Part shown: positions 1 to 64,000 of the stretch, piece by piece
Layout: each line of letters opens with the position of its first letter
Position numbering within the stretch: the stretch's first letter is position 1
Made by a program: the position numbers and the translations under genes
The notes under the pieces: model-generated
Databases searched by the model: none
Told to the model about the DNA's origin: nothing
The model's input: only the letters and a program-made list of their open reading frames with translations
Origin: a virus
Lineage: Duplodnaviria; Caudoviricetes
IMG/VR virus record: IMGVR_UViG_3300031418_000007
Direction: 5' to 3' (one strand)
DNA: 64,000 nt

Positions 1-434
1 TTGTGGGAGACATCTTCACCCTTGGTTGTGGTGCCTTTAGTCAAGACATGCGCCAGACGACCGTAACGGTAAATCAGCTCAATCGCTAACCCGTCAATCT
101 TGGTTTCGATATAGCTTTCGCGGTACAGTTTCTTAAAGAAAGCATACTGGTTAAAGTCATAGGTGCGGCGCAGGGAAATGAAGGAACGTAGGTGGGGAAC
201 TAACTTCAACGCGGTTCTCTGTTCAAACAACGCCACCGCCCTGTCTTCGCTCTGAAGGGCTTCGAGCTCTTTTACTAGGTCGGGGTTGTCTTCCAGCAGG
301 GACACCAGAGACAGCTTTAACAGGTCATATTCGCTGTCGCTGATCTCGCTTTCGTTGAGCACAAAGAACAAGTTATCGTGATAGTCGATTTGTTCTTGTA
401 ATTTCAACGCTTGTTCAATGAGTGGGGTTTCCAT
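1..434 (-). CDS. ligA: NAD-dependent DNA ligase, N-terminal part (runs off the window start)
   Basis: Not in the ORF track; translated by hand from ATG at 434: METPLIEQALKLQEQIDYHDNLFFVLNESEISDSEYDLL...ETKIDGLAIELIYRYGRLAHVLTKGTTTKGEDVSH. Contains the domain-Ia 'I-S-D-x-E-Y-D' signature, the adenylation motif KIDG and a GEDV motif. Confidence 0.88.
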   Translation of the reverse strand, partial: METPLIEQALKLQEQIDYHDNLFFVLNESEISDSEYDLLKLSLVSLLEDNPDLVKELEALQSEDRAVALFEQRTALKLVPHLRSFISLRRTYDFNQYAFFKKLYRESYIETKIDGLAIELIYRYGRLAHVLTKGTTTKGEDVSH

Positions 435-436
435 AG

Positions 437-1096
437 TTAGCCTTTGGGAAATAATAAGTCATTAATATGGTGGTCCAGTTTAATTACATCGCTGGCTTTA
501 CGCTGGTTGATGTAACGTGGAATGGTGTGCTGTTTGTCCCAAATAATCAGCCGACTGTCGGTGTCTAACGCAGTTTCACCAAAGATTGGGTTATCGTCTA
601 CCAGCACAAATGCACCGTGTTGCTTTTGCAAATATGCCACCTTGTTGGGGTGGGTTTTGCGGTCAAGCATGTAAACGTGTTTGAACTGAATGCCGCTGTA
701 GTCACGTGCTAACGCAGCCTGGGTCAATGACCCATCTTTGTCAATGCTTAGACGGTGAGTGCAAATACCCAGATCCACTTCTTTATTAACCAACAGACGG
801 AGCACGTACTGACGGAGCTCTTCATCGGGTTTGGCTTCACTGATAAAGGTAGTGCGTTTTAAGCCGTGTTCCCACACGCGCTCATCAATGATCTTTGCGG
901 TGGCGGGGTCAGTGTGCTCGAGGTCTTCACGCAACGTCAAGAAGTCTTGCTTGGGGATAAACAACTGGTTTAACATTAAGCGGTCAGCGTGATCCATCCC
1001 CTTGCTGTTACGCAAGTAGGCGGTCATATTGGTGTCGATATAGGCACCAGTCAAATAGAACACATCGTCCAGGTCAAAAAAGATAATTGGTTTCAT
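437..1096 (-). CDS. HAD-superfamily phosphatase (nucleotidase / polynucleotide 3'-phosphatase-like)
   Basis: Motif I IIFFDLDDV, motif II CTHR, motif III Lys (NKV), motif IV LVDDNP. Likely start MKPII at 1096; the ORF-track start at 1120 overlaps the hairpin region. Confidence 0.7.
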   Translation of the reverse strand: MKPIIFFDLDDVFYLTGAYIDTNMTAYLRNSKGMDHADRLMLNQLFIPKQDFLTLREDLEHTDPATAKIIDERVWEHGLKRTTFISEAKPDEELRQYVLRLLVNKEVDLGICTHRLSIDKDGSLTQAALARDYSGIQFKHVYMLDRKTHPNKVAYLQKQHGAFVLVDDNPIFGETALDTDSRLIIWDKQHTIPRYINQRKASDVIKLDHHINDLLFPKG

Positions 1097-1122
1097 TATT
1101 ACGAATCTCGCAAATGGCAAAC

Positions 1123-1152
1123 ATAAAGGAGAGGTGTTACCCTCTCCTTTAT
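1123..1152 (-). terminator. Hairpin terminator
   Basis: 12-bp stem ATAAAGGAGAGG / CCTCTCCTTTAT, loop TGTTAC; followed by TTTATGTTT on the minus strand. Confidence 0.7.
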
Positions 1153-1162
1153 AGGTTGGTTT

Positions 1163-1405
1163 TTATGGTTTGATTGTAGAGGCGACGAACTGTAATGAGG
1201 CGTCGACATCGAACTGATCGGTGAAGCCGGTAGAGAGACATTCCGGTTTACCACTGTTAAAATTGATATAACCCAAGATTAAAGACCCAACCATAACACA
1301 GTAGTTGGCATTATTGTTTTCAATAATAGTGACGTTACACGGCATGCCTTGAGAAGCATTTATTACGCCGTTATTAATGTAACATTGCAGTGGAGACTTC
1401 TTCAT
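1163..1405 (-). CDS. Hypothetical protein (80 aa)
   Basis: Fills the gap between endolysin and terminator on the same strand; no recognisable motif. Confidence 0.55.
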   Translation of the reverse strand: MKKSPLQCYINNGVINASQGMPCNVTIIENNNANYCVMVGSLILGYINFNSGKPECLSTGFTDQFDVDASLQFVASTIKP

Positions 1406-2093
1406 AGTTCCCGCTCTGTATTGTATTAATCAGTTGTTCATACTTGGTGTTGTTAACCAGTTGCGAACACTGTTGTTTGTTATGACGAATTTTGGCATTC
1501 ATTTTCTCACGGAACTGGGCGACTGTTGCCACCTTACCGTTCACCGTGAACATGCTTCCGTTACCCCGTGAAATACGAACATACTTAGACACCTTGGCAT
1601 TGGGATTGCCTTTTAATATCTTCTCTGCTCCATATAAACCCACGAACCAACTCATATAGACATCGCCGTCACTCACCGGTCGATGTACCTTGCTTTCAAG
1701 GTATTTACGGTTCTCTGCTAAACCTGCTGCACCCACAAGGATATTTGCTCGCTTATTGTGGACAGAACTTTTAGCAGAAACGCCCATCTTTCTGGCATGT
1801 TTCTGAAGATCATTGCGCCATTGTCGATCGCTGTACTGCATTGCTCCTTTTACACTGGAATACTTGTTATGGACGTTGTTACCGAAATTACTTTCGATGT
1901 AGAGCACGGCAGCTAACAAGTCCGCATTGGTCCCGGATTTCTTTTCTGCTTCTACGATGTATTGATCGATTTTTGCATAAGCCTTTGCATCGGCTTTGGA
2001 TATGCCTGTTCCGCTGTAGCTCGCATGAGCGGCGGTTAACGAGGATAGAGCCAGTAACGCACCTAAGATAAAAGATTTAACGATGGACTTCAT
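1374..2093 (-). CDS. Lytic transglycosylase (GH23/SLT, phiKZ gp144-like catalytic domain) with N-terminal signal peptide; endolysin candidate
   Basis: LLAAVLYIESNFG (catalytic Glu), SSVKGAMQY, 'RPVSDGDVYMSWFVGLYGA' and 'NGSMFTVNGKVATVAQF' segments. N-terminus MKSIVK + hydrophobic stretch + AHA cleavage site. SD GGAG upstream. Confidence 0.8.
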   Translation of the reverse strand: MKSIVKSFILGALLALSSLTAAHASYSGTGISKADAKAYAKIDQYIVEAEKKSGTNADLLAAVLYIESNFGNNVHNKYSSVKGAMQYSDRQWRNDLQKHARKMGVSAKSSVHNKRANILVGAAGLAENRKYLESKVHRPVSDGDVYMSWFVGLYGAEKILKGNPNAKVSKYVRISRGNGSMFTVNGKVATVAQFREKMNAKIRHNKQQCSQLVNNTKYEQLINTIQSGNYEEVSTAMLH

Positions 2094-2150
2094 TTTTTAT
2101 TCTCCGACATTTACACAAGGTAGAGCAAGCTTTTACACTTGCATCTACCC

Positions 2151-2170
2151 TAATAATGTAGGCCTAAAAT
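2151..2170 (-). promoter_or_regulatory. Putative phage RNAP (early/middle-type) promoter, motif TTYAGRCCTACATTAT on the minus strand
   Basis: TAATAATGTAGGCCTAAAAT; near-identical copies at 3245-3264 and 34542-34562, each just upstream of a minus-strand gene. Confidence 0.6.
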
Positions 2171-2173
2171 TAA

Positions 2174-3217
2174 TTAGCCTTTTTGGATGACAGTTACGCG
2201 TTTAAATACGTAACCTTTGTGAGTTCTCAACTTACCGTTAACCACGGAATAAACATTGCTGGCGTGGAAACCTTGCTCCACCATATCTCTCCGACCAGTG
2301 AATAACACTTTATGACCGGTAACTGTGTGGGTACCTTCGATAGCACCTTTTAAACGCAAAGCGCGTGTTTTCAATGCCTCGATAAAACCTAAATCATACT
2401 TAGCATTATTGTGGTTGATGATGTCCTGGTTAGTAGCTCGGCGCCAAGTGCAACCATAAGTAATGCTTTTACCCGACTTAACGGCGTACGACAGAGCATT
2501 GGGTTTAAAACCTAAAGCCCTCATGCCGCTCGAGCCAGCTAATAACACTTCCTTTCCCTCATAACCTTCCAAGACACATGTGCCAATGACGGGTTTGGTT
2601 AACGGACTATCCATGCCTGTTGGATGCAAACCGGTATTCACCGCATGCTCGACATTTTCTTTCCGCGTACACCATTCGAGATTAGTGAAGTCGTTATTGT
2701 TCTTGATCCCTACGATGTGGTTAACTTCAAGCTCGTGGTAAGGCCTGTCCTTTAAGTGGTCTGGGCGTGGGATGAACACAGCCGCAACTAAACGGTGTAT
2801 GCGCGTTCCGGTATGCGGTTTGTTGAACCCTTCCAGCTTTAAATGCACTGAACGGTAACCATCTGAATTACCCCCAGTATTTCCACTCTTGCTCTTGTAC
2901 CCACGTAGATTGATGAATCTCCCTTTATTGCTGACGAACTGATACTGAGTGGCGTAATGGCTGCATTCATTATCTAAATAAAGCCCCCACGTCAGATACA
3001 CGGCGGGTACCCAGACTTCGTAGTCGGGATCTTCCTCGATACGTTTCTTCAGCGCATCATGAAGAATGGGGACGTTGTCAGGATAGTCGCTGGCGTGATA
3101 CACCTCCAGTTCCTCTGCCGTTAACAAGTCCTCTGCACCGTTGTGTTCTTTCAAAAAAGCTTCCAATGCGAGCTGATACTTCACTTCATCTTTCTTCATA
3201 TTCAAAATCCTACCCAA
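2174..3217 (-). mobile_element. Free-standing HNH homing endonuclease (NUMOD4-HNH with two I-HmuI-like C-terminal DNA-binding repeats)
   Basis: EVW..., FVSNKGRF, DGYRSVHL, IHRLVAAVFIP, EVNHIVGIKNNNDFTNLEWCTRKENVEHA, plus two helix-turn-helix-type repeats ending YGCTWR and HKGYVFKR. Start may be 3199 (better SD). Confidence 0.9.
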
Positions 3218-3244
3218 GGCAATAAACGGGATTGTTTATTACCT

Positions 3245-3264
3245 GGATAATGTAGGCCTGAATT
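3245..3264 (-). promoter_or_regulatory. Putative phage RNAP promoter (copy 2)
   Basis: GGATAATGTAGGCCTGAATT, upstream of the HNH gene. Confidence 0.6.
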
Positions 3265-5743
3265 AATTTGCGCGGGAGATTACCGTGTGTGCATTGACTT
3301 TCCCCTGAATGGTTAACCCGTCACTGTTAATGGCAATGATGTTTGGGTTATTGAACATCCCATGCTGCGCCGCATAGTGCGACACCATAAAGAGTTGTTC
3401 GTGCTCTTTATCAGCAAAGATGCTTTGAATGTAGGCAAAGAAACGCGTCCGGTTAACTTCATCCAGAAACGCACCTACCTCATCCATAAACATCGGGAAC
3501 CAACTTGGCTTGTAACGCATACCGACTTTGCGAATAGCCCAGTTAAGGATTTCGCTTTCACCTGCTGAACAATCAGAGATGTCAGAGGCTTCGGTATTTT
3601 GTCCATTCACCACGGGGAAGCGATACGTGAGATCGCCATTATCTTTGTTACACGGTTTCAGCATCAAGGTTATTGCACTGAACTCTTTGATAATCGCATT
3701 GGTGTTACCGCAGAACGTTTTGATAAAGTCAAGCATGAGCTTACCAATGAACCCTTTGTTTGGACACAGTCCATCCATCAGGGCTTTTACGATCTTGGTG
3801 CGGCGTTTAAGACGCTGAATATCCTGGTCAATGGAATCCACAACAGAGTGCAAGCTCTTGCTACGGATGATCTCAGACATGCAGTGGTTCTTCTCTGCAC
3901 TGCGCCCGGCAATACCAAAATCCACCTCTTTCTTGAGTTGGTGTTGGAACTCGCCGACCAGAGCACTGTGAAAAGAACGCAGTTGAGTTTTAAACAACTC
4001 ACGGCGCGTATCGAACTTTTCCATCTGTTCCAATAAATAACGGTCGTTCCGCAAATGAGTGTTCACTCGACGAATCGCGACGTTATGATAGTGGATACTT
4101 TCCTCAGAAGTTTTGATCTGTTTGATCAGCCCTCCTATATAATTTTGCTTAAGGAGATTAATCTGCGAGTTATTCACTTGCTGCTCTTTCTCCAACGGCT
4201 TGATATTCTCCACTGTGTCATCGTAATCTGCCAGACGATCAATGGCGTTCACCAGGTTTACCCCGTTGACTTTACCAATGTCGTACTCACGAATCACCAT
4301 GGCTAAATCGGCTTCGGTGTATCGTTGACCGCGCAGGAAATTATACAACGCTTGCATGCTGAGGAACCAGTCACTGTCGTTTTCAATCAGCAGGTCTACT
4401 TTGGCAATCTCAATGTCGTACCGCTCGACTTGTTTGGTCAAGCCCGCTATTGCCGATTCCAATTGGCGCATGTCCTGTTCCGTGACACCCACTTTAAAGG
4501 TGTGCGTACACTTGGGACAATCCACTGTTTCCATGCCACGATAGTGAGCCAGGCGATGTTGCTTTTCGTTAAGGATATGTTTGGTTTTAGTCCGTTCATT
4601 TCCCATTTCGTCGCGCTTGGTTACCCACTCCTGATATTGCTGACGAGTCAGCGCAGGCAGAGAGGCAGGTGTTACGTTGATGAGGTACTGCTTCATCTCA
4701 CTCATCGCCACCACGAAGCGACTACCGAAATTCGCGTAAGCTTCCATCAATATAGGATGGTCTTGCAGATAATTTTTAAGATTCGTCCGCTTTTCATTCC
4801 AATGTTTCAGGTCACTTTCAATCGCCTTTGCACGCTGCTCCAACACCTTGGGATCTTGTTGGATATCCTTTAAGCTCACCTGTTCGTTAAGCTCGGCTAA
4901 CTTCTTGGAGTGGTGTTCGTGTTTGTTCTGATGATGCCGCAAGAAGCTTTCGTGGTGCTGAACCCGTTCCTGTGCACCAGCTCGACTCATGCCTTCTTTG
5001 TTTGCCACCGTGAACTTCAACAGAAACGCGGCTGTTTCCATTAACGAATCGTGCATCCGCTGCAAGTGTGGGTGTTCTTTGGCCAGTGATAAACGCCCCA
5101 CCATTAACAAGCCTTCACGAATTTCTTCGTCCAGCACAGCAACACGCCCCAGCAGTTCATCTTCCGATAACTTGTTCAGAGTTTCCAGCGTTTGTTTCTC
5201 CACAGCATACCGAGATATCTGATTACGCAAAGCGCCACGTAATGAGTTCCACTCTTCTTTTAACTTGCTGTAGACGCCCATGGCATAGGTGGTGTCATTG
5301 GGGTAAAGGTCCATCAGGAAGTCTTTACGTTTCGCCGGAGACATGCCGTTGAACAGATCAGTGATGTGCAAACCACTTAAGATCCTTGCCGTGCTCTGGC
5401 TAATACCAAAATGACTTTCTGCCAACATGCGCTGTGCAGTCGCGGTGTTGCCGGTGTTAAGGTTCTCACCATCCACTTCAAAACGGTGGTAGCCTTCTTT
5501 ACCAATCACTGACGTCATTTTATAGATTTTACCATCGAGTAGAATGGAGATAATCTTTGTGCCGCCGTCTTCGAATTTAGAACCATCAGGTGGGAAAGGA
5601 TGCAGTTCGCGCATGATGCTGCTTTTGCCTGCACCGTTGGTACTGATAAAGATATTGATTTGATCCTTCGTTATCATCTTTATCTCTTTGACGTTGCTGG
5701 TCGCCAAAGGAATGAAACCTTTTAAATAGAAATCTAAGATCAT
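3263..5743 (-). CDS. sbcC: SbcC/Rad50-like SMC-family ATPase (phiKZ gp165-like)
   Basis: Walker A STNGAGKS, long coiled coil, zinc hook CPKC, signature CSAGE, Walker B/D-loop MFMDEVGAFLD, H-loop VSH. Confidence 0.92.
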   Translation of the reverse strand: MILDFYLKGFIPLATSNVKEIKMITKDQINIFISTNGAGKSSIMRELHPFPPDGSKFEDGGTKIISILLDGKIYKMTSVIGKEGYHRFEVDGENLNTGNTATAQRMLAESHFGISQSTARILSGLHITDLFNGMSPAKRKDFLMDLYPNDTTYAMGVYSKLKEEWNSLRGALRNQISRYAVEKQTLETLNKLSEDELLGRVAVLDEEIREGLLMVGRLSLAKEHPHLQRMHDSLMETAAFLLKFTVANKEGMSRAGAQERVQHHESFLRHHQNKHEHHSKKLAELNEQVSLKDIQQDPKVLEQRAKAIESDLKHWNEKRTNLKNYLQDHPILMEAYANFGSRFVVAMSEMKQYLINVTPASLPALTRQQYQEWVTKRDEMGNERTKTKHILNEKQHRLAHYRGMETVDCPKCTHTFKVGVTEQDMRQLESAIAGLTKQVERYDIEIAKVDLLIENDSDWFLSMQALYNFLRGQRYTEADLAMVIREYDIGKVNGVNLVNAIDRLADYDDTVENIKPLEKEQQVNNSQINLLKQNYIGGLIKQIKTSEESIHYHNVAIRRVNTHLRNDRYLLEQMEKFDTRRELFKTQLRSFHSALVGEFQHQLKKEVDFGIAGRSAEKNHCMSEIIRSKSLHSVVDSIDQDIQRLKRRTKIVKALMDGLCPNKGFIGKLMLDFIKTFCGNTNAIIKEFSAITLMLKPCNKDNGDLTYRFPVVNGQNTEASDISDCSAGESEILNWAIRKVGMRYKPSWFPMFMDEVGAFLDEVNRTRFFAYIQSIFADKEHEQLFMVSHYAAQHGMFNNPNIIAINSDGLTIQGKVNAHTVISRAN

Positions 5744-5764
5744 ATTGTTTCTCTTTTCTATCGT

Positions 5765-6754
5765 ATGTTCAATAAACTTACACTAATATATAGGTTGGCC
5801 AGTATGAATGTAATACAGTGGGTCGGGCAGTCAACCGTGGCTTCCACCAAAGAAACCAACTCCCATGAGATCATGGTTTATCCACCTTTGCTGTTCCCTA
5901 CCGCTGACGGTGGTGTCACTGCCGATGTAGCACGCGTTAAGAAAGACGCCGTGGACTCCATGGGTAAGAAAGTCAACACTGACATGCTCAAAAGCAACAA
6001 AACCGTACCGGCTACCTGGAAACCCATTGGTGAACCCAACCGACTAACACCCCCTGATGTGCGTGAGGGGACACCTGTGAGTCTCTACCAGTTCGCAGGC
6101 AGTTCAGACTACTACTGGACTACCTTTGGCTTTGCGGCTGAGACAATGCGTTGTGAAACGATTGTGTACGGTTGGAACGCCATGCCGGACGACAACGAAG
6201 ATTCCAAGTACGATCTGTCCAAGTATTACACCGTGACGATCGATACGCGGGGCGGTTCAATGTCGGTGCGTAACAGTAATGCCAACGGCGAGAAGAGTTT
6301 GATTGAAGCCAAGCTCAACTTCATGGAAGGCAATATCATGTTATCGGGCGCGCAGGGCTCTCTGTTTGTGTGGGACGATGTTAATCACTCTATGACATAC
6401 CATAATGCTGAAGAGTCAGTGTTCACGGTTGACAAGGATCAGCTCTTTGCCTTTACCAAAGGTGGGATGATGTTCCAGACTGACGAAACCATCCACATGC
6501 AATGCGAACAATTGTTGGTGGGTGCAAATACCGTCATCATGGAAGTGGCCGAGAGCACCACGATCACGTCACCAGAAACACTACACACAGGCAATGTCAA
6601 AATCGACGGTACACTGGACACCACAGGCAATGTCACGTCTGAAGCCACCATAACTGGTAAGAGTGGGGTTAAGACTGGTGCAGGTATCGATGTCGATGGT
6701 CACCACCACCCCAATGGTAACGACGGCAAGGATACCGGCAAGGCTGCAATGTAA
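5765..6754 (+). CDS. Baseplate central spike / tail tip (gpV/gp5-like; phiKZ gp164-like)
   Basis: OB-fold-type N-terminus (LTPPDVREGTPVSLYQ), beta-strand-rich C-terminus (TGNVKIDGTLDTTGNVT) ending in the metal-binding apex motif GHHHP. True start may be 5804. Confidence 0.75.
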   Translation: MFNKLTLIYRLASMNVIQWVGQSTVASTKETNSHEIMVYPPLLFPTADGGVTADVARVKKDAVDSMGKKVNTDMLKSNKTVPATWKPIGEPNRLTPPDVREGTPVSLYQFAGSSDYYWTTFGFAAETMRCETIVYGWNAMPDDNEDSKYDLSKYYTVTIDTRGGSMSVRNSNANGEKSLIEAKLNFMEGNIMLSGAQGSLFVWDDVNHSMTYHNAEESVFTVDKDQLFAFTKGGMMFQTDETIHMQCEQLLVGANTVIMEVAESTTITSPETLHTGNVKIDGTLDTTGNVTSEATITGKSGVKTGAGIDVDGHHHPNGNDGKDTGKAAM

Positions 6755-6761
6755 ACATAAA

Positions 6762-6795
6762 TATAACTACTGCTCCTTGCGGAGCAGTAGTTATA
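6762..6795. terminator. Bidirectional hairpin terminator
   Basis: 15-bp stem TATAACTACTGCTCC / GGAGCAGTAGTTATA, loop TTGC (GCAA on the minus strand), between convergent genes. Confidence 0.85.
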
Positions 6796-6798
6796 GTG

Positions 6799-8031
6799 TT
6801 ATTGGTTAACTTGTGTATTAAGCTTCATGGTGTAAGTGCCGGCTCCACCTGATGGATCATCAATAAAGATCACCACAGTGAAATCGTTTGCAGCAGAAGG
6901 TGCCTGTGTAATTTTCACACTGCCTCGCCCTACCACATCACTCAGCCAAGCAGAAACTCCACTGGAACGACCGATGTTTACGTTCGCTGCTCCATTGAAA
7001 GTATGACTGGCTTCCATGAATTCTTTCGTGCTTCCTCCGCCCCCATCCCAGATCAGTCCGCTATCCCAATATTCGCCGCTTCCTGTTACATGACCACCGC
7101 CTGAACCACGCCCTGTGTTCACGCGTACGTTGTAATATCCCGTCCGCATGTTAAAGGTGATGTATCCGGTGTCATCTGGTGTAACAAAGATATCCAGCAT
7201 TGGTGTTGCAGTACGTGCCCACGGAATAGGGCTGCCAAAGAAGCTGTACGAACCTGACACTGCATTCCGGGCTTGTCCACCTATGGATCCGTTTACCGTG
7301 AGCTGGGTCCAAATACGTCGTTCACCATCGCTGGGATCGTAATACTGAACATAGACACGGGTCGCTGAACCGTTGGAGACGTTCCCTGGATTCCAATTCA
7401 GTGAACTCGCCCACGGACCGTTTGGATAGAGACTGTAAGAGAACCGATTCGCCTCTCCATTAGCACCCCCAATAACAAAGTTGGCGCCCGGAAAGGTGTC
7501 ATCTAAATTCAGCGTAACAATCAGTGATCCAATGTTGGCGTTGTTGATGTCGGCTTGTGTTCGCTCGTTTCCCGCATTATCAAAATACCGGAAGCTGATG
7601 GCATCAGCACGCACCCCCACCAGATCGTAACCAAACACTGGTGTCAACCACGTAGGTGGCTGCCAATCACCGCCCGGCGTAAGACGCAAGCGAGCAGCAG
7701 CGTGTTCAGAACGATCGTAGTTGTTTTGTGTTCGCACAAAGACCCGCAGAGAACTGCCCCGCGGGATAATACTTTTCTCAACCTCCAGGGTTTTGTACCA
7801 CGGACCGTTAGCAGATAGCCCATAGGTAAATGGGCTAGTTGAACCCGCAACATCGATATTGGACAGAAAGAACCATGGCCAAATCAAATCGCGACTGCTG
7901 TTAAACGTGATATCAATAAAGCTGATACGTCCGCCAGAACTGGTGTCCTGGACCTGGTTATTCACGTTGTACTGTGTGTAACCAAGTGATCCCTCGAGCA
8001 TGGCTTTTACCCAGTCGTAATCAACTAACAT
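6799..8031 (-). CDS. Putative fibre-associated / receptor-binding virion protein
   Basis: Last gene of the fibre operon. Beta-rich (G/N/S/T/W); internal duplication (PFTYGLSANGPWYKTL / RFSYSLYPNGPWASSL). Confidence 0.55.
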   Translation of the reverse strand: MLVDYDWVKAMLEGSLGYTQYNVNNQVQDTSSGGRISFIDITFNSSRDLIWPWFFLSNIDVAGSTSPFTYGLSANGPWYKTLEVEKSIIPRGSSLRVFVRTQNNYDRSEHAAARLRLTPGGDWQPPTWLTPVFGYDLVGVRADAISFRYFDNAGNERTQADINNANIGSLIVTLNLDDTFPGANFVIGGANGEANRFSYSLYPNGPWASSLNWNPGNVSNGSATRVYVQYYDPSDGERRIWTQLTVNGSIGGQARNAVSGSYSFFGSPIPWARTATPMLDIFVTPDDTGYITFNMRTGYYNVRVNTGRGSGGGHVTGSGEYWDSGLIWDGGGGSTKEFMEASHTFNGAANVNIGRSSGVSAWLSDVVGRGSVKITQAPSAANDFTVVIFIDDPSGGAGTYTMKLNTQVNQ

Positions 8032-8039
8032 AGCAGCCC

Positions 8040-10913
8040 TTATGTATCGCGAATAACGTCTTTATAACGGAAGAAGTTGGTTGCACCCAATTCAGTGCCG
8101 TCATTGACAACAAACGGAATGGTAGCGCCCTTACGCGTGCTGCTGATCAGATGTTTGTCTAACACGATAAAGGACCGTGTATAACGCACACCCGTGCCGT
8201 CACTGTCGTAACCAATCATGATGGCGTTGTTATCAGGCTTCTGTTCTTGAGTGTAGCGCACCAGTTCAATAACCCCGGTGTTCTCCTCAAGGTAGAAATA
8301 ACTTGGCCATGTCGAGTAAGCCAGCTCCTGGGTTTCATCCACCGAAATACCCACGCCGTTGATAACACAGCGGTAGCCTTCGGGAATAATCACCAGCTTC
8401 TGATTAGCCAACTGATACGGTTTAAACAGAATCGTTGCGTCACGCGCGCTTCCCAATACCACATCGGTGTTGATCCCTGCGGTGCACTGGAACATACCAA
8501 TACGCGGAACCATCGTTAATGGATAGTGGTCATCACTGACGTCAAAGAACTCGGTACCTGCAAAGGTTTTGGCCGGAACGTTGTTCAGCGGAGTCAATGT
8601 CGGTGCTGCTGCCAGGAAGTTATCAGTGGTAAAGGTAATGTCCCCACTCATGCTTTCCCACGGACGGTTCAGACCAAACACCCACTGGTTGTCACTGAGC
8701 TTGTAGGCCAGCAAGTCACTGTGGGAAGAATGCAAACCGTCGTTGCTCTGACTGGTGCGTTTGCCTTTGTTAGGGGTCGTTGCTTTACTCACCACCGATA
8801 ACACGGTATCCGTTTTCAGTCCCAGCGTCATTACACCGTTGGACAGGGTATACGGCACCACACAGGCATGCACGACCGCACAACCGTCACTCCACCAACA
8901 CAGTGCACGCAAGCCACCCACAATCATTGCCCCCATACTGCGAGCACGAGGATACTGTTCCGGTACGCCGTTGTACATCTGCTTAACCGCAGCAGACGCT
9001 TCTGCTTCTGAGGCTTTTAAACGCATCACGATCAGCGAATTAGGCGACAAGCTTACGTCTGCACCCAGCACGACTGCGCCACCGGAATACTGGAAGCTGT
9101 CAGAACCCTTGAACCCGTTCAGGCTGGTAAAGCTCAATGCACTTACCGTTACCCCGCCCGACACAGCTGTAACCGACGTCAGTGAGTTAGGCAGCTTGGT
9201 GGTCAGATCGCGCTCAGTGATGAGGTCAGGACGCGTAATGCCGTAAGTCTTGGTATTGGCATCGTACTGTGTGTTGCTACCGGTTGCCCACTGAAGTTCT
9301 TTGTACTTATAACCAAAGCGATCCACAGCCAAGCAATAGCTCAGGTAGGTGATCTGGTTAGCGTCTTGTGAAATTGGCAGAATACGCTCAGGCAATTCCC
9401 CCAGCGAGAAGTGACGCGTGGGAACAAAGGTCTGGGTAATGCTGTCTTTCACTGGACGATACAGTGCGGGGTTCTCTAGCAGTGGCACCACACCCTTCAT
9501 GTCGGTAGGCGAGACTTTGATACGCAGACAGGTCGGTGTTGTATAACCATTGAGGATCAAACCATTGGTGTTGATCACTCCTGGACACTTCACCAAGTTC
9601 AACAGGTTAGTAGGATCATTGTCCACCAACCACTTGCACTTCGCCAGATCAGCTTCTGTGGTGATGCTGTCTTTGCTATAACCTTTCAGCATATCAATAG
9701 CACCGGTATCCGCAATAACCAGCTTGCCCGGGTGAACCGATTCCGTGAAGTTAAAGATCTTGTTAAAGGTCTTACCCCCAATGGTTACCGTAACCGGCAT
9801 GGCGATGTTCATCAAGAACTCAAGGTTCAGATAACGCCAATCTGCACTGATCGTGGGTTGTTCACCGGCTTTTAATGCAGAGACAACCGAGACACCCGCA
9901 CCCAACGTAAAGAAGTCATTCAGTGACATGGTCCGCGTTTTGTTGATGCTGTCGTTAACGTTGTTCATGTTAACGGTGTTGTACGTGGCCTTGTAACTGG
10001 AGTTGACGATCTGCGTCAGCGTTGGATTAGACTCAGGGTCGTTGACACCAAAGAAGTAGTGCCCCAACGTTAAGGTGGTTCCCGTATAGCTTGCGCTTAA
10101 CAGGCAACCTTTGTGGGAGATATCACCAAACGTCGAACTCAACACCACAAAGAAGTTACCTGAGCCCGGTATCGAACTGTTGTAGTTGTAGATGCCTTTG
10201 TTCGCCAACGGACGGAAGATCCCGATACGCCCCAGATTGTCAATCGCCCCCTTCATGTTCCAGCCCGATCCCCAATAACGAGAAGCAATCTGACGTTCCT
10301 CGTTCAAGCCAATGCTGGCGCCCATTTTCACCGTATCAGAGTAATAGAGTGAATAGGGGCCGGCGTTAGCCGTGGGGTACTGTGGTGAGGCGATAACACG
10401 GTCACCGTTCATGATCAGAGTAACTGGCCCGCGTTGAAAGAACAGCGCGTTGCCCGGGTCTTTCTCTGCGCGATCAAACTGGTCGATGTGGTGCAGGGCA
10501 GCAAACGGCATTCGCACGTTTTGCTGGAAATCCTGCGCGTTAAAGCCATTGACCGATTGGGTGATGGCTGCCTTCATACCCGCTGGATTAACAAACGCAT
10601 CATCCACAAAGTTCAAGTGATCCTGCACCGTGGCGCTACGAAAGTTATCGACTTTCTCTAACTGTACAGTGGTTGAGGTTTCCCCGTGTACTGGGCCCGT
10701 TAACGCAATATGGGCATCCACCGGTACGCCCACCGCGGCAACGAAGTTACCCACTGCTTGGGCGATATACGTGAGGTTGGCACTGGTTTGCGCATCGTTG
10801 CTGTCTTGCGCCTGTTCCACCTTGCGACGGAGATTGTTAAGGCTCGACAACAGGGAACCGTATCGCGGTTCTGGATCTGCAATAACCGGACGTTCCCCAC
10901 CAATGATTTTCAT
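8040..10913 (-). CDS. Tail fibre / baseplate fibre paralog 3 (957 aa)
   Basis: N-terminal 'H..T...V.LEKVDNFRSAT' motif and C-terminal 'LISSTRKGATIP' motif shared with the neighbouring paralogs. Confidence 0.7.
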   Translation of the reverse strand: MKIIGGERPVIADPEPRYGSLLSSLNNLRRKVEQAQDSNDAQTSANLTYIAQAVGNFVAAVGVPVDAHIALTGPVHGETSTTVQLEKVDNFRSATVQDHLNFVDDAFVNPAGMKAAITQSVNGFNAQDFQQNVRMPFAALHHIDQFDRAEKDPGNALFFQRGPVTLIMNGDRVIASPQYPTANAGPYSLYYSDTVKMGASIGLNEERQIASRYWGSGWNMKGAIDNLGRIGIFRPLANKGIYNYNSSIPGSGNFFVVLSSTFGDISHKGCLLSASYTGTTLTLGHYFFGVNDPESNPTLTQIVNSSYKATYNTVNMNNVNDSINKTRTMSLNDFFTLGAGVSVVSALKAGEQPTISADWRYLNLEFLMNIAMPVTVTIGGKTFNKIFNFTESVHPGKLVIADTGAIDMLKGYSKDSITTEADLAKCKWLVDNDPTNLLNLVKCPGVINTNGLILNGYTTPTCLRIKVSPTDMKGVVPLLENPALYRPVKDSITQTFVPTRHFSLGELPERILPISQDANQITYLSYCLAVDRFGYKYKELQWATGSNTQYDANTKTYGITRPDLITERDLTTKLPNSLTSVTAVSGGVTVSALSFTSLNGFKGSDSFQYSGGAVVLGADVSLSPNSLIVMRLKASEAEASAAVKQMYNGVPEQYPRARSMGAMIVGGLRALCWWSDGCAVVHACVVPYTLSNGVMTLGLKTDTVLSVVSKATTPNKGKRTSQSNDGLHSSHSDLLAYKLSDNQWVFGLNRPWESMSGDITFTTDNFLAAAPTLTPLNNVPAKTFAGTEFFDVSDDHYPLTMVPRIGMFQCTAGINTDVVLGSARDATILFKPYQLANQKLVIIPEGYRCVINGVGISVDETQELAYSTWPSYFYLEENTGVIELVRYTQEQKPDNNAIMIGYDSDGTGVRYTRSFIVLDKHLISSTRKGATIPFVVNDGTELGATNFFRYKDVIRDT

Positions 10914-10953
10914 GAGAACTCCTTGTGGGGAGGTTGCCCTCCCCGATTAACTG

Positions 10954-13900
10954 TTAGCTGCTGGGGAGATCATGCTGGTACACATAGCTCAATGTACCTT
11001 CATCCATTGGCATGCCGATTGATACCGGGATTGACCCTGCTTTACGTGACGTGGAGAGAATAGCATCTCCGATCATCACAGTAGAGTAACGGTCAATGGT
11101 AAGAATTTGCTTGTCATTGGTGACCACTTTAGCAGCTGGAATCAAACTCAAGTTATGACGAATGCGTTTACCGGACACAATGTAATACGCTGTATCGCCG
11201 TAACAGGTGATATAGATGTAGAACGTTTTGTTAGCCGGAGTGGGGTCGATATCGCGCAGGTCCACTGTACCAGTTGGAGCGTCATACGACGTGCCGTTAA
11301 TTACCAGCTTGGTGCCTGCTTTGAAATAGATAATCCAACCGCTATCAGGATACACAGACGCCAGCAGGTAGTTCTGGTTATTGACGTTGGCGATCATCAC
11401 TGCCGCCCCCGTATAGCTGCGGTCGTACTGTGTACCGTAACCCACACGCGGGATCAACGGAACAGTATCCTCGCGACCATAACCGGTCCCTCGCCAACCC
11501 TGAGACACGAAATCCTGTGTGCCAATATCCCAGACGTAATCAAACGATGGAGCATAGGCACCGCCAGGCACGGTCACCATCCAGCCTGTGTGCAGTTTCA
11601 CCGTATAACGGTTCCCTTCTTTATAGAACGGCCAGTGGTTGCTACCGCCTTGAGAAGGAATATAGATGGAGCGGTTGGTGCCCTGACGTTTATCCCGCCA
11701 AACTGCTCCCTGCCTAACCAAGGTCGGGTTCGTTAACTGAATAACGGGAACGCCCACGCTGCTGGTCGGGTAATTAGTCTGTTGGAGATTCAGTGCAATT
11801 ACCTGCCCCATGATCATTGACCGATCTACGTCTGAGTAACCAAAGATCTGCGCAAAGCACGGTAAGCCCGCTGCCAACGGCGTCGTGGCTTGTGCCTGGT
11901 ACGGAATCATAACCTTGATCACCGCATAAGACATTTGAGCAGCTTCAGTGACGAACATGGCTTTGATCTGGTTCAACACCCCGGGGTTAATTCCGTAATA
12001 GGACGTTGGAGTCACTACCATCGTCAGGTTGTCATCGTTGTACACTTTCTGGAAGGTACGCGGAACAGAAATCAAACTGTCAACCATGTCATTGATGCGG
12101 TCACTGTACGGGAATTGAGAACGCCAACCATTATTCTCAAAGATCGCCTGTACCACTGACATAGACATGTCGCCACACTCCACACCTGCGGCATCCAGCG
12201 CCGCACTGTTTCCCGTGAACATCGCCATAGGGTAGTTGAAACCTACGTTGGTGCTGTAGACGGTGTTGACCAGAGGACGCCCTAACAGATTACCCAGCTT
12301 TAAGTTAGTCAACCCAGGACGAGACGCGTAGCCACCGCTAACCTTACGATAGATTTCTACCTGACTGCGACCCACTTTATCCCACGCTGGCACGAACTCA
12401 CCCTCACGGTCCCACACAGGATGTAACGCACCGGTGCCTTCTGCGGTGGGTGCAGTGACTGCCTGATTGGTGCGGGTGTAGACGATGTTGTTATTCAACA
12501 GATGCGTCTTAACGCCATCGGCGGCGTTGTTCGCCGCAGTTACCGCTACCCCTAACTGCATAGGAAAAGTTGTGGTGGAGTTCTGAGACACAACGAAGAT
12601 ATAGTCGCCAGTAGGCAACACCGCCATGGCGCAGGCAAAGTCAATGCCCACGGACTGATCAACAAACCCCACACTTTCCGCACCAGGAGGATATACACCC
12701 GTGGTGGTATCCGCTGTGACAATCGGTGAACTGTCTAGCAGTGACATTTGACCACTGTTCACATCCATGCGATAGGCATACTGGAAGTTCATGTAGAAGT
12801 TAGTCTGAGGCACACGTTGGTCATCAAAGATAAACGGTCGAAGATGAAAACGCATAACCAGAACATCCGTAGATTCTTCAGCAAAGAAAATCGGGTCCGA
12901 GAAACGATAGGAAATACCGCGTGTAGGTGGATTGAAGTTCCATAAGTAGCGAACGATCATGCCGTTACCGTCACGTGCGGTTTCGTCGGGGAAGAACCAC
13001 TGCTGGTTACTTTTACCGCGGCCAGCGAGATCAATGTAGTTCACATTCATCAACGCAGGAGTTAACACATTGCCCTGACCCAGTGATGATTTCGACACAC
13101 GGTAGAATGCCATGCCGTTGTTGTCACCGTTAGGGTTATTCGCCGCAAAGATAATCCAGTTCTTGGTACTCATTACCGTGTTGGGGTAATAACCCTGTTG
13201 GAAGTCCTGGTGTGGCAAACTCGAGAGATTCACTTCGGTAAAGACATGCGTAGCTGGGTTCAGTGTGCCGTTGGTCAATGACACCCACCATTTGTTTTTA
13301 GTAGAATCCCCAACCACCAACACGTCCTGTCCCGATCCACGCATCACTGTGTCCAGCACATAACCTGCGGCTTTCAATAACGGGTTCTCGTACTTGAAGC
13401 CAGTGAATAACAGATTGGGAACCTGGGCCTTATAGTTCTCGATATAGCTGAAATACAGAGCCTTAACACGTCCATCGAAGTGACGCTTGATCATCATCAC
13501 ACGACCGTTGTTTTCCAGACAGATCGCCGCCATGTTGGTGTCGGTGCCGATGCCTTCAAAACTCCCGTCGATCACAGGAGGCAGGTAGTCAGATGAACTC
13601 AACATAGAGATCGGCAACGTACCGTTCTTCATCAGCATCGAGGTATCAGGCGATTGTGCAATAACCGCCTGAACTGCGCCGGCTGGCGTTGAGAACAGGT
13701 CAGAACGTGTGCCGTCGATATCCTGCTGAATCGTGGCTGTGGCAAAGTTATCCACGTTGCCCAACAGTAGATCAAAGGCGGTTACCTTGTGCGGGTTACC
13801 GTAATTCTTGCCGTGCGCATCCAGCTTGTTACTCACCAATTTGTATTGTGTGATCAACGCATCCAACACTTGACGGACGTTGCTGTAGATCTCATCAACG

Positions 13901-14433
13901 TTCTGCTGCGTACGCACTTGACGTTCGGCTAATGCCAGCATATAACGACACATCATAACGATGTCGTCCCAGCCCAGCAGTTCTTCAGGCAGGTGCCAGT
14001 GTTCACTGGGTGGTAACGTGGCCGGGATCTGGATGACCTTGCTCCACGGAATCTTGTCTCCACCATGGATAATGGCGTAGATCTGTTCTTCCAGAGAAGC
14101 CCGCGGAACATAGGCGACACCCACTGAGTGGTAACTGATTACCAGACTATCTTCCTGCTCTAACAGAGAAGAGTCCAGCTCAATAAAGGTGTTGATGTCC
14201 AGTCCGGTCATCTCAATAAGCGGCATGGGTTTAAAACATTCTTTCCAACCCGTAGTAACAGGTTGTCCGTCCGAGGTTTTGATCTTTACTGAACCTGCGA
14301 CAAAAGGAGCACCGTTGGGAACAATCCAGGGACAGGTTTTATCGGTAAGTTTCTGAACCTCATCTTTTATATCGTTATTGGTATTTGTCCCATGCGGATC
14401 AAACGCCAAGTTTGGCCACATTTCAATAAACAT
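10954..14433 (-). CDS. Tail fibre / baseplate fibre paralog 2 (1159 aa)
   Basis: HGKNYGNPHKVTAFDLLLGNVDNFATAT; PPVIDGSFEG..; C-terminal LSTSRKAGSIP. Collinear with 14475..17972. Confidence 0.75.
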   Translation of the reverse strand: MFIEMWPNLAFDPHGTNTNNDIKDEVQKLTDKTCPWIVPNGAPFVAGSVKIKTSDGQPVTTGWKECFKPMPLIEMTGLDINTFIELDSSLLEQEDSLVISYHSVGVAYVPRASLEEQIYAIIHGGDKIPWSKVIQIPATLPPSEHWHLPEELLGWDDIVMMCRYMLALAERQVRTQQNVDEIYSNVRQVLDALITQYKLVSNKLDAHGKNYGNPHKVTAFDLLLGNVDNFATATIQQDIDGTRSDLFSTPAGAVQAVIAQSPDTSMLMKNGTLPISMLSSSDYLPPVIDGSFEGIGTDTNMAAICLENNGRVMMIKRHFDGRVKALYFSYIENYKAQVPNLLFTGFKYENPLLKAAGYVLDTVMRGSGQDVLVVGDSTKNKWWVSLTNGTLNPATHVFTEVNLSSLPHQDFQQGYYPNTVMSTKNWIIFAANNPNGDNNGMAFYRVSKSSLGQGNVLTPALMNVNYIDLAGRGKSNQQWFFPDETARDGNGMIVRYLWNFNPPTRGISYRFSDPIFFAEESTDVLVMRFHLRPFIFDDQRVPQTNFYMNFQYAYRMDVNSGQMSLLDSSPIVTADTTTGVYPPGAESVGFVDQSVGIDFACAMAVLPTGDYIFVVSQNSTTTFPMQLGVAVTAANNAADGVKTHLLNNNIVYTRTNQAVTAPTAEGTGALHPVWDREGEFVPAWDKVGRSQVEIYRKVSGGYASRPGLTNLKLGNLLGRPLVNTVYSTNVGFNYPMAMFTGNSAALDAAGVECGDMSMSVVQAIFENNGWRSQFPYSDRINDMVDSLISVPRTFQKVYNDDNLTMVVTPTSYYGINPGVLNQIKAMFVTEAAQMSYAVIKVMIPYQAQATTPLAAGLPCFAQIFGYSDVDRSMIMGQVIALNLQQTNYPTSSVGVPVIQLTNPTLVRQGAVWRDKRQGTNRSIYIPSQGGSNHWPFYKEGNRYTVKLHTGWMVTVPGGAYAPSFDYVWDIGTQDFVSQGWRGTGYGREDTVPLIPRVGYGTQYDRSYTGAAVMIANVNNQNYLLASVYPDSGWIIYFKAGTKLVINGTSYDAPTGTVDLRDIDPTPANKTFYIYITCYGDTAYYIVSGKRIRHNLSLIPAAKVVTNDKQILTIDRYSTVMIGDAILSTSRKAGSIPVSIGMPMDEGTLSYVYQHDLPSS

Positions 14434-14474
14434 GAAAACTCCTGGGGGAGAGTTGTCCCCTCCCCGTTAAAAGG

Positions 14475-17400
14475 TTAGCCTTGAATAATTTCAGGTGTAC
14501 GAATCCACGCCATCTGACCTTCCTCTGTAATCGCGCCTGTAACCGCCGGTATGGCGCCGCCACGTTTCACTTCACTCACACGTGCGCCATTAAGTAACAG
14601 GGCGTTAAAACGCGTGATATCGATGATTTGCGTGGCATTGGTGGTTACGGTACCAATCCAGATGTTGTAGATGGTGTCAAAGGTTTTGGTTTCACTGATG
14701 ACATAGGTCGCTACGCCATTGACCAGACGAGCATACAGATAGAACTTCGTATTACCCGGATCACCCTTGATAGAACGCAAGTCAACAGCGCCGGAACCCA
14801 ACTGGTAACTCTTGCCGTTAAAGATCACGTCGATATCGGTTTGGAAGAACAGCGTCCACGCCGGGTCTGGATAACAGGAGATCAATGCATAGACAGTACC
14901 GTTAGCATTGACGATCTCAGCCGTTGCACCAGTGACGTTGGGGTTGTACTTTCCACCCAAGCCGACCTTCGGAATCATCACCTGGTTGTTTGCTCCTTCC
15001 CATGACTGGTTATAGTTCGGGAGCAGGTTACTCACTGCCTGAGTAGAGGTGTCTACACTGAACACCGTACCGCAGCACGCTGAGTTGCCGATGTGACTCG
15101 TTCTGTACAGCGTGTTAAACGCCACACGGATGGTGTTACCGCTGTAGTAAAGACTTACAACGTTTTCACCCTGTCCATCAGAACCGTAGGTGAACTCCCA
15201 CTGTGTTGGTGTCAACCACAGCTGCTGGTTCATCGACTGGATATCACCACTGCTGATTACCGAGAAGCCGGTAACAATCCAGTTATTCGCATCAGCCTGA
15301 TTGTAGGTAACACGAATAGTGGCAACCACGTGACGACGTGCCTGATTCTTGACATCTCCATAAACCACCTGAACCAGAATCGGCTTCGTACCCACATTAC
15401 CCGGGATGGTGCTGACATCCGCAATTGACACCAGGCTATCGGGAGAATCCTGATAAGCCGCGGGAATCAATGCTTTGGCAATCTGACGCACCATGGCATC
15501 GGGATAGGTAATAAATGACGTCGGCAGGAAGTTCCAATCCGTGCTGTTGATCTTGAAGTTGTTATTGGTTCTCGCCAGCACGATTGTGCGGTCCGATTTA
15601 ACAACTGACGCCCAGGCACTGTGCGGATTCTTGTAAATACGTCCCTCAACACCCACACCCAACGAGGTCGCACCAAAGTTCAAGCCAGAGTTGGACAGGA
15701 ACGTGGTATCACCTGAGATACCCACACGCGGTTGAGCGTAGGGAATCCCTGTACGATAAACAGCATTCGACAATGGACGCGAATAGATGTTAGCAATATC
15801 CAGGTTGGTTAAGCTGGGCCGAACCGCGTATTCTCCACTGACTTCACGGAAGAAGATCTCACGACCACCATTGGAATATTTGGTTACTGCATTAAAGAAC
15901 TCACCCGCACCAGACCAACTCACCGCAGTAGGGTAAATCGAATACGCCAGAGGCGATGCGATGGCCTCTGTGGTAAGAACGACTTGTATGTTAGGGAAGT
16001 TGGCTTTTTCCAAACGTTTGGACAGCGTCTCGTAAGCAGACTTACCGCCGGTTTTAATTAAGTAACAACCGTGTGGGGTGCGGAAAGCCGAGTTCGTTTG
16101 AGACACCAACAAGTTACCGTCACTGAACGCCATCGTGCAGTTTTCTGCAAAGTACTGAGTTAAGTATGAATTTTCCCAACTTCCCCAATAACTTGTCAGC
16201 TGACCATCAATCGTCAACGGGTTCGACGAATCAATAGTCGGAGAAGCCTTGCTTTGAACTTGTGTCATTACGCCTGAGAACACATTAAACTCGTAGTTGA
16301 GTTCATAGGTATGACTGAACGAGTAGGAACCTCGTGTTGCGTCGATACCAGGCGTAAACGAGTGACTCAGGAACTTCATCAAGAAGATGCCCGGTCGGTT
16401 AGGGATAGCACAAGTCACGGTGGCGGCAGTGCGGTAAAAGGTATTGCCGACCTCGGTTAAATTAAGCGGATTACTATACCGGTTAATCAATCGAGTCACC
16501 AAGCCATTAGCGTCGCGCTGGATCTCGGCCCAAACAAAATAATCGTTGTTGCTGAAAGCACGACCGTCTTGGTTGGTAAACGTGAGCTTCATTGGTGTAG
16601 GGGTGAGTGTGTTACCTGACACAAAACTGTTCTTCGCCAAACGCCAAATACGACGATGACTGCGTCCGATGTTCTCACCACCTGTAGGATCCGCCATAGC
16701 CTGAACAATGATGACGTAATCACCCATGAGATGCGCAGACAGGAAATCCGTTTGCAGGTAGTTCTGGTCAAAACCGGTGACGTCCAATTCGCACATCACG
16801 TGGTAGCCCGGATCCAGTGTGCCATTCGTCAGGGCAATAAACCAACGCTTGGTGCGGGAAGAACCCACCAACAGCACTTCACCACCGCTGCCTTGTCCCA
16901 CCATGTTGGGGTTCTGGCTTTTTGCCGTTAACACCGGATGGGTATAACGGTAGCTCTGGTAGTTCATCTTCAGCGCATTCGGGTAACCGGTGATGATACT
17001 AAAGTAGAGTCCCTCGCTGCGCCCGTCGAAGTGGTTAGACAGGTAACTGATCGTACCGTCACTCTCTAGGCAAATTGCCGCACCTTCATGCTGTGATCCC
17101 AACCCCTCAAAGCTTCCCCCGATAGCAGGTGGAATAAACGACGTATTACCGTAAAACGAGATCGGCAGAACGTTGGACTTCAAAAAGGCGTCAGTGGAGT
17201 AACCGTAACGTCTGATGATCTGTTCCAAGGAGCTCGGCGTCAGCCGCATGTTGGGTGTGCCGTTGATAGCCTGGTCCAGAGAGGCCGTAGGGATGTTTTC
17301 CACTAGCCCCTTGCCAATCTGTGTCTTGGTGAGTCCATGCTCGTCATACTGCTCTGTGTGGCGTTTCAGCGCCTTCTGGACAATGACGGTATTGCGGTCA

Positions 17401-17972
17401 AAGTAGTTCTTTACCAGATTGGTCTGTGCCTGCAAAGCAATAGGGCTTACTGCTGGACTGATCTTGCTAAGGTTATCCGCCCAGATATCAATCAGTTCAA
17501 TGATGTCCTGGAAGTTGGTAACATCATAAGGCAGCAGATGCGTGTGGAACATTGGATCAAACACCACCGGTTTATCGTGGATGTTCTTCCACTTAATCAA
17601 CCGAGTGTCATTGGCTGCGGAGTTAATCAGCTCAATCAGTGAACGATCGAACAGGGGCGAACTCCCTACCGCATGGTAATCCATGTACATGGTTTTCAGG
17701 TTGGGGTTCAGCACTTCTATCAGAGCAGCGACACTCTGCGCACACATCGCAGAAAGCGAACCCATCATACGAAAGATTCGGTAGTCAGTGCCTTTAATCA
17801 GTTCCCGCCCCTTGTCATCACGTAACACTAATGAGTCACTAAAGAAGGGAGCATGAAGCGGAACAAATACGTTCTGGTCATCACGTAACACGTATTGTTC
17901 GTTAGGAACTTTGTTAACCTCGAACTCACGATTGATGTCGAGCTTGTAATCTCGAATGATGGGGTAGTTCAT
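14475..17972 (-). CDS. Tail fibre / baseplate fibre paralog 1 (1165 aa)
   Basis: HGLTKTQIGKGLVENIPTAS; PPAIGGSFEG; C-terminal VSEVKRGGAIP. Same architecture as phiKZ gp145/146 and SPN3US gp167-170 type proteins (recalled). Confidence 0.75.
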   Translation of the reverse strand: MNYPIIRDYKLDINREFEVNKVPNEQYVLRDDQNVFVPLHAPFFSDSLVLRDDKGRELIKGTDYRIFRMMGSLSAMCAQSVAALIEVLNPNLKTMYMDYHAVGSSPLFDRSLIELINSAANDTRLIKWKNIHDKPVVFDPMFHTHLLPYDVTNFQDIIELIDIWADNLSKISPAVSPIALQAQTNLVKNYFDRNTVIVQKALKRHTEQYDEHGLTKTQIGKGLVENIPTASLDQAINGTPNMRLTPSSLEQIIRRYGYSTDAFLKSNVLPISFYGNTSFIPPAIGGSFEGLGSQHEGAAICLESDGTISYLSNHFDGRSEGLYFSIITGYPNALKMNYQSYRYTHPVLTAKSQNPNMVGQGSGGEVLLVGSSRTKRWFIALTNGTLDPGYHVMCELDVTGFDQNYLQTDFLSAHLMGDYVIIVQAMADPTGGENIGRSHRRIWRLAKNSFVSGNTLTPTPMKLTFTNQDGRAFSNNDYFVWAEIQRDANGLVTRLINRYSNPLNLTEVGNTFYRTAATVTCAIPNRPGIFLMKFLSHSFTPGIDATRGSYSFSHTYELNYEFNVFSGVMTQVQSKASPTIDSSNPLTIDGQLTSYWGSWENSYLTQYFAENCTMAFSDGNLLVSQTNSAFRTPHGCYLIKTGGKSAYETLSKRLEKANFPNIQVVLTTEAIASPLAYSIYPTAVSWSGAGEFFNAVTKYSNGGREIFFREVSGEYAVRPSLTNLDIANIYSRPLSNAVYRTGIPYAQPRVGISGDTTFLSNSGLNFGATSLGVGVEGRIYKNPHSAWASVVKSDRTIVLARTNNNFKINSTDWNFLPTSFITYPDAMVRQIAKALIPAAYQDSPDSLVSIADVSTIPGNVGTKPILVQVVYGDVKNQARRHVVATIRVTYNQADANNWIVTGFSVISSGDIQSMNQQLWLTPTQWEFTYGSDGQGENVVSLYYSGNTIRVAFNTLYRTSHIGNSACCGTVFSVDTSTQAVSNLLPNYNQSWEGANNQVMIPKVGLGGKYNPNVTGATAEIVNANGTVYALISCYPDPAWTLFFQTDIDVIFNGKSYQLGSGAVDLRSIKGDPGNTKFYLYARLVNGVATYVISETKTFDTIYNIWIGTVTTNATQIIDITRFNALLLNGARVSEVKRGGAIPAVTGAITEEGQMAWIRTPEIIQG

Positions 17973-17981
17973 GCGATTGCC

Positions 17982-18728
17982 TTATGATAAGTTCAAGTTA
18001 CCGTTTGCCAGGCGTTTCAGGACTTCCATCAGCAGACCCATGGTAATAAACACGTTGGGGTTTTTACCGCCGATATCCTGGACTGTGCCGGTAGGGAAGT
18101 TGTCCACCTTGCCCAGGCCCACCATTGATGCGTCTGCTTTGTGCGCGGTATCCAGCTCGGCATCCAAGTGTGCCTGCAACAGCGACATGATAGTGTTGGG
18201 GTCAGTGGTGCGTACGGTGATGATCTGACGCAGCAGCTGCATCATGTCATAGACGTTGTACACCAGATTAACCGGGTGTTCGTGTGGGTCAGACGGCCAT
18301 TCAGTGGGAATGCCAACAAAGTCTTCCCAATACGCTTCGCGGTCGTGGTTCAGCAGGTTCGCCACCATCTCTGCGTAGGCGATCTCATCCAGCACAAACT
18401 TACCACCGATCGTGTTGTAACGAATCACATAGTTGCCGGTGTTGGGTGCGGGAATAACCACTGAACCCATGACGTTGATTTGGTACTTTTTGATAAAGAC
18501 GTCAAAGGGGTTCGCCAACGCCGCCTGGTTTCCCAGGGATAGGCGGGTTCCGGTGATGGTACCGTCTTGGTTAATAGTGGCGTTGCTGTACAGCTCAAAA
18601 TCGTTTAAGAAAAACGGTGCTGCACGGGGAATATAAAGGTTGCGTTCAGGGGTCAGGGTGAATGACTCAGTCACGCGGTTATTAACGTTGGTGTTATACG
18701 GATTGTACGGATACGTAATCTGTGCCAT
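17982..18728 (-). CDS. Short fibre-family protein (N-terminal anchoring module only)
   Basis: YIPRAAPFF, WPSDPHEHP and HKADASMVGLGKVDNFPTG match the N-terminal modules of the large paralogs. Confidence 0.7.
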   Translation of the reverse strand: MAQITYPYNPYNTNVNNRVTESFTLTPERNLYIPRAAPFFLNDFELYSNATINQDGTITGTRLSLGNQAALANPFDVFIKKYQINVMGSVVIPAPNTGNYVIRYNTIGGKFVLDEIAYAEMVANLLNHDREAYWEDFVGIPTEWPSDPHEHPVNLVYNVYDMMQLLRQIITVRTTDPNTIMSLLQAHLDAELDTAHKADASMVGLGKVDNFPTGTVQDIGGKNPNVFITMGLLMEVLKRLANGNLNLS

Positions 18729-18778
18729 TGCAGCCTCTGATTAAATTCTATGTTAAGTCTATTAAAGGGGAATGAATT

Positions 18779-18786
18779 CATAAAAT
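18779..18786 (-). promoter_or_regulatory. Putative late promoter ATTTTATG
   Basis: CATAAAAT on the plus strand, about 50 nt upstream of the fibre operon; exact copies precede five other structural operons. Confidence 0.6.
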
Positions 18787-18815
18787 CTCCCCGACCTCAC
18801 AGAAAAGGGAAAAGC

Positions 18816-20045
18816 ATGTATACCTTTAAACGTTCTATCATTCGCTACGTCACCGGACCTATGGGGTTAATTCCGTTTGATGTTTCCGCGATTCCCTTGA
18901 ATGCTTTTTACAAGTATTTCAAGGAAGCCATTATTGTGCTCGAGGATTCCCTGTATAAAAACACGGTGTCTATCAAGTACACTGACTATCAGGCGGCATT
19001 CTCGGCGTATGCAGGGACAATCCAGCAGTGGTTAAATGATCACCAAGCAGATGTCCTGAAAACCTACGACGAATTCCCTAAAGACGTTTACCGTACGGTT
19101 ACGCTGCACGACATTCAGTACGAATGGTTTAGTCTGCTGCCGGGTAATGTCGCGATGAGCTCTCGTGACCAAGATTTGATTAACATCAATGACGCGCCTG
19201 ACATTCGTGTTAAGAAAACCAATCACAGTCAAGTTGACTACGCTGATCTGCAAAAGTCCACATTGTGGTTAATGAACAACCATGTGGTGCGCAGCACAGC
19301 GGACGACAGCAACATCTATTTAGTGGGTGCGGGTAAACACTTCAAGGTTAATAGCAATACCCATGTTTGCTGCATGAATTTCAAAGGTATAGGGGAGATC
19401 CATCAGTCACCGATTACGAATGATGATATCTCTTATGTGGTGGATGGTTCTTCTCGCCATCTTAAAGTACGTTATAAGGAGACACTGAAAGACAAAACCG
19501 TATGGATGGTTATTGGAGGTCGGCTGTACATGAGTGACGTCATTGCTCAGACAGACGACAACGCCGTAATGGTGAATATCACCAAGGTCGATTGGTTTGA
19601 TAAGATCTTTACCAGTCGTGGATGGCTTGATCTCTCACGGGTGTTGAAACCAGACGTAGTAGCAGTGGGACCTGAGTTCTTTGAAACCGAAGAATTCTTC
19701 CGTAATCTGTTGACCGATGTTTCTTCGTTCTTTGTGGTGATCGATAATCCCAATCTTGTGGTAACCCATATACCCGTCGGCGAATACCACTTCCCGTTTA
19801 CGTATTACACTGAACGGAAAGACAAACTGCCGTTGCTGCTTAGCAATGGATTAATGCCCAAATATTCGTTACGTAAACACGTGGATAAACGTTTGCTGGA
19901 TATCGATGCCGGTTTACACAAGCGCTTTACTTTCCACTCTTCCGGGTTAAACAACGGTGGTTTATATCATGGGGTAGTCAATCTTGGCTTCTCAGAACGC
20001 TACAACCGTGGCTACCTATTAGAAATCAAAGCCCTATTGCAATAG
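18816..20045 (+). CDS. Conserved phiKZ-like virion structural protein
   Basis: Long ORF; likely start MYTFKR at 18816 with SD AAGGGA. The ORF-track ATG at 18750 coincides with a TATG late-promoter-like site. Confidence 0.6.
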   Translation: MYTFKRSIIRYVTGPMGLIPFDVSAIPLNAFYKYFKEAIIVLEDSLYKNTVSIKYTDYQAAFSAYAGTIQQWLNDHQADVLKTYDEFPKDVYRTVTLHDIQYEWFSLLPGNVAMSSRDQDLININDAPDIRVKKTNHSQVDYADLQKSTLWLMNNHVVRSTADDSNIYLVGAGKHFKVNSNTHVCCMNFKGIGEIHQSPITNDDISYVVDGSSRHLKVRYKETLKDKTVWMVIGGRLYMSDVIAQTDDNAVMVNITKVDWFDKIFTSRGWLDLSRVLKPDVVAVGPEFFETEEFFRNLLTDVSSFFVVIDNPNLVVTHIPVGEYHFPFTYYTERKDKLPLLLSNGLMPKYSLRKHVDKRLLDIDAGLHKRFTFHSSGLNNGGLYHGVVNLGFSERYNRGYLLEIKALLQ

Positions 20046-20057
20046 GATTTACTCACT

Positions 20058-20528
20058 ATGATCGAACAAGTTGAAAATGTTGTTGAGACTGCTGTTAAGT
20101 CTCGTTTACCGGCGTTTGCCAAATACGGGGCCTGGTTCCTGGTGTTGGCATTAAGCGTTACCGCCCTCTTGCTGAGTGGTATCGCACTACAGCGCAGTAA
20201 GCTGGACAACAACACGATTAAGAACATTAGTCAAATAACTGAACGTCTGGAACGCACTGCCTCGCGTCTGGACGCGATCACCAACAACAGTAATATGTTC
20301 AATCGGAACCAGAGTGATTATCTTCACTCTACCGATCGAGACGCACAGGGGAATTACGATGCCTTCTCTAAAAAGTTTGGTGGTGTTGATCTGTCTATTG
20401 ATGACGGCACTAACAGCTGGTTGTTCTCACAAGACAACAGTTTCGGAAGCCAGCAATCAAATGGAAATCAAAAGTCAGGAGATTCTGATAAATGGCTACG
20501 TGAACAAGGTGGTCGCTCTAAAGGCTGA
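20058..20528 (+). CDS. i-spanin (Rz-like)
   Basis: Single N-terminal TM helix (YGAWFLVLALSVTALLLSGIAL) followed by a coiled-coil periplasmic domain; its 3' end is overlapped by a lipoprotein gene. Confidence 0.75.
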   Translation: MIEQVENVVETAVKSRLPAFAKYGAWFLVLALSVTALLLSGIALQRSKLDNNTIKNISQITERLERTASRLDAITNNSNMFNRNQSDYLHSTDRDAQGNYDAFSKKFGGVDLSIDDGTNSWLFSQDNSFGSQQSNGNQKSGDSDKWLREQGGRSKG

Positions 20529-20814
20529 TCTCACCAAAGTCGCACCGGAACTGGATGTGCAGAACAATCCAGAACCTACGTCGGTACAGCCTGAACTCGG
20601 TACCTTCTTAACTGCCAACGATTGCAGCACAGCAGCGGATAAAGATGTCTGCTATACCCGGACCAAACTTGTATTGATCAAGATGGCTAGACGTATTGAT
20701 TATCTGTCCAGTCGTCTCTATGTAAGTAAAGGCACAATCAATAATCTGGTACAAAATCTCAACGAGGTTATTTCTGGATTGGATTCTGTTAAGTTACAGC
20801 AAAGCAAAAAGTAA
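20359..20814 (+). CDS. o-spanin (Rz1-like) outer-membrane lipoprotein
   Basis: Start at 20359 gives MPSLKSLVVLICLLMTALTAG|C (lipobox). Starts inside the i-spanin gene in another frame; two periplasmic Cys. Confidence 0.78.
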   Translation: MPSLKSLVVLICLLMTALTAGCSHKTTVSEASNQMEIKSQEILINGYVNKVVALKADLTKVAPELDVQNNPEPTSVQPELGTFLTANDCSTAADKDVCYTRTKLVLIKMARRIDYLSSRLYVSKGTINNLVQNLNEVISGLDSVKLQQSKK

Positions 20815-20823
20815 AGCATATTA

Positions 20824-20853
20824 CTACTCTACTCCCACCAGGGAGTAGAGTAG
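20824..20853. terminator. Bidirectional hairpin terminator
   Basis: 13-bp stem CTACTCTACTCCC / GGGAGTAGAGTAG, loop ACCA; stem identical to 39206-39235. Confidence 0.85.
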
Positions 20854-20919
20854 CTTATAGTTATGTTTAACCCACCTCGTCCCGGGTATTGTCGAGACTG
20901 TCATAAAAGGTAGGGGGTA

Positions 20920-21450
20920 TTACTTTACCGAGATCCAAACTTGATTGTTGAGATCCCACAGGTCACCGGGTGATGGCTGTGGTGTAGTGGTGCGGACAAA
21001 GCCAGCGCCACTGAGATCGGTAGTGTCATTAACGGTAAGAAACGTGCGGGTTTGAGCATTCCACCAGTAGAACGACGGCTGGTCTTGAGCAGGGTCTTGA
21101 GCACCGAGCCTACGCAGCAAGATGTTCTTGGCCTTTTCACCTAAACCGGTGTTCGACAAAATCGTGGAGATGGTCTTGTTGGCATTGCTGAAACTCATGG
21201 CGCAAATCGTCACACCCACTGTCATGATGAAGAAGTGCCATTCGCCTGGCCAGCCTTTGCCTGCCTGTACAGAAAGGCGGGTAGTGTAGGCGTCCATAAC
21301 GGCGATTAAGCACATTGTGAACACCACCACCGTACCGCACAGGTACCGTACAATCGCCCCCCACTTGCCAAAGAACTGGGATTCAAGTCCCGTGCCTTTG
21401 GCCGGCGGGAGTGTTTCTTCCCGGGGCAGTTCTTGTTCTTGTGTAGTCAT
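20920..21450 (-). CDS. Two-TM membrane protein, holin candidate
   Basis: Two hydrophobic segments (YLCGTVVVFTMCLIAVM; FFIMTVGVTICAMSF) and a soluble C-terminal tail; convergent with the spanins. Confidence 0.45.
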   Translation of the reverse strand: MTTQEQELPREETLPPAKGTGLESQFFGKWGAIVRYLCGTVVVFTMCLIAVMDAYTTRLSVQAGKGWPGEWHFFIMTVGVTICAMSFSNANKTISTILSNTGLGEKAKNILLRRLGAQDPAQDQPSFYWWNAQTRTFLTVNDTTDLSGAGFVRTTTPQPSPGDLWDLNNQVWISVK

Positions 21451-21463
21451 GAGTACAAAACCC

Positions 21464-22069
21464 CTAAGCCGTTTCCATTAGTTCCTGGAAATCTTTCTTT
21501 ATAATTTCACACTGGTACAGGGTAATGGCCACAGAGTCCGATGAGTGTTCATCAATATCCGTGAGGTCAATACCACAGTGATCCAGATCTTCGTACGCCA
21601 ACACACCCTGTTTGACATCTTCCTTGGTACTACCAGAGAAGTAGGCACCCACGGTTTCTTTAGCGGGGTTAGGAAGCACGTAGATAAGGTGACACGGCTT
21701 GTCCGCGCTGTTACATGCTTCACGAAGTAAACTCACTGCTTGAATGAGTTGTTTAAAGGTGCCCGGCGAGACACCCAGGAAGTTATCTTCACAGATGGTT
21801 ACGTCTGGAAGATACAGGTTAATGATTTCCTTTAAGGCTCGACTTAGACCGTAACTGCGTGCCAGCACGCTGGTTGCATTGGTGTCATCGAACTGTTTTG
21901 GAATATCATATTTAACCTGCTCCCCCTGAATGGTATTAACGTAACGCAGCTGTAATTTCTTCCCCGCCACCAATGGAATGTCGATAACGCAAACACCCAT
22001 GTTGGTGGTCGATGGATCTATCCCAAGAACGCGAATCGATCCCGCCGCTACTGCGGAGCGAGAAAACAT
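21464..22069 (-). CDS. ruvC: RuvC-like Holliday junction resolvase
   Basis: VLGIDPSTTNMGVCVI, ICEDNF, KEDV, DEHSSDSVAI acidic catalytic pattern. Confidence 0.88.
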   Translation of the reverse strand: MFSRSAVAAGSIRVLGIDPSTTNMGVCVIDIPLVAGKKLQLRYVNTIQGEQVKYDIPKQFDDTNATSVLARSYGLSRALKEIINLYLPDVTICEDNFLGVSPGTFKQLIQAVSLLREACNSADKPCHLIYVLPNPAKETVGAYFSGSTKEDVKQGVLAYEDLDHCGIDLTDIDEHSSDSVAITLYQCEIIKKDFQELMETA

Positions 22070-22677
22070 ATTAAGCCTTGATGTTGGCCACTTTGGATCT
22101 TAACTACGACCACAAAGTTGGCAGTGTTGTTGAGCGCTAATTCTGCTGGAGCGGAGTTCGCCCAGCCGCGGTACACCAACGTAAACTTCGCCGTAGAGTA
22201 TTCGGCAAATGAGCTGTGCTGCCACACCGGTGTTTCTGTATAGAGGTTCAACAGCTTGCTGAGCGTAAAGCCCAGGTCGTTGGTGGGATTCATGGCATCA
22301 TAGAGATAACCATTAGAGAATGATTTAAACACATCTAATTGCGATGCGTCGTAAACCAGCACTGACTTCGCTAACCAGTTGGTGTCGTTAACCGAACCAA
22401 ACGTCACGGTAGGTGGATTGCCTGCCACGGGTTCTACCACCGGTGTCCCGGAAGCCTGGTTAACAAACTGGGTAATGAGTTCCCCGTCTTTACCAATGAG
22501 GTCGAACTGAATCAAGCCGGTGCTTTTTGCACGATACGTTTGCGTGGCCTTATAATCTTCTACTTTGAGTACAAGGTTATAAAAGTTTTTCACTAAACGC
22601 ACGACATCAGCAACGCCCTGTCCAACCTCAAGAGGTAGATGTGGGGAGTTTAACAGATAAGCTGGAACTCCCGACAT
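22048..22677 (-). CDS. Hypothetical (probable virion) protein
   Basis: ORF within the late structural operon; no clear motif. Confidence 0.6.
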   Translation of the reverse strand: MSGVPAYLLNSPHLPLEVGQGVADVVRLVKNFYNLVLKVEDYKATQTYRAKSTGLIQFDLIGKDGELITQFVNQASGTPVVEPVAGNPPTVTFGSVNDTNWLAKSVLVYDASQLDVFKSFSNGYLYDAMNPTNDLGFTLSKLLNLYTETPVWQHSSFAEYSTAKFTLVYRGWANSAPAELALNNTANFVVVVKIQSGQHQGLICFLAPQ

Positions 22678-22679
22678 GA

Positions 22680-23627
22680 TTAGCTCCCGGTAGTAGACGT
22701 GGTGGAATCAGATGCCAGCAGCATTGGATCACTGTTGCCGTGATCGAAGCGCAGGGTGATTGCAGAGTTACTGCCTGCTGAACGTGCATCTTTCTCGCTC
22801 AGGAAGTGGGCAGGGATCATGCTTAACGCTTCCTGATAACGAATCTTAGCACCGCCGGTGATATCACCTGACACCGTGGCATCGATACCCCACATCACCG
22901 CGACTTCATTAATAGAAGCGACAGAAGGGTCGCCGTACACGATTTTACAGGCGTTTACGATCTCAGCCAGTTCAGTGGCATCCAGAGAACAGTCGATGAT
23001 GGCAGAGCCCATGACGTAGCGCTTGGCAACAGGCACAGTGCCATTGCTGGTGTAGTTCAATGGTTCCGGTTCCATGAGGTCATCTTTGAGATGCACATAC
23101 GGGTCCTGGATTACCTGGCTGTTACCTGACGTCTCATCAACCTCAACCAGCAGTTCATGCGGATTGTAGCTGTCGAACTTCGCGACCATCGCCCAGTAAA
23201 CTTCATAAGCAACGTCGTTGTAAGTTCCCACGGTACGACCACGGTACTTCTTACGTGTCTGTTCATCCAGACCGTTATCCAAAGGACGAGCGATCAGTGG
23301 ACACAGCACATACAGACGCTGGTCGATTGGCTGGTGACCGTTGACGCGCATGGCGGATAAGCCGTTGGCCTGCATGCCGTAGCAGTTGCTGCCGCGCAGT
23401 CCGTAGGTCACATATTTCAGCTCGAAGTCACGTGAGTTCTTTTGACCTAGTGATTCGTCTCCCCATAAACCCAGGTATTCGTTCAGCGTGGTGTACTTCG
23501 GCACAGTGAACGGTTGGTTGGTTGCCATACATTTATACAGCAGCCCACCCAGTGAGTTATTGGTAAAGATTTGTGTGGGGTTATCAGAACGTGCCTGATC
23601 TTGTAATTCAGCACTTGACAGCGCCAT
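22680..23627 (-). CDS. Conserved phiKZ-like virion (baseplate/tail) protein
   Basis: YTTLNE, LKYVTYGLRG, HQPID, PLIARPLDNGL..RKKYRGR pattern recalled from phiKZ-family structural proteins. Confidence 0.65.
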   Translation of the reverse strand: MALSSAELQDQARSDNPTQIFTNNSLGGLLYKCMATNQPFTVPKYTTLNEYLGLWGDESLGQKNSRDFELKYVTYGLRGSNCYGMQANGLSAMRVNGHQPIDQRLYVLCPLIARPLDNGLDEQTRKKYRGRTVGTYNDVAYEVYWAMVAKFDSYNPHELLVEVDETSGNSQVIQDPYVHLKDDLMEPEPLNYTSNGTVPVAKRYVMGSAIIDCSLDATELAEIVNACKIVYGDPSVASINEVAVMWGIDATVSGDITGGAKIRYQEALSMIPAHFLSEKDARSAGSNSAITLRFDHGNSDPMLLASDSTTSTTGS

Positions 23628-23636
23628 AAAAACTCC

Positions 23637-24026
23637 TTAAGCGGTACGCAATATAAAAGAATTGGCAAAATACATAGAATCCAGGGACATCATCACCTGA
23701 GACTGCTTACGGTCAATCGGGTTGATAAAAGCAATATCTCCGATAACCATTCCCAGACTCGTACAACGGTTGATGTAGTTCACCACGGTGACGGGTGTTA
23801 ATGGAACACCCTGTGGAAAACTCCAGTCTTTAAACGTACTCACGTCGTATTTAGTTAATGCCCAGCTTTGTGGAACAGGGTTAAGTGGAGTATAGACGTC
23901 AAACACCGCCTCATACGTCTCATTTACATCTCGGAAGATTAACCAGATCTTACTGATTGTTTCCTTGTCCGTGATGCCCTTCTCCAATATGTATTCGCGT
24001 TTGGCTAATACGAGATCGACGTTCAT
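23637..24026 (-). CDS. Hypothetical (probable baseplate) protein
   Basis: ATGA-coupled to the upstream gene; conserved-looking SLDSMYF C-terminus. Confidence 0.6.
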   Translation of the reverse strand: MNVDLVLAKREYILEKGITDKETISKIWLIFRDVNETYEAVFDVYTPLNPVPQSWALTKYDVSTFKDWSFPQGVPLTPVTVVNYINRCTSLGMVIGDIAFINPIDRKQSQVMMSLDSMYFANSFILRTA

Positions 24027-26248
24027 TTCTGGGTCCCTAGCACGTCATAATAAGTTGGCGGGATAATCAGCATGGGGTCTTCTCCTGGATCCGCCAATTC
24101 TCCATAATAGGTTGGTGGCAATTCCAGATCGAGCAGCGGTATGCTTTTTGCCTCCACAGAAATAAAGGAGGTGTTGGGAATACGCAGTGCGGTAAGAGGT
24201 CCAATATCTTTGCTGTGATCCAGTCGTGGTTTGGTCGTGTCGGTAAACCGTGCCTTGACGGTGGCTGACGCCTGATCAAGTTTGGGCTGAGTGGTATCCG
24301 ATAACCGTAGTGTGAGTTCCGGTATCGCATCCAGCGCCAGTGCATGATTGAGTTTTAGCTGAACGTTTGAGAAGTCCGCCTCCAGTTGATGTCCCAATCC
24401 CATATAAGCAGAATCACCCATGGTGTTGTCAGACAACAACTCAATCACGTCAGAACCGTCATCCATGGTTTTAATGGTGTGGACGGTATAGGAGCTCAGC
24501 TTCATCATGAGGTCAATCAAATCATTCTGAATGCTGCGCAGTGACGGATTGTTATTGAGATCCCAACCTGTAAAGGTTTTAAAGATTACCCAGGCGAGGT
24601 TAGTGAGCTCTTCACGATTGTAGTCGTCAAAGTCCAATGCGTACTTCTGCAAGAAACGCACGTAACTGTGGTCTTCTACTAATGAGATTTCACCTGTCTC
24701 GTACATCAGCTTGGTGGCGTTCTTTACCGCCGCACGTGTTACCTGATCACCGTACGAACTGTAGAGCTTGCGGTGCTTCCACATCGAAATATAGATCGAC
24801 TTGGAAACGTTTAGCAATTCCTCAGCAGAACCCACTGACACCACGTCTACAAACTGATCACGAATGCTACCCACAACAGCATCAGTTATGTATTTGCTTC
24901 CCAATCCCACTTGGCGTAATTCTTTTGCCGTAGGGGGCAAGAGACGCATGACGTTATAATAGAAGGCATTCTCAATGGTGGTGAGTTCATGACCCGCGGC
25001 TAACCGAGTGATATAACGCCACAGCGTAAAGGCATCCCGCGCATCCAGTCGTAATAAACGACCGTCTTTAGGGTTCACCACCGCCATGTTAACCTGATAG
25101 ACACCTTTACCAGCAAGATAGATCCACTGGTTAAACACCACGGTCATCATGGTGTCGCTGTGACGGTTGGTGTAATCCGCCATCTCAGATTCCAGGACTT
25201 TGGTAGGCAGCTCGGTGTGCAAACTGTAGGTCCCTTCAAAAGTCGCTTCCTCTTGATAGATCGAGGTCATCAGCGTGTTGTCTACCGCCATTGGCCTTTC
25301 TTTCTCAATGAGCTTCTCGGTTTCGAAATAGACAGGTGTGATTTGCTTGTCGTCATTCATGTTCAACTGAGTTCGCTTCCACTGAGGCGTCGGTACCAGG
25401 TCAGTTAACTGTGATTTGGTGTTCAGTACCATCTCATATTTCGAGAGCGGAATCTTGCGCGGCGTAAGCAGCTTGTCCATCAGCTGATCAAAGGTGAACT
25501 CCTTACCGGCGTTGTTATTGATCCACTCGATGTTACGATGCAACCACATGACCTGTTCACGATCCAACGAGTTCTTGTAGACCGAGAACTCACCGTAGGA
25601 ATCGATATGACTCCAGATATAGAAGTCATGGGCATGTCGGGTCTTGATAGCTTGGAAACGCGTCAGGTGTATGCACTGAACGATCCCACTATAAAGGTCG
25701 ATAACCATCTGGCGCAGCATCAGGTCTTCAGAGACATGATACTCTGTTTCAAACATTGCCGGTGCGTTACCGTTTATCCAACGCTGTACCTGCGGAATCA
25801 ACGGCCCTTCGTTCCACAAAACCAGATTCTCATTATAACGAAGAATCTTATAGTTTGGGGCAGCAATAGAAACATCATATGTAATCGGAAACAGAATTCC
25901 ATTAATCAGGAGTGTCTGTCCGTCGTAAACTTCAGTAAGACGCTTGTACAGGTCACCGCCCTTTAAATACTGGCGATAGGTGAGAAGATGCTGAGCCATC
26001 GTCTCTTTGGTGAAAGGTATCTCTTCACCTGTGTCCAAGGAAATCACCTTCATGACTTTATCAGTCTCGTGGTAATCCCCGTTTAAATTCATGTAATAGC
26101 GCCAGGTGCGCTTATTATTGAGAACGGTGTATCCGGCCTTTTCCAACACTTCATTATCACGTTTAGCAATGGCTTCTATTTTTACTACCATTGTTCGAGC
26201 GAGTTGGAAAGTGTCGGAATAGAAATTATCGAGATCTATTCTATTCAT
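24023..26248 (-). CDS. Large virion structural protein (phiKZ gp128-like, probable baseplate/tail), C-terminus with two P-P-T-Y-Y motifs
   Basis: WRYYMNLNGDYH..D..M.V.SLDTGEEI.F signature; divergent from the portal as in phiKZ-type genomes. Likely start MNRID at 26248. Ends LELPPTYYGELADPGEDPMLIIPPTYYDVLGTQK. Confidence 0.72.
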   Translation of the reverse strand: MNRIDLDNFYSDTFQLARTMVVKIEAIAKRDNEVLEKAGYTVLNNKRTWRYYMNLNGDYHETDKVMKVISLDTGEEIPFTKETMAQHLLTYRQYLKGGDLYKRLTEVYDGQTLLINGILFPITYDVSIAAPNYKILRYNENLVLWNEGPLIPQVQRWINGNAPAMFETEYHVSEDLMLRQMVIDLYSGIVQCIHLTRFQAIKTRHAHDFYIWSHIDSYGEFSVYKNSLDREQVMWLHRNIEWINNNAGKEFTFDQLMDKLLTPRKIPLSKYEMVLNTKSQLTDLVPTPQWKRTQLNMNDDKQITPVYFETEKLIEKERPMAVDNTLMTSIYQEEATFEGTYSLHTELPTKVLESEMADYTNRHSDTMMTVVFNQWIYLAGKGVYQVNMAVVNPKDGRLLRLDARDAFTLWRYITRLAAGHELTTIENAFYYNVMRLLPPTAKELRQVGLGSKYITDAVVGSIRDQFVDVVSVGSAEELLNVSKSIYISMWKHRKLYSSYGDQVTRAAVKNATKLMYETGEISLVEDHSYVRFLQKYALDFDDYNREELTNLAWVIFKTFTGWDLNNNPSLRSIQNDLIDLMMKLSSYTVHTIKTMDDGSDVIELLSDNTMGDSAYMGLGHQLEADFSNVQLKLNHALALDAIPELTLRLSDTTQPKLDQASATVKARFTDTTKPRLDHSKDIGPLTALRIPNTSFISVEAKSIPLLDLELPPTYYGELADPGEDPMLIIPPTYYDVLGTQK

Positions 26249-26272
26249 TTTGTTTCCAAAAAAGAGGCTATA

Positions 26273-29200
26273 ATGGTCCAAAGTCGAGATATGACCAGAG
26301 GAACGCAGCGCGCACAACTCTCTCGTTTAAGAGAGAGTATTAAGTCCACGAATCCCCTGGTGGCAGCAACGCTTCGTAATGCTACGCCCAAGAATGGCCG
26401 CGCACCGGAAGCAAATGAACTCACTGCGGGAAATGAGCGTAATGCGATTATGCCGCACAAGCTCGAACGCATCAGCAACATCATTGCTAACAACATTAAC
26501 GCTGCTAATGACCTGCGCGCGATTACACCCTATATCGACCGTGCTGAATTAATCTGGTCTTCGCTGCTGCTGTATCCCAACGGGAAACAGAAAAACATCC
26601 TGGAATACTCGACTCGTGCTTCTCGTTACAAAAATACGCCGTTGCATATCGCATTATTAAAGGTTTGGAAAGATTACTTTACAAACGACTATAAAATCGA
26701 AGACGAGTTGCGCACCCAGATCGATGACATGCTCTGGAACACCGGCAGCTACGCCACATTGACACTCAGTCGCATTTCGTTGGACTATTTGATCAACGGT
26801 ATGGAAGTGGTGGATCGTTCGGGTAACGAGGATCTGAAGGCGGTTCACACGTATCAGCAAACGCAGGGTAACTTTGTCTTTGACAAGAAAACCGGCAAGC
26901 TCAAGGTGATGAACGTCGGCACATATGTCCGGCCTGTTCATGATGAGTCCAAAGACGTGTTTAATGTCGCCGGACTGGAATCAATGATGGGTGGTGGGGA
27001 TTTTAAAACATCCAACCAACCTGAGTTCGATATCCTTAAAGGCTCTGAGCTTGACGGCAACGAAGGCTTCTTTATTTCCTTTACGGATAACCCCGCGGTA
27101 CTGGCGACTAATCTCCTGGCCGAGAAGCGTAAGAAGTTCAATGAGAAGTTCTACGCAGGTAACGAAGATTTCTCCTCGTTGATTCAAAAGACGTTGAGTA
27201 ATCAGGGCGCCAAAGAAGATGATCGCGATAAGTCTGTAAGAAAGCCAGATGACAAGAAAGGCCGTCGTCCTGATCAGCCAAAAGCACGCACCACGAATAT
27301 GTCGATGGGTACGCTGAACAGCTTACAGAACGATATCTTCCCTCATCGCCGTGCTCCGAATCAGTTCATGCAGTTTGTCAAGCAAGACACTGATTTAGGT
27401 GTGCAGAACTACGGTACGCCGATTGACTGGCATGTGCCATCTGCTGCTATCATTCCGATTCACATCAACGGCAATGTGCGCAAGCGTAAAGACTACATCA
27501 TTCTGTTTGATCCAGACACGGGTGAGTTCCTGAACCCGACCATGGACTTCCAGTTCTACCAGAGCTCGAAGAAACAGCAAGATGGCATCACCAACAAGAA
27601 CCAACAGGGCGGAACGAATTCACTGATCGATAACCTGAAACAGATTCAACAGGGTAAAGACTGTGACTTTGATATGACCGAGTTTGCTGAACTGAGCAAG
27701 GGCATTATCATTGAATCGTTTATGAAGTCTGTGATCTCTGGTCGTTCGGGTTCTATCTCTGTAGATCTGGATGAAGAAACCAACAAGATCTTCATGGCGC
27801 GTATGTTCCGTGGTCAGGGCATCCGTGCTCTGTATGTTCCGGGTGAGTGTGTCACGTACTCCGCGTTTAAGTTCAACGCACTGGGCGTGGGTCAGTCACT
27901 GACTCAGGCTGCTAAAATGCACATCGCACGTTTAGCGGCAATGGATCTTGCAGACGCCATGGCAAACATGGAAGCTGCGCAGTCCACAAACAAAATGCGC
28001 ATCACGTTGGACAAAGATGACCCGAACCCAGAGCGCACTATTGCAATGGCCAGGGAAGTCTTCTTCCGTGCTAACCCACGTTTCTATAACGTGTTAGCCA
28101 CTAACCAGATGAGTATTCCTGTGCTGGTTGATGCTTTCCGTGAACTCTCGTTGACGTTGGAAGTGGATGCTGGTGAAAACCCGTATTTACCTGTGCCGGC
28201 TATCTCTGTGGAACCTCAGGAAAAACAGCACTTCCGCAAAGTGGATTCTGACAGTCGCAACGAAGTGTTGAACAAGATCGCCAACTACTTCATGTTGCCG
28301 CGTAGCTGGTTGGACGTCGCAGATGAAAACAATAACTTCCAGATTGAAGCGCTGAATGAACACCGTTTGGTGTATAACCAGGCATTGAACTGGCAGGAAC
28401 AGATTGCAGACTTTGTTATCGAGCGTGAACGTAAGTACGCGCGTGTTAACCAACCTCTGCTGCTGAGCCTGATTCAAGTTATCAGTGATCAAAAGAACCT
28501 GTGGAAGCCCGACAACAAGGAGATTGAGATCGAAGGCGGTACCGATGCTGAGAAGATCGAAACCATCCTTGAAGACTTCCTCAACAACATTGAGTGCTCG
28601 TTGCCTGCGCCTGCTGTAATGGAACAGGCCAACAAACTCAAAGAGGGTCTGTCTACTGCTACTGATCTGGTAACGCAGTGGTGGGAAGCTAATGGCAAAA
28701 CCGCCTTAATCAGTAAGGCTGTGGAAACCATGAACCTGGGCGGTGAATACAGTCCAGAACAGGTTGAGGCGATGGTCAAGGCTTACCTCTACCAGAAAGC
28801 GCACAAGTTCCTTAACATTCCTTCACCGTTTGATGATGCTGTTGATGATCCATCAGGTGGCGGCATGGCAAGTATTGTGGAAAGCGTGGTCACTCAGAAC
28901 AAGGCGTTGTATAACTTCCTGGGTAACTTAGCGATTCGTGATCTTGATGAGCGTACGAAGGTGGTGAGTTCGCTGAGCGGAAAGATCGAGAATAAGCTCG
29001 AGAAGTTCCAAACGAAAACTGGTGGGGAACAAACCGAAGAATCTGAGCCAAGTGCGGATCCATTTGCACCACCGGCTGGTGATGGCGGGGAACCTCCGGT
29101 AGACAACCTGGACGACAATGGTGAGACAAAGCCGGATGACTTTAATCCGGATGATCTCAATGACGACGCGAATAACAGCGACAACGCTGATGACACGGGT

Positions 29201-29338
29201 GAACCAAAGGATGACGACGCGGGTGTAAAACCTGAAGATGAATCTGGTGAAGCCAAGCCAACAGACGACGACGCCGTTGATCCTAAGTCAACTGAGCTCT
29301 CCGACAGTAAGAAAGGTAATGATAATCCGTTTGGTTAA
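26273..29338 (+). CDS. Portal protein (phiKZ gp129-like)
   Basis: Start MVQSRD at 26273 with SD AAGAGG. GSYATL, WHVPSAAIIPIH, F..RMF, LYVP..C..Y.AF..NALGVGQSL motifs; D/E-rich C-terminal tail; synteny. Confidence 0.78.
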   Translation: MVQSRDMTRGTQRAQLSRLRESIKSTNPLVAATLRNATPKNGRAPEANELTAGNERNAIMPHKLERISNIIANNINAANDLRAITPYIDRAELIWSSLLLYPNGKQKNILEYSTRASRYKNTPLHIALLKVWKDYFTNDYKIEDELRTQIDDMLWNTGSYATLTLSRISLDYLINGMEVVDRSGNEDLKAVHTYQQTQGNFVFDKKTGKLKVMNVGTYVRPVHDESKDVFNVAGLESMMGGGDFKTSNQPEFDILKGSELDGNEGFFISFTDNPAVLATNLLAEKRKKFNEKFYAGNEDFSSLIQKTLSNQGAKEDDRDKSVRKPDDKKGRRPDQPKARTTNMSMGTLNSLQNDIFPHRRAPNQFMQFVKQDTDLGVQNYGTPIDWHVPSAAIIPIHINGNVRKRKDYIILFDPDTGEFLNPTMDFQFYQSSKKQQDGITNKNQQGGTNSLIDNLKQIQQGKDCDFDMTEFAELSKGIIIESFMKSVISGRSGSISVDLDEETNKIFMARMFRGQGIRALYVPGECVTYSAFKFNALGVGQSLTQAAKMHIARLAAMDLADAMANMEAAQSTNKMRITLDKDDPNPERTIAMAREVFFRANPRFYNVLATNQMSIPVLVDAFRELSLTLEVDAGENPYLPVPAISVEPQEKQHFRKVDSDSRNEVLNKIANYFMLPRSWLDVADENNNFQIEALNEHRLVYNQALNWQEQIADFVIERERKYARVNQPLLLSLIQVISDQKNLWKPDNKEIEIEGGTDAEKIETILEDFLNNIECSLPAPAVMEQANKLKEGLSTATDLVTQWWEANGKTALISKAVETMNLGGEYSPEQVEAMVKAYLYQKAHKFLNIPSPFDDAVDDPSGGGMASIVESVVTQNKALYNFLGNLAIRDLDERTKVVSSLSGKIENKLEKFQTKTGGEQTEESEPSADPFAPPAGDGGEPPVDNLDDNGETKPDDFNPDDLNDDANNSDNADDTGEPKDDDAGVKPEDESGEAKPTDDDAVDPKSTELSDSKKGNDNPFG

Positions 29339-29345
29339 TTGAAAC

Positions 29346-29393
29346 AAAAAAAAAAAAGAAACAACCTTACTCCTACCCTTGCGGGTAGGAGTA
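29346..29393. terminator. Bidirectional terminator with A12 tract
   Basis: Stem TACTCCTACCC / GGGTAGGAGTA, loop TTGC; A12 at 29346-29357 gives a U-tract for the minus-strand operon. Confidence 0.85.
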
Positions 29394-29410
29394 GGAGTTA
29401 TTTCTAAGAG

Positions 29411-31774
29411 TTACCCAAATGCCGGGTTCAAGAATGTACGCGTTGGTTTCACCGTTCGGATCGACACAACGTTTTCATCATAAACAGTCGGCGTTACCAT
29501 GAACAAGTCATGGGTATTTTTATACATCACCAGGATGTTTTGTGATTCCAGCGTAGTTCCTTTGGCCTGAGCCTGTGAGCGAAGAGTATCGATCAGACTA
29601 AAGAACTCAGGGTTGTTACTACGGCGCAGCATGATCAAGCGCCCGTTGGTAGGACGTGGACCTGCTTCGTTCCAGATCACCACACTTTTGTACTTACGGC
29701 TGCGCATCAGTGACAGCGAGTGTTCTTCGCGTTCAGTGTACGACATGTCTTCCGTTGGCGACGTAGGCAGTTCGAAAAGCTCAATCTGAGACTTCACGAT
29801 CGTATCCACACCGGTTTGGTTAAGCAGGTCATACACAACCTTATCAGTTTCCAACAGCACAGCTTTCAGTTCGTTATAGTCCAGCAGGATGTTGTCTACG
29901 CTCAGCACATCGCCTTCGTGTGGGTTCAACACATAACCGCACGCATTCACCAACCAGTTATTCAAATCGGTGGTCAAACGGTCACTGAGGAAAGTGTCAA
30001 AGCGCACACTTGGATCAGTGTCTTCAGTATCGATTGGTGTCCGTGACATCTGACGATGGATCCGCTCGATAATGCTGAAGTATGATTCATCCTGGTTGCT
30101 GTCGTTGCCCTGGAACAGCATAGGGAAACGTGCAACTACCGTGTCACGCGCACCACGGTTTTCAAACATACGGGAACCTGCGAAATTGAAATCACCCAGG
30201 AACGCCATTGGTTTGTTGGTTTCTTCAGCCAGTGAGATGCCGGTTGCTACCAGACGATCAAAGACTTTCTTAACATTATCAGTACGCAGTTCATCACCGG
30301 TATCAATAACTCGGAAGTCATAGCCTGGCTCACGCAGCTTCTCAAAGACTTCAGCTTCTGGACCTAACTTTCTACCTTCCTCATCAAAGAACGCTTTAGC
30401 TTCCGTTACAGGCAGTACAACTGTCTTGTTCTGGAAAGAGTCAACGTCCAGGTGAGGCAACAACTTATCAGGATCTGATAGAATCATTTCTTTTGTCGCT
30501 GCATCAGTGAAGCGAATAGCACGCGTCCGCCATCCTGGGAACGAGTTTTCGTGTTCGAAGTCGTACTCCACAAAACGAAGACAATCTTTCGTTATGGAAT
30601 CTTCCGCACGCATACGACCACGACGCTTCATGGCTCGTTTAAGGAAGGTCCAATCTCCCTCTTTGACAATGTACCAGTTCTCGCATACCGTGGGCTTGAA
30701 ATAGCTACGGATGTCGAACAGGTGGCGATTGTGGATATCAATGTTCTCGATATCCGTACGGTATTGTTTGCCGCTACCGTAAACATTCAAATCATCATAA
30801 CTGTCCCGCTGCACTGGCCGAGGTGGTGGATTAAGACTTGGCGGCGCACCGCTGTTCTTTCTCACCAGGTCAAACGCAATCTGCATTAACTCTCGGTTCT
30901 CTGAAGACATCCCGTCGTGGTAGTCCGGCACGTATTCACCCGTGTAATCCGTAACACCCGTTCGTTTGTCCGCAGGGAGGCGCTGATCAATACCGAGTCT
31001 TGCGAACTCTGGCATGATGTTGGTGATGTTTCCTTCGCTGACGCGATCACCCGAGAAGTTGGCTGCATCATAAGGAGAGGTTTCTTCAAAGAAATTAAAG
31101 ACCTTTGAAGCCGCTTCTTTACGCAGACCAAACTTCTGCACCAATTCCTGAATCTCTGGTGTTGGGTTATACAAGAAAGCAGCTGCCTTGCTTGAACCGT
31201 TTAACCAGGTCACAATTTCCAGATTCAGGATATTCAGTGTTGCTACTTTTACGGCATTTAATACGACAGGACGCTGTGGGCGGCCATCTGACTTACGGAT
31301 CTCGTTGGCTAAGATAAAACCAAACCAAACCGAGGCACGGATGGCCACAGTGTCAAGCAGGTCAATGCGGTCGGTGAGGACCTTAACATACTCGCGTTTC
31401 ACATAACTGTTAACGGTGTTGATTTCCGCATAGTTATCCACAATGTCACGGAATGTTGCATGGACGGGACCATGGCGATAGATCTTACATTCCTGAATGA
31501 ACTGAACGATATAAGCCGACGCGTGTTGACGGAAATACGCGATCTGTTCTTCGCTGCCTTCACTTGACTGTTGTTTAAACTCCTGTAAAGTTTTATCTTC
31601 ATAAATGTTGTTATAAACTGGATCGTAGTTAGCCGGTTGCGATGACTGGCGAACCAATTGTTTTACCAAACCCAGTGCGTCCTGCTGACCTGGGTTTTGT
31701 CCCGCTGTCTGTCCCGGAGCAGCTGGTATGGACGAAGGTTGAACCGAAGCTCGGTGTGTCGGTGCGAGTGCCAT
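29411..31774 (-). CDS. Hypothetical protein (787 aa), conserved position downstream of the nvRNAP subunit
   Basis: Long ORF with P/Q-rich N-terminus; no motif recognised. Confidence 0.7.
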   Translation of the reverse strand: MALAPTHRASVQPSSIPAAPGQTAGQNPGQQDALGLVKQLVRQSSQPANYDPVYNNIYEDKTLQEFKQQSSEGSEEQIAYFRQHASAYIVQFIQECKIYRHGPVHATFRDIVDNYAEINTVNSYVKREYVKVLTDRIDLLDTVAIRASVWFGFILANEIRKSDGRPQRPVVLNAVKVATLNILNLEIVTWLNGSSKAAAFLYNPTPEIQELVQKFGLRKEAASKVFNFFEETSPYDAANFSGDRVSEGNITNIMPEFARLGIDQRLPADKRTGVTDYTGEYVPDYHDGMSSENRELMQIAFDLVRKNSGAPPSLNPPPRPVQRDSYDDLNVYGSGKQYRTDIENIDIHNRHLFDIRSYFKPTVCENWYIVKEGDWTFLKRAMKRRGRMRAEDSITKDCLRFVEYDFEHENSFPGWRTRAIRFTDAATKEMILSDPDKLLPHLDVDSFQNKTVVLPVTEAKAFFDEEGRKLGPEAEVFEKLREPGYDFRVIDTGDELRTDNVKKVFDRLVATGISLAEETNKPMAFLGDFNFAGSRMFENRGARDTVVARFPMLFQGNDSNQDESYFSIIERIHRQMSRTPIDTEDTDPSVRFDTFLSDRLTTDLNNWLVNACGYVLNPHEGDVLSVDNILLDYNELKAVLLETDKVVYDLLNQTGVDTIVKSQIELFELPTSPTEDMSYTEREEHSLSLMRSRKYKSVVIWNEAGPRPTNGRLIMLRRSNNPEFFSLIDTLRSQAQAKGTTLESQNILVMYKNTHDLFMVTPTVYDENVVSIRTVKPTRTFLNPAFG

Positions 31775-31792
31775 TATTAATCCTGTTGAGTG

Positions 31793-33460
31793 TTACGAGC
31801 GCGATTCCCTTATTTTCAAACGCGTTTCCGTGGCCTCTGCCAACGGAATCCGCTCCGGACGTATGCCTGTTAGGTTACCATTGATGGTAAACACACAAGG
31901 GGCTGCAAAGCCTCTGGCATCGGGGTCTGGTTTGGTTACACGTTGGTAACTGAAGACAAAGGGCATGGTTGCGCTTGTGAGGTTAGCCGTGTCGTGCACG
32001 TCAAAGTCACCTGAAGCCTGCTTACGTTTACCGGTGAATACCTTGTGCTGCGCCATTACGCCAAGCATGTATTCAGAGAACGGGTTATCCGTAGGGGTGG
32101 GTTCCAGGATCATATTTGCCAAACGTGCGTTATCAATAGAACGAAGCTTTATGCTACTATTTGTGAGGAAGTTCTTGACCTTCTGATAACTGAGTTCAGA
32201 ATTGTTCTTAATGAAGTGCTTGAACTGGTTTGCCAGTGTGCTCAAACCATCGAAGGTAAACTCCATGCTTGCCAGTTCTTTGTTCAACGCGCTGCCACGG
32301 TCTGTGGTCTGCACGATCTCACTGCGGTTCGCGATGATATAGTTGAAGAGCTCAAACATATCCTTCACGTACACAGACTGACTTGCAAACTTACGAATGG
32401 AATCTTCTTCCAGCAAATCATTCATAGAGTCGAAGTGTTCATCCATTAAACGGAGAACATAATCGTTGGGGTCGCCAGGTTTAACTGAACAACGCCCAAT
32501 CAGTAACCGCCAGTAGTTCTTGTCGTCGATGTCGTCCATCTCAAAGTAAGATGGCATGCACGAGATCACGAACAGAAGCGCTGCAGCATACTGAACACCC
32601 ATGCTTGACAACTCTTTTCGCTTTTCATTTTTGTTACGCAGAGCGATACCCAAGTCCAACGGAATAAAGTCACCTAAGTACTTATTGTTGGAGCTGCCGC
32701 TGCGCGTGAATATCTCCCAGCGATCTTTGGGGAGACATTGCTTAGTCAGAACTTCTACCGGACCAATTTCATATTCGCATTCGCCGTAAAGACGCATGGC
32801 TTCACTAAACCCGAAGTTACCGAAGATATACCAGCTCAACAGCGGGTATGGTGTTTTCTTGCTGGTAATCGCACGGCTTTCGCTTGGACTATAAAAACGG
32901 TTGGCGGCTAAGTTTAAATCAATCGTAGAGCGAGGCATAGTTCCCAGTTCGGTGTGAACACGGTCGAAGCGGAAGAACTCTGCGCCAATCTTGGTCTTGA
33001 AACTTAGTACCTTAAAGAAGATAGACTTTTCTTTCGTTACGCTCAGGCCACGTTCTGCCATGACCATCTGCAACGAGTACTGGCTATCACGAATCCAGAC
33101 ATCCCCATAACGATCGCAGTACAGCAGCATCGTAACAATGGGCGGGAAGGGTTTAACTTCACCGGTCTTGGGATCACGCCAGGAGAAATTGACGGTGACA
33201 GGATAGTAGCTCTCTCTGTGCGTGTCGTAAACCTTGGGCTGACGATTACGCAGGAATGCAATGTATTCCTTCGGCTTCATGCGAGTGATGCCGTCAAAGA
33301 TCACGCCTTTCTTTTCAACGTCTTTGAAGATTAATCGATAGATATAGTTCAGGTGACGATATCCGCCTTCAAACTCACGGAGATGGAACCCATCAACAAT
33401 AGATTTGTTGAACCTCGGCATTGTGGCATCAACTGCGTCTACTAGTTTCGGTTGCATCAA
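31793..33460 (-). CDS. Non-virion RNA polymerase beta-like subunit (phiKZ gp123-like)
   Basis: MPRFNKSIVDG, ESYYPVTVNF, LLYCDRYG.VWIRDSQY.LQ.V.AERGLS, C-terminal YQRVTKPDPDARG; synteny two genes downstream of the MCP. Confidence 0.75.
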   Translation of the reverse strand: MMQPKLVDAVDATMPRFNKSIVDGFHLREFEGGYRHLNYIYRLIFKDVEKKGVIFDGITRMKPKEYIAFLRNRQPKVYDTHRESYYPVTVNFSWRDPKTGEVKPFPPIVTMLLYCDRYGDVWIRDSQYSLQMVMAERGLSVTKEKSIFFKVLSFKTKIGAEFFRFDRVHTELGTMPRSTIDLNLAANRFYSPSESRAITSKKTPYPLLSWYIFGNFGFSEAMRLYGECEYEIGPVEVLTKQCLPKDRWEIFTRSGSSNNKYLGDFIPLDLGIALRNKNEKRKELSSMGVQYAAALLFVISCMPSYFEMDDIDDKNYWRLLIGRCSVKPGDPNDYVLRLMDEHFDSMNDLLEEDSIRKFASQSVYVKDMFELFNYIIANRSEIVQTTDRGSALNKELASMEFTFDGLSTLANQFKHFIKNNSELSYQKVKNFLTNSSIKLRSIDNARLANMILEPTPTDNPFSEYMLGVMAQHKVFTGKRKQASGDFDVHDTANLTSATMPFVFSYQRVTKPDPDARGFAAPCVFTINGNLTGIRPERIPLAEATETRLKIRESRS

Positions 33461-33473
33461 TCCTCCATTTGTG

Positions 33474-34484
33474 TCATGCTACTGTTTTGTAAATACTCAG
33501 CAGCGCGCTACAAACAATCGAAGCATTCTTAACATAGCCTCCTAGTGTATCCATTCCGGCTTTCTTCTTCTCCAACTTCTCGAAGAACTTCTGCTCCATA
33601 TCCTTTTTGGTGACTTCGGCTTTAAGTGTAGCAACTTCATTTGTAACGACCGCTACGCGTTGTATCAATTCCCCAATGCGTGTGCGCTGGGTGGACAACA
33701 TGGTCATCAGATCACGACTTTCTTTCTTGACGTTATCCAGACTCTTGCGAGTACGGATCAGCTCGTCAGTGTTGCCTCCTAAAAGTGCTTCTTGTTCACT
33801 CATGAATATACCATATTGCTGTAGTATTTTATTATCGATCTCATCGAAAGTATAATAGCATTGAATACCGTCGACATCCTCGCCCTCACAAAACAGATAC
33901 AGACCAGGCGGTTGATCTGTAGCCCTCACTGCATCCACCTTTACCGCACGACCAAACACATTGGTCCAGAGATTACTGAAACGACGATCTGGGTCAATGA
34001 GCTTAATGGTTGCGTTAACGCTATTGCTGATATTGGCTGAATCAACAAGATCGTCTAACGCCTCGTTGGGTGTATTCAGCGCATGAAGCGCACGCTGATA
34101 TTTGCCCAGGTAAAGAGTGAATCCCAACATCTCGCTGTGTACCGAGTTCTTGCGACTTAATTCTTGTGCTGTGATATAAACCGTAAAGGTAAGGCTCTGA
34201 CAGCCCAACAAGACTTCATCGTGCGGATACGTGCGAATGATTCCATCAATATGGTCTTTCAGTTCCTGCATTACTTTGCGGTCAAAGTTCGTCAGTGCGT
34301 CATTGGGATTAACCCGCAGCTTACGAATGTCCACATCATTAATACGAAACTCAATGTAAACTCGCTCCCCTACATCGGTCCAGTTATCATGCAATTCATA
34401 ACCGATCCCACCTTTGTATCGGATCTGCAAAGGAACAGCCTTTGGATTGAATATCTTGTAATCTAAATTAAAGCATCGATTCAT
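33474..34484 (-). CDS. Hypothetical protein (phiKZ gp122-like position), C-terminal coiled coil
   Basis: ORF between MCP and nvRNAP subunit, with its own promoter motif. Confidence 0.65.
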   Translation of the reverse strand: MNRCFNLDYKIFNPKAVPLQIRYKGGIGYELHDNWTDVGERVYIEFRINDVDIRKLRVNPNDALTNFDRKVMQELKDHIDGIIRTYPHDEVLLGCQSLTFTVYITAQELSRKNSVHSEMLGFTLYLGKYQRALHALNTPNEALDDLVDSANISNSVNATIKLIDPDRRFSNLWTNVFGRAVKVDAVRATDQPPGLYLFCEGEDVDGIQCYYTFDEIDNKILQQYGIFMSEQEALLGGNTDELIRTRKSLDNVKKESRDLMTMLSTQRTRIGELIQRVAVVTNEVATLKAEVTKKDMEQKFFEKLEKKKAGMDTLGGYVKNASIVCSALLSIYKTVA

Positions 34485-34541
34485 TTTTAGGGCCCTATAT
34501 TTGATTCTCTGATCCGTCGATCATTTTGAGTGTATACTGTC

Positions 34542-34562
34542 TAATAATGTAGGTCTGAAAAT
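34542..34562 (-). promoter_or_regulatory. Putative phage RNAP promoter (copy 3)
   Basis: TAATAATGTAGGTCTGAAAAT, upstream of the operon containing the nvRNAP subunit. Confidence 0.6.
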
Positions 34563-34572
34563 AAATAGCGAG

Positions 34573-34620
34573 CATAAATAATACTACTCCCAACCCTTCC
34601 GGGCGGGAGTAGTATTTATG
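34573..34620 (-). terminator. MCP operon terminator
   Basis: CATAAATA-ATACTACTCCC ... GGGAGTAGTAT-TTATG extended stem. Confidence 0.8.
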
Positions 34621-34644
34621 ATTACAATCGGGGTTGGCCTCCCA

Positions 34645-34710
34645 TCATCCTAGGTAAGCCGACTGATCAAGTTCACCGTAATAGGTTGACGGGAGGATGA
34701 TCAGTTTCCC
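34645..34710 (-). other. Predicted -1 programmed ribosomal frameshift site and 19-aa C-terminal extension of the MCP
   Basis: In-frame G GGA AAC (34710-34704) immediately before TGA. The -1 frame reads LIILPSTYYGELDQSAYLG* (stop 34647-34645). Confidence 0.72.
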
Positions 34711-36962
34711 GGGGCTGGGGTCACATCTTTAGTGATCACCGGAGAAGACGCGTCGTTCACGATCTTCACTTCAGATGGGCCAGTAGCAGCGCCGCCAGAA
34801 GTGGTGTTCAGAGTGGTACCCGGAGCAGAGCTAACTTTGACACCGCCCAGCTTGAAGAACACGCCAGCATCGCCCAGGAAGTCCGCAGCATCTTCGATGA
34901 CCAGTGAGCCAACGATGACGTTCAGGTTCCAGTGCAGGTAGCAAGGCATGGTCATCATGACGCCGAAGTCTTGGTTGCCACGAGTTACGTTGCCGTGCAG
35001 CACAACGTTTTCTTTAGCAACGTTAACACCGATGCCGCCCAGCGGGTTGATACGATCTTCAGTTGAGTCGTTCTGAGGAACGATCAAGATCTTACCGATC
35101 ATGCTGTCGAAGTTGGTCGCAACGATGTTGAAGTCTTCAGACGCAGTGATACGCGCGTCGCCAGAACGCATCAGGAAGCGCTCGAGGTTCTGGTGCACGA
35201 TCACAGACCATTTGGTCTTAGCGATACCAGAGTACTCGTTGATGGCAGCGATACCAGATTTGAACGCCAGGGCAGCAGTGATGTCCTGGATTTCAGTCAG
35301 CAGCAGTGAACACACGTTGTCGAACACGTCGATGTTTTCAGGAGAAGAGATGTGATCCTGAATACGGAACGAACGATGAACGGTAGACGCTTTAACGTAC
35401 ATGCGACCCGGCAGATCGTTACCGCCGTTTTCGTTATCAACAACTGGCGCACCATCGATAGAAGTGAGGTATTCCAGATGCTTGTACGCGGTTTCGAAGG
35501 CTTTCTTCGAGCAGTTAGTCTGGATGGTAACACCCATGTAGCTAACAGCGTCGTCCAGCGCTTCTTTGTTCACGTCTTCTGCGCGGATTGGGTATTTGAC
35601 AGAGATCGGATCCTGACGACGAGTGGTCAGTTCTTTGCTGGTGTCGAATACTTCCAGGCGGTAGCCGAAGTTGCCGTTAGAGGCGTTGGTCAGGTTCATG
35701 CTTGGAGTTGCAGCATTAACCACACCGCCTTTCAGGCCCTGCAACAGCGCTTTCTGCTCAGCGGTAGCCGTTGAGTGAGTGATACGCTTGTTGTTGTCGT
35801 TCAGATCGGTCAGAGACTCGATGTTAACCTGACCAGTGGTCAGCTCCAGACGGTAAGACTGGCGGTTGAAGCGCGCGGTCATGCGGACGTTGAGGTTAGG
35901 CTCATAGCCTTTGTCGTAGTACGCTTTGAACAGAGCTTTAACACCTTTACCATCTTTGTCAACCAGCGCAGAAACCGGCAGGTGACGCAGAGTGATGTCC
36001 AGATCACGGTCGTTTGAGTTCTGGCCAACAGAGGTCGGAGACATGTTGATGTTGGTCATGGACTCGGTAGGAACGAATGCCTGGATAGCAACACCGTTCA
36101 GTTTACCGCCGAAGCCCAGTTCCAGGATACGGATAGATGCAGATTCAACATCATCAGTATCAGTCCACGGACGCTGACCAGGTGCCTGGCACAGACCCAT
36201 CAGGTTGTTAACAACGCTTGGTACTGCCAGCATCTGGGTCAGGTGAGCCTGACGACCGTATGCATCACCGGTAGGGTAATCCTGATCAACTGGTGCTTTC
36301 AGGTCCGCATCGATGAACAGCTGAGCGTTTTCGTCGTTTTCGTCGGCCGGCAGAACTGGCCAAATGCGCAGCACGTCATCTTTGAAGATGTCGCCGTTAC
36401 GCAGGATACCGAAGATTGGAGTCAGTTCGGTAACGCTTTCCCAGGCAGAGGCGCCAGAAACGTATGAACCTACACCGGCAGCACGCACGGTCAGTTTCAC
36501 ACCTTCATCTTCGTAACGTACGGAGATGGTTTTGTACAGCTCTTCAGCAGCTTTGGTCTGCAGACGAGTCTGAGTGTTCAGAACGATGTTAACCGCTTTG
36601 GTTTCCATGCTCTGACCTTTGAACTGCGCCAGGGTGAATGATTCAAGACCCTGACGTTTCGCGATATCGTTCAGCGTGTCTTGCGTGAAGACCTGCGCTG
36701 CGATCTCGGTGTGGTTGTCACGACCGATAGCTGCACGGGCTGCATCGAAGCCGCCGTTGTTCAGGTTTGCTTCCATACCTTTCTGGAAGCCTACCAGACC
36801 CTGTGCTTCACCGCCAAAGATCTGGCCAAACTGCTGTTTTGCATCAGAGAAAGACTCAACGCCACTAAGCGCAGCGAAGCTTTGGTTCTTGGTCAGGGAC
36901 AGAGCCTGATTAATGAGGTTGCCGGTGTTGCGAACGCCAGCTTTGACGGGTTTAAAAGCCAT
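34701..36962 (-). CDS. Major capsid protein (phiKZ gp120-like)
   Basis: 753 aa; strongly biased high-expression codons; QTKAAEELYKTISV, PCYLHWNLNVIVG-type C-terminus; position between DnaB and nvRNAP beta genes; N-terminal propeptide with GxE sites. Confidence 0.88.
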   Translation of the reverse strand: MAFKPVKAGVRNTGNLINQALSLTKNQSFAALSGVESFSDAKQQFGQIFGGEAQGLVGFQKGMEANLNNGGFDAARAAIGRDNHTEIAAQVFTQDTLNDIAKRQGLESFTLAQFKGQSMETKAVNIVLNTQTRLQTKAAEELYKTISVRYEDEGVKLTVRAAGVGSYVSGASAWESVTELTPIFGILRNGDIFKDDVLRIWPVLPADENDENAQLFIDADLKAPVDQDYPTGDAYGRQAHLTQMLAVPSVVNNLMGLCQAPGQRPWTDTDDVESASIRILELGFGGKLNGVAIQAFVPTESMTNINMSPTSVGQNSNDRDLDITLRHLPVSALVDKDGKGVKALFKAYYDKGYEPNLNVRMTARFNRQSYRLELTTGQVNIESLTDLNDNNKRITHSTATAEQKALLQGLKGGVVNAATPSMNLTNASNGNFGYRLEVFDTSKELTTRRQDPISVKYPIRAEDVNKEALDDAVSYMGVTIQTNCSKKAFETAYKHLEYLTSIDGAPVVDNENGGNDLPGRMYVKASTVHRSFRIQDHISSPENIDVFDNVCSLLLTEIQDITAALAFKSGIAAINEYSGIAKTKWSVIVHQNLERFLMRSGDARITASEDFNIVATNFDSMIGKILIVPQNDSTEDRINPLGGIGVNVAKENVVLHGNVTRGNQDFGVMMTMPCYLHWNLNVIVGSLVIEDAADFLGDAGVFFKLGGVKVSSAPGTTLNTTSGGAATGPSEVKIVNDASSPVITKDVTPAPGN

Positions 36963-37027
36963 CGTATAAATCCTTCTGTTTCAGTTAAGACATGAAATAA
37001 ACAAATATATTTGTTAACTCGCTTGCG

Positions 37028-37035
37028 CATAAAAT
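37028..37035 (-). promoter_or_regulatory. Putative late promoter ATTTTATG for the MCP
   Basis: CATAAAAT about 66 nt upstream of the MCP start. Confidence 0.6.
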
Positions 37036-37060
37036 ATAACAGTGATAGCTATAGTCTACG

Positions 37061-37627
37061 TCAAGGCTCCTGTTCCAGTGCATAGAATGCGTTCGAGAGA
37101 GTGAACTCGTTGACACCCGTATGTACCACTGCGTTAAAATGCAGATCCTGATAACCAAAGAAATTATAGAGTGTATCCATAATAGCGGTGGCCAACTTGT
37201 CCGCTTTAAGCAGAGTCCAGTTAGGGTAATCAGACTGCACACAACCTCTGTCCGCGATCATCAGAACAAGTCCGTTTTCAGCACGACGATAGAAGTACGT
37301 GTTATGGCGTTGCAATAATTCAATAAAATACTGCTTAATGTCATCACGTGCGGTGATAACCTCTTTCAAGAGCGCAGCATGCGTTGCATTTGACGTCTCT
37401 ATAGGATAGTCAACATCCGGTTTACCCAGGCGTTTCAAAACAAGTGACTGGAGTAAAAAGAAACTACCTACCTCATCAAATGTTAATTTATTCACCTTTT
37501 TACCAAGCTCGGAAAGCTCGGAATATTTTATACTATTTTTTTCAAGGAGACTGACCATGTCCGAAGTGAGGACCCAGAAGTCAGTTTTCTCATGAACGTT
37601 CTTCAAAATAAATTTCATTGTTGTCAC
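37061..37627 (-). CDS. Hypothetical protein (188 aa)
   Basis: ORF between MCP and DnaB; start 37627 or 37618. Confidence 0.65.
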   Translation of the reverse strand: MTTMKFILKNVHEKTDFWVLTSDMVSLLEKNSIKYSELSELGKKVNKLTFDEVGSFFLLQSLVLKRLGKPDVDYPIETSNATHAALLKEVITARDDIKQYFIELLQRHNTYFYRRAENGLVLMIADRGCVQSDYPNWTLLKADKLATAIMDTLYNFFGYQDLHFNAVVHTGVNEFTLSNAFYALEQEP

Positions 37628-37637
37628 CGGAGTTAAT

Positions 37638-39191
37638 ATGGGTCATCTGTTAATGTTGGTAAAAGTCCTTACTTGCTTTTATCATGCAAAGAAGTTGAAA
37701 GACCGTGGATTGTTAAATGAGTTGACCGATGTTCTCGGAACAATAAAAACCCCCAACACGGATGTGTTTGTTCAAGATCGCAAGATCGACAGCGCTATTC
37801 GTGCCACCATCGACTGGATACTAGAACAACCGGACGATGAAGCAATCATAAAATCAATGCTTATGCAACGGGTGTATTCGTTTGTAAAAGAAGCACCTGA
37901 GCTGAAAGACTTGATGGAAGTGGGGTTAGAGGACTATCCAACAACCGAACGTACTCGTCAGATCATCTACAAGCATATCGATGAAATAAAGAAAGAGCAA
38001 GAAAGTGTTAAGATCAATGATGCGCTGAAAAAGAAAATCAAGGACTTTCACTTTAAAGAACTCCGCCAGTTTCAGAAGAACGATTGGTTGGAATTCATGG
38101 ATGTCATTCAGGGCAAGATTAACCAAGCTTATAATGATGAAAAGCAAAGTGAGGTTGTTGACTCCGTTTCATCTGAAGATAAAGATCCGTTCATTGAAAT
38201 CATTGAACGTGCTCAGCGTGAGCAGAACGGTGATGGTATCATCAAGTTGGGCATCCAGGGTATCAACAAGGGTTTGGGTCCAGACCAAGGGTTACGTCGC
38301 GGTAAGACGTATCTGTGGAACGCCCTGACTAACCGTGGTAAGTCTCTGATGATGGGTCACGCGATTGCCTCAACCGGTTTGTATAACAAAGCAACACCGA
38401 TGCTGCGTAACAAGAGCAAGATTCCGACTATCGTTCTGGATTCAGCGGAAGATGGTATCGAACTTATCTTGAACCGCATGTACAAACTCATCTGTGTGGC
38501 CAAGACCGGTAAGCTGCGTCCGTTTGAAGAAGTGACGTCAGAGGAGATCTACAAAACCATTACCGAAGCGTTTATCGAAAACGGCTGGTACTTTATCTTT
38601 AACCAGATTGAGCCGAACAAAGATAACTACGCTAACTTCTGTGCACGTATCCGTAAGTTGGAAATGCGCGGTCACGAAATCATCATGTATGTCTACGACT
38701 ACTTGGCGATGATGGAACTCGATGGCATATTGGGTGACAGTAAATCTGACCGACTGCAAATCCTGTTACGTAAGGCGCGTGCGTTTACTTCTGCTCGCGG
38801 TATCTGTTTTAACACACCTCACCAGCTTAACCCGGATGCAAAACGTTTGCTCAGGGAATCAGATGATGACAGCGAGATTTACTTTGCTCAGATGGTTGCA
38901 GGTAAGTCGATGACAGAAACCTCGACGAAGCTAACGAACGAAGTGGATGCAGAGATTACCATTCACGTGGCCAAGACCTCAACCGGTAACTACTTCACTT
39001 ACGCGATTGGTAAGATTCGTGGTGACGCAGGGGATCCAACTTATTCATTTGGTATTTATGATCTGGATCCTGTGTTGGGATTAATCCACGACATTGAAGG
39101 TAAACCGATGTGTCGTAGAAAGATTACTCATCGTTTAAATAACTTCGGAGATTCTGTCCCCGGTGAAGATGACTTTGACATAGCTGCGTAA
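37638..39191 (+). CDS. dnaB: DnaB-like replicative helicase (phiKZ gp118-like)
   Basis: GLRRG, deviant Walker A ALTNRGKS, LDSAED, YDYL, TPHQL, EVDAEI motifs. Confidence 0.85.
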   Translation: MGHLLMLVKVLTCFYHAKKLKDRGLLNELTDVLGTIKTPNTDVFVQDRKIDSAIRATIDWILEQPDDEAIIKSMLMQRVYSFVKEAPELKDLMEVGLEDYPTTERTRQIIYKHIDEIKKEQESVKINDALKKKIKDFHFKELRQFQKNDWLEFMDVIQGKINQAYNDEKQSEVVDSVSSEDKDPFIEIIERAQREQNGDGIIKLGIQGINKGLGPDQGLRRGKTYLWNALTNRGKSLMMGHAIASTGLYNKATPMLRNKSKIPTIVLDSAEDGIELILNRMYKLICVAKTGKLRPFEEVTSEEIYKTITEAFIENGWYFIFNQIEPNKDNYANFCARIRKLEMRGHEIIMYVYDYLAMMELDGILGDSKSDRLQILLRKARAFTSARGICFNTPHQLNPDAKRLLRESDDDSEIYFAQMVAGKSMTETSTKLTNEVDAEITIHVAKTSTGNYFTYAIGKIRGDAGDPTYSFGIYDLDPVLGLIHDIEGKPMCRRKITHRLNNFGDSVPGEDDFDIAA

Positions 39192-39205
39192 GCACAAGCC
39201 ATAAG

Positions 39206-39235
39206 CTACTCTACTCCCACTCGGGAGTAGAGTAG
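39206..39235. terminator. Bidirectional hairpin terminator
   Basis: CTACTCTACTCCC-ACTC-GGGAGTAGAGTAG between convergent genes. Confidence 0.85.
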
Positions 39236-39239
39236 TGAG

Positions 39240-40577
39240 TTATGTATCCAATCCTTCATAAACCAAGAACAAGAACAGCGTGGCCTTTTCACGAAACACC
39301 GAGTTAGGCTGTTGGTCGTTTTGCAAAGACTGGGTAATTACCCCCAACACAATCCCCTCTACCTCTACCAGGACACTGTTAGCTTGCGTGAAGTAATACT
39401 TACACGGCATACCGGGATAGATCAAATCTGAGTTAGACTGATCCCACGGCACACTAATAAGCTCGCCGTCGTTATAGGCTGTCTCTGAAAGCCCCTTGTA
39501 GATGTTCTCCGCAGGGGTGCGATCATAAACCGATATCTGTTCACCTGAACCACGTTCGGCCGTCTGGTACTCGCTGAGTGAGTCTGAGCGCGTAGTGATG
39601 GCTTTACCCTTGGCGTAGAACATACCCGCTTTACCTGAAATAGCATCAGGGTTAATGATACGTTTACCCACACCGTTGTTCTGGCGATTGATATCCACCG
39701 TGGATTGGTGTTTGGAGTGTCCGGTTGACAAGATCGTCACGGTCTTTTCGTTGGTGTACCAGGTGGTTTCCAACTGTGGTACCGCGTCTTCTGGAAAACG
39801 GAAGATGTCCAGGACCTTTGCTGCTGTAGCGTAACGTCCCATCAGGAAAGGGGGAAACACATAGAACATACCCTTGCGATAAAAGCAAGCCAGCCCCGCC
39901 GAATAGATGCCGTACTTATCATCGTTCTGCAAATAGGTTGGGAGATCCATGAGACGTGTACCATCAGGAATCTCGATGTGTTTATAGACCTTAGTGTTAT
40001 CCCCCTCAATCGGCATGTCCACACCCCGCCACGCGTCAGCACCAGCGAGTCCGACTTGTGACCCATCTGTAATCAACGCATGCACCAGCGCCTTGTCTGT
40101 TCGTCCCAATAAGAAAACAGAGTCACTGGTGAAACTGTTCTTTAATATCGCGAAGCCCAGTTCTTGCAGCTGGAGATTAACGGTGATGATGTTCAGGTTA
40201 TCGAAGTTCTCGAGGTTACTGACCTTGGTGTTGTTACCCGACATCTCTGGATCGTTGTTGGTAAGTGGTATACAACGGTACGTCTTAGCCACTTGCTTGA
40301 GTCCTTCCCGTTCGATAACTTCTATCTTGAGGTTATCTGAAAAAGGCAATACCTGTTTAAGGTAGAGTCCGGGTTGGATCTGACACTTCAGACGGTAGTC
40401 ATCAGCACGTGAAGAAGCAAACATCGACGTTCGTGTATATTCACTGATCAAATACACCGGGATATGTTGCGTTGGCGTAATCAACGTAGCAGAGATGTGG
40501 TAGTAACGGGTCGTGCCCGCTTTAGAGATGGACTTGGCTTGAGTAATTAAGTTCTGTAGCGGTTTTGAAATGTCCAC
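39240..40577 (-). CDS. Baseplate hub-like virion protein (phiKZ gp101-like)
   Basis: IEIPDGTRLMDLPTYLQ...YGIYSAGL..FY...YVFP; WDQSNSDLIYPGMPCKYY motifs; GTG start. Confidence 0.65.
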   Translation of the reverse strand: MDISKPLQNLITQAKSISKAGTTRYYHISATLITPTQHIPVYLISEYTRTSMFASSRADDYRLKCQIQPGLYLKQVLPFSDNLKIEVIEREGLKQVAKTYRCIPLTNNDPEMSGNNTKVSNLENFDNLNIITVNLQLQELGFAILKNSFTSDSVFLLGRTDKALVHALITDGSQVGLAGADAWRGVDMPIEGDNTKVYKHIEIPDGTRLMDLPTYLQNDDKYGIYSAGLACFYRKGMFYVFPPFLMGRYATAAKVLDIFRFPEDAVPQLETTWYTNEKTVTILSTGHSKHQSTVDINRQNNGVGKRIINPDAISGKAGMFYAKGKAITTRSDSLSEYQTAERGSGEQISVYDRTPAENIYKGLSETAYNDGELISVPWDQSNSDLIYPGMPCKYYFTQANSVLVEVEGIVLGVITQSLQNDQQPNSVFREKATLFLFLVYEGLDT

Positions 40578-40580
40578 AGG

Positions 40581-41291
40581 TTAACTCCCCCAGATGCCAA
40601 ACTCTTTCCGTGCTTCTTCCTGACGCAACAAGCTGTCTACGTTGGAACGAGGAGGAATGTTGAACGCATCTTGCGGCACATGGCCAATATTCGGCAGAAC
40701 ACGCGTGGTCAAGAGATCATAATAGGAGATGAACTCAGGACGCTGCTCGCGACCGGTTTTGTGGTTGAGCTGGAACAAGCCCAGCAGTCCCAACAGACCG
40801 TTGTCTTCCCCTGGACGTTGACGGGCATCTTCCCGATGAGCACGCTGATTCAGGTACAGACGAATGCGGGCGTAGTCATCAAAGAAGTAATAGCTCAGTC
40901 TTTCGAGGTAGCGAATCTCTTCCGGGTTGATACTGCCGTAGTTCGAGTTAGTCGCATACAGCTCGTACCACAGCGAATTGTACTCCTGAATGGTTTCTAC
41001 AATCTCGATGACGTTTTTGTTGGGAAGGTCCACACGCAGCGGTTGATCTTCGGTAACGTTCTCCAACAGCGGGATAACCTTTTCCATGGTCAGAGCGCGA
41101 CGCACTGGATTAGCAAACACACCGGGATCAGCAATGGTGTCATTGGAACGATACTCACTGCGATCACGAATCTGTTCCGTGGTCATGGTGTGGCTTGGAA
41201 ATACCCAGAACGGGTAGGTGCGCTTGGTAATAATCGCATGCAGCGTAATCGCACGTTTACGGATAGCATGGTAACGTTCCACTTCAATCAT
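40581..41291 (-). CDS. Conserved hypothetical virion-operon protein
   Basis: Coupled to neighbours in the structural operon. Confidence 0.65.
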   Translation of the reverse strand: MIEVERYHAIRKRAITLHAIITKRTYPFWVFPSHTMTTEQIRDRSEYRSNDTIADPGVFANPVRRALTMEKVIPLLENVTEDQPLRVDLPNKNVIEIVETIQEYNSLWYELYATNSNYGSINPEEIRYLERLSYYFFDDYARIRLYLNQRAHREDARQRPGEDNGLLGLLGLFQLNHKTGREQRPEFISYYDLLTTRVLPNIGHVPQDAFNIPPRSNVDSLLRQEEARKEFGIWGS

Positions 41292-42565
41292 ATCACTTTA
41301 CCCATTTTGCGAGATTTGAAAATCATTAACAATAGGATAGGTGCATAGTAGAGTTGCTGCTGGAGTGTGAGGTCCCAATACGTCTCCAGGAAGTCGTGTA
41401 TACGCTTCAGATCAACGATATCGTGTTTAAGCACGTCCACTATCAGATTCTCGAACACGCCCTCAGGTTTGCCCTGGTAGAAGCCCTCACTGAACAGGTA
41501 GGTAATGTTCTGGGTAGGCAGGGGGTTATAGGTTGGAATGATCTCCATCCAACTGTACCATCCCGACATATCCGCAAAGTCTTCTGGGTTAGTAACCACT
41601 ACCCCGTCAAACGCGCTGGAACGAATGCTGTTGTACGTACGCGTTGAGTACAGCTTACGTACGTCTACAATGCCAGCGGTGTTCTTACAGCGGCGTAGCG
41701 TGTTCCAATCGTTACGGAAGATCACGTCCCACACGTTGTACACCCCGTGTTGTGAACGCACGTTACCGCTGTACTCCATGGTTAATGTCGACAGGCGCGG
41801 ATAGGTACCCAGGGAATCCCCGCGCGCCATGGCGAGAAATGCCTTGACCAGGTAGGGATCATAGTAGTGCTTGCCGTCAACCATAAAGGCCAACGTGCGC
41901 TCTTCCTCCCAGTAGAACTTCTCGTAGACATAATGCACGATAGTGGGGTACCAGCTGGCGATCTTTTTCTTGAGATCGAATTCACCGGTAGAGATCAGGG
42001 GTGTACCGCCATTAAGGTGCTGGTCACGACTATATACCAGTTCCTCAACGATCTGACTTTCCATCTCGTCCCACACGGGCTTGGTCAAGATGCCTTCAAA
42101 CTTCCACTCGATCTTGTAGACCTTGTTTGCCGTGAACTCAGGGATCGATACGCTGAGCACAGTAAACCAACCAGCGTTGCCATCGCCGATGTCGGCAATG
42201 AAGAAGTCACCTACCAACGGCACCAGACCAAAAATAACGTAACCTGATCCCGTTTTCTCTGCTACAGCGGTTTGCATATCAAAGTTGAAATCTTCACCAG
42301 CGAACTTAATGATCAGATCTTTGATACGGGTGTGAGATTGATACGCGCGAGATCCGGGTTGGAAAGCGTGCAACTCTTCGTTGTTCTTTTGTACCTGGCG
42401 GTGGTACTCGGTTAAAACAGGGGTCCCCGGCACCATGCTGAGCATCGGGGTTTCGTTCTGGTACACACTTTCCACGATGCTGTGTTTGTATGCTTCAGAA
42501 TAGATCTTGGGGGCTTCGGGTTCAGGACTTGGCGCCTGACCAACCGGAGTAACGCTTAATGCCAT
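41288..42565 (-). CDS. Conserved virion structural protein (neck/head-tail region candidate)
   Basis: PLVGDFFIADIGDG..G.F.V motif, YDPYLV; position in the operon. Confidence 0.62.
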   Translation of the reverse strand: MALSVTPVGQAPSPEPEAPKIYSEAYKHSIVESVYQNETPMLSMVPGTPVLTEYHRQVQKNNEELHAFQPGSRAYQSHTRIKDLIIKFAGEDFNFDMQTAVAEKTGSGYVIFGLVPLVGDFFIADIGDGNAGWFTVLSVSIPEFTANKVYKIEWKFEGILTKPVWDEMESQIVEELVYSRDQHLNGGTPLISTGEFDLKKKIASWYPTIVHYVYEKFYWEEERTLAFMVDGKHYYDPYLVKAFLAMARGDSLGTYPRLSTLTMEYSGNVRSQHGVYNVWDVIFRNDWNTLRRCKNTAGIVDVRKLYSTRTYNSIRSSAFDGVVVTNPEDFADMSGWYSWMEIIPTYNPLPTQNITYLFSEGFYQGKPEGVFENLIVDVLKHDIVDLKRIHDFLETYWDLTLQQQLYYAPILLLMIFKSRKMGKVI

Positions 42566-42574
42566 GATAAACTC

Positions 42575-44077
42575 CTACAGCGTTTTAATGTTCTTAACGA
42601 TAAGACCCATTTCGATTTCGTAACGGTTAAAGTTACGGGGAGTGTCGATGGGTAATCCTTCGGGCACGTTGCTTTCCCAATCACTTGGCATGTTGGGCCA
42701 GTCCCACCACGGGAAGATGCTGGGAAGTAACCCGCCGTTATCACGGGCGTCTTGCCAGTAGTCATCGGAATAGTTTTCAACATCGTAGTCGATATTGATA
42801 ATCAGATGCTGGAGACGAGTCACCGTTGGGGCGCGTTTGATATAGATGTTGCCGGCTTCATCCATGCGCAGCTGGTTGGGTTCAACCTGAAGATCACCGG
42901 AATAGACCTCAAACAAAATCGGAGTGTCATGACGCGTAAAGATTTTGTCATGTCGGCGCAGCATGTACGCCTTGGCGTCGTCTTCCCAGATAAAGTCAGG
43001 GATTTCAAACAGGTTACACAGCAGCTGTTCACCCGGTGTATCATTCACAGCCAGGCGTGCCTGAATCAGTGGCGTAAGCTTGGCTTTGTGTTCCCGCTCC
43101 CAGTTGTCGTGCGCTGGCAGCACCAGATAATACGGCGCCTGTGTTAACCCCATGTTGTCCACCAGGCGTTTACCCATAACGTATTCAGGGTTTGCCGCAC
43201 CGTGATAAGGCACAGATTGACGGTAGCTGTCACGATTGGTCACCACCCACTTATCAGGAATCTGATCCTGATGCACCTGCAATGGATAGTTAATGCGCCA
43301 GCCGATGAATTCGTTATAGAAGAACTTGTAGGTGAACCCGGTTTCGTATTTACCAAAGGTCTGACCCTTTTGTGCTAAACGAATCTGGGGTTCTTCAAAT
43401 TCCACCTGGAGATCACGCAGCTTAACAGGAAACACCATCACGTCATTATTACCAATGATGTTACCAATGATTGTGGCTTGGCGCAGTGACTTGTCCCGGA
43501 AGTACTCAGGGAAAGTATCTGAACGGATCTTGTTCTTTACCGCTAACTGATGTACGTCAGAGAACAACTCCAGGATGCCGTCATTCAGGGGGAGGTGTCC
43601 CTCGCCATCAAAGGTCATCATGGTAATCATTTGACTGGTGTCATAGTTAATGCGGTTAACCAGCTGTTGTGCAGCAATGCGAGAGGTATGATGAGATACC
43701 AACTCTACTACCACTGACCGACCCGCAAACTCCGGTGTGATATACATCCCCAGGGATTTGTCCAACCAGAAGGGGGCTTCAGTGGATTCACGACGCTGAT
43801 TATGGTAACCGTTGTTGAATTCACTGGGTTCTATGGTAGCAACCGCGTACACCTTGTTACGGAAGATACCGTCGGTGTAGAGTTGGTTGGCGGGGTCATC
43901 ACCGAAGTTACTCCCGATCAATTTGGTGATCTCTGCTTCACCGTTGAAATAAACGTTTTGTGCACCATCCAAGCCAAACTGTTTCAGTACCGCGATAATG
44001 GAATCGTAGATCACTGGTCGAGTAATGGCGCGATAGGTTTCTAGCGAACCGGCAAAGGCGGTTTGTGTAGCGGCCAT
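42575..44077 (-). CDS. Conserved virion structural protein
   Basis: First gene after a late promoter; ITRPV, YPLQVHQ..I motifs recalled from phiKZ-family proteins. Confidence 0.62.
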   Translation of the reverse strand: MAATQTAFAGSLETYRAITRPVIYDSIIAVLKQFGLDGAQNVYFNGEAEITKLIGSNFGDDPANQLYTDGIFRNKVYAVATIEPSEFNNGYHNQRRESTEAPFWLDKSLGMYITPEFAGRSVVVELVSHHTSRIAAQQLVNRINYDTSQMITMMTFDGEGHLPLNDGILELFSDVHQLAVKNKIRSDTFPEYFRDKSLRQATIIGNIIGNNDVMVFPVKLRDLQVEFEEPQIRLAQKGQTFGKYETGFTYKFFYNEFIGWRINYPLQVHQDQIPDKWVVTNRDSYRQSVPYHGAANPEYVMGKRLVDNMGLTQAPYYLVLPAHDNWEREHKAKLTPLIQARLAVNDTPGEQLLCNLFEIPDFIWEDDAKAYMLRRHDKIFTRHDTPILFEVYSGDLQVEPNQLRMDEAGNIYIKRAPTVTRLQHLIINIDYDVENYSDDYWQDARDNGGLLPSIFPWWDWPNMPSDWESNVPEGLPIDTPRNFNRYEIEMGLIVKNIKTL

Positions 44078-44103
44078 AGCGATAAGTTCCTTATGAAAAT
44101 AAA

Positions 44104-44111
44104 CATAAAAT
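44104..44111 (-). promoter_or_regulatory. Putative late promoter ATTTTATG
   Basis: CATAAAAT directly after the terminator hairpin, 27 nt upstream of the 44077 start. Confidence 0.55.
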
Positions 44112-44118
44112 TTACCTT

Positions 44119-44144
44119 ACTTAGTGGGTGTTACCCCACTAAGT
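44119..44144 (-). terminator. Hairpin terminator
   Basis: ACTTAGTGGG-TGTTAC-CCCACTAAGT. Confidence 0.75.
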
Positions 44145-44156
44145 TTGGTTTATGTT

Positions 44157-44897
44157 TTAGAAAGGACGATCGGTGTCATCCAGGGGAACCACGGTAAGGC
44201 TAACCAGATTACGATTTGCATCACGCAGGTAAACCCGGACCTTTAGGGTTTCACCCTCTTTGCGATAGGTCTGGAAGTTAAACACGGTGGCATTGCGCAG
44301 GATGTCGAGGTTGGCTTTGGTGACGTAATTAGATTCACCAAAACGTGCCTGAACTTCCTTGATCAACTCAGGAGAGAGTTGGTTACCGTTAAACGCCTTG
44401 GCCTTGCACTCAAACGGACGTGACACGCTAAGGATACCCTGGAAGAACATCAGCTGGAACGTTTTTGCCAGTGACGCCATGCTGTCCAGCAGTTTACCGC
44501 CGCTCTCGGTGACAAAACGAATGGAGACTGATCCCTTGTACAGGAAAGAGTTCGGCAGAATCTCCAGGGTAAACCGTGCAACCATGCCTGCGGTGAAATC
44601 AACTTTGATATCCGCTGCGTTGTAGTCCACGCCCTTGATCAGTGCTAAACCGTTCTGATCACTGAATGCCTGTACCGCGTCCGCATAGGTTGCTTCTTTG
44701 TCAATCACAACCGTAGGCAGTGCCAGCGCAAACTGAGCAGTGAGGTCCATCTTCTTAACCGTTGCAACTTCTTCAACACCGCGACCATTGACAAAGGTAA
44801 TTGCGCTCTCCGCACCACCTTTGGTAAAGTACTCGGTAACTTTGCCTCCCAGCATGTTCTCGAGCTTGGTGATATTGATTGGTGCAATATTACTCAT
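44157..44897 (-). CDS. Putative head-decoration / surface protein (beta-rich)
   Basis: Likely start MSNIAP at 44897; 'TYADAVQAFSDQNGLALIKGVDY...ILPNSFLYKGSV' resembles a repeated jumbo-phage virion domain (recalled, unverified). Confidence 0.5.
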   Translation of the reverse strand: MSNIAPINITKLENMLGGKVTEYFTKGGAESAITFVNGRGVEEVATVKKMDLTAQFALALPTVVIDKEATYADAVQAFSDQNGLALIKGVDYNAADIKVDFTAGMVARFTLEILPNSFLYKGSVSIRFVTESGGKLLDSMASLAKTFQLMFFQGILSVSRPFECKAKAFNGNQLSPELIKEVQARFGESNYVTKANLDILRNATVFNFQTYRKEGETLKVRVYLRDANRNLVSLTVVPLDDTDRPF

Positions 44898-46239
44898 TGC
44901 TGTCACCTTCTTTCTTCTCCGCGTAGAAGATCGCTGGGGTGATGCCCTTGATCGCTTTGCTGATCGCACCCACGGTTTTACGCTGGACGCTCAGTTGCTT
45001 TTTCAGGTCATCGAACTTCGCCCGCGCTTCCTTAGACTTTTCCGTGATAGCGGCTTTCTTCACGCTGATGGCTTCTTTGTCATCATCAGCAGGTGCATCA
45101 GAAGAAACGCTGCTTTCCAATGCCTTGACATCTGAATCAACCTCATTAAAGGTTTTCTCCAGTGTGCTGGCTTCATTATAGACTTTGGTGAACTCTGCCA
45201 TGAGTTTGTCGATTACACCCGGGGCTGACGAGACATCAGTGAGCGTACCCACAATGCTCTTGATGTTGTCGTTGCCGGTTGCTGCTGCAAGACGGTTAAT
45301 ACCGGCTTTAGCCGAATCAGTTAACGTGGCATCTTTGCGCTCTACCGCTGCCAGGGCTTTCTTGTTGGCATCCGAGGACGACTTGATATCATCCGCCATC
45401 TCTTTCAGCGAATTATCGAAGTAGTTCTCTTTCACCGCCACCAAGCCATCCTTGACCACTTGGAATGCCTTTAACATGGCTGACTTGATCTTGTCCCACA
45501 TTGCACCCTCGTTGCCGCCGATATCAGCAGGCAGGATACCGCGGCTGATCATGACACCGGTAACGTAACGCTGAGCAAAGGTTTGGTTAGCCATCTCAAC
45601 ATAACCCCCTGCTGCATGAAATTCTTCTAACCCTTGCAGCATGGTGTTAAGGTGAGTGAACTGTTCTAATCCGTCAACAGACGCAGTGTCTGCTTCAAAC
45701 GTCTCAGAATGGTCTGTGGTGGCTTCACCGAGGTCAGTGGGAATATCTTGCACGTTACAACCGAAGTGTTCACCTATACCTGATTCAGAACCGTATTTAG
45801 CGATCATGAAGGTACAGATGATTTGACTCAGTGATTGCAAGAACACCAGGTGATCTGCCATCTCATTCAGCGCATCATAGTCTTTACCCGCTTCCACACC
45901 CGCGCAGTAGAAATCACGACACTTGGTCAACGCACCTTTCAATGCATCCAGTCCTTCATTCTCGGTATAGGTTAAGTCAGCATTACCCAACGCACAGATA
46001 GTAGCCGATGCCTTGAGGGGTTCAATGACTTTGCTGGTTTCTACGATATTGCGAAGGTAATTACTGACGCCCTTGTTGGTGTGGTCTAAACCCTGTAGGG
46101 AATCCAGTGCGGTATCAGCAGTAATACAGATCAATGAATGCAATTGTTTCTTACAGACTTTCTGATCTTCAATCTTGATATAGTCTGCATCTTTCTTGAT
46201 CATCTCACGGACATTAGTAAACATCTCGTGAGTACCCAT
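44890..46239 (-). CDS. Inner-head / ejection protein paralog
   Basis: GGNE|GAMWDKIKSAMLKAFQVVK amphipathic start after an acidic propeptide. Start 46239 preferred because the upstream part is very AT-rich. Confidence 0.65.
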   Translation of the reverse strand: MGTHEMFTNVREMIKKDADYIKIEDQKVCKKQLHSLICITADTALDSLQGLDHTNKGVSNYLRNIVETSKVIEPLKASATICALGNADLTYTENEGLDALKGALTKCRDFYCAGVEAGKDYDALNEMADHLVFLQSLSQIICTFMIAKYGSESGIGEHFGCNVQDIPTDLGEATTDHSETFEADTASVDGLEQFTHLNTMLQGLEEFHAAGGYVEMANQTFAQRYVTGVMISRGILPADIGGNEGAMWDKIKSAMLKAFQVVKDGLVAVKENYFDNSLKEMADDIKSSSDANKKALAAVERKDATLTDSAKAGINRLAAATGNDNIKSIVGTLTDVSSAPGVIDKLMAEFTKVYNEASTLEKTFNEVDSDVKALESSVSSDAPADDDKEAISVKKAAITEKSKEARAKFDDLKKQLSVQRKTVGAISKAIKGITPAIFYAEKKEGDSNE

Positions 46240-46379
46240 TGTCTTTCTTTCTTCATCATTTAACTTGATAATTAAATTAAGTAATTTAAATATAGTAACC
46301 CCTTCCATCCCCCGGCCTCCACCAGTTTTGACATTAAGTTGTTTTTGCAGTTAAAAAACAATTCACACAGAATACCACA

Positions 46380-46399
46380 CTGTGGGGTTTCCCCCACAG
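46380..46399 (-). terminator. Hairpin (GAAA tetraloop on the minus strand)
   Basis: CTGTGGGG-GAAA-CCCCACAG on the minus strand. Confidence 0.6.
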
Positions 46400-46493
46400 C
46401 TGGTAATTTAACGGAGCTTACGACGATAACCCCCACCCGTGCTGTAATTGGGTTCTACAGCAATACGCGACGTATCGTAATCAGGCTCGGGCA

Positions 46494-47390
46494 TTACGCC
46501 TTTTTTGCGAAGTAGCTCGGAGTGAGCTTATCCACAACACCGGTCACGAATGAACGGAAAGACGATTTCATCTGTTGGATCAAGGTGTAAGACTTCATCA
46601 CCTCTTTCAGAGACGCTAACTTCTCTTTGATCTCAGCAGACGCATTTTCACCGGCTGCTTTTACTTTGCTTTCCAGCTTGTCAATTTCAGCCAGAGTTTT
46701 AGACGCCAGTGCTTTAACCTGAGACGACATTACACCACGGAAGTCACGGAAGTACATCGCCCACAGTTGTGCCTTGATGGACACAGCCAGCGCAATACCA
46801 CGACCTTGCTTCTTGGCAGCTTCAACACCGCGGTTGGTGATCTCAACCATTTTCTCCAGCGCACCGTCCAACTTTTCTTTCAGCTGAGCGTCTTCTGCCA
46901 GAATCTTAGCCGCCTGCACACCCTGATTAACTTTCGCTTTGATGCTTGCGCCAATAGCTGCTGTTTTAGTGGCAGCAGAGTCGATAGCGCTACGTGCAGC
47001 CTGAGTCAGTTCAGAGGTAGAAGGCAGCTTCGCCAGGACACCTTTCTCTTTCTCAATCGCACTGTTTTTCTCTTCGTCTTTCTCTTCAGCATCTTTACCG
47101 AAGAAAAAGCCCCAAATGCCTTTAAAGACACTCTTGATGTAGGTGACAGACTTTGCAAAGCTGGCCTTTACAGAGGTCCACACGGATTCGTTGCCGTGGA
47201 TAACGGTAGGTGGCAGCATGTCTGCACCACACATCGCGCCAGCCAGGTATTTCACCGCATAGCTTTCGGTGCCGTCGATGGCGTCGATGCTACCCTGAAT
47301 AATCAGGGATTCGTGGCTCTCATCGAGGTCGGCTGGTGTTTCGTCGAGTACTAGGTCGATAACGTCGTCTTGCATGATCTTTTTTTCCAT
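46494..47390 (-). CDS. Inner-head / ejection protein paralog
   Basis: Acidic propeptide, then HGNE|SVWTSVKASFAKSVTYIKSVFKGIWGFFFG; ends in A AAA AAG GCG TAA. Confidence 0.7.
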   Translation of the reverse strand: MEKKIMQDDVIDLVLDETPADLDESHESLIIQGSIDAIDGTESYAVKYLAGAMCGADMLPPTVIHGNESVWTSVKASFAKSVTYIKSVFKGIWGFFFGKDAEEKDEEKNSAIEKEKGVLAKLPSTSELTQAARSAIDSAATKTAAIGASIKAKVNQGVQAAKILAEDAQLKEKLDGALEKMVEITNRGVEAAKKQGRGIALAVSIKAQLWAMYFRDFRGVMSSQVKALASKTLAEIDKLESKVKAAGENASAEIKEKLASLKEVMKSYTLIQQMKSSFRSFVTGVVDKLTPSYFAKKA

Positions 47391-47416
47391 GTGAAAGTTA
47401 ATAGGTGGGGTATAAA

Positions 47417-47424
47417 CATAAAAT
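47417..47424 (-). promoter_or_regulatory. Putative late promoter ATTTTATG
   Basis: CATAAAAT 27 nt upstream of the 47390 start. Confidence 0.55.
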
Positions 47425-47888
47425 CAACAAACTACCGAAAACGATCCTTTGAAGTAAGGACAGTCCGTAAATTCCACATGAAGCTTGTTATCGAGCTTGG
47501 ATAACGTCACTTCTGAGCTGGATACCATGGGGAGTCCCAATACACTCATCAGTGTGTCAAACGCCTCTAACAGGTTGTTGGTTAACAGGACATCGCTTTG
47601 ATCAGTAACCAACACGGAGTCATCTTCAAACACGGTATCAGAGAGTTCCTCTAACGCCTTCTGTTCAACGATCGAACCATGCATGTAGCTGATATCGATA
47701 TCCATGCTATCCAGGAAGCTGAGGTCAATCTTGTCGCCACGAATGAAACGAGAGCGACAGGATGTATCCACAACAACGTAGCTGTCCTTTGTTAGGTTAT
47801 GGAGTTGTGGAGCAACAAAGCCCTGTTCACCACTTGCCTTCAACACACAGCGAGTAAACTGCCCTGGGGTTACGCGAATGATCTTCAT
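47424..47888 (-). CDS. Hypothetical protein (154 aa)
   Basis: ATGA-coupled to the upstream gene. Confidence 0.6.
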   Translation of the reverse strand: MKIIRVTPGQFTRCVLKASGEQGFVAPQLHNLTKDSYVVVDTSCRSRFIRGDKIDLSFLDSMDIDISYMHGSIVEQKALEELSDTVFEDDSVLVTDQSDVLLTNNLLEAFDTLMSVLGLPMVSSSEVTLSKLDNKLHVEFTDCPYFKGSFSVVC

Positions 47889-48958
47889 TTAAACGCTTTC
47901 CCCATGATGTCGTGTGCCGCTGAGTCCGCCTGCTGGATAGCGGTCATCACGTGCTTGATAAAGGCAATGTAGTTAACCAGGGAACGGAATGCCGCTGCCA
48001 TAGCAAACGCCTCTGCTTTGCCAATGCCTTGCAGGTCTTTCTCTTGCTTGATCTTGACATTGAACAGAGTACCTTCGTTCTTGGAGATCTCTGCCAGCTT
48101 CATGAGGTTGTTAGAGGTGGTTTCCAGTTTATCCACTAATCCGTCGAACTTGCCTTCTGATACGGTGAAGTGATCATCAGCTTTGACCTCGGTTTGTTTC
48201 AGAGGATAGATGGTGAACGCAATGGCATTGTCTTTGTCTTGCGCAACGCTTGCCCACTGTGCGCCGACGACACGGAACTGAGTGTCACCGAACTTACCAC
48301 CCAAGTGCGCCGCCACGGCCTTGCCAAAGTTCTCTACATCCTTCACAGTGACCTTTTTATCTTGTACCTTGGCAAAGAGCTCCTTGGCAGAAGAAAAGGT
48401 CTTAACCGCGCCGTCAGTGCGTTTAACCAGATTATCCAACTCACCGCTTAACCAGTCCAGGTTTGCTGGGAAGGATTTAAAGCGTTTGCTGTCGATCAAG
48501 CTTTTGGCGTTGCCAGGATACTTCAATTCGGTATCGTAATTGATTTCTCCGGCTTTTACTTTTGCTTGCAGCTTGTTGAAGTCTGTTTTAGAACGTGTAC
48601 CAAAACCAAAGAAGGTTTCCGCGAGCCATTTGAAGAAGTTACCAATCATGCTCAGGAAGCGTTTGATCAATGACCATACCGTACCGAAAAGACCTTCACT
48701 GCCGTTTACTTCAGCAGGTGCATTGGGGATCAGAGAAGCAACGCGGAGATAGAGCTGTTCCACGCCACTGCGATCATCCTCAGGCTTGGCTTCGATCTTC
48801 TCTGCTGTTTCCTTGACCTCTTTGCTATCGCCATCCAGGAAAGCGTCTACGGCCTTCTTGTCGGTTTGATACAGGAGTTCTACGGTAGGAGTATTGACGT
48901 AGCGAGTAATAGCGGCTTTCTTTGTATCTTTATCAAAATCTTTGAAAATAGAAGTCAT
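47885..48958 (-). CDS. Inner-head / ejection protein paralog
   Basis: NGSE|GLFGTVWSLIKRFLSMIGNFFKWLAETFFGFG; start MTSIF at 48958 with SD GAGG. Confidence 0.7.
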   Translation of the reverse strand: MTSIFKDFDKDTKKAAITRYVNTPTVELLYQTDKKAVDAFLDGDSKEVKETAEKIEAKPEDDRSGVEQLYLRVASLIPNAPAEVNGSEGLFGTVWSLIKRFLSMIGNFFKWLAETFFGFGTRSKTDFNKLQAKVKAGEINYDTELKYPGNAKSLIDSKRFKSFPANLDWLSGELDNLVKRTDGAVKTFSSAKELFAKVQDKKVTVKDVENFGKAVAAHLGGKFGDTQFRVVGAQWASVAQDKDNAIAFTIYPLKQTEVKADDHFTVSEGKFDGLVDKLETTSNNLMKLAEISKNEGTLFNVKIKQEKDLQGIGKAEAFAMAAAFRSLVNYIAFIKHVMTAIQQADSAAHDIMGKAFK

Positions 48959-48978
48959 AAATAAAAAACCTCGCACTA

Positions 48979-49010
48979 ATACTAAACCCGGGTTGCCCCG
49001 GGTTTAGTAT
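48979..49010 (-). terminator. Hairpin terminator
   Basis: 14-bp stem ATACTAAACCCGGG-TTGC-CCCGGGTTTAGTAT. Confidence 0.8.
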
Positions 49011-49033
49011 ATCGTTTTTTACGCAGTGTTCAC

Positions 49034-50281
49034 TTAGATGTGAGCAGCAACGCCGTCGATCATCGCTTCCAGGACGTTAGACGCCAGAGAAGTTGCAGAA
49101 CGGGTCAGCGCAGCAGAAGACGCAGCAACAGCTTTAACCAGTGCAACTTTGTCACCGGTGTCTTTGTCTTCTTTACCAGCAGAAGCGTTGATGTAACCGA
49201 TCAGTTTGTCGCGCTTAGCAGCAGCGAATTTCTGGTCGATCTTACCGCTTTCCAGTTTGCCGATCGCATTGCTGACGATGTTCAGCTGAGATTTCAGAGC
49301 AGCAGCGCTGGTGATTTTCGGAGCTACTTCGCCAGAAGTCAGTTTGCTGAAGTTATCAGCTTTAACAGTCTTCATGCTCAGGCCACGGGCCAGGGCGCCA
49401 GCTTTCTTCAGATCAGACGCTTCGCCTTCGCCAGTGTGCAGAACAACACGGATACCAGCGATCTGTGCAACCAGTTGACCTTTCTCTTCTTTGCTTGCGC
49501 CAGCGCCAGCAATTTTAGATTTCAGACCAGAAACCAGCGCTTTGTACGCGGTGCTGAATTCAGCCAGAGTGATTTCGCCGTCCAGCAGGTTAGCGTATGC
49601 GCCCAGTGGAGCAGAGACTTCAGCCAGCTCAACAACTTTACCGTTCAGACCTTTGGCTTCGTAATCGATGTAACCGTTCCAGCCGCCCAGCTTAACTTTC
49701 TCTTTCAGCTTCAGGCCGTCTTTGCCCAGTTCAGCATTCAGACCTTCGATGCGACGTTTCATGGCTTTGTTCTTGTTGAACAGGCCGATGAAGAAGTTCA
49801 CAACGGTGTTGAAGATCTTCTTGATAAAAGTGATGACAGCCGCGCCTGCGCCTTTCACTTTATCCATGAAGCCTTCCATGCCGTCGCGTGCCAGAGAAGA
49901 GGCAGTAGAAGCATCGTACAGATCTTCAGCACCCATGCGGGTCGCGCCTTTATCAGATGCGCCGCCCAGACGTTTGTCGGTGATGCGGAAAGCCTGGTTG
50001 TACAGTGCAGAGAACGCTTTGCCGTCGAAGTTACCAGAAGCCAGCATTGACTCCATACCTTCAACCAGATCAGCAACTTCTTCAGTCGCTTCTTCGATAT
50101 CAGTAACCTGCTCGGCTACTTCTTCCAGCACTTCGCCCTGCTCCTGAATTTCGGCATTTGCTTCAGCAACTTCTGCGCGAATTTCAGACACTTCTTCTGC
50201 TACTGAGTCCAGAGTCGCCTGAGCTCCTTCAGAAAGACCCAGTTCTTCGGTACCAGCATAGAGGGATGAATTAAAAGACAT
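49034..50281 (-). CDS. High-copy inner-head / ejection protein (phiKZ gp93-97 / SPN3US gp53-54 family)
   Basis: Very acidic E-rich propeptide, then DGME|GFMDKVKGAGAAVITFIKKIFNTVVNFFIGLF; codon bias as strong as the MCP. Confidence 0.78.
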   Translation of the reverse strand: MSFNSSLYAGTEELGLSEGAQATLDSVAEEVSEIRAEVAEANAEIQEQGEVLEEVAEQVTDIEEATEEVADLVEGMESMLASGNFDGKAFSALYNQAFRITDKRLGGASDKGATRMGAEDLYDASTASSLARDGMEGFMDKVKGAGAAVITFIKKIFNTVVNFFIGLFNKNKAMKRRIEGLNAELGKDGLKLKEKVKLGGWNGYIDYEAKGLNGKVVELAEVSAPLGAYANLLDGEITLAEFSTAYKALVSGLKSKIAGAGASKEEKGQLVAQIAGIRVVLHTGEGEASDLKKAGALARGLSMKTVKADNFSKLTSGEVAPKITSAAALKSQLNIVSNAIGKLESGKIDQKFAAAKRDKLIGYINASAGKEDKDTGDKVALVKAVAASSAALTRSATSLASNVLEAMIDGVAAHI

Positions 50282-50326
50282 TGTACTTCTCCTTGGAGAT
50301 TTTTACTTAAGTAAAAGTTTATTTAA

Positions 50327-51319
50327 TTAAATAACTTTCGATAACACACCTAAGACGTCTTGGATGTATTTATCGACGTAGCTCACCACGCGTGGAGTGA
50401 AACCACTATAAAATGCTAATGCACACGCATTGCCTTTCAAGATGGACTCGGCTTCAGAGATAATCTGAGAACCTACGTTAGTTGTTTCACTTAAACCCTT
50501 GCTGGCCTCTTCTACAACAGAAGACCAACTTTTAACGAAATCAAGATAATCAGCATAAGATCCTTTAACCTGCAAATGCAGATCGTTAAGCTTGGCAATT
50601 TTTGCCAGGACCGACTGAACATCAGACTTCGATGCTTCGAGGTTATGAGACTCACCCGCTGGCTTGTCTCCGGACATAGAATATACTACATCCTTGTCGG
50701 TGAACTTACACTTGACTACTTTACCACCCGGCAGTACGTCTGAAAGCAACCATTCACCATTCTTGTGGGGAAGTTTGTATTCAGGGTAATGAAGGCCTTC
50801 GAACTCTCTAACCACGGCCATGATGTCGTTGGTACCCTTAACGCCTTTCAGCTTACGTGCAACAACCAACTCACGGCTCAGGTGATCTTTGAGATCATGC
50901 GAATGTTTCTGGAACCCTTCCAGGGTCTTGATCAATGTATCGAGATCAGACCCAAAGTCATCCCATTGCCCTGTGCTGGTCAAAGCTGCAACCTGCGCGC
51001 CAGAGAATGTAAAACTATAGGATTCCTCACCTTTCATCGCAGAGGGGATCTTGTTGATCAGTGACTTGTTGCTGTCAAAGGTTTTGGTGAGCTGAGAACC
51101 CGCACCACGAATACCCTTGTCCAGCAGATCCAGTGTATGACCACCCACCCACTTGGCAACCGATAACACGCCGCTACCCAGTTGCTTCATGGACTCACCG
51201 AACTCTTCATTACCGGTACGCGCGCTTAAAGAGTACGCGCCCTGCAAAGGCTGAAACGCATCGACCAGTTCAACGTGCTGTTGACGACAGGCGAGATACA
51301 ACTCTTTAAGCTGCGACAT
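50327..51319 (-). CDS. Inner-head protein paralog
   Basis: TGNE|EFGESMK; LPGGK motif typical of this family. Confidence 0.68.
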   Translation of the reverse strand: MSQLKELYLACRQQHVELVDAFQPLQGAYSLSARTGNEEFGESMKQLGSGVLSVAKWVGGHTLDLLDKGIRGAGSQLTKTFDSNKSLINKIPSAMKGEESYSFTFSGAQVAALTSTGQWDDFGSDLDTLIKTLEGFQKHSHDLKDHLSRELVVARKLKGVKGTNDIMAVVREFEGLHYPEYKLPHKNGEWLLSDVLPGGKVVKCKFTDKDVVYSMSGDKPAGESHNLEASKSDVQSVLAKIAKLNDLHLQVKGSYADYLDFVKSWSSVVEEASKGLSETTNVGSQIISEAESILKGNACALAFYSGFTPRVVSYVDKYIQDVLGVLSKVI

Positions 51320-52635
51320 TATTTCACCGATTTCGCAAAGTTGATGGAATCATTGCACAGGCTGGCAATGGCGTTGAGGGTGATCACCAAGTAGCGCGTG
51401 AAGTCCGCGTTGAGATCCAACAGGTCCTGCTGGTTCTTGCGCACGATCATCGAGTACATCGCCAGGATACGGTGCTTGTCGCTGTCGCTGATTGGCATCT
51501 TGGTAAGGTTATTACCAATGATCTCGTAATCACGCTCTGCTACGCGGTGCTTGATCGCCTTGTTGCAGATAACCAGCCAGTTCTCCAGGATCTTGATCGA
51601 GATCGCACAGACATGACGAATGGTTTCGCTGCCAAAGGTATTGATCTCCTGCTCCATGTCAATGAAGTCAATGGAGTCGCGCTTGTTGAAACGCACACCC
51701 AGATCTTGGATACGGGAATCAAACCAGTCATCGATGGTTTTCACATCTTTGACCTTGATCGGATCCTTCCAACGGGTATCGACCAGGAAACGACCACCCA
51801 TCAGCTCCACAGAACGCAGCTTACGCAACCAGGGAACGTTTTTATCCGAGATGTCGATCTTACATTCACGGAAAGCAGGAACGTTCAGGAGAGGCCCTAC
51901 CTGCATCAGAATCGCAGTGGCTTCTTCATCGGTGGTGACGGATTCAAAGCGAGAGAAGAACGCCATGATCTGCGTCAGCTCTTTCTCAGAGAAGTCGTAG
52001 TAGTTGTTGCTCAGCGCTGAAGTGGTTTTGAACAGGTTCAGGATCTGGTTATACCAGTCTTCCTTTACTTCGCTCTGCACTTTCAGCAGGTTGAACAGAC
52101 GTGCGCTAAGGTTAAAGCGTTCCAGACCATCGTTGAACTCACCCAGGTCTTTGGAAGCGCGCTCAATCATGCGGAAACGTTTGATCAGGGATTCGGTATC
52201 TTCAACCGCCAGAATATAGGCATCATGGAAGTTCTGCACCAGGCGTTTGGTAAAGACCTTGGCATTGTCCAGGGAATCGCTCAGGAAGCTCTCACAGGCC
52301 GCGATACGCGTCAAACGGAACTGACTAGGGCGAAGGGTACGGCCCAGCTCTTCAGCGCCTGCTACGCGGTGTGCGTTGTACGCCACTTCACCTTCATCAA
52401 TGTTAACCACATTGAGTTGGCTCAGTTCGCCGTCAATGGTGACCGCATCTTCCGGGGAGATCTGATGATCAGGGGTGTTTTCCAACAGGGTTTTGATTTC
52501 CTGTACGCGGTTAGTGGAGCCCAGCACCTGGTTGGTGATGTTGTTCAGGTCACGGCTGTCTTTCACCGTTTCCATCAGTTCCAAAGATTTCACGACAGAG
52601 ATCGCAGCCATCTGTTCGTCAAGCTCAGTTGTCAT
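51319..52635 (-). CDS. Inner-head protein (phiKZ gp92-like)
   Basis: Start MTTELD at 52635 with SD GGAG; AGAE|ELG site; ELMGG motif. Confidence 0.65.
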   Translation of the reverse strand: MTTELDEQMAAISVVKSLELMETVKDSRDLNNITNQVLGSTNRVQEIKTLLENTPDHQISPEDAVTIDGELSQLNVVNIDEGEVAYNAHRVAGAEELGRTLRPSQFRLTRIAACESFLSDSLDNAKVFTKRLVQNFHDAYILAVEDTESLIKRFRMIERASKDLGEFNDGLERFNLSARLFNLLKVQSEVKEDWYNQILNLFKTTSALSNNYYDFSEKELTQIMAFFSRFESVTTDEEATAILMQVGPLLNVPAFRECKIDISDKNVPWLRKLRSVELMGGRFLVDTRWKDPIKVKDVKTIDDWFDSRIQDLGVRFNKRDSIDFIDMEQEINTFGSETIRHVCAISIKILENWLVICNKAIKHRVAERDYEIIGNNLTKMPISDSDKHRILAMYSMIVRKNQQDLLDLNADFTRYLVITLNAIASLCNDSINFAKSVK

Positions 52636-53146
52636 AACGGGTTTCTCCCAAAATCGCCAGTAAGATACGGGCCGTGTTTTCCATACCGATGCCACGCAGC
52701 AAACGGTAATAATCGAAGTTGGTGATGTTGTCAGTCAACGCCATAGCGGTACGGGCGGTTGTTTGACGATCGGTAATGAAACGACGTTCCCACGCACCGG
52801 CTGTTTGGTTATTGTGGTTGGTGATCTCTTCCGCACAGCGTACATCGCTCATAATGGCACGAGCAGAACACTTGTCGTTGAGATACATCACAATGGTACT
52901 CATCAGCGATGCCATAGGACCGATACCATTTTTGTAGTTGGCTTCCAAAAAGTCCTGGAAGTTCTCGCCTACCAAAATGCGTGCTGCGCGCAGCACTTCT
53001 TGATAAATGATCGGGTTCGTCTTTTGTCCGTAATCCTGCGTCGTGCTATTAAGGAATGCACGAATAACTTCCTTCGCAGCAAGTACGTCTGCATTCGTTA
53101 CGGCAGCATTGACAAACCCATTTTTAACGCGTACAAACGTACTCAT
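52625..53146 (-). CDS. Conserved head-operon protein (phiKZ gp91-like position)
   Basis: ORF after a late promoter; synteny. Confidence 0.6.
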   Translation of the reverse strand: MSTFVRVKNGFVNAAVTNADVLAAKEVIRAFLNSTTQDYGQKTNPIIYQEVLRAARILVGENFQDFLEANYKNGIGPMASLMSTIVMYLNDKCSARAIMSDVRCAEEITNHNNQTAGAWERRFITDRQTTARTAMALTDNITNFDYYRLLRGIGMENTARILLAILGETRYDN

Positions 53147-53188
53147 AGGGCAGTAACCTCATTAAGCGGGAGGGATGTCGAAAATCAT

Positions 53189-53229
53189 CATAAAATCACT
53201 ACTACTGAGGGTGTGACCCCTCAGTAGTA
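53189..53229 (-). terminator. Hairpin terminator followed by late promoter ATTTTATG
   Basis: TACTACTGAGGG-TGTGAC-CCCTCAGTAGTA (53200-53229) and CATAAAAT (53189-53196). Confidence 0.7.
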
Positions 53230-53238
53230 AATGATGAC

Positions 53239-54132
53239 TTACTGATAGCTGTCGACGATCTTGTTGATTGTACCGGTGTTCTTCACGATTTTCTCGCGAT
53301 AGACTTCGATACGGTGATCCAGTGACGCATCGTTGTTGCCGTTTTTCAGGTTGATTGCCTGGTTGATTTTCATCGCCAGGTATTCGTTGTTTTCCTGAGC
53401 ACTGCGAATGCGCAACAGATCGATTTCACGCATCACGCTGTCGTACCAGTATTTCGGGTTCAGATAATGAATACCGAAACCACGGGCCAAGTCTGGTTTC
53501 TTGCCGCCCATGCCCAGCATGATATCCATGCTGTTCTGATCGTCAGCATCAATTTCTGGAATGCCGTCGATTTCTTTGATGAGCGCAGACTTGCCTTTCA
53601 GCAGCGTAGCGGAAATGTTGGTGTAGTACGCGGAAGAACCGTTCAGGAACATCAGTTCGTTCTTGGTCAGATACTTATCCAGCACAAACCCTGAAGTGGA
53701 GTTCATGCTCAACAGCACATCGATCAGCTTGGTAGAGTAACGCACCCAGAAGTCCAGCTGCTCAACCGTAGACAGAAGATAGACCTGACGTACCGACATG
53801 GTTTCCCCTGCCCACAGCTCTTCTTTATAAGAAGAAACCTGCTTCTTGAGATAATCAGTCAGATACTTCACAACTTCTGCAATGTCTTTCACGGTAGACA
53901 AGGTGGGGGTAGATGCGTTGTAACCCTGCGCGGCTTTAGCCAGGTTATTGGCGATCGACTTGGTCAGTGCCCACTGGCTACTTTCAGCAGTCAGCAACAG
54001 GCCATTGGCTTCGAGACGATTGAGGTTATCAATGATGTCATGAACCGCAACATCAACGGTAGAGATCAACGTCAGAATGTTTTTACGACTGACATTTTTT
54101 ACGCTGGCGGCGTATTCGCGAATTTCGGACAT
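53239..54132 (-). CDS. Inner-body / head protein (phiKZ gp90-like)
   Basis: NPKYW....RE...R......N..LA.KI..A.....G.ND..L..RIE.Y pattern; synteny. Confidence 0.7.
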   Translation of the reverse strand: MSEIREYAASVKNVSRKNILTLISTVDVAVHDIIDNLNRLEANGLLLTAESSQWALTKSIANNLAKAAQGYNASTPTLSTVKDIAEVVKYLTDYLKKQVSSYKEELWAGETMSVRQVYLLSTVEQLDFWVRYSTKLIDVLLSMNSTSGFVLDKYLTKNELMFLNGSSAYYTNISATLLKGKSALIKEIDGIPEIDADDQNSMDIMLGMGGKKPDLARGFGIHYLNPKYWYDSVMREIDLLRIRSAQENNEYLAMKINQAINLKNGNNDASLDHRIEVYREKIVKNTGTINKIVDSYQ

Positions 54133-54134
54133 GA

Positions 54135-55268
54135 TTATTTTCCTGCCAGGATGCGGGCCAGTGCTTCCAGAGAATCAGAGCTGTCGCCTTTCTTGGCTTT
54201 GGCTTCGAGTTCTTTCAGCGTGAAAGTTTCAACCAGGCTGTCGCCGCTGGTGATGAATTCAAAGATGCCGTTACGTTCGTCACAGATCACGAGACGTGAA
54301 GCATCAACAGCTGCAAAGATAGCGTCCAGGTTACGGCCGTTGGAGAAACGTTTGCCAATGGTCAGCTCGATCTGCTTAGCAGTGTCAGAGCTCATGACAA
54401 AGGTGTTTGCCATGGTGTTCATGGAAACCACGCCAGAACGGATAGCCTGCGCTTTGTTGGTGCGTTCGCGCTTGGCCATCTCTTCCAGGTAACCGGTGTT
54501 ATCTTTGTTCTTGATCTTGAACTTCTCTTTGTTGATATCGCTACCAGAGAAGAATTGCGGGCCGGTGATTTCACCTGCGCTCCACATGCTGAGACGTGCA
54601 AAGAAACCGTCTTCAGATTTAGCCGCAGAGAACACGTTAGTTAACTGCTGCGGGTTCATCGGCATCGGACATTCGCGGAAAGTCAGCGGCAGTTCTACCT
54701 TGGCGCCATTGGGTCCATAGGCTGTGACCATGACGACGCGACCGACTGCGAGTGGCGTATACTCGGCGATTTCTGAATAAGACTTCCCAGCAATAGTAAC
54801 AGTACCATCATCACCAGTATCTTCGGATGTTTGGGAACCATCTTTACCACCTTTGTTAAACTTGCCTGGTGCCGGTCCGTTGCCATTCATGGCTTCGCAA
54901 CCGCTAAGACCTACCAGACCAGCACGACGAGGTTGAACACCACCGATGATCTCATCGATTTTGATGCCCATGTTCTCGGCGTTCTTGATTGAGATATGAG
55001 AAAGAACCGCGTGCATATCACGCAGCATGACAACTTGCAGAACGGCTTGCATATAACTTGCATGCAGAATCGTCTTGTCAATGCCCACGATCGGCGCAAC
55101 CATTGTGCGGTTGGCACTGTGTGTGACACTGTGCTTGGTCAGCAAATTGTATGTATTGCTGGCCTTATCCGCTACGCTGGAGGCTGCAGCCACTTCTCCG
55201 TTATCAGGAAAAACCATTTTTGCTGTGTCGAGCAGCAATCGACTGACGCCGATAATAGACCCTATCAT
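54135..55268 (-). CDS. Inner-body / head protein (phiKZ gp89-like)
   Basis: S..A.RT.VAP...ID; PLAVGR.V.V; GEI....F..G.D; SMNT..NTFV.S motifs. Confidence 0.72.
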   Translation of the reverse strand: MIGSIIGVSRLLLDTAKMVFPDNGEVAAASSVADKASNTYNLLTKHSVTHSANRTMVAPIVGIDKTILHASYMQAVLQVVMLRDMHAVLSHISIKNAENMGIKIDEIIGGVQPRRAGLVGLSGCEAMNGNGPAPGKFNKGGKDGSQTSEDTGDDGTVTIAGKSYSEIAEYTPLAVGRVVMVTAYGPNGAKVELPLTFRECPMPMNPQQLTNVFSAAKSEDGFFARLSMWSAGEITGPQFFSGSDINKEKFKIKNKDNTGYLEEMAKRERTNKAQAIRSGVVSMNTMANTFVMSSDTAKQIELTIGKRFSNGRNLDAIFAAVDASRLVICDERNGIFEFITSGDSLVETFTLKELEAKAKKGDSSDSLEALARILAGK

Positions 55269-55290
55269 ACTAACCTCTTATGGCCAAATT

Positions 55291-56406
55291 ATGAGTGAAA
55301 AATTTGATATAAACGATCTCGCCGGGTTAATGAAAACACCAGGTCTAGCTCGCCCTGAGATTTTAAAACAGAATGTAGACAAAGCTTCCAATAAATCAGC
55401 ATTAACAAATGCCGAAGTTCTGTCCATGTTAGACTACGCTTTTCAAGAGCAAGGTGGACCAGGTTACCAGTCCCCGGTAATTAAATCATTGAGCGGTCTG
55501 AGGATCATGGGTCCAGGTAACCAATTCATCCCCATAGCCGACGATGCCATAGGATTGCCCTTTGTTTCACGTCCCTTACTGAACCTTTCAGATGAGAACG
55601 TCTCACGATACCCTGGATTGTTCCCGTTGTACCGCAGCAAACCCAACAGCGTAATGAGCTACATTCGGGGTTTGATGGATAAGCAGTGGGGTGCGGCAAA
55701 CAGTGGCGCAATCAAGTTCCTGGATCCCTTAACTGCCTGGATGACACCCCTGACCAACTACTGTAAAACCAGTAATGGCTTCCCAGATCTCTCCCTCAAT
55801 GTCTCCACCAGTTCACCGGGTTTCCGACAAGAAGTGTATCGTCACATCAGCGGGATCTTGCAGCACAACGGTGCGTTCTCCATGCGTCAGAGTTACCATA
55901 TGTCGCAGCCTAAGTTTCTTCCTTATATCTTTGAGATCTGGCTTAACTATATAAATGAAGTGACGTTAGGGGATAATGGACTGGAACCTTATCCCGATGC
56001 GCTGAAGCAGAGCTACCAGGATTATGACTGTCGCATCTATCACATTATCCTGAACCGTAACATGAAGAATATCGAGTGGATCTTCTGTAACGGCAGCTGT
56101 GTGCCAACGACGTATCCTTCAGGGGCATTCTCCGCTATTGATCGTACCACGAACTCGTTACGCGGTCAGGGTCAGGATGAGTTTGATATCCAGTTCGATT
56201 CGATTGCGTTTCGTTACGGCAACATCTCGGTGGCGCGTATGTTTAACGCCACTACTGAATTCTTTAATAATGGTCTGCGCGATGACGTGCGTGCTTCTAA
56301 GTATAAACGTCTGGAGTTCGACCAGTATTACGGCAATAACTACGAAAATGTTTATCCTTATATCAACATGGATAACATGACGTTAGAATATTGGGTGAAG
56401 AAATGA
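55291..56406 (+). CDS. Baseplate/tail structural protein (phiKZ gp88-like)
   Basis: Likely start MSEKF at 55291; GLPFVSRPLLNLSDEN, DYDCRIY.I.L motifs. Confidence 0.65.
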   Translation: MSEKFDINDLAGLMKTPGLARPEILKQNVDKASNKSALTNAEVLSMLDYAFQEQGGPGYQSPVIKSLSGLRIMGPGNQFIPIADDAIGLPFVSRPLLNLSDENVSRYPGLFPLYRSKPNSVMSYIRGLMDKQWGAANSGAIKFLDPLTAWMTPLTNYCKTSNGFPDLSLNVSTSSPGFRQEVYRHISGILQHNGAFSMRQSYHMSQPKFLPYIFEIWLNYINEVTLGDNGLEPYPDALKQSYQDYDCRIYHIILNRNMKNIEWIFCNGSCVPTTYPSGAFSAIDRTTNSLRGQGQDEFDIQFDSIAFRYGNISVARMFNATTEFFNNGLRDDVRASKYKRLEFDQYYGNNYENVYPYINMDNMTLEYWVKK

Positions 56407-59324
56407 GCTTAGAAATTACATCTGTAACCAAGTTAGCGAATAACCCTATTCGTGGACTGAACTATGTCATCGACAGTTTGGAGAAGAGCTGGTTCGACCA
56501 AAAGGTCAATATCAACTCCGGCACACATCCTGCGGTGTTCTGTGCTGACTTAACCATTGGAGTGGGCTTTGGCTTTCTTAGTTCACTGAGCGATGCAGTG
56601 AGTCAGGTGTTCTCCGCACACGCCAACTCAATCTCTGAACTGTCGCGTAACATGAACGACATCGAGTACTACGGGTTGTTTGGTACACCGAGCTCCAGCA
56701 AGGTTAATCTGATCATTGCCATGGATAACCTCAAGGCCTTTGCCCCACAGGCAACCAGCACTGTTAACGGGGTGAGTCTGAGCTACCAAAAACTGTTGGT
56801 TCCTAAAGATACCCAGTTCGACGTGGCGGGTTATACTTTCTCTATTGAGAACGGCATTGAGATTCGCTACAACGAACGTACAGGGGTGCAGGTGGTTTAT
56901 GACTCTACCACCAACAATCCGTTCAACGCCATCACAGAGAACGTGCTGAAGCGCAAGATCAAGGTCATTAACGGTCGTGAATACCTGATCATTGATGTTC
57001 CAGTTCGTCAGCTGGCCTGTGACTTTGAAACCAACATTCCCTCTACTGAAGCGGCAGGGTGTTCAGGACGTCGTGCCTATTCAGATTACCTGTTTGGTAT
57101 CCGCGCTTATATCACCGGCAGTGACGGCGTCAAGAAAGAAATGCGAGTGGCTTACGACAAGGCGGTGTTTGATCCCGGCACACTCACCATGACCATTGAT
57201 TTGGATACCTCTGAAAATGCGTTTGATTTCGCAATTCCGGATATCTACATCGAGAGTGGTTTGGGGGTGGGAACGATCTCCCTTTACGTCTACACCACCA
57301 AGGGGTCGTTGGATAAAGATTTCACCAATGCTTCTATCCAGGATTACAAAGCGGCGTACCGTGACTTCCGTTTCAGTTCCGATACGCTGAGCGAGTACTC
57401 GGACTTCCTGCCTAATGCGGGTGGTATTGTGTGGAAGTTTGCCAGTGCCATCACCGGCGGGTCTGTGCCTAATTCGTTTAGCAAGATTAAGTACGGTGTG
57501 GTGAACGGACGCCGTCTGCGCAGTCTGCCTATCACAGAAAACAACCTGATTGGTTCAGTGGAAGACTACGGTTATTCCGCGGTGAAATCCATTGACTTTG
57601 TAACGTCGCGTCTGTTCTCTTTAACCAAAGAGCTGCCGTTGCAAACCAACAAAGATTTCTATTCAGGTGTTAACTGTTTTGTGGGCACTAACCTGATCTC
57701 AGCAAAAGCGCTGGTCAATTCAGGTGTGGCAGTGGATAACGGTCAGCGCATCACCATTCCTGCGGGCTCGCTGTTTGACGTCACGACTCAGGTTCCTCAA
57801 TTGGTTACCGCCGCCAAGCGTCGTGATATCACCAACATGAGCAACAACGCACTGATCGCCTACATGGAAAGCACCAGTCTGGCTTACCTGCCGTTCCACT
57901 ACGTGTTTGACATGACACAGAACCAGGCGGGCATCCGTGTCTATTACCTGGATAAACCCAAGTTCGGTATTCAGAGCTTCCAGGAAGAAAACACCAACCT
58001 GGGTATTGAAGTCGGCATTGATGCGGTCAACGTTGTCTATGAAAACAACGGTTACACCATCTTAGCGCAAACCAGTTCAGGTCAAAGTTATAAGGTGTTG
58101 ACCGATGAGCAAGTCGGCATGCAGTTGTCTGTAGCGGTAGCAGGTAGCAGCCAGCCCGCTAGCTTGAAAGGTGAACTCGCCTATAAGACAGCGGACAACG
58201 AACGTGTTTACCGTTTCCGTTTCGAAACCAATCTGGATGTGGATGACGGTGATCAGATTCATATCACTAACTTCAACCAGTACGGGGCAACTCAACCGGA
58301 TACGCCTATTGCGCTGGAACTCGATGTCTCCTTTATCGTGGTGCGTCGTGTGGGTACGTGGCAAACGGTGATCGCCAGTGATGACATGATTGATCACTCG
58401 CTGTTCACTGATCCTGTTCAGGCCATTATCAAAACCAACGTTGAGTTGGAATTAGGTAAGCGTTTGAATCGTATCTATAACCGCATTCGTCCACTGGTCG
58501 GTGAAGGTCAATACCAGCAGTACGACTTCAACGTGCCGGACACCTACGAAGCCGACACCTACGTTTATAAAGACGGTCAGTTGCAGTTGGGATCGGACGG
58601 ACTGCCGATGATTGAACATCGTCAAGGTGAGGCGATGGTGACTGCGGCCGGTTACCCCATCTATAAGCACAAGAAGGGAGACTGGGTCAAGGATGCGCAG
58701 GACAACTATGTTGAACTGGTGCCGCGTGAACTGAACTATCACTGGGACTTTGTGGGCTTTGACGGTGTCTATCTGTTGTCTAAAGATGACTACGACATCA
58801 GCTTTGCGCAAACCGTGAAGGACATGTTGGCAGACACTATCTCTACCGACCTGGATCTGTTCAGCCAAATGATCATCGACAAAACCCGCTTACTCTATCA
58901 GCCAAAGAGCAAGATGGGATGGCGGAAAGTGGTGGTGAACTCCAACTACTACTCTGTGCTTAAACAGGATCTGTCGTTTGAAGTTACCTATTACCTGACC
59001 CGTGCGGGCTATCAGAATACCAACCTGAAAACTTCGCTGAAGAACAATACCCCGAAAGTGCTGAACAATTTCCTGTTTGGTAACATTACTGTCGGTGTGT
59101 CGTCGCTGGTCAAAGCACTGATGGAAAACCTCCCTGCGGATGTAGTGGATGTCAAGATCAATGCGGTAAGCGGTGACAGCACCGTTGACGTGATCTCTGC
59201 GGTTGACGAGCTCAGTGGTTTCAGTATTCGCAAGAAGCTGGTTCTGGGTGACAACAAACTGCCTAGCGTGCAAGAAGACGTCAAGGTAGATTTCCTGCAA
59301 CACGATATCACAAGTATGTCATAA
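56403..59324 (+). CDS. Baseplate wedge-like protein (phiKZ gp87-like)
   Basis: Start MSLEI at 56403; FGTPS, LVPKDTQF.V.GYTFS, ITGGS motifs of baseplate wedge (gp6/J-like) proteins. Confidence 0.68.
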   Translation: MSLEITSVTKLANNPIRGLNYVIDSLEKSWFDQKVNINSGTHPAVFCADLTIGVGFGFLSSLSDAVSQVFSAHANSISELSRNMNDIEYYGLFGTPSSSKVNLIIAMDNLKAFAPQATSTVNGVSLSYQKLLVPKDTQFDVAGYTFSIENGIEIRYNERTGVQVVYDSTTNNPFNAITENVLKRKIKVINGREYLIIDVPVRQLACDFETNIPSTEAAGCSGRRAYSDYLFGIRAYITGSDGVKKEMRVAYDKAVFDPGTLTMTIDLDTSENAFDFAIPDIYIESGLGVGTISLYVYTTKGSLDKDFTNASIQDYKAAYRDFRFSSDTLSEYSDFLPNAGGIVWKFASAITGGSVPNSFSKIKYGVVNGRRLRSLPITENNLIGSVEDYGYSAVKSIDFVTSRLFSLTKELPLQTNKDFYSGVNCFVGTNLISAKALVNSGVAVDNGQRITIPAGSLFDVTTQVPQLVTAAKRRDITNMSNNALIAYMESTSLAYLPFHYVFDMTQNQAGIRVYYLDKPKFGIQSFQEENTNLGIEVGIDAVNVVYENNGYTILAQTSSGQSYKVLTDEQVGMQLSVAVAGSSQPASLKGELAYKTADNERVYRFRFETNLDVDDGDQIHITNFNQYGATQPDTPIALELDVSFIVVRRVGTWQTVIASDDMIDHSLFTDPVQAIIKTNVELELGKRLNRIYNRIRPLVGEGQYQQYDFNVPDTYEADTYVYKDGQLQLGSDGLPMIEHRQGEAMVTAAGYPIYKHKKGDWVKDAQDNYVELVPRELNYHWDFVGFDGVYLLSKDDYDISFAQTVKDMLADTISTDLDLFSQMIIDKTRLLYQPKSKMGWRKVVVNSNYYSVLKQDLSFEVTYYLTRAGYQNTNLKTSLKNNTPKVLNNFLFGNITVGVSSLVKALMENLPADVVDVKINAVSGDSTVDVISAVDELSGFSIRKKLVLGDNKLPSVQEDVKVDFLQHDITSMS

Positions 59325-59327
59325 CAG

Positions 59328-59359
59328 TAACCTACTACGCCCTTGGGCGTAGTAGGTTA
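59328..59359. terminator. Bidirectional hairpin terminator
   Basis: TAACCTACTACGCCC / GGGCGTAGTAGGTTA between convergent genes. Confidence 0.85.
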
Positions 59360-59363
59360 TTTA

Positions 59364-60071
59364 TTAAAAGTCGTCCAGCAGTTCGTTGAACACACGCAGC
59401 AGATGCACGCGCATTTGCAGGTGAGTCTTGAAGTTTTGCAGATCTTCCTTGGAGCTGATCCAATTCAAACGTTCCACAATACGCGGAAGTTCGGTATAGC
59501 AGCCCGAGATGTCAACGCAGAACTCTTTTGCTGTGCGGGTAATCAACTCGCTGACTCCGGCGAATTCACTGCTCTTCGCGTAGTAGTCGCGCAGCGCAGC
59601 GTCATCTAACACAATGAAGTTCTGTTTGTTGATGAACTTCAGTCGTGCCGGATCGTAGTCCTTGAAGCCACACACCAGACCCGCCACGATACTTTTCAGG
59701 TAACCGTAACGTGTAGGTGGAACGCGACGTGTATCTTGCAGCATCTCGTACACGCGGTCGCCAGTCTGGGACAGGGCGTCGTAGAACTCCCGGGCAACGT
59801 CCAGCCCCACAGCTTTCATGCCACCGTGACGCACACCAAACTTCACCAGCACGCTTAACACAGTCCAACGTACATCGTAATCACACGGTACATAAGACAT
59901 CGTTGCCAGACGCTCTTTGATCTCAGTGCGCAGAGGTTCCTGAACAGTGGTCAACAGCATCAGTGCTTGATCAAGGTTGAGTTCGTTGGGGAGCTCAAAG
60001 CCCAGGGTTTGCGTCAGCGTATTTTCAACGTTATCCGCTAACGTCTGAAGGTTTTCGAAATTAACAATCAT
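59364..60071 (-). CDS. Hypothetical protein
   Basis: Start MIVNF at 60071 with SD AAGGA; helical-looking sequence. Confidence 0.65.
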   Translation of the reverse strand: MIVNFENLQTLADNVENTLTQTLGFELPNELNLDQALMLLTTVQEPLRTEIKERLATMSYVPCDYDVRWTVLSVLVKFGVRHGGMKAVGLDVAREFYDALSQTGDRVYEMLQDTRRVPPTRYGYLKSIVAGLVCGFKDYDPARLKFINKQNFIVLDDAALRDYYAKSSEFAGVSELITRTAKEFCVDISGCYTELPRIVERLNWISSKEDLQNFKTHLQMRVHLLRVFNELLDDF

Positions 60072-60084
60072 GGTAGGCTTGTCC

Positions 60085-61602
60085 TTACAAGAGCTTGCCC
60101 AAGCCGACATCTTTACCGAAGTTGTTCACAGCAGTGCGGATGTTAAGCAGGTTGTTTTCAATGATGAGACTGGAGATGTCTGCGGCTTTCTCCAGAACCG
60201 TTTGTGCTTCGGCTTCAGGAACCGCAACCAGCTTAGGAATACCGTTGGGGTACATGTCCACAGTAAAGGGACGCCCTTCACGCTCTGCCTTCTGCTGCGC
60301 TTCCAGCATCATCTTGCCAACTGTCTCTACGTCATTGGCAACCGCAGCCAACATAAAGGCGTTGGCTTTGGAATACCAGCTACCCAGGTCGCTGAAGGTT
60401 GTGCCTGCCAAGCGCAGGATTTCCACAGTGACTTTAGAGAAGTTGGTATAGACGTTAACCGCACCCACCATCTGCTGATAGAACGCCATATAACGGCCAT
60501 CATTACTGCGACGGCTCAGCTCGTTGATCTGCTGCAATTCATCCACACCTGTGAACTGATACAGGTCTTTCATGGTGTCAGACAGGTCACGCTGCTGCAC
60601 GCCCAGCTGCTCAAAGTTTTCAACCGTGGTCTTGGCCAGGATCTGTTCGATCTTGCGCACAAACTCGATATCCGCCGCCTGCGTAGCCGTGGTGATAGAG
60701 GCCGTGATCTTCTGCGCCACTTCAACAGAACGTTTAGCGAAGTCATCTTCAGTCAGTGTTTGACCCAGCACCACGTTCAACAGCTTGGAGAGTTCAGGAA
60801 TGGCTTCACGGTAGTTCAGGGAGCGAATCACTTCCAGCATGGCTTCGCGCAGCGCACCGCCTTCGTATTCAAAGTTAAAGCCCGGCTGTTTGCTCTGACG
60901 AACAATATAGTCCAGCTTGTCTTGGAAACGTTTCTTGGCGAGCTTGGCGTTCTTCACACCTTTGTTGATAACCGCACAGACACCCTGAATCATTACTGGG
61001 ATTTCAGTGAACTTCGCCAGGTAGTGTTCTTTGCTAACCAGCTTGGTTGACATGAAACGCAGGGTCTTGTTGAAACGACCTTCCGGCACATCTTCCAGGA
61101 ACTTCTCCATGTCAACGAGGTGAGCCGGGAAGCCCATCGCCAACAGGTAAGCACCCATCTGTTGTTTGATCTCTGGCATCTTTTCACGCACGGCTGCTGC
61201 TTGACGATCGCTGGGTTTCAGACCAAACACCGTTTTGATTTTGTCAACAACCCACAGCACGATCTTTTTGACAAAACGAATCACCGCGACAATCGCCGTT
61301 TCCAAACCTTTCAGCGTGGTTTCAAAAAAGCCTTCACCACCAAAGCGTGCGTTATAACTTGAACCCAGCGGATCCATGCTACCCGGTGCAGCTTTGACGT
61401 TCAGATACAGCGCAGTGAATGCGTCAAGACGACCTGTGCTCACGAAGCTCTCAACACCATCAACAACCTTGTGGACCTTTAACTGCTTGTCGTAGTCAAT
61501 GATCTCGGTCATGTCAATGGTGGAGGTATCAGCTTCATCAAAACGCAGGGTGTCAATGGGATCGGATTTTCCCAAGCCTTCCTGAGTAATGGTGTTATTC
61601 AT
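60085..61602 (-). CDS. Inner-head / ejection protein paralog (SPN3US gp47-like position)
   Basis: DGVE|SF and FGGE|GFFETTLKGLETAIVAVIRFVKKIVLWVVDKIKTVFG. Confidence 0.7.
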   Translation of the reverse strand: MNNTITQEGLGKSDPIDTLRFDEADTSTIDMTEIIDYDKQLKVHKVVDGVESFVSTGRLDAFTALYLNVKAAPGSMDPLGSSYNARFGGEGFFETTLKGLETAIVAVIRFVKKIVLWVVDKIKTVFGLKPSDRQAAAVREKMPEIKQQMGAYLLAMGFPAHLVDMEKFLEDVPEGRFNKTLRFMSTKLVSKEHYLAKFTEIPVMIQGVCAVINKGVKNAKLAKKRFQDKLDYIVRQSKQPGFNFEYEGGALREAMLEVIRSLNYREAIPELSKLLNVVLGQTLTEDDFAKRSVEVAQKITASITTATQAADIEFVRKIEQILAKTTVENFEQLGVQQRDLSDTMKDLYQFTGVDELQQINELSRRSNDGRYMAFYQQMVGAVNVYTNFSKVTVEILRLAGTTFSDLGSWYSKANAFMLAAVANDVETVGKMMLEAQQKAEREGRPFTVDMYPNGIPKLVAVPEAEAQTVLEKAADISSLIIENNLLNIRTAVNNFGKDVGLGKLL

Positions 61603-62005
61603 GAGCTTTCTTCGCCTCTTGGAAGAGATAGGCTACCAGGTCTTTGTAGCTCTGTTCCTGCTCAAGCCACACAGAACCCGCCGCTTCTGAATCAACAGTA
61701 ACAGATGGGCTGTTAGCGCGACCCGTAGAACGCAGAGAACCAAACAACAGGTTGATGGTAGAGATGGTGTTGGAATAGATCCACTCGTGACCGATAGGCG
61801 ATACGTTGTTCCAGCGATCCAGCTGACGACGCATGCTATCCAGCTCTTTCTCAACCAGCACGAAGGTTGGGTTCACGGTAAAGTGGAAAGCAACCAGGGC
61901 TTCTTTAAAAGCGTTGTTGATAAGTTCGCGCTGTTTGAACGGACACGTTACGCCCAGCTCGGCCAGTCTTTCTTTAACACGGACAATATGATCTAAGTGT
62001 GACAT
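61595..62005 (-). CDS. Small head-operon protein
   Basis: ORF coupled between two head genes. Confidence 0.6.
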   Translation of the reverse strand: MSHLDHIVRVKERLAELGVTCPFKQRELINNAFKEALVAFHFTVNPTFVLVEKELDSMRRQLDRWNNVSPIGHEWIYSNTISTINLLFGSLRSTGRANSPSVTVDSEAAGSVWLEQEQSYKDLVAYLFQEAKKAHE

Positions 62006-62014
62006 AACGATTCC

Positions 62015-63364
62015 TTATGCGGACAAGTTAGCAATTTTGATATTCAGGATTTCCATCTCGTTGTTTGCGATGGCCTGAGTGAAGTGTTCGAATTCTTGGT
62101 ATTTGAAATCACTGCCCTGCATCAAACGACCCAGAGTACGATCAATCACGGTACCGGAAATAATCGGGCGGAGTTCTGCGCACTGTTTCAGCAGCAGAGC
62201 AGCGCGTTCAGCAAACTCCAGGCGCTCTTTAGTCGGCATATCCGTTTCTTTGAGCTTGGCGATCATTTGACGGATCACGTCTTCAAAGCGACGAAACGGA
62301 CTGTTGTAATCCCCGGAGTACGACAACATCCCGTAGACAAAGACAAACGACGCCAGGAAACTTCCCGCCAGGAAGATCATGTAAACCAGGGGCGCAACCG
62401 GAAGCAGCTGAATAAAGGCCACCGACACCAACAAGCACATTACGCCCGTTGACTGGAAGATACTTGCCACGCGACCCTGTGCAAAGATCTTGAGCGTTGC
62501 AGTGATGCCACGATCAAAGCCCATACGCACCGCATACATGTCAGCCAGAACTTCAGAAGACATTTGATCCACACCCAGGCTCAATGCACGGCGAGTATTG
62601 CGGCGAGAGATCAGCGCATTGAAATAAAGAATGATGTCGTTAACACCGTCTTCTTTCTCTGCCATGGCTTCGATGTTATCACGAGATTCAATATCTGCGC
62701 TTAACAGGGTAGAGGCGTTGCGGATAATGGTCACGCGTTTCTCTTTGGTGTTAGCAGCACCCAGCGCGCCCAATGCACCACGAATCACAAAGTTGTCATT
62801 AGCAACAGAGTCGATTGTTGAACACGCCGCAAAGCAGTGACCGATCTCGTGAGCAATACACGCTGCGGTCATTTCGGCCACAGAGATCTTGAGCTTCTGT
62901 ACGTCAGCTTTCTTGAAAATCTGACCTACCGGGCGACCCAGGAACAGTTTAATTGGCAGCTCGGCATAAGCACCTTCGACCTTACCGGTACGGTAGTCGA
63001 TAGATCCTTTGAAGAGTTTGCTCTTGTTCTTGGAATACCACTGGCTCAGTGTAGATGACGTCACATCGTACCAGTCTTCAATATTTTTGATATTGAGAAT
63101 GTTGTTGGGTGACATGTAGCCGACGTCGACCATGAAGTTGGCCATGTCCATCATCTCAACGGTGATGTTACTGAAACCGCTATACTTTTGAATCAGTGGG
63201 AGAATCGCATCACCCACAGAACCATTCAAGATGGCCTCGCCGTCACGTTCGGTAACGTGTGGTTCAATAGCTGCGGCCAACTCTTGGGCAAAATTGTTGA
63301 GTTGGAAGTCCATAAACTCTAACCCCGACAATTTCCCCTGTCGTAAAAAATCGATACCGAACAT
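62015..63364 (-). CDS. Head protein with HEXXH zinc-metallopeptidase motif and transmembrane segments
   Basis: IAHEIGH (62851-62837), downstream SEVLADMYAVRMG, hydrophobic stretch LLVSVAFIQLLPVAPLVYMIFLAGSFLASFVFVYGML, N-terminal SGLE|F site. Confidence 0.68.
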   Translation of the reverse strand: MFGIDFLRQGKLSGLEFMDFQLNNFAQELAAAIEPHVTERDGEAILNGSVGDAILPLIQKYSGFSNITVEMMDMANFMVDVGYMSPNNILNIKNIEDWYDVTSSTLSQWYSKNKSKLFKGSIDYRTGKVEGAYAELPIKLFLGRPVGQIFKKADVQKLKISVAEMTAACIAHEIGHCFAACSTIDSVANDNFVIRGALGALGAANTKEKRVTIIRNASTLLSADIESRDNIEAMAEKEDGVNDIILYFNALISRRNTRRALSLGVDQMSSEVLADMYAVRMGFDRGITATLKIFAQGRVASIFQSTGVMCLLVSVAFIQLLPVAPLVYMIFLAGSFLASFVFVYGMLSYSGDYNSPFRRFEDVIRQMIAKLKETDMPTKERLEFAERAALLLKQCAELRPIISGTVIDRTLGRLMQGSDFKYQEFEHFTQAIANNEMEILNIKIANLSA

Positions 63365-63417
63365 GGGAAGGTTCCTTATTTTATTACTGAGATGGATATT
63401 ACATAGTTTGAATTGAA

Positions 63418-63425
63418 CATAAAAT
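63418..63425 (-). promoter_or_regulatory. Putative late promoter ATTTTATG
   Basis: CATAAAAT 54 nt upstream of the 63364 start. Confidence 0.55.
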
Positions 63426-63441
63426 GTCGAGGCTATTTTAA

Positions 63442-64000
63442 ATGGCGGATAAAGTTAAATCACCCATTGTGGGGCGCGTTTGTAAACACGTCCACCAAGG
63501 TTTTAGTAAAGCCGAGCGCTTCGATGACCTGACCGCAATCAAAATAACTAACGTACACGCGGATGGCAGTCGCAGTGAAGATTACTCATTAATCAAAAAT
63601 TTCCAGCAGCCCTTCTGGATTGTTAAACCTGAACACCGTAAGTTCAAGCAGCAGAAAGATTACATTGAAGCCAAGAAGTGTAAACAATTTAAAAGTAATG
63701 CCGCTAAACTAGCGTACATGATCACCAAGGTGTTAGACGGGTCACCGAATCCAAAAGCCAATATCCGTCAGGTTACCACGAACCCGTATGTCTTTGGTTG
63801 TGACCAATCCACACCGGTATTTATCAAACAACGATTCTTTGATAAATATGAAGAGTACCAACAGACCGAACGTTTCAGCGTAGCAGCCTATGACGTTGAA
63901 ACCGATATGGAGAAGAAGGGTGAACCTGTGATGATGGCTTCGGTCACCATGCGGGATAAAGTCTACTTCGCCACGGTTCGCAGTTGGTGGAACGGGTTAA
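63442..64000 (+). CDS. Family-B DNA polymerase, exonuclease-containing subunit (phiKZ gp82-like), N-terminal part
   Basis: Not in the ORF track; open from ATG 63442 to the window end: MADKVKSPIVGRVCKHV...QPFWIVKPEHRKFKQQKDY...NPYVFGCD...VAAYDVETDM (ExoI D-x-E motif). Confidence 0.78.
   Translation, partial: MADKVKSPIVGRVCKHVHQGFSKAERFDDLTAIKITNVHADGSRSEDYSLIKNFQQPFWIVKPEHRKFKQQKDYIEAKKCKQFKSNAAKLAYMITKVLDGSPNPKANIRQVTTNPYVFGCDQSTPVFIKQRFFDKYEEYQQTERFSVAAYDVETDMEKKGEPVMMASVTMRDKVYFATVRSWWNGL

Follow-up and report, generated by a model that had tools for sequence, protein, structure and literature searches.

Among described systems, the closest to the locus considered here is gene 10 of phages T7 and T3 (10A/10B), in which ribosomes that slip into the -1 frame at an X XXY YYZ heptamer late in the major capsid gene make a minor, C-terminally extended subunit. 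In T3 the slip occurs at C CCA AAG, and the T7 10B extension is not known to have a partner. Elsewhere, Ig-like domains are added by frameshift and Listeria phage PSA uses +1 shifts, so that the same module is carried by both capsid and tail with its occupancy set by recoding. A different kind of precedent is the terminal peptide that sits on a flexible linker and enters the groove of another subunit, as in donor-strand complementation in chaperone-usher pili, the cargo-loading peptides of encapsulins and phiKZ gp26, the C-terminus of which is inserted into neighboring outer-baseplate proteins in the phiKZ atlas.

The window (the whole stretch of 64,000 nucleotides that we analyzed) carries a major capsid protein (MCP) gene with a putative arrangement of the first kind (Table 1). 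As in T7 and T3, an X XXY YYZ heptamer lies near the end of the capsid gene, and the C CCA AAC found in MCP genes of the same clade is close to the T3 site; the present phages, however, are nucleus-forming jumbo myoviruses, and their predicted extension is only ~15-22 residues long and bears a defined motif also found on baseplate and fiber-family proteins. Unlike the Ig-like and PSA modules, the one considered here is not a folded domain but a short linear peptide, and the gene of the baseplate protein encodes it in frame as tandem copies. Where encapsulins have the tag on the cargo, these phages would have the peptide on the shell protein. We found no sequence relation of the motif, or of the gp147-like domain proposed below as its receptor, to the peptide-insertion systems, nor is there a solved structure of the pair, and the literature that we searched holds no published description of a capsid frameshift or a shared peptide in these phages. 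The clade itself is a large group of giant phages (phiKZ-like, of the EL/RisingSun type).

Table 1. Positions of the genes, motif copies and putative recoding signals in the window.
Feature	Positions	Strand	Remarks
Membrane protein gene	20920..21450	-	176 aa, two predicted membrane helices; phrog_14084; ends ...VWISVK, stop
Second candidate -1 extension	20867..20923	-	after GTA AAG TAA, -1 frame is VIPPTFYDSLDNTRDEVG-stop
Motif IPPTFYDSL	20894-20920	-	in membrane-protein -1 extension
Predicted hairpin	20871-20914		at membrane-protein -1 site
gp128-like baseplate wedge protein gene	24023..26248	-	741 aa from ATG at 26248
Motif copy 2, IPPTYYDVL	24038..24064	-	12 residues before gp128-like stop
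Motif copy 1, LPPTYYGEL	24095..24121	-	C-terminal tail of gp128-like protein
Portal gene	26204..29338		divergent neighbor of gp128-like gene
MCP gene	34701..36962	-	753 aa; stop TGA 34701-34703
Slippery heptamer G GGA AAC	34704..34710	-	zero frame, immediately 5' of MCP stop
MCP -1 frame extension, K-LIILPSTYYGELDQSAYLG-stop	34645..34707	-	putative; -1 frame reads GK-LIILPSTYYGELDQSAYLG-stop
Motif LPSTYYGEL	34669-34695	-	in MCP -1 extension
Predicted stem-loop	34638..34696	-	begins 7 nt past heptamer; encloses extension ORF; candidate frameshift stimulator

The product of the gp128-like gene is a homolog of phiKZ gp128, of the baseplate wedge family; that it occupies the wedge in the present phage is inferred from this homology. 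It matches phrog_3222 (E 1e-206), and phmmer aligns its residues 23-618 with residues 3-599 of PDB chain 9xqs_C, "PHIKZ128" (E 2.2e-80); neither this protein nor the gp147-like and membrane proteins had a Pfam match. The phiKZ baseplate wedge is built of gp128 together with two copies of gp87 (PDB 9xqs; Nat Commun 2026, PMC13250141); gp128 touches the outer baseplate via gp139, and its domains are rich in alpha-helix (PMC13250141). The two proteins are homologous over ~600 residues, both are helix-rich (judged from our model and the text of that paper, without direct structural superposition) and both genes adjoin the portal gene. The open reading frame extends upstream to a TTG at 26317 (24023..26317(-), 764 aa), but the start has been corrected to the likely ATG, which gives exactly database protein P0001. 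In the AF2 model, which is largely helical, residues 1-565 are confident and residues 566-741 have pLDDT <50; the C-terminal tail with both motif copies, ending ...LDLELPPTYYGELADPGEDPMLIIPPTYYDVLGTQK-stop, is of low confidence in this model and is likely to be flexible.

The MCP (phrog_3231 major head protein, E 1.7e-142, with tblastn matches to the MCPs of RisingSun and EL) ends in the zero frame with CCG GGA AAC TGA, and the -1 frame reads GGG AAA CTG ATC ATC CTC CCG TCA ACC TAT TAC GGT GAA CTT ... TGA. The motif of this extension and copy 1 of the gp128-like tail (TTG CCA CCA ACC TAT TAT GGA GAA TTG) are identical at 8 of 9 residues, the other DNA differences being synonymous. This sharing is not due to chance: translating the window in all six frames gives four matches to P[PS]T[YF]Y, where 0.13 would be expected and no shuffled sequence (n = 300) had more than two, the fourth match being the new -1 extension at the membrane protein gene. 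RNAfold gives the stem-loop downstream of the heptamer -26.8 kcal/mol (z -3.4). Of the elements of a -1 signal, the window MCP gene has a heptamer, a spaced downstream hairpin (predicted) and a selected open frame, with the trans-frame product itself inferred and not observed. Published mass spectrometry of RisingSun did not look for trans-frame peptides, and neither that paper nor the literature searched mentions such a product. Sequence search matched no solved structure to the MCP, and a position of its C-terminus on the outside of the capsid is not established.

Both carriers of the motif were then followed through the clade. Copies of [ILV]-P-x-T-x-Y-G-x-L, one to six in tandem, stand in the C-terminal tail of nearly all EL/RisingSun-clade gp128 homologs (the tandem motif being near-universal among homologs at >=44% identity), whereas none were found in the gp128 homologs of the Vibrio, OBP and phiKZ/201phi2-1 clades, the tails of which end, for example, in ..DPNYPDM or in tandem LDxLxYP units. 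With its probably flexible tail (pLDDT <50 in the window protein), conserved core and varying copy number and spacers, the motif has the sequence traits of a short linear docking motif, the partner being a prediction only. All 21 of the clade genomes examined have a motif-bearing MCP -1 extension, each in a DNA version of its own, and five outgroups (Miami, pTD1, Aphrodite1, OBP and 201phi2-1) have none; the predicted trans-frame proteins would end ...DPK-RRSVSPANYGRLEYPELP in EL and ...DPK-RLIPSTNYGRLG in RisingSun. An X XXY YYZ heptamer lies 0-3 codons 5' of the MCP stop in 17 of the 21 (C CCA AAC/T, G GGA AAC, A AAA AAC or A AAC CCN); the other four have no canonical heptamer, the site reading A ACC CCG in three and being unclear in one (G003). 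Every clade genome is also predicted to form a hairpin a few nucleotides past the slip site, z ranging from -0.4 to -6.2 and lying below -2.8 in 14/21. Scanning with CCNNNNACNNNNTAYGGNNNNYTN gave one to six matches per clade genome, mostly at C-termini or in extensions, and only two in the five outgroups together, both with in-frame stops. The motif peptide is carried in the clade by the gp128-like tail, small fiber-family proteins and the MCP -1 extension, and the flavors of the MCP and gp128 motifs agree in most lineages (exceptions are G007, G019 and G002); in G010 the gp128 tail lacks the motif, yet the MCP extension and the gp147-like copy are kept. Relatives also appear in public runs (contigs only) from phyllosphere, plant and rhizosphere samples.

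A skeptical reading is that the MCP -1 frame is not translated at all, and that the likeness arose as a side effect of an RNA hairpin or through gene recombination. In its favor, the extension does sit within a strong hairpin. Against it, the peptide is preserved across the 21 DNA versions even as their third codon positions change freely (with entropies of 0.60, 0.27 and 1.50 bits at codon positions 1, 2 and 3 of the conserved part of the motif), every clade genome has the frame open, none of the outgroups has the motif in its -1 frame, and the position of the slip site is conserved. We consider this explanation all but ruled out, and selection on the frame at the protein level very likely, although this last is an inference from sequence alone. 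The earlier note on this window had claimed a repeated motif at the gp128-like C-terminus and an MCP -1 extension matching its first copy at 8/9 residues with mostly synonymous DNA changes; both claims held, as did its placing of the gp128-like protein in the tail or baseplate of the virion. Its proposed refutation, absence of the motif from homologs of the two proteins, did not come about, and its claim that the -1 frame is translated is supported by the coding signature, the slip site and the downstream hairpin, with the product still inferred.

Two other readings were set aside. Transcriptional slippage was rejected as a general mechanism since most of the slip sites hold only three A's. 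Prohead proteases of phiKZ-like phages follow an S/A/G-x-E rule, and the reading of the motif as a prohead-protease cleavage site was dropped because EL-type motifs (YGRL) lack the Glu.

The candidate partner for the peptide is a protein of ~200 aa like EL gp147, the C-terminus of which carries the motif in all the clade genomes in which it was located (EL, RisingSun, FishSpeaker, G003, G005, G008, G010, G012, G016 and, as P0127, a contig that appears to be the full genome of the window phage); its version, P-x-T-D-Y-G-x-L, is invariant in 15 aligned sequences. The N-terminal domain of this protein also occurs in the RisingSun virion proteins gp197, gp201 and gp207. The model of the gp147-like protein has pLDDT 91, with ~75 for the monomer tail, and its best structural match is chain 9xqd_0 in the entry for the outer baseplate of phiKZ, 9xqd (Z 5.5 over 127 aligned residues; runner-up 3.3), whereas Foldseek alone gave no match with E <0.001. 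Which protein this phiKZ chain represents is unresolved, because solved structures, searched by sequence, yielded nothing for the gp147-like profile, the 565-aa fiber-like protein or phiKZ gp135.

Prediction of a complex between residues 1-192 of P0127 and the last 49 aa of the window gp128-like protein gave an ipSAE of 0.88 (three runs: 0.92/0.83/0.88), the best of three controls scoring 0.00. The mark applied is reached by 58/80 solved complexes and 2/110 mismatched pairs, counts that are only a rough guide here since a custom alignment was used; partner pLDDT in the complex was >=53. Motif copy 1 is the stretch placed on the domain (partner residues 13-27 and 29), and in the predicted interface LLDLELPPTYYGELA faces strand 64-76, helix 9-18 and residues 181-182 of P0127. 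Runs 1 and 3 have 68% of their contacts in common and run 2 ~0%, and conserved gp147-like residues are not clearly enriched at the predicted interface (~29% against 25% elsewhere). The score is the model's own confidence, and the model may do no more than complete a fold that the tail of the gp147-like protein, which has the motif too, ordinarily closes in cis. The docking supports the idea of a common partner, put forward in the earlier note, but does not prove it, and there are no binding data.

A referee might accept the docking peptide and the MCP frameshift and hold that the receptor is another protein, such as the chaperonin encoded near the gp147-like genes, a baseplate or fiber protein or a host protein, with the predicted docking merely mimicking the packing of the gp147-like tail in cis. 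EL gp147 does adjoin the GroEL-like gp146, and a gene for a protein identical to P0127 lies three genes from Cpn60 on its contig; the monomer tail pLDDT would suit packing in cis, and only one pair was modeled, with one of three runs differing. On the other side, OBP, which is reported to encode a chaperonin, has the motif on neither its gp128 homolog nor its MCP, the RisingSun carriers lie in the structural-gene block gp196-207, and the complex controls scored zero. We regard a different receptor as unlikely.

Two further explanations seem to us more doubtful still. The motif could be a recognition sequence for a modifying enzyme (e.g., one glycosylating Thr or Tyr) that marks capsid, baseplate and fiber proteins. 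Some mycobacteriophages glycosylate the C-terminal tails of capsid and tail-tube proteins, and a conserved Thr and Tyr do lie within this peptide of an exposed tail; no candidate enzyme was identified, however, and a binding peptide better accounts both for the invariance of Pro, Gly and Leu and for the strand-type docking, which is strongly predicted. Alternatively, the peptide could serve localization within the cell during assembly, gathering heads, baseplates and fiber proteins at, for example, a membrane, rather than virion architecture. In support, a two-helix membrane protein (EL gp109 and RisingSun gp94 are homologs) gains the motif in the window lineage via a second putative -1 site, kept in three relatives with gp128 identity of 68-100%; two of these, L009 (VIPSTFYNSLDNTQG-stop) and L185 (VIAPTYYGNLGQY-stop), have the same GTA AAG TAA context. 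Against it, the membrane carrier is missing in most of the clade: the homologs checked in L184, EL and RisingSun have no extension, and the motif scan of G003 found none. This reading is in any case compatible with the one that we prefer and does not exclude it.

The reading toward which we lean, with moderate confidence, is that of a shared C-terminal docking peptide, a gp147-like N-terminal receptor domain and an MCP frameshift. Here the motif would be a docking "plug" on flexible tails, so that the wording of the earlier note, which had called it a socket, did not hold. The plug would enter a groove of the ~190-residue gp147-like N-terminal domain as an added strand, and this socket domain is also present in larger fiber-family virion proteins. 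The wedge protein would present one to six tandem plugs (two in the window phage), and a -1 frameshift at the last MCP codons would swap the last residue for ~20 residues carrying one plug. Frameshift efficiency would then set the fraction of capsid subunits that recruit the same partner; this, which the earlier note had also proposed, remains an inference, with no experiment on occupancy or on the frameshift product. The gp147-like protein, having both socket and plug, could close its own socket or form head-to-tail chains. Synthesis of the frameshift product, recognition of the peptide by the gp147-like domain and the resulting attachment of fiber-family proteins to head and baseplate are likewise only inferences.

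A bolder reading, which may as easily prove wrong as right, is that the nucleus-forming jumbo phages of the EL/RisingSun type use a modular plug-and-socket assembly code, in which slippage sets the display of fiber or decoration proteins on the head. The socket would be the N-terminal domain common to fiber-family proteins, and the plug would be carried in tandem by the wedge, singly by fiber-family proteins and conditionally, through -1 frameshift, by the capsid (and in some lineages by a membrane protein).

The finding predicts an unannotated, conserved recoding event in the MCP gene across a jumbo-phage clade that includes two well-studied members, Pseudomonas phage EL and Erwinia phage RisingSun, and ties it to a peptide borne by the baseplate, giving a testable rule for how accessory proteins may be attached to large virions. 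Such a rule could guide annotation, the interpretation of cryo-EM maps and the display of foreign peptides on jumbo-phage capsids, and it proposes a role for the variable C-terminal tails of the gp128 family and for the small gp147-like proteins, which have so far been without an assigned function.

The window is a stretch of a 109-kb contig from a phiKZ-like jumbo phage whose nearest named relatives, Erwinia phage RisingSun and Pseudomonas phage EL, share <50% protein identity with it. Public runs with pieces of window 34400-35400 are mainly phyllosphere, plant and rhizosphere metagenomes, suggesting a plant-associated host. Strong comparative evidence makes it very likely that the major capsid protein (MCP) gene of this clade ends in a programmed -1 frameshift conserved among its members, whose protein product has not been observed. 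Past the window MCP stop, the -1 frame reads GK, then LIILPSTYYGELDQSAYLG, then a stop. We compared MCP 3' ends across 21 genomes of the clade (the window, a relative whose gp128 is 88% identical, RisingSun, EL, FishSpeaker and 16 metagenomic phage genomes), and all 21 carry a -1 frame extension of 11-20 residues bearing the motif [ILV]-P-x-T-x-Y-G-x-L (PKRLIPSTNYGRLG-stop in RisingSun, PKRRSVSPANYGRLEYPELP-stop in EL, PKSINPYYYGNLG... in FishSpeaker).

Features of the window discussed in the text
Feature	Position	Strand	Remarks
MCP gene	34701..36962	-	phrog_3231; 3' end CCG GGA AAC TGA
gp128-like ORF	24023..26317	-	C-terminal end ...LELPPTYYGELADPGEDPMLIIPPTYYDVLGTQK
176-aa two-helix membrane protein	20920..21450	-	3' end GTA AAG TAA
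248-aa protein with internal VPPTRYGYLKS	59364..60110	-	
Four adjacent genes, 248, 1165, 1159 and 957 aa	8040..18728	-	

An X XXY YYZ heptamer (C CCA AAC/T, G GGA AAC, A AAA AAC or A AAC CCN) lies 0-3 codons upstream of the MCP stop in 17 of the 21 genomes; three of the other four have A ACC CCG adjoining the stop, and the site in the relative G003 is unclear. In every genome, folding predicts a hairpin enclosing the extension a few bases 3' of the slip site, with a z-score below -2.8 in 14 (-3.4 in the window). The extension DNA exists in 21 versions, no two alike, and its conserved codons show entropies of 0.60 bits at the first, 0.27 at the second and 1.50 at the third position, a coding signature; the rival reading, that this frame is simply untranslated, is very unlikely. 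The extension was not found in the five outgroups examined (Miami, pTD1, Aphrodite1, OBP and 201phi2-1).

The motif also ends the gp128-like protein, whose C-terminal sequence, as read in the earlier note, held exactly. Translation probably begins at the ATG at 26248; the resulting 741-aa product has the same sequence as P0001 in the database and matches PDB chain 9xqs_C ('PHIKZ128') over ~600 residues (E 2.2e-80). In the 2026 phiKZ structural atlas, gp128 is a baseplate wedge protein that forms a heterotrimer with two gp87 copies and contacts the outer baseplate via gp139 (PMC13250141). The AF2 model is confident and helical for residues 1-565 and has pLDDT <50 for residues 566-741, so that both motif copies are predicted to lie in a probably flexible tail. 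A six-frame scan of the window finds 4 occurrences of P[PS]T[YF]Y against 0.13 expected. In a survey covering 120 homologues from the database and 80 loci on viral contigs, almost every gp128 homologue at least 44% identical to the query has 1-6 copies of the motif arrayed in tandem in its tail (LPETNYGRLVFKEL, GPADYGRLVFKEL and DPANYGRLVLRG in EL), with spacers and flavours differing between lineages (IPETDYGRLxWP in some, LPDTYYGDL in others); a few terminate just upstream of the array. Within the same survey, the motif is absent from homologues in the Vibrio, OBP and phiKZ/201phi2-1 clades, whose tails end differently. Other-clade homologues (loci L079, L080, L084 and L069-L075) bear different C-tail motifs, some being tandem LDxLxYP units, and members of the phiKZ-like group share the terminus ..NSxDPNYPDM, so peptide arrays may be a general property of gp128 tails.

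Searched with a degenerate DNA version of the motif, each clade genome gives 1-6 matches, mainly at C-termini or in the extensions; five outgroup genomes give only two altogether, both broken by stops. Further carriers are the ~200-aa family phrog_18233 (EL gp147, RisingSun gp205 and gp206, and P0127), RisingSun gp197, which bears a virion structural protein annotation, and a 565-aa fibre-like protein of the window's own contig ending IPTTDYSQLGN. P0127 is encoded on a contig of 223,787 bp, equal in length to the longest contig with P0001, the gp128-like protein identical to the window's. The P-x-T-D-Y-G-x-L tail positions are invariant in 15 aligned gp147-like sequences. One genome (G010) has a gp128 tail without the motif, yet keeps both the MCP extension and the gp147-like motif. 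Two rival readings are that the motif is a modification site, which we regard as very unlikely, and that it serves intracellular localisation, which is unlikely.

The fibre-like gene is followed by three paralogous ~300-aa genes (L186:5765-8501; contig 105764-108500), each terminating W-P-[IV]-[LF]-x-L, and RisingSun gp197 and gp198-200 have the same layout. The gp147-like gene adjoins, or lies three genes from, a phage GroEL-like chaperonin gene (EL 149158-151626; L183:6174-10648, from a contig that encodes an exact match to P0127). A 248-aa window protein has an internal motif-like stretch, VPPTRYGYLKS, that G003 conserves (LPPTRYGYLKSVV); with ~115 residues separating it from the C-terminus, it probably belongs to the fold rather than being a tail peptide. 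Among the four adjacent genes, the 248-, 1165- and 1159-aa proteins have a common N-terminal module of ~260 aa (PHROGs tail/tail-fibre protein, phrog_2163), and the 957-aa gene is tied to the 1159-aa gene via phrog_14667.

The membrane protein gene is, by inference from sequence, a second -1 recoding candidate: its -1 frame extends as VIPPTFYDSLDNTRDEVG-stop, and a hairpin is predicted after it. Two relatives keep both the GTA AAG TAA context and an extension with the motif (VIPSTFYNSLDNTQG-stop and VIAPTYYGNLGQY-stop); a third relative lacks them, as do EL and RisingSun, whose homologues are shorter.

As a candidate partner for the motif we considered the gp147-like protein, modelled at pLDDT 91 overall (tail ~75). 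Among solved structures, only one chain in the phiKZ outer baseplate entry 9xqd matches it above background (Z 5.5 over 127 aligned residues; next best 3.3), and larger virion proteins also contain its N-terminal domain. When P0127 residues 1-192 were predicted with the last 49 residues of the window gp128-like protein, the complex scored ipSAE 0.88 (runs 0.92, 0.83 and 0.88; partner pLDDT at least 53), the best of three controls scoring 0.00. Among solved complexes 58 of 80 attained that mark, against 2 of 110 mismatched pairs; this calibration is only rough here because a custom alignment was used. In the predicted interface, motif copy 1 (LLDLELPPTYYGELA) runs beside strand 64-76 and helix 9-18 of the P0127 N-terminal domain. 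Runs 1 and 3 share 68% of contacts and run 2 ~0%; run 2 might have docked the second copy. Since the gp147-like tail bears the same motif, the docking may only reproduce a normal cis contact. The rival reading that a different protein receives the motif is unlikely. Several paralogues with the same N-terminal domain (contig 108605-109201, outside the window, L186:8615-9202; EL 163313-163927; RisingSun gp201) end in a different conserved tail (such as ..EFLYDGTYKYDGTMTY, ..RFNGQFRYDGTLTY and ..KYNGLFTHNGTLHY, each before a stop), possibly a second plug type.

The nearest precedents are the T7/T3 10A/10B capsid frameshift, Ig-like domains appended by frameshift to head and tail proteins, and peptide insertions such as that of gp26 in the phiKZ baseplate; no description of a capsid frameshift or of the present motif in these phages was found in the literature searched. 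On balance we favor a plug-and-socket scheme as the most economical explanation, its docking being predicted by model and its frameshift product and binding inferred. The wedge tail would supply tandem plugs and a frameshift-limited share of capsid subunits one plug each, their partners would be fibre-family proteins with the socket domain, and the gp147-like protein, which carries a socket as well as a plug, could form chains or act as a cap.

Follow-up and report, generated by a model that had tools for sequence, protein, structure and literature searches.

A probable programmed -1 frameshift near the stop codon of the major capsid protein gene of EL/RisingSun-type jumbo phages

In phage lambda, the G and GT proteins are produced from one mRNA at a fixed low ratio by means of the heptamer G GGA AAG, which fuses two chaperone ORFs and is not located in a capsid gene. 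The tail added to the capsid protein of phage T7 is approximately 50 amino acids in length. In phages T7, T3, A2, A118 and A500, frameshifting is an established means of extending the capsid protein from the 3' end of its gene (PMC5009743). In the case of T7 (10A/10B) and T3 (gene 10), a -1 slip in the last capsid codons results in a minor C-terminally extended subunit beside the major form, while in Lactobacillus phage A2 (gp5A/5B) and in Listeria phages A118 and A500 (cps) the head gene closes with a heptamer and a downstream structure, and the capsid is expected to contain both products (PMC5009743). A locus with likeness to these systems was identified on a 64,000-nucleotide stretch of DNA of a tailed phage (IMG/VR record IMGVR_UViG_3300031418_000007, hereafter the window), at the end of its major capsid protein (MCP) gene. 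A search of the published literature found no description of an MCP frameshift in EL/RisingSun-type jumbo phages, and only the short MCP is annotated in the genome records of EL and RisingSun.

Comparison with these systems also revealed differences. The heptamer of the window is near-identical to that of lambda (G GGA AAN), with the A-site codon being AAG in lambda and AAC here. T7 and T3 belong to an unrelated phage family and A2, A118 and A500 infect Gram-positive hosts, whereas the locus described here is that of a jumbo myovirus with a phiKZ-type MCP. The extensions of T3 and A2 are folded Ig-like decoration domains, whereas here the tail consists of 11-20 amino acids with a short linear motif. 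Sequence lying over 200 nt downstream contributes to stimulation of the T7 slip (PMC5009743), in contrast to the local stem-loop predicted here at a distance of 5-9 nt. The P-site part of the T7 slip site is non-canonical (G_GU) (PMC5009743) and resembles the G GTT TTT candidate of one subclade of relatives (that of L011, see below). Furthermore, for A2, A118 and A500 the added peptide has not been described as occurring on a baseplate protein too, unlike what was found for this locus.

The capsid gene end and its heptamer among relatives

The MCP gene was found on the minus strand of the window (34701-36962), encoding a product of 753 amino acids in the zero frame, with relatives of this protein assigned to the Pfam family PhiKZ_MCP. 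A Pfam search gave no match for either gene flanking the MCP gene, nor for the homologue of phiKZ gp128 described below. Sequence checking confirmed the proposed 3' end of the gene, CCG GGA AAC TGA, in which the heptamer G GGA AAC (34704-34710, minus strand) lies in the zero frame and abuts the stop codon TGA (34701-34703, minus strand), and it is overlapped by a second heptamer, C CCG GGA (34707-34713, minus strand). The last ~45 residues of the MCP form a variable segment of low complexity, enriched in S, T, P, G and A.

The comparison set comprised 43 distinct MCP 3' ends with 40-91% MCP identity, including those of phages EL, RisingSun and FishSpeaker. An in-frame X XXY YYZ heptamer within the open -1 stretch was identified in 34 of the 43, with the form X XXA AAY occurring in 30 (C CCA AAC in 17, G GGA AAC in eight and the window, C CCA AAT in two and A AAA AAC in two) and with A AAC CCG being the sole heptamer in four. 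It was thus recovered in several types and positions, yet always in frame, ending 0-3 codons ahead of an MCP stop that can be TGA, TAA or TAG. The codon preceding the heptamer was found to encode T, S, Q, A, P, V, D or N, its third base always completing the heptamer, and within heptamers proline is always encoded by CCA and glycine by GGA. By this comparison of sequences, the heptamer is maintained at the nucleotide level more strictly than the encoded residues demand.

The canonical heptamer is absent in nine of the 43 relatives, in which the tail is nonetheless conserved. The group of L011, L014, L022 and L046 carries only G GTT TTT or A GTT TTT, situated seven codons upstream, while relatives L028, L030, L053 and L057 possess A ACC CCG in its place. 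The remaining sequence type, L015, reads GCG GGG GAG TAA TG, in which the stop codon shares bases with an ATG. In some of these nine relatives, coupled re-initiation could be the means of entry to the -1 frame. The -1 frame is closed by a stop immediately 5' of the heptamer in RisingSun and several other relatives, so that a shift at the heptamer is the only entry to that frame.

Neither a heptamer nor a -1 peptide was found in Klebsiella phages Miami and N1M2, Vibrio phages pTD1 and 2 TSL-2019 or Aeromonas phage AhC3_1, and in all five the terminator is close behind the MCP stop. The MCP gene of phiKZ itself is followed after its UGA by an in-frame open stretch of 26 codons that lacks the motif shared by the relatives. 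The description of the feature as belonging to phiKZ-like capsid genes was therefore too broad, as it is limited to the clade of EL, RisingSun and FishSpeaker type and does not occur in phiKZ or the five other jumbo phage lineages.

Coding signal and RNA structure downstream of the capsid stop

The -1 frame of the window was verified to be open for 19 codons up to a TGA at 34645-34647, adding the peptide LIILPSTYYGELDQSAYLG (34645-34704 including the stop, minus strand). The core of this tail is LPSTYYGEL (34669-34695, minus strand), and its predicted tryptic peptide is DVTPAPGNLIILPSTYYGELDQSAYLG. The -1 frame is likewise open for 11-20 codons beyond the zero-frame stop in all 43 relatives, the tails of which contain the motif [LIV][LIV]-P-x-T-[YD]-Y-G-x-L. 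The corresponding segments are SPANYGRL for the MCP of EL and IPSTNYGRL for that of RisingSun, with the predicted transframe junctions reading ...DPN followed by RRSVSPANYGRLEYPELP in EL and ...DPN followed by RLIPSTNYGRLG in RisingSun.

Across 37 distinct blocks of the motif, the Y and L residues never vary, with leucine encoded by both TTR and CTN codons. The entropy at the three codon positions of the -1 frame was 1.12, 0.60 and 1.60 for these blocks, and 38.5% of differing codon pairs were synonymous in the -1 frame compared to 10% in the zero frame and 8% in the remaining frame. This excess, confined to the -1 frame, constitutes the codon-level conservation that would be anticipated if the original prediction of a translated extension were correct, and by comparison the -1 frame is coding.

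Folding of the RNA from the end of the heptamer gave as its dominant predicted element a 10-bp stem, whose 5' arm CCTCCCGTCA (34687-34696, minus strand) begins 7 nt after the heptamer and whose 3' arm TGATGGGAGG (34638-34647, minus strand) overlaps the -1 frame stop. In every heptamer-bearing lineage, the main helix of the predicted fold starts 5-9 nt past the heptamer and encloses the tail ORF. The stem-loops had a mean z-score of -2.8 against dinucleotide shuffles. Comparison among relatives also showed the arms to covary, as pairing of a 5' arm with the 3' arm of its own lineage was more favourable than pairing with arms of other lineages (-19.0 versus -12.7 kcal/mol; Wilcoxon p = 6e-5, permutation p = 5e-5; 15 representatives). 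The 5' arm overlaps the conserved P-x-T codons, and part of its conservation is therefore common to the peptide. The three downstream pairings named in the original prediction all exist in the sequence, while the unconstrained minimum-energy fold in the window was a different pairing, ACUGAUCA/UGAUCAGU, which takes in bases of the heptamer.

The hairpin that terminates the MCP transcript was located beyond the tail ORF (34583-34613, minus strand), 87 nt past the zero-frame stop and 31 nt past the -1 stop, slightly further in both cases than the ~80 and ~25 nt first estimated. A strict terminator pattern matched this terminator alone, and a consensus scan of the 20-40 kb region was used instead, which returned only two other strong phage-type terminators. 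The impression that most other terminators of the window hug their stop codons could thus be judged from a small sample, in which one terminator lies 17 nt past the stop of its gene and the other lies 65 nt past a zero-frame stop but 12 nt past the stop of a second -1 tail that also bears the motif.

Recurrence of the motif in other proteins

The same motif was found to end the homologue of phiKZ gp128, a baseplate wedge protein, where it is encoded in frame 0. The C-terminus of the window homologue contains LPPTYYGEL and IPPTYYDVL, that of EL (ORF104) contains PETNYGRL, PADYGRL and PANYGRL, and that of RisingSun (gp89) contains IPDTDYGSL. The wedge protein carries one to three copies; five genomes were checked, and four of them have two to three in tandem. 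Examination of the tail of phiKZ gp128 showed the motif to be absent. Lineage-specific variants of the motif are common to the MCP tail and the C-terminus of the wedge protein. A further family of motif-bearing proteins of ~217 amino acids corresponds to PHROG 18233; it gave no match to a solved structure and is represented in the partial genome of the window by one weak match only.

This recurrence on both the MCP tail and the wedge protein, with matching lineage variants, suggests a shared docking tag, in which case the tail would serve as a docking site for a partner that it has in common with the wedge protein. A wider proposal is that of a modular tag that would be constitutive on the wedge and ~217-amino acid proteins, dosed by frameshifting on the MCP and probably added by a second slip to a small membrane protein, with a single partner co-evolving with all of these; this is put forward tentatively, being somewhat more doubtful than probable.

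Proposed mechanism, competing explanations and significance

Taken together, the conserved heptamer, coding frame, stem and motif exceed chance by a wide margin and make it highly probable that a conserved programmed -1 frameshift operates at the 3' end of the MCP gene and adds a short linear tag to some capsid subunits. Most ribosomes would terminate at the TGA at 34701-34703, giving the MCP of 753 amino acids. A minority, pausing at an extended stem-loop with its 10-bp base 7 nt beyond the heptamer, would undergo a slip of tRNA-Gly on GGA and tRNA-Asn on AAC by one base back, to GGG and AAA, decode the 19 further codons and terminate at 34645-34647, giving the MCP with LIILPSTYYGELDQSAYLG at its end. 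We infer this slip and its low efficiency from the arrangement of these elements. A point against it is that heptamers with AAC in the A-site shift poorly in E. coli, because bacterial ribosomes tolerate the re-pairing of AAC to AAA badly (PMC4066793). The tail would be attached to the variable low-complexity C-terminal linker, which by analogy with phiKZ gp120 may exit at the centre of the capsomer, and would thereby be displayed on the capsid surface, where its motif would most likely act as the same docking tag that the wedge protein carries constitutively.

Other explanations for the conserved -1 stretch were considered. Were it a separate small ORF, ribosomes would re-initiate after the MCP stop and produce a free peptide of 12-20 amino acids without fusion to the MCP. 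This would suit the nine relatives without a canonical heptamer, those with a start-like codon just ahead of the motif (GTG in L005-L008, TTG in L014, and a start codon in a few others) and L015, in which the ATG overlapping the stop (TAATG) is preceded by GGGGGAG. However, in 32 of the 43 relatives the -1 ORF contains no ATG, GTG or TTG before it reaches the motif, and the ORF of RisingSun type, at 14 codons from stop to stop, has no start codon at all. Re-initiation also leaves unexplained the conservation of the heptamer and of the third base preceding it while the amino acid varies, along with the constant spacing of 5-9 nt between heptamer and stem, and elsewhere the motif is appended to the C-terminus of a protein instead of forming a free peptide. 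Re-initiation was rejected as a general explanation and is considered unlikely, although possible for sequences of the L015 type. Less probable still is that the region acts only as a structured 3' untranslated region (in stability, processing or as terminator context), with the open -1 frame as an untranslated by-product. The folding of the region beyond that of shuffled sequences and the covariation of its arms would agree with such a role, but it was rejected on account of the three-base periodicity of the -1 frame, where leucine is retained through both TTR and CTN and synonymous differences are four times commoner than in the other frames, and of the recurrence of the motif, with matching lineage variants, in bona fide proteins that these genomes encode.

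Read-through of the TGA in the manner of the Q-beta A1 protein, which would extend the MCP in the zero frame by SSSRQPITVNLISRLT, was favoured by the first three close relatives, as 2 of 3 base changes downstream of the stop were synonymous in that frame in comparison with the two closest relatives, and the in-frame open stretch that follows the phiKZ MCP could be viewed as a parallel. It was rejected once the wider set was compared and is now regarded as scarcely credible: in that set only 10% of zero-frame differences are synonymous, tandem zero-frame stops occur (TGA TAG in L005-L008, TAA TAA in L027-L032) and no relative carries the conserved motif in the zero frame. Transcriptional slippage was judged implausible because the runs of A are only 3-6 bases in length. 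Error in assembly or sequencing was also rejected, as over 40 independent assemblies and the genomes of three isolates share the arrangement, with differing heptamers and stops.

If the programmed frameshift occurs as proposed, jumbo phages whose capsid protein is of phiKZ type would join those that use capsid gene frameshifting, and recoding would here add a short linear motif instead of a folded domain. As EL and RisingSun are cultured and well-studied phages, a second capsid species would alter the reading of their virion proteomes and capsid maps. The C-terminal tail of the MCP would be a natural and tolerated site of display. The common motif additionally provides the testable hypothesis of a binding partner shared by capsid and baseplate, and should its reading as a docking tag be true, recoding would set the number of docking sites on the capsid surface of EL-type jumbo phages.

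The 3' end of the major capsid protein gene

The phiKZ-type major capsid protein (MCP) gene of the window (34701..36962, minus strand) was identified as an ORF of 753 aa whose homologues match Pfam PhiKZ_MCP. Its final codons are CCG GGA AAC TGA, with the heptamer G GGA AAC (34710-34704, minus strand) lying in the X XXY YYZ register and adjoining the stop codon, while a second heptamer, C CCG GGA, lies 5' of the first and overlaps it. Following a shift, the -1 frame was found to remain open for a further 19 codons, LIILPSTYYGELDQSAYLG, with its stop at 34647-34645. These features bear out the description on which the original prediction of a hidden -1 frameshift was founded. Tandem slippage at this site would still place Asn at the junction, and the product would be the complete MCP with 19 additional residues. 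A terminator hairpin (34613-34583, minus strand) is situated 87 nt past the zero-frame stop and 31 nt past the -1 stop. The stem of this hairpin, ACTACTCC.../...GGAGTAGT, is nearly fixed and was also observed in the window at 20823-20854 and 29368-29393 and in loci L005-L016, being common to different genes and diverged relatives; the Logan contigs L005 and L006 end precisely at it.

The window derives from a 109-kb IMG/VR virus record with an estimated completeness of 47%, and its nearest named phages by MCP (43-47% identity) are Erwinia phage RisingSun, its close relative Joad, and Pseudomonas phage EL. For comparison, MCP 3' ends were collected from three IMG/VR contigs (~90% identity), nine proteins of Logan or metagenome origin (63-86% identity across their C-terminal half) and 41 more IMG/VR loci (40-91% identity), with the RisingSun, EL and Shewanella phage FishSpeaker records added to the last group. 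Removal of duplicates resulted in 43 distinct 3' ends.

Coding signal, probable shift site and predicted RNA structure

In all 43 of these 3' ends the -1 frame was found to be open for 11-20 codons beyond the zero-frame stop and to encode the motif [LIV][LIV]-P-x-T-[YD]-Y-G-x-L, examples being SVSPANYGRLEYPELP in EL, LIPSTNYGRLG in RisingSun and INPYYYGNLG... in FishSpeaker. The Y and L of this motif are invariant in 37 distinct blocks, with the invariant Leu encoded by both TTR and CTN codons; apart from the motif block, the DNA of the tail region is too diverged for alignment. Entropy per codon position of the -1 frame was 1.12/0.60/1.60, and synonymous changes made up 38.5% of its differing codon pairs vs 10% and 8% in the other two frames, the codon-level conservation that the prediction had called for. 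By this pattern of substitution, the -1 frame is protein-coding.

Two other routes to such a peptide were considered. Read-through of the TGA in the zero frame, which was hinted at by the three closest relatives, is ruled out by the coding signal of the -1 frame and by the tandem zero-frame stops that several relatives possess. A separately initiated micro-ORF is ruled out as a general explanation, since no ATG, GTG or TTG was found upstream of the motif in 32 of the 43 relatives. A -1 frameshift is favoured further by RisingSun, FishSpeaker and several contigs, where a -1 stop lies directly 5' of the heptamer, meaning that ribosomes can reach the tail frame solely by shifting on the heptamer or the next codon.

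The heptamer itself was also found to be kept by relatives, as the prediction had anticipated, with 34 of the 43 3' ends having an in-frame X XXY YYZ heptamer within the open stretch of the -1 frame. The types identified were C CCA AAC (17), G GGA AAC (eight, in addition to the window), C CCA AAT (two), A AAA AAC (two) and A AAC CCG alone (four), ending 0, 1, 2 or 3 codons ahead of a zero-frame TGA, TAA or TAG. The codon preceding the heptamer may specify T, S, Q, A, P, V, D or N, with its third base invariably completing the heptamer, and within the heptamer Pro is invariably CCA and Gly invariably GGA. As judged from this base usage, the heptamer is kept at the nucleotide level. Motifs of the form X XXA AAC are weak shift motifs in E. 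coli (PMC4066793), and the fact that only AAC or AAT is employed, and AAG never, may be a sign of selection to keep the ratio low. The remaining nine relatives (L011, L014, L022, L046; L015; L028, L030, L053, L057) have the conserved tail with no canonical heptamer, carrying only G/A GTT TTT, which is comparable to the G_GU motif of phage T7 (PMC5009743), G GGG GAG with a TAATG overlap (L015 having this stop/start overlap with GGGGGAG upstream), or A ACC CCG. The route of entry to the tail frame may differ between lineages.

Folding from the heptamer end predicted an extended hairpin in every heptamer-bearing sequence (mean z-score of -2.8 against dinucleotide shuffles), the main helix beginning 5-9 nt past the heptamer and the 3' arm lying at or just beyond the -1 stop, thereby enclosing the tail ORF. 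In the window a 10-bp stem is predicted between 34696-34687 and 34647-34638, with a 7-nt spacer. Arms differ wholly in sequence among lineages with complementarity kept (CCTCCC/GGGAGG, CCTGGC/GCCAGG, CCCTTCAACC/GGTTGAAGGG). When arms were swapped among 15 representatives with 5' arm identity below 70%, pairing of a 5' arm with its own 3' arm gave -19.0 kcal/mol vs -12.7 kcal/mol with those of other lineages (Wilcoxon p = 6e-5; permutation p = 5e-5). An unconstrained fold of the window favours a competing pairing that takes up heptamer bases; these bases would be within the ribosome when the slip occurs. With the heptamer, the -1 coding signal and the covarying stem all in its support, a programmed -1 frameshift in the last codons of the MCP gene is very probable.

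The tail motif in other proteins

The same motif was identified in frame 0 at the C-terminus (...LPPTYYGELADPGEDPMLIIPPTYYDVLGTQK) of a 764-aa ORF of the window (24023..26317, minus strand). This ORF is a homologue of phiKZ gp128 (PDB 9xqs chain C, E = 3e-80), a protein placed in the baseplate wedge by the phiKZ virion atlas (PMC13250141), and it ends in two tandem copies, LPPTYYGEL and IPPTYYDVL (24038-24118, minus strand). Three copies each were found in the homologues of the complete relatives G001 and G002 and in EL ORF104 (PETNYGRL, PADYGRL, PANYGRL), and a single copy, IPDTDYGSL, in RisingSun gp89. The wedge variants follow the MCP tail by lineage, with SPANYGRL (MCP) and PANYGRL (wedge) in EL, and LPSTYYGEL (MCP) and LPPTYYGEL (wedge) in the window. 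At the position preceding the invariant Tyr, both proteins have Y in the case of the window, G001 and G002, and both have N or D in the case of EL and RisingSun. Such joint change at two unlinked loci points to one common constraint, arguing most simply for a single binding partner, and gives added evidence, of a comparative kind, for production of the MCP tail.

A family of ~217 aa in relatives (PHROG 18233, function unknown), weakly similar to a family of virion structural proteins, also has the motif at its end (IPATDYGHL, IPPTDYGVL), as in L067:924-1574 of FishSpeaker, L068:1473-2099(-) and L074:1473-2114(-); the partial genome of the window has only a weak match. Of five related genomes scanned for the DNA pattern of the motif, four have 1-4 sites each, and a reversed control pattern gave 0-1 per strand.

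A second possible tail was observed at a 176-aa gene with two predicted transmembrane segments (20920..21450, minus strand), which ends TCG GTA AAG TAA. Its -1 frame (20867-20932, minus strand) reads GKVIPPTFYDSLDNTRDEVG, carries the MCP-tail motif and stops 12 nt ahead of a strong terminator. Slippage would take place on the A_AAG tetramer inside G GTA AAG; alternatively, a GTG at 20959 could start a 30-aa ORF in place of a slip. GTA AAG TAA followed by KVIPPTSYKL... is also present in G001 (L079) and was not found in EL, RisingSun, FishSpeaker or G002.

Distribution and possible role of the tail

Neither heptamer nor -1 peptide was found in Klebsiella phages Miami and N1M2, Vibrio phages pTD1 and 2 TSL-2019, or Aeromonas phage AhC3_1 (MCP identity of 31-37%), all of which have a terminator close behind the stop. 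In phiKZ (NC_004629, L083:8513-8600, after gp120), the zero frame stays open for 26 codons past the MCP UGA, AGKGYRYLENGTIRYLEDGNARKLEE, up to the terminator, and this peptide is unrelated to the EL/RisingSun-type motif. The frameshift cassette is thus a trait of the EL/RisingSun/FishSpeaker-type clade. Separately, the MCP and gp128-like genes of Pseudomonas phage vB_PQ1 (PQ516283.1) were found to match in several separate segments with multiple 'major head protein' CDS annotations, a pattern suggestive of inserted elements, for example introns, inteins or homing endonucleases.

The C-terminal arms of the phiKZ MCP converge at hexamer centres and at pentons reach the external vertex protein gp244, with 1620 MCP chains per capsid (PMC11297242). 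By analogy, the variable linker of the window MCP, with its high S, T, P and G content, would stick out from the middle of each capsomer and carry the tag on its end; if a few percent of ribosomes shifted, each capsid would bear tens of tags. The docking role originally envisaged for this tail is plausible but tentative. Frameshifts in capsid genes are well known in other phages (PMC5009743), and no description of this MCP frameshift was found in the literature searched. What is described here is a very probable -1 frameshift at the 3' terminus of a capsid gene that would add a short linear motif also carried by the baseplate wedge, in a cassette kept across a clade of jumbo phages with cultured model phages among them.
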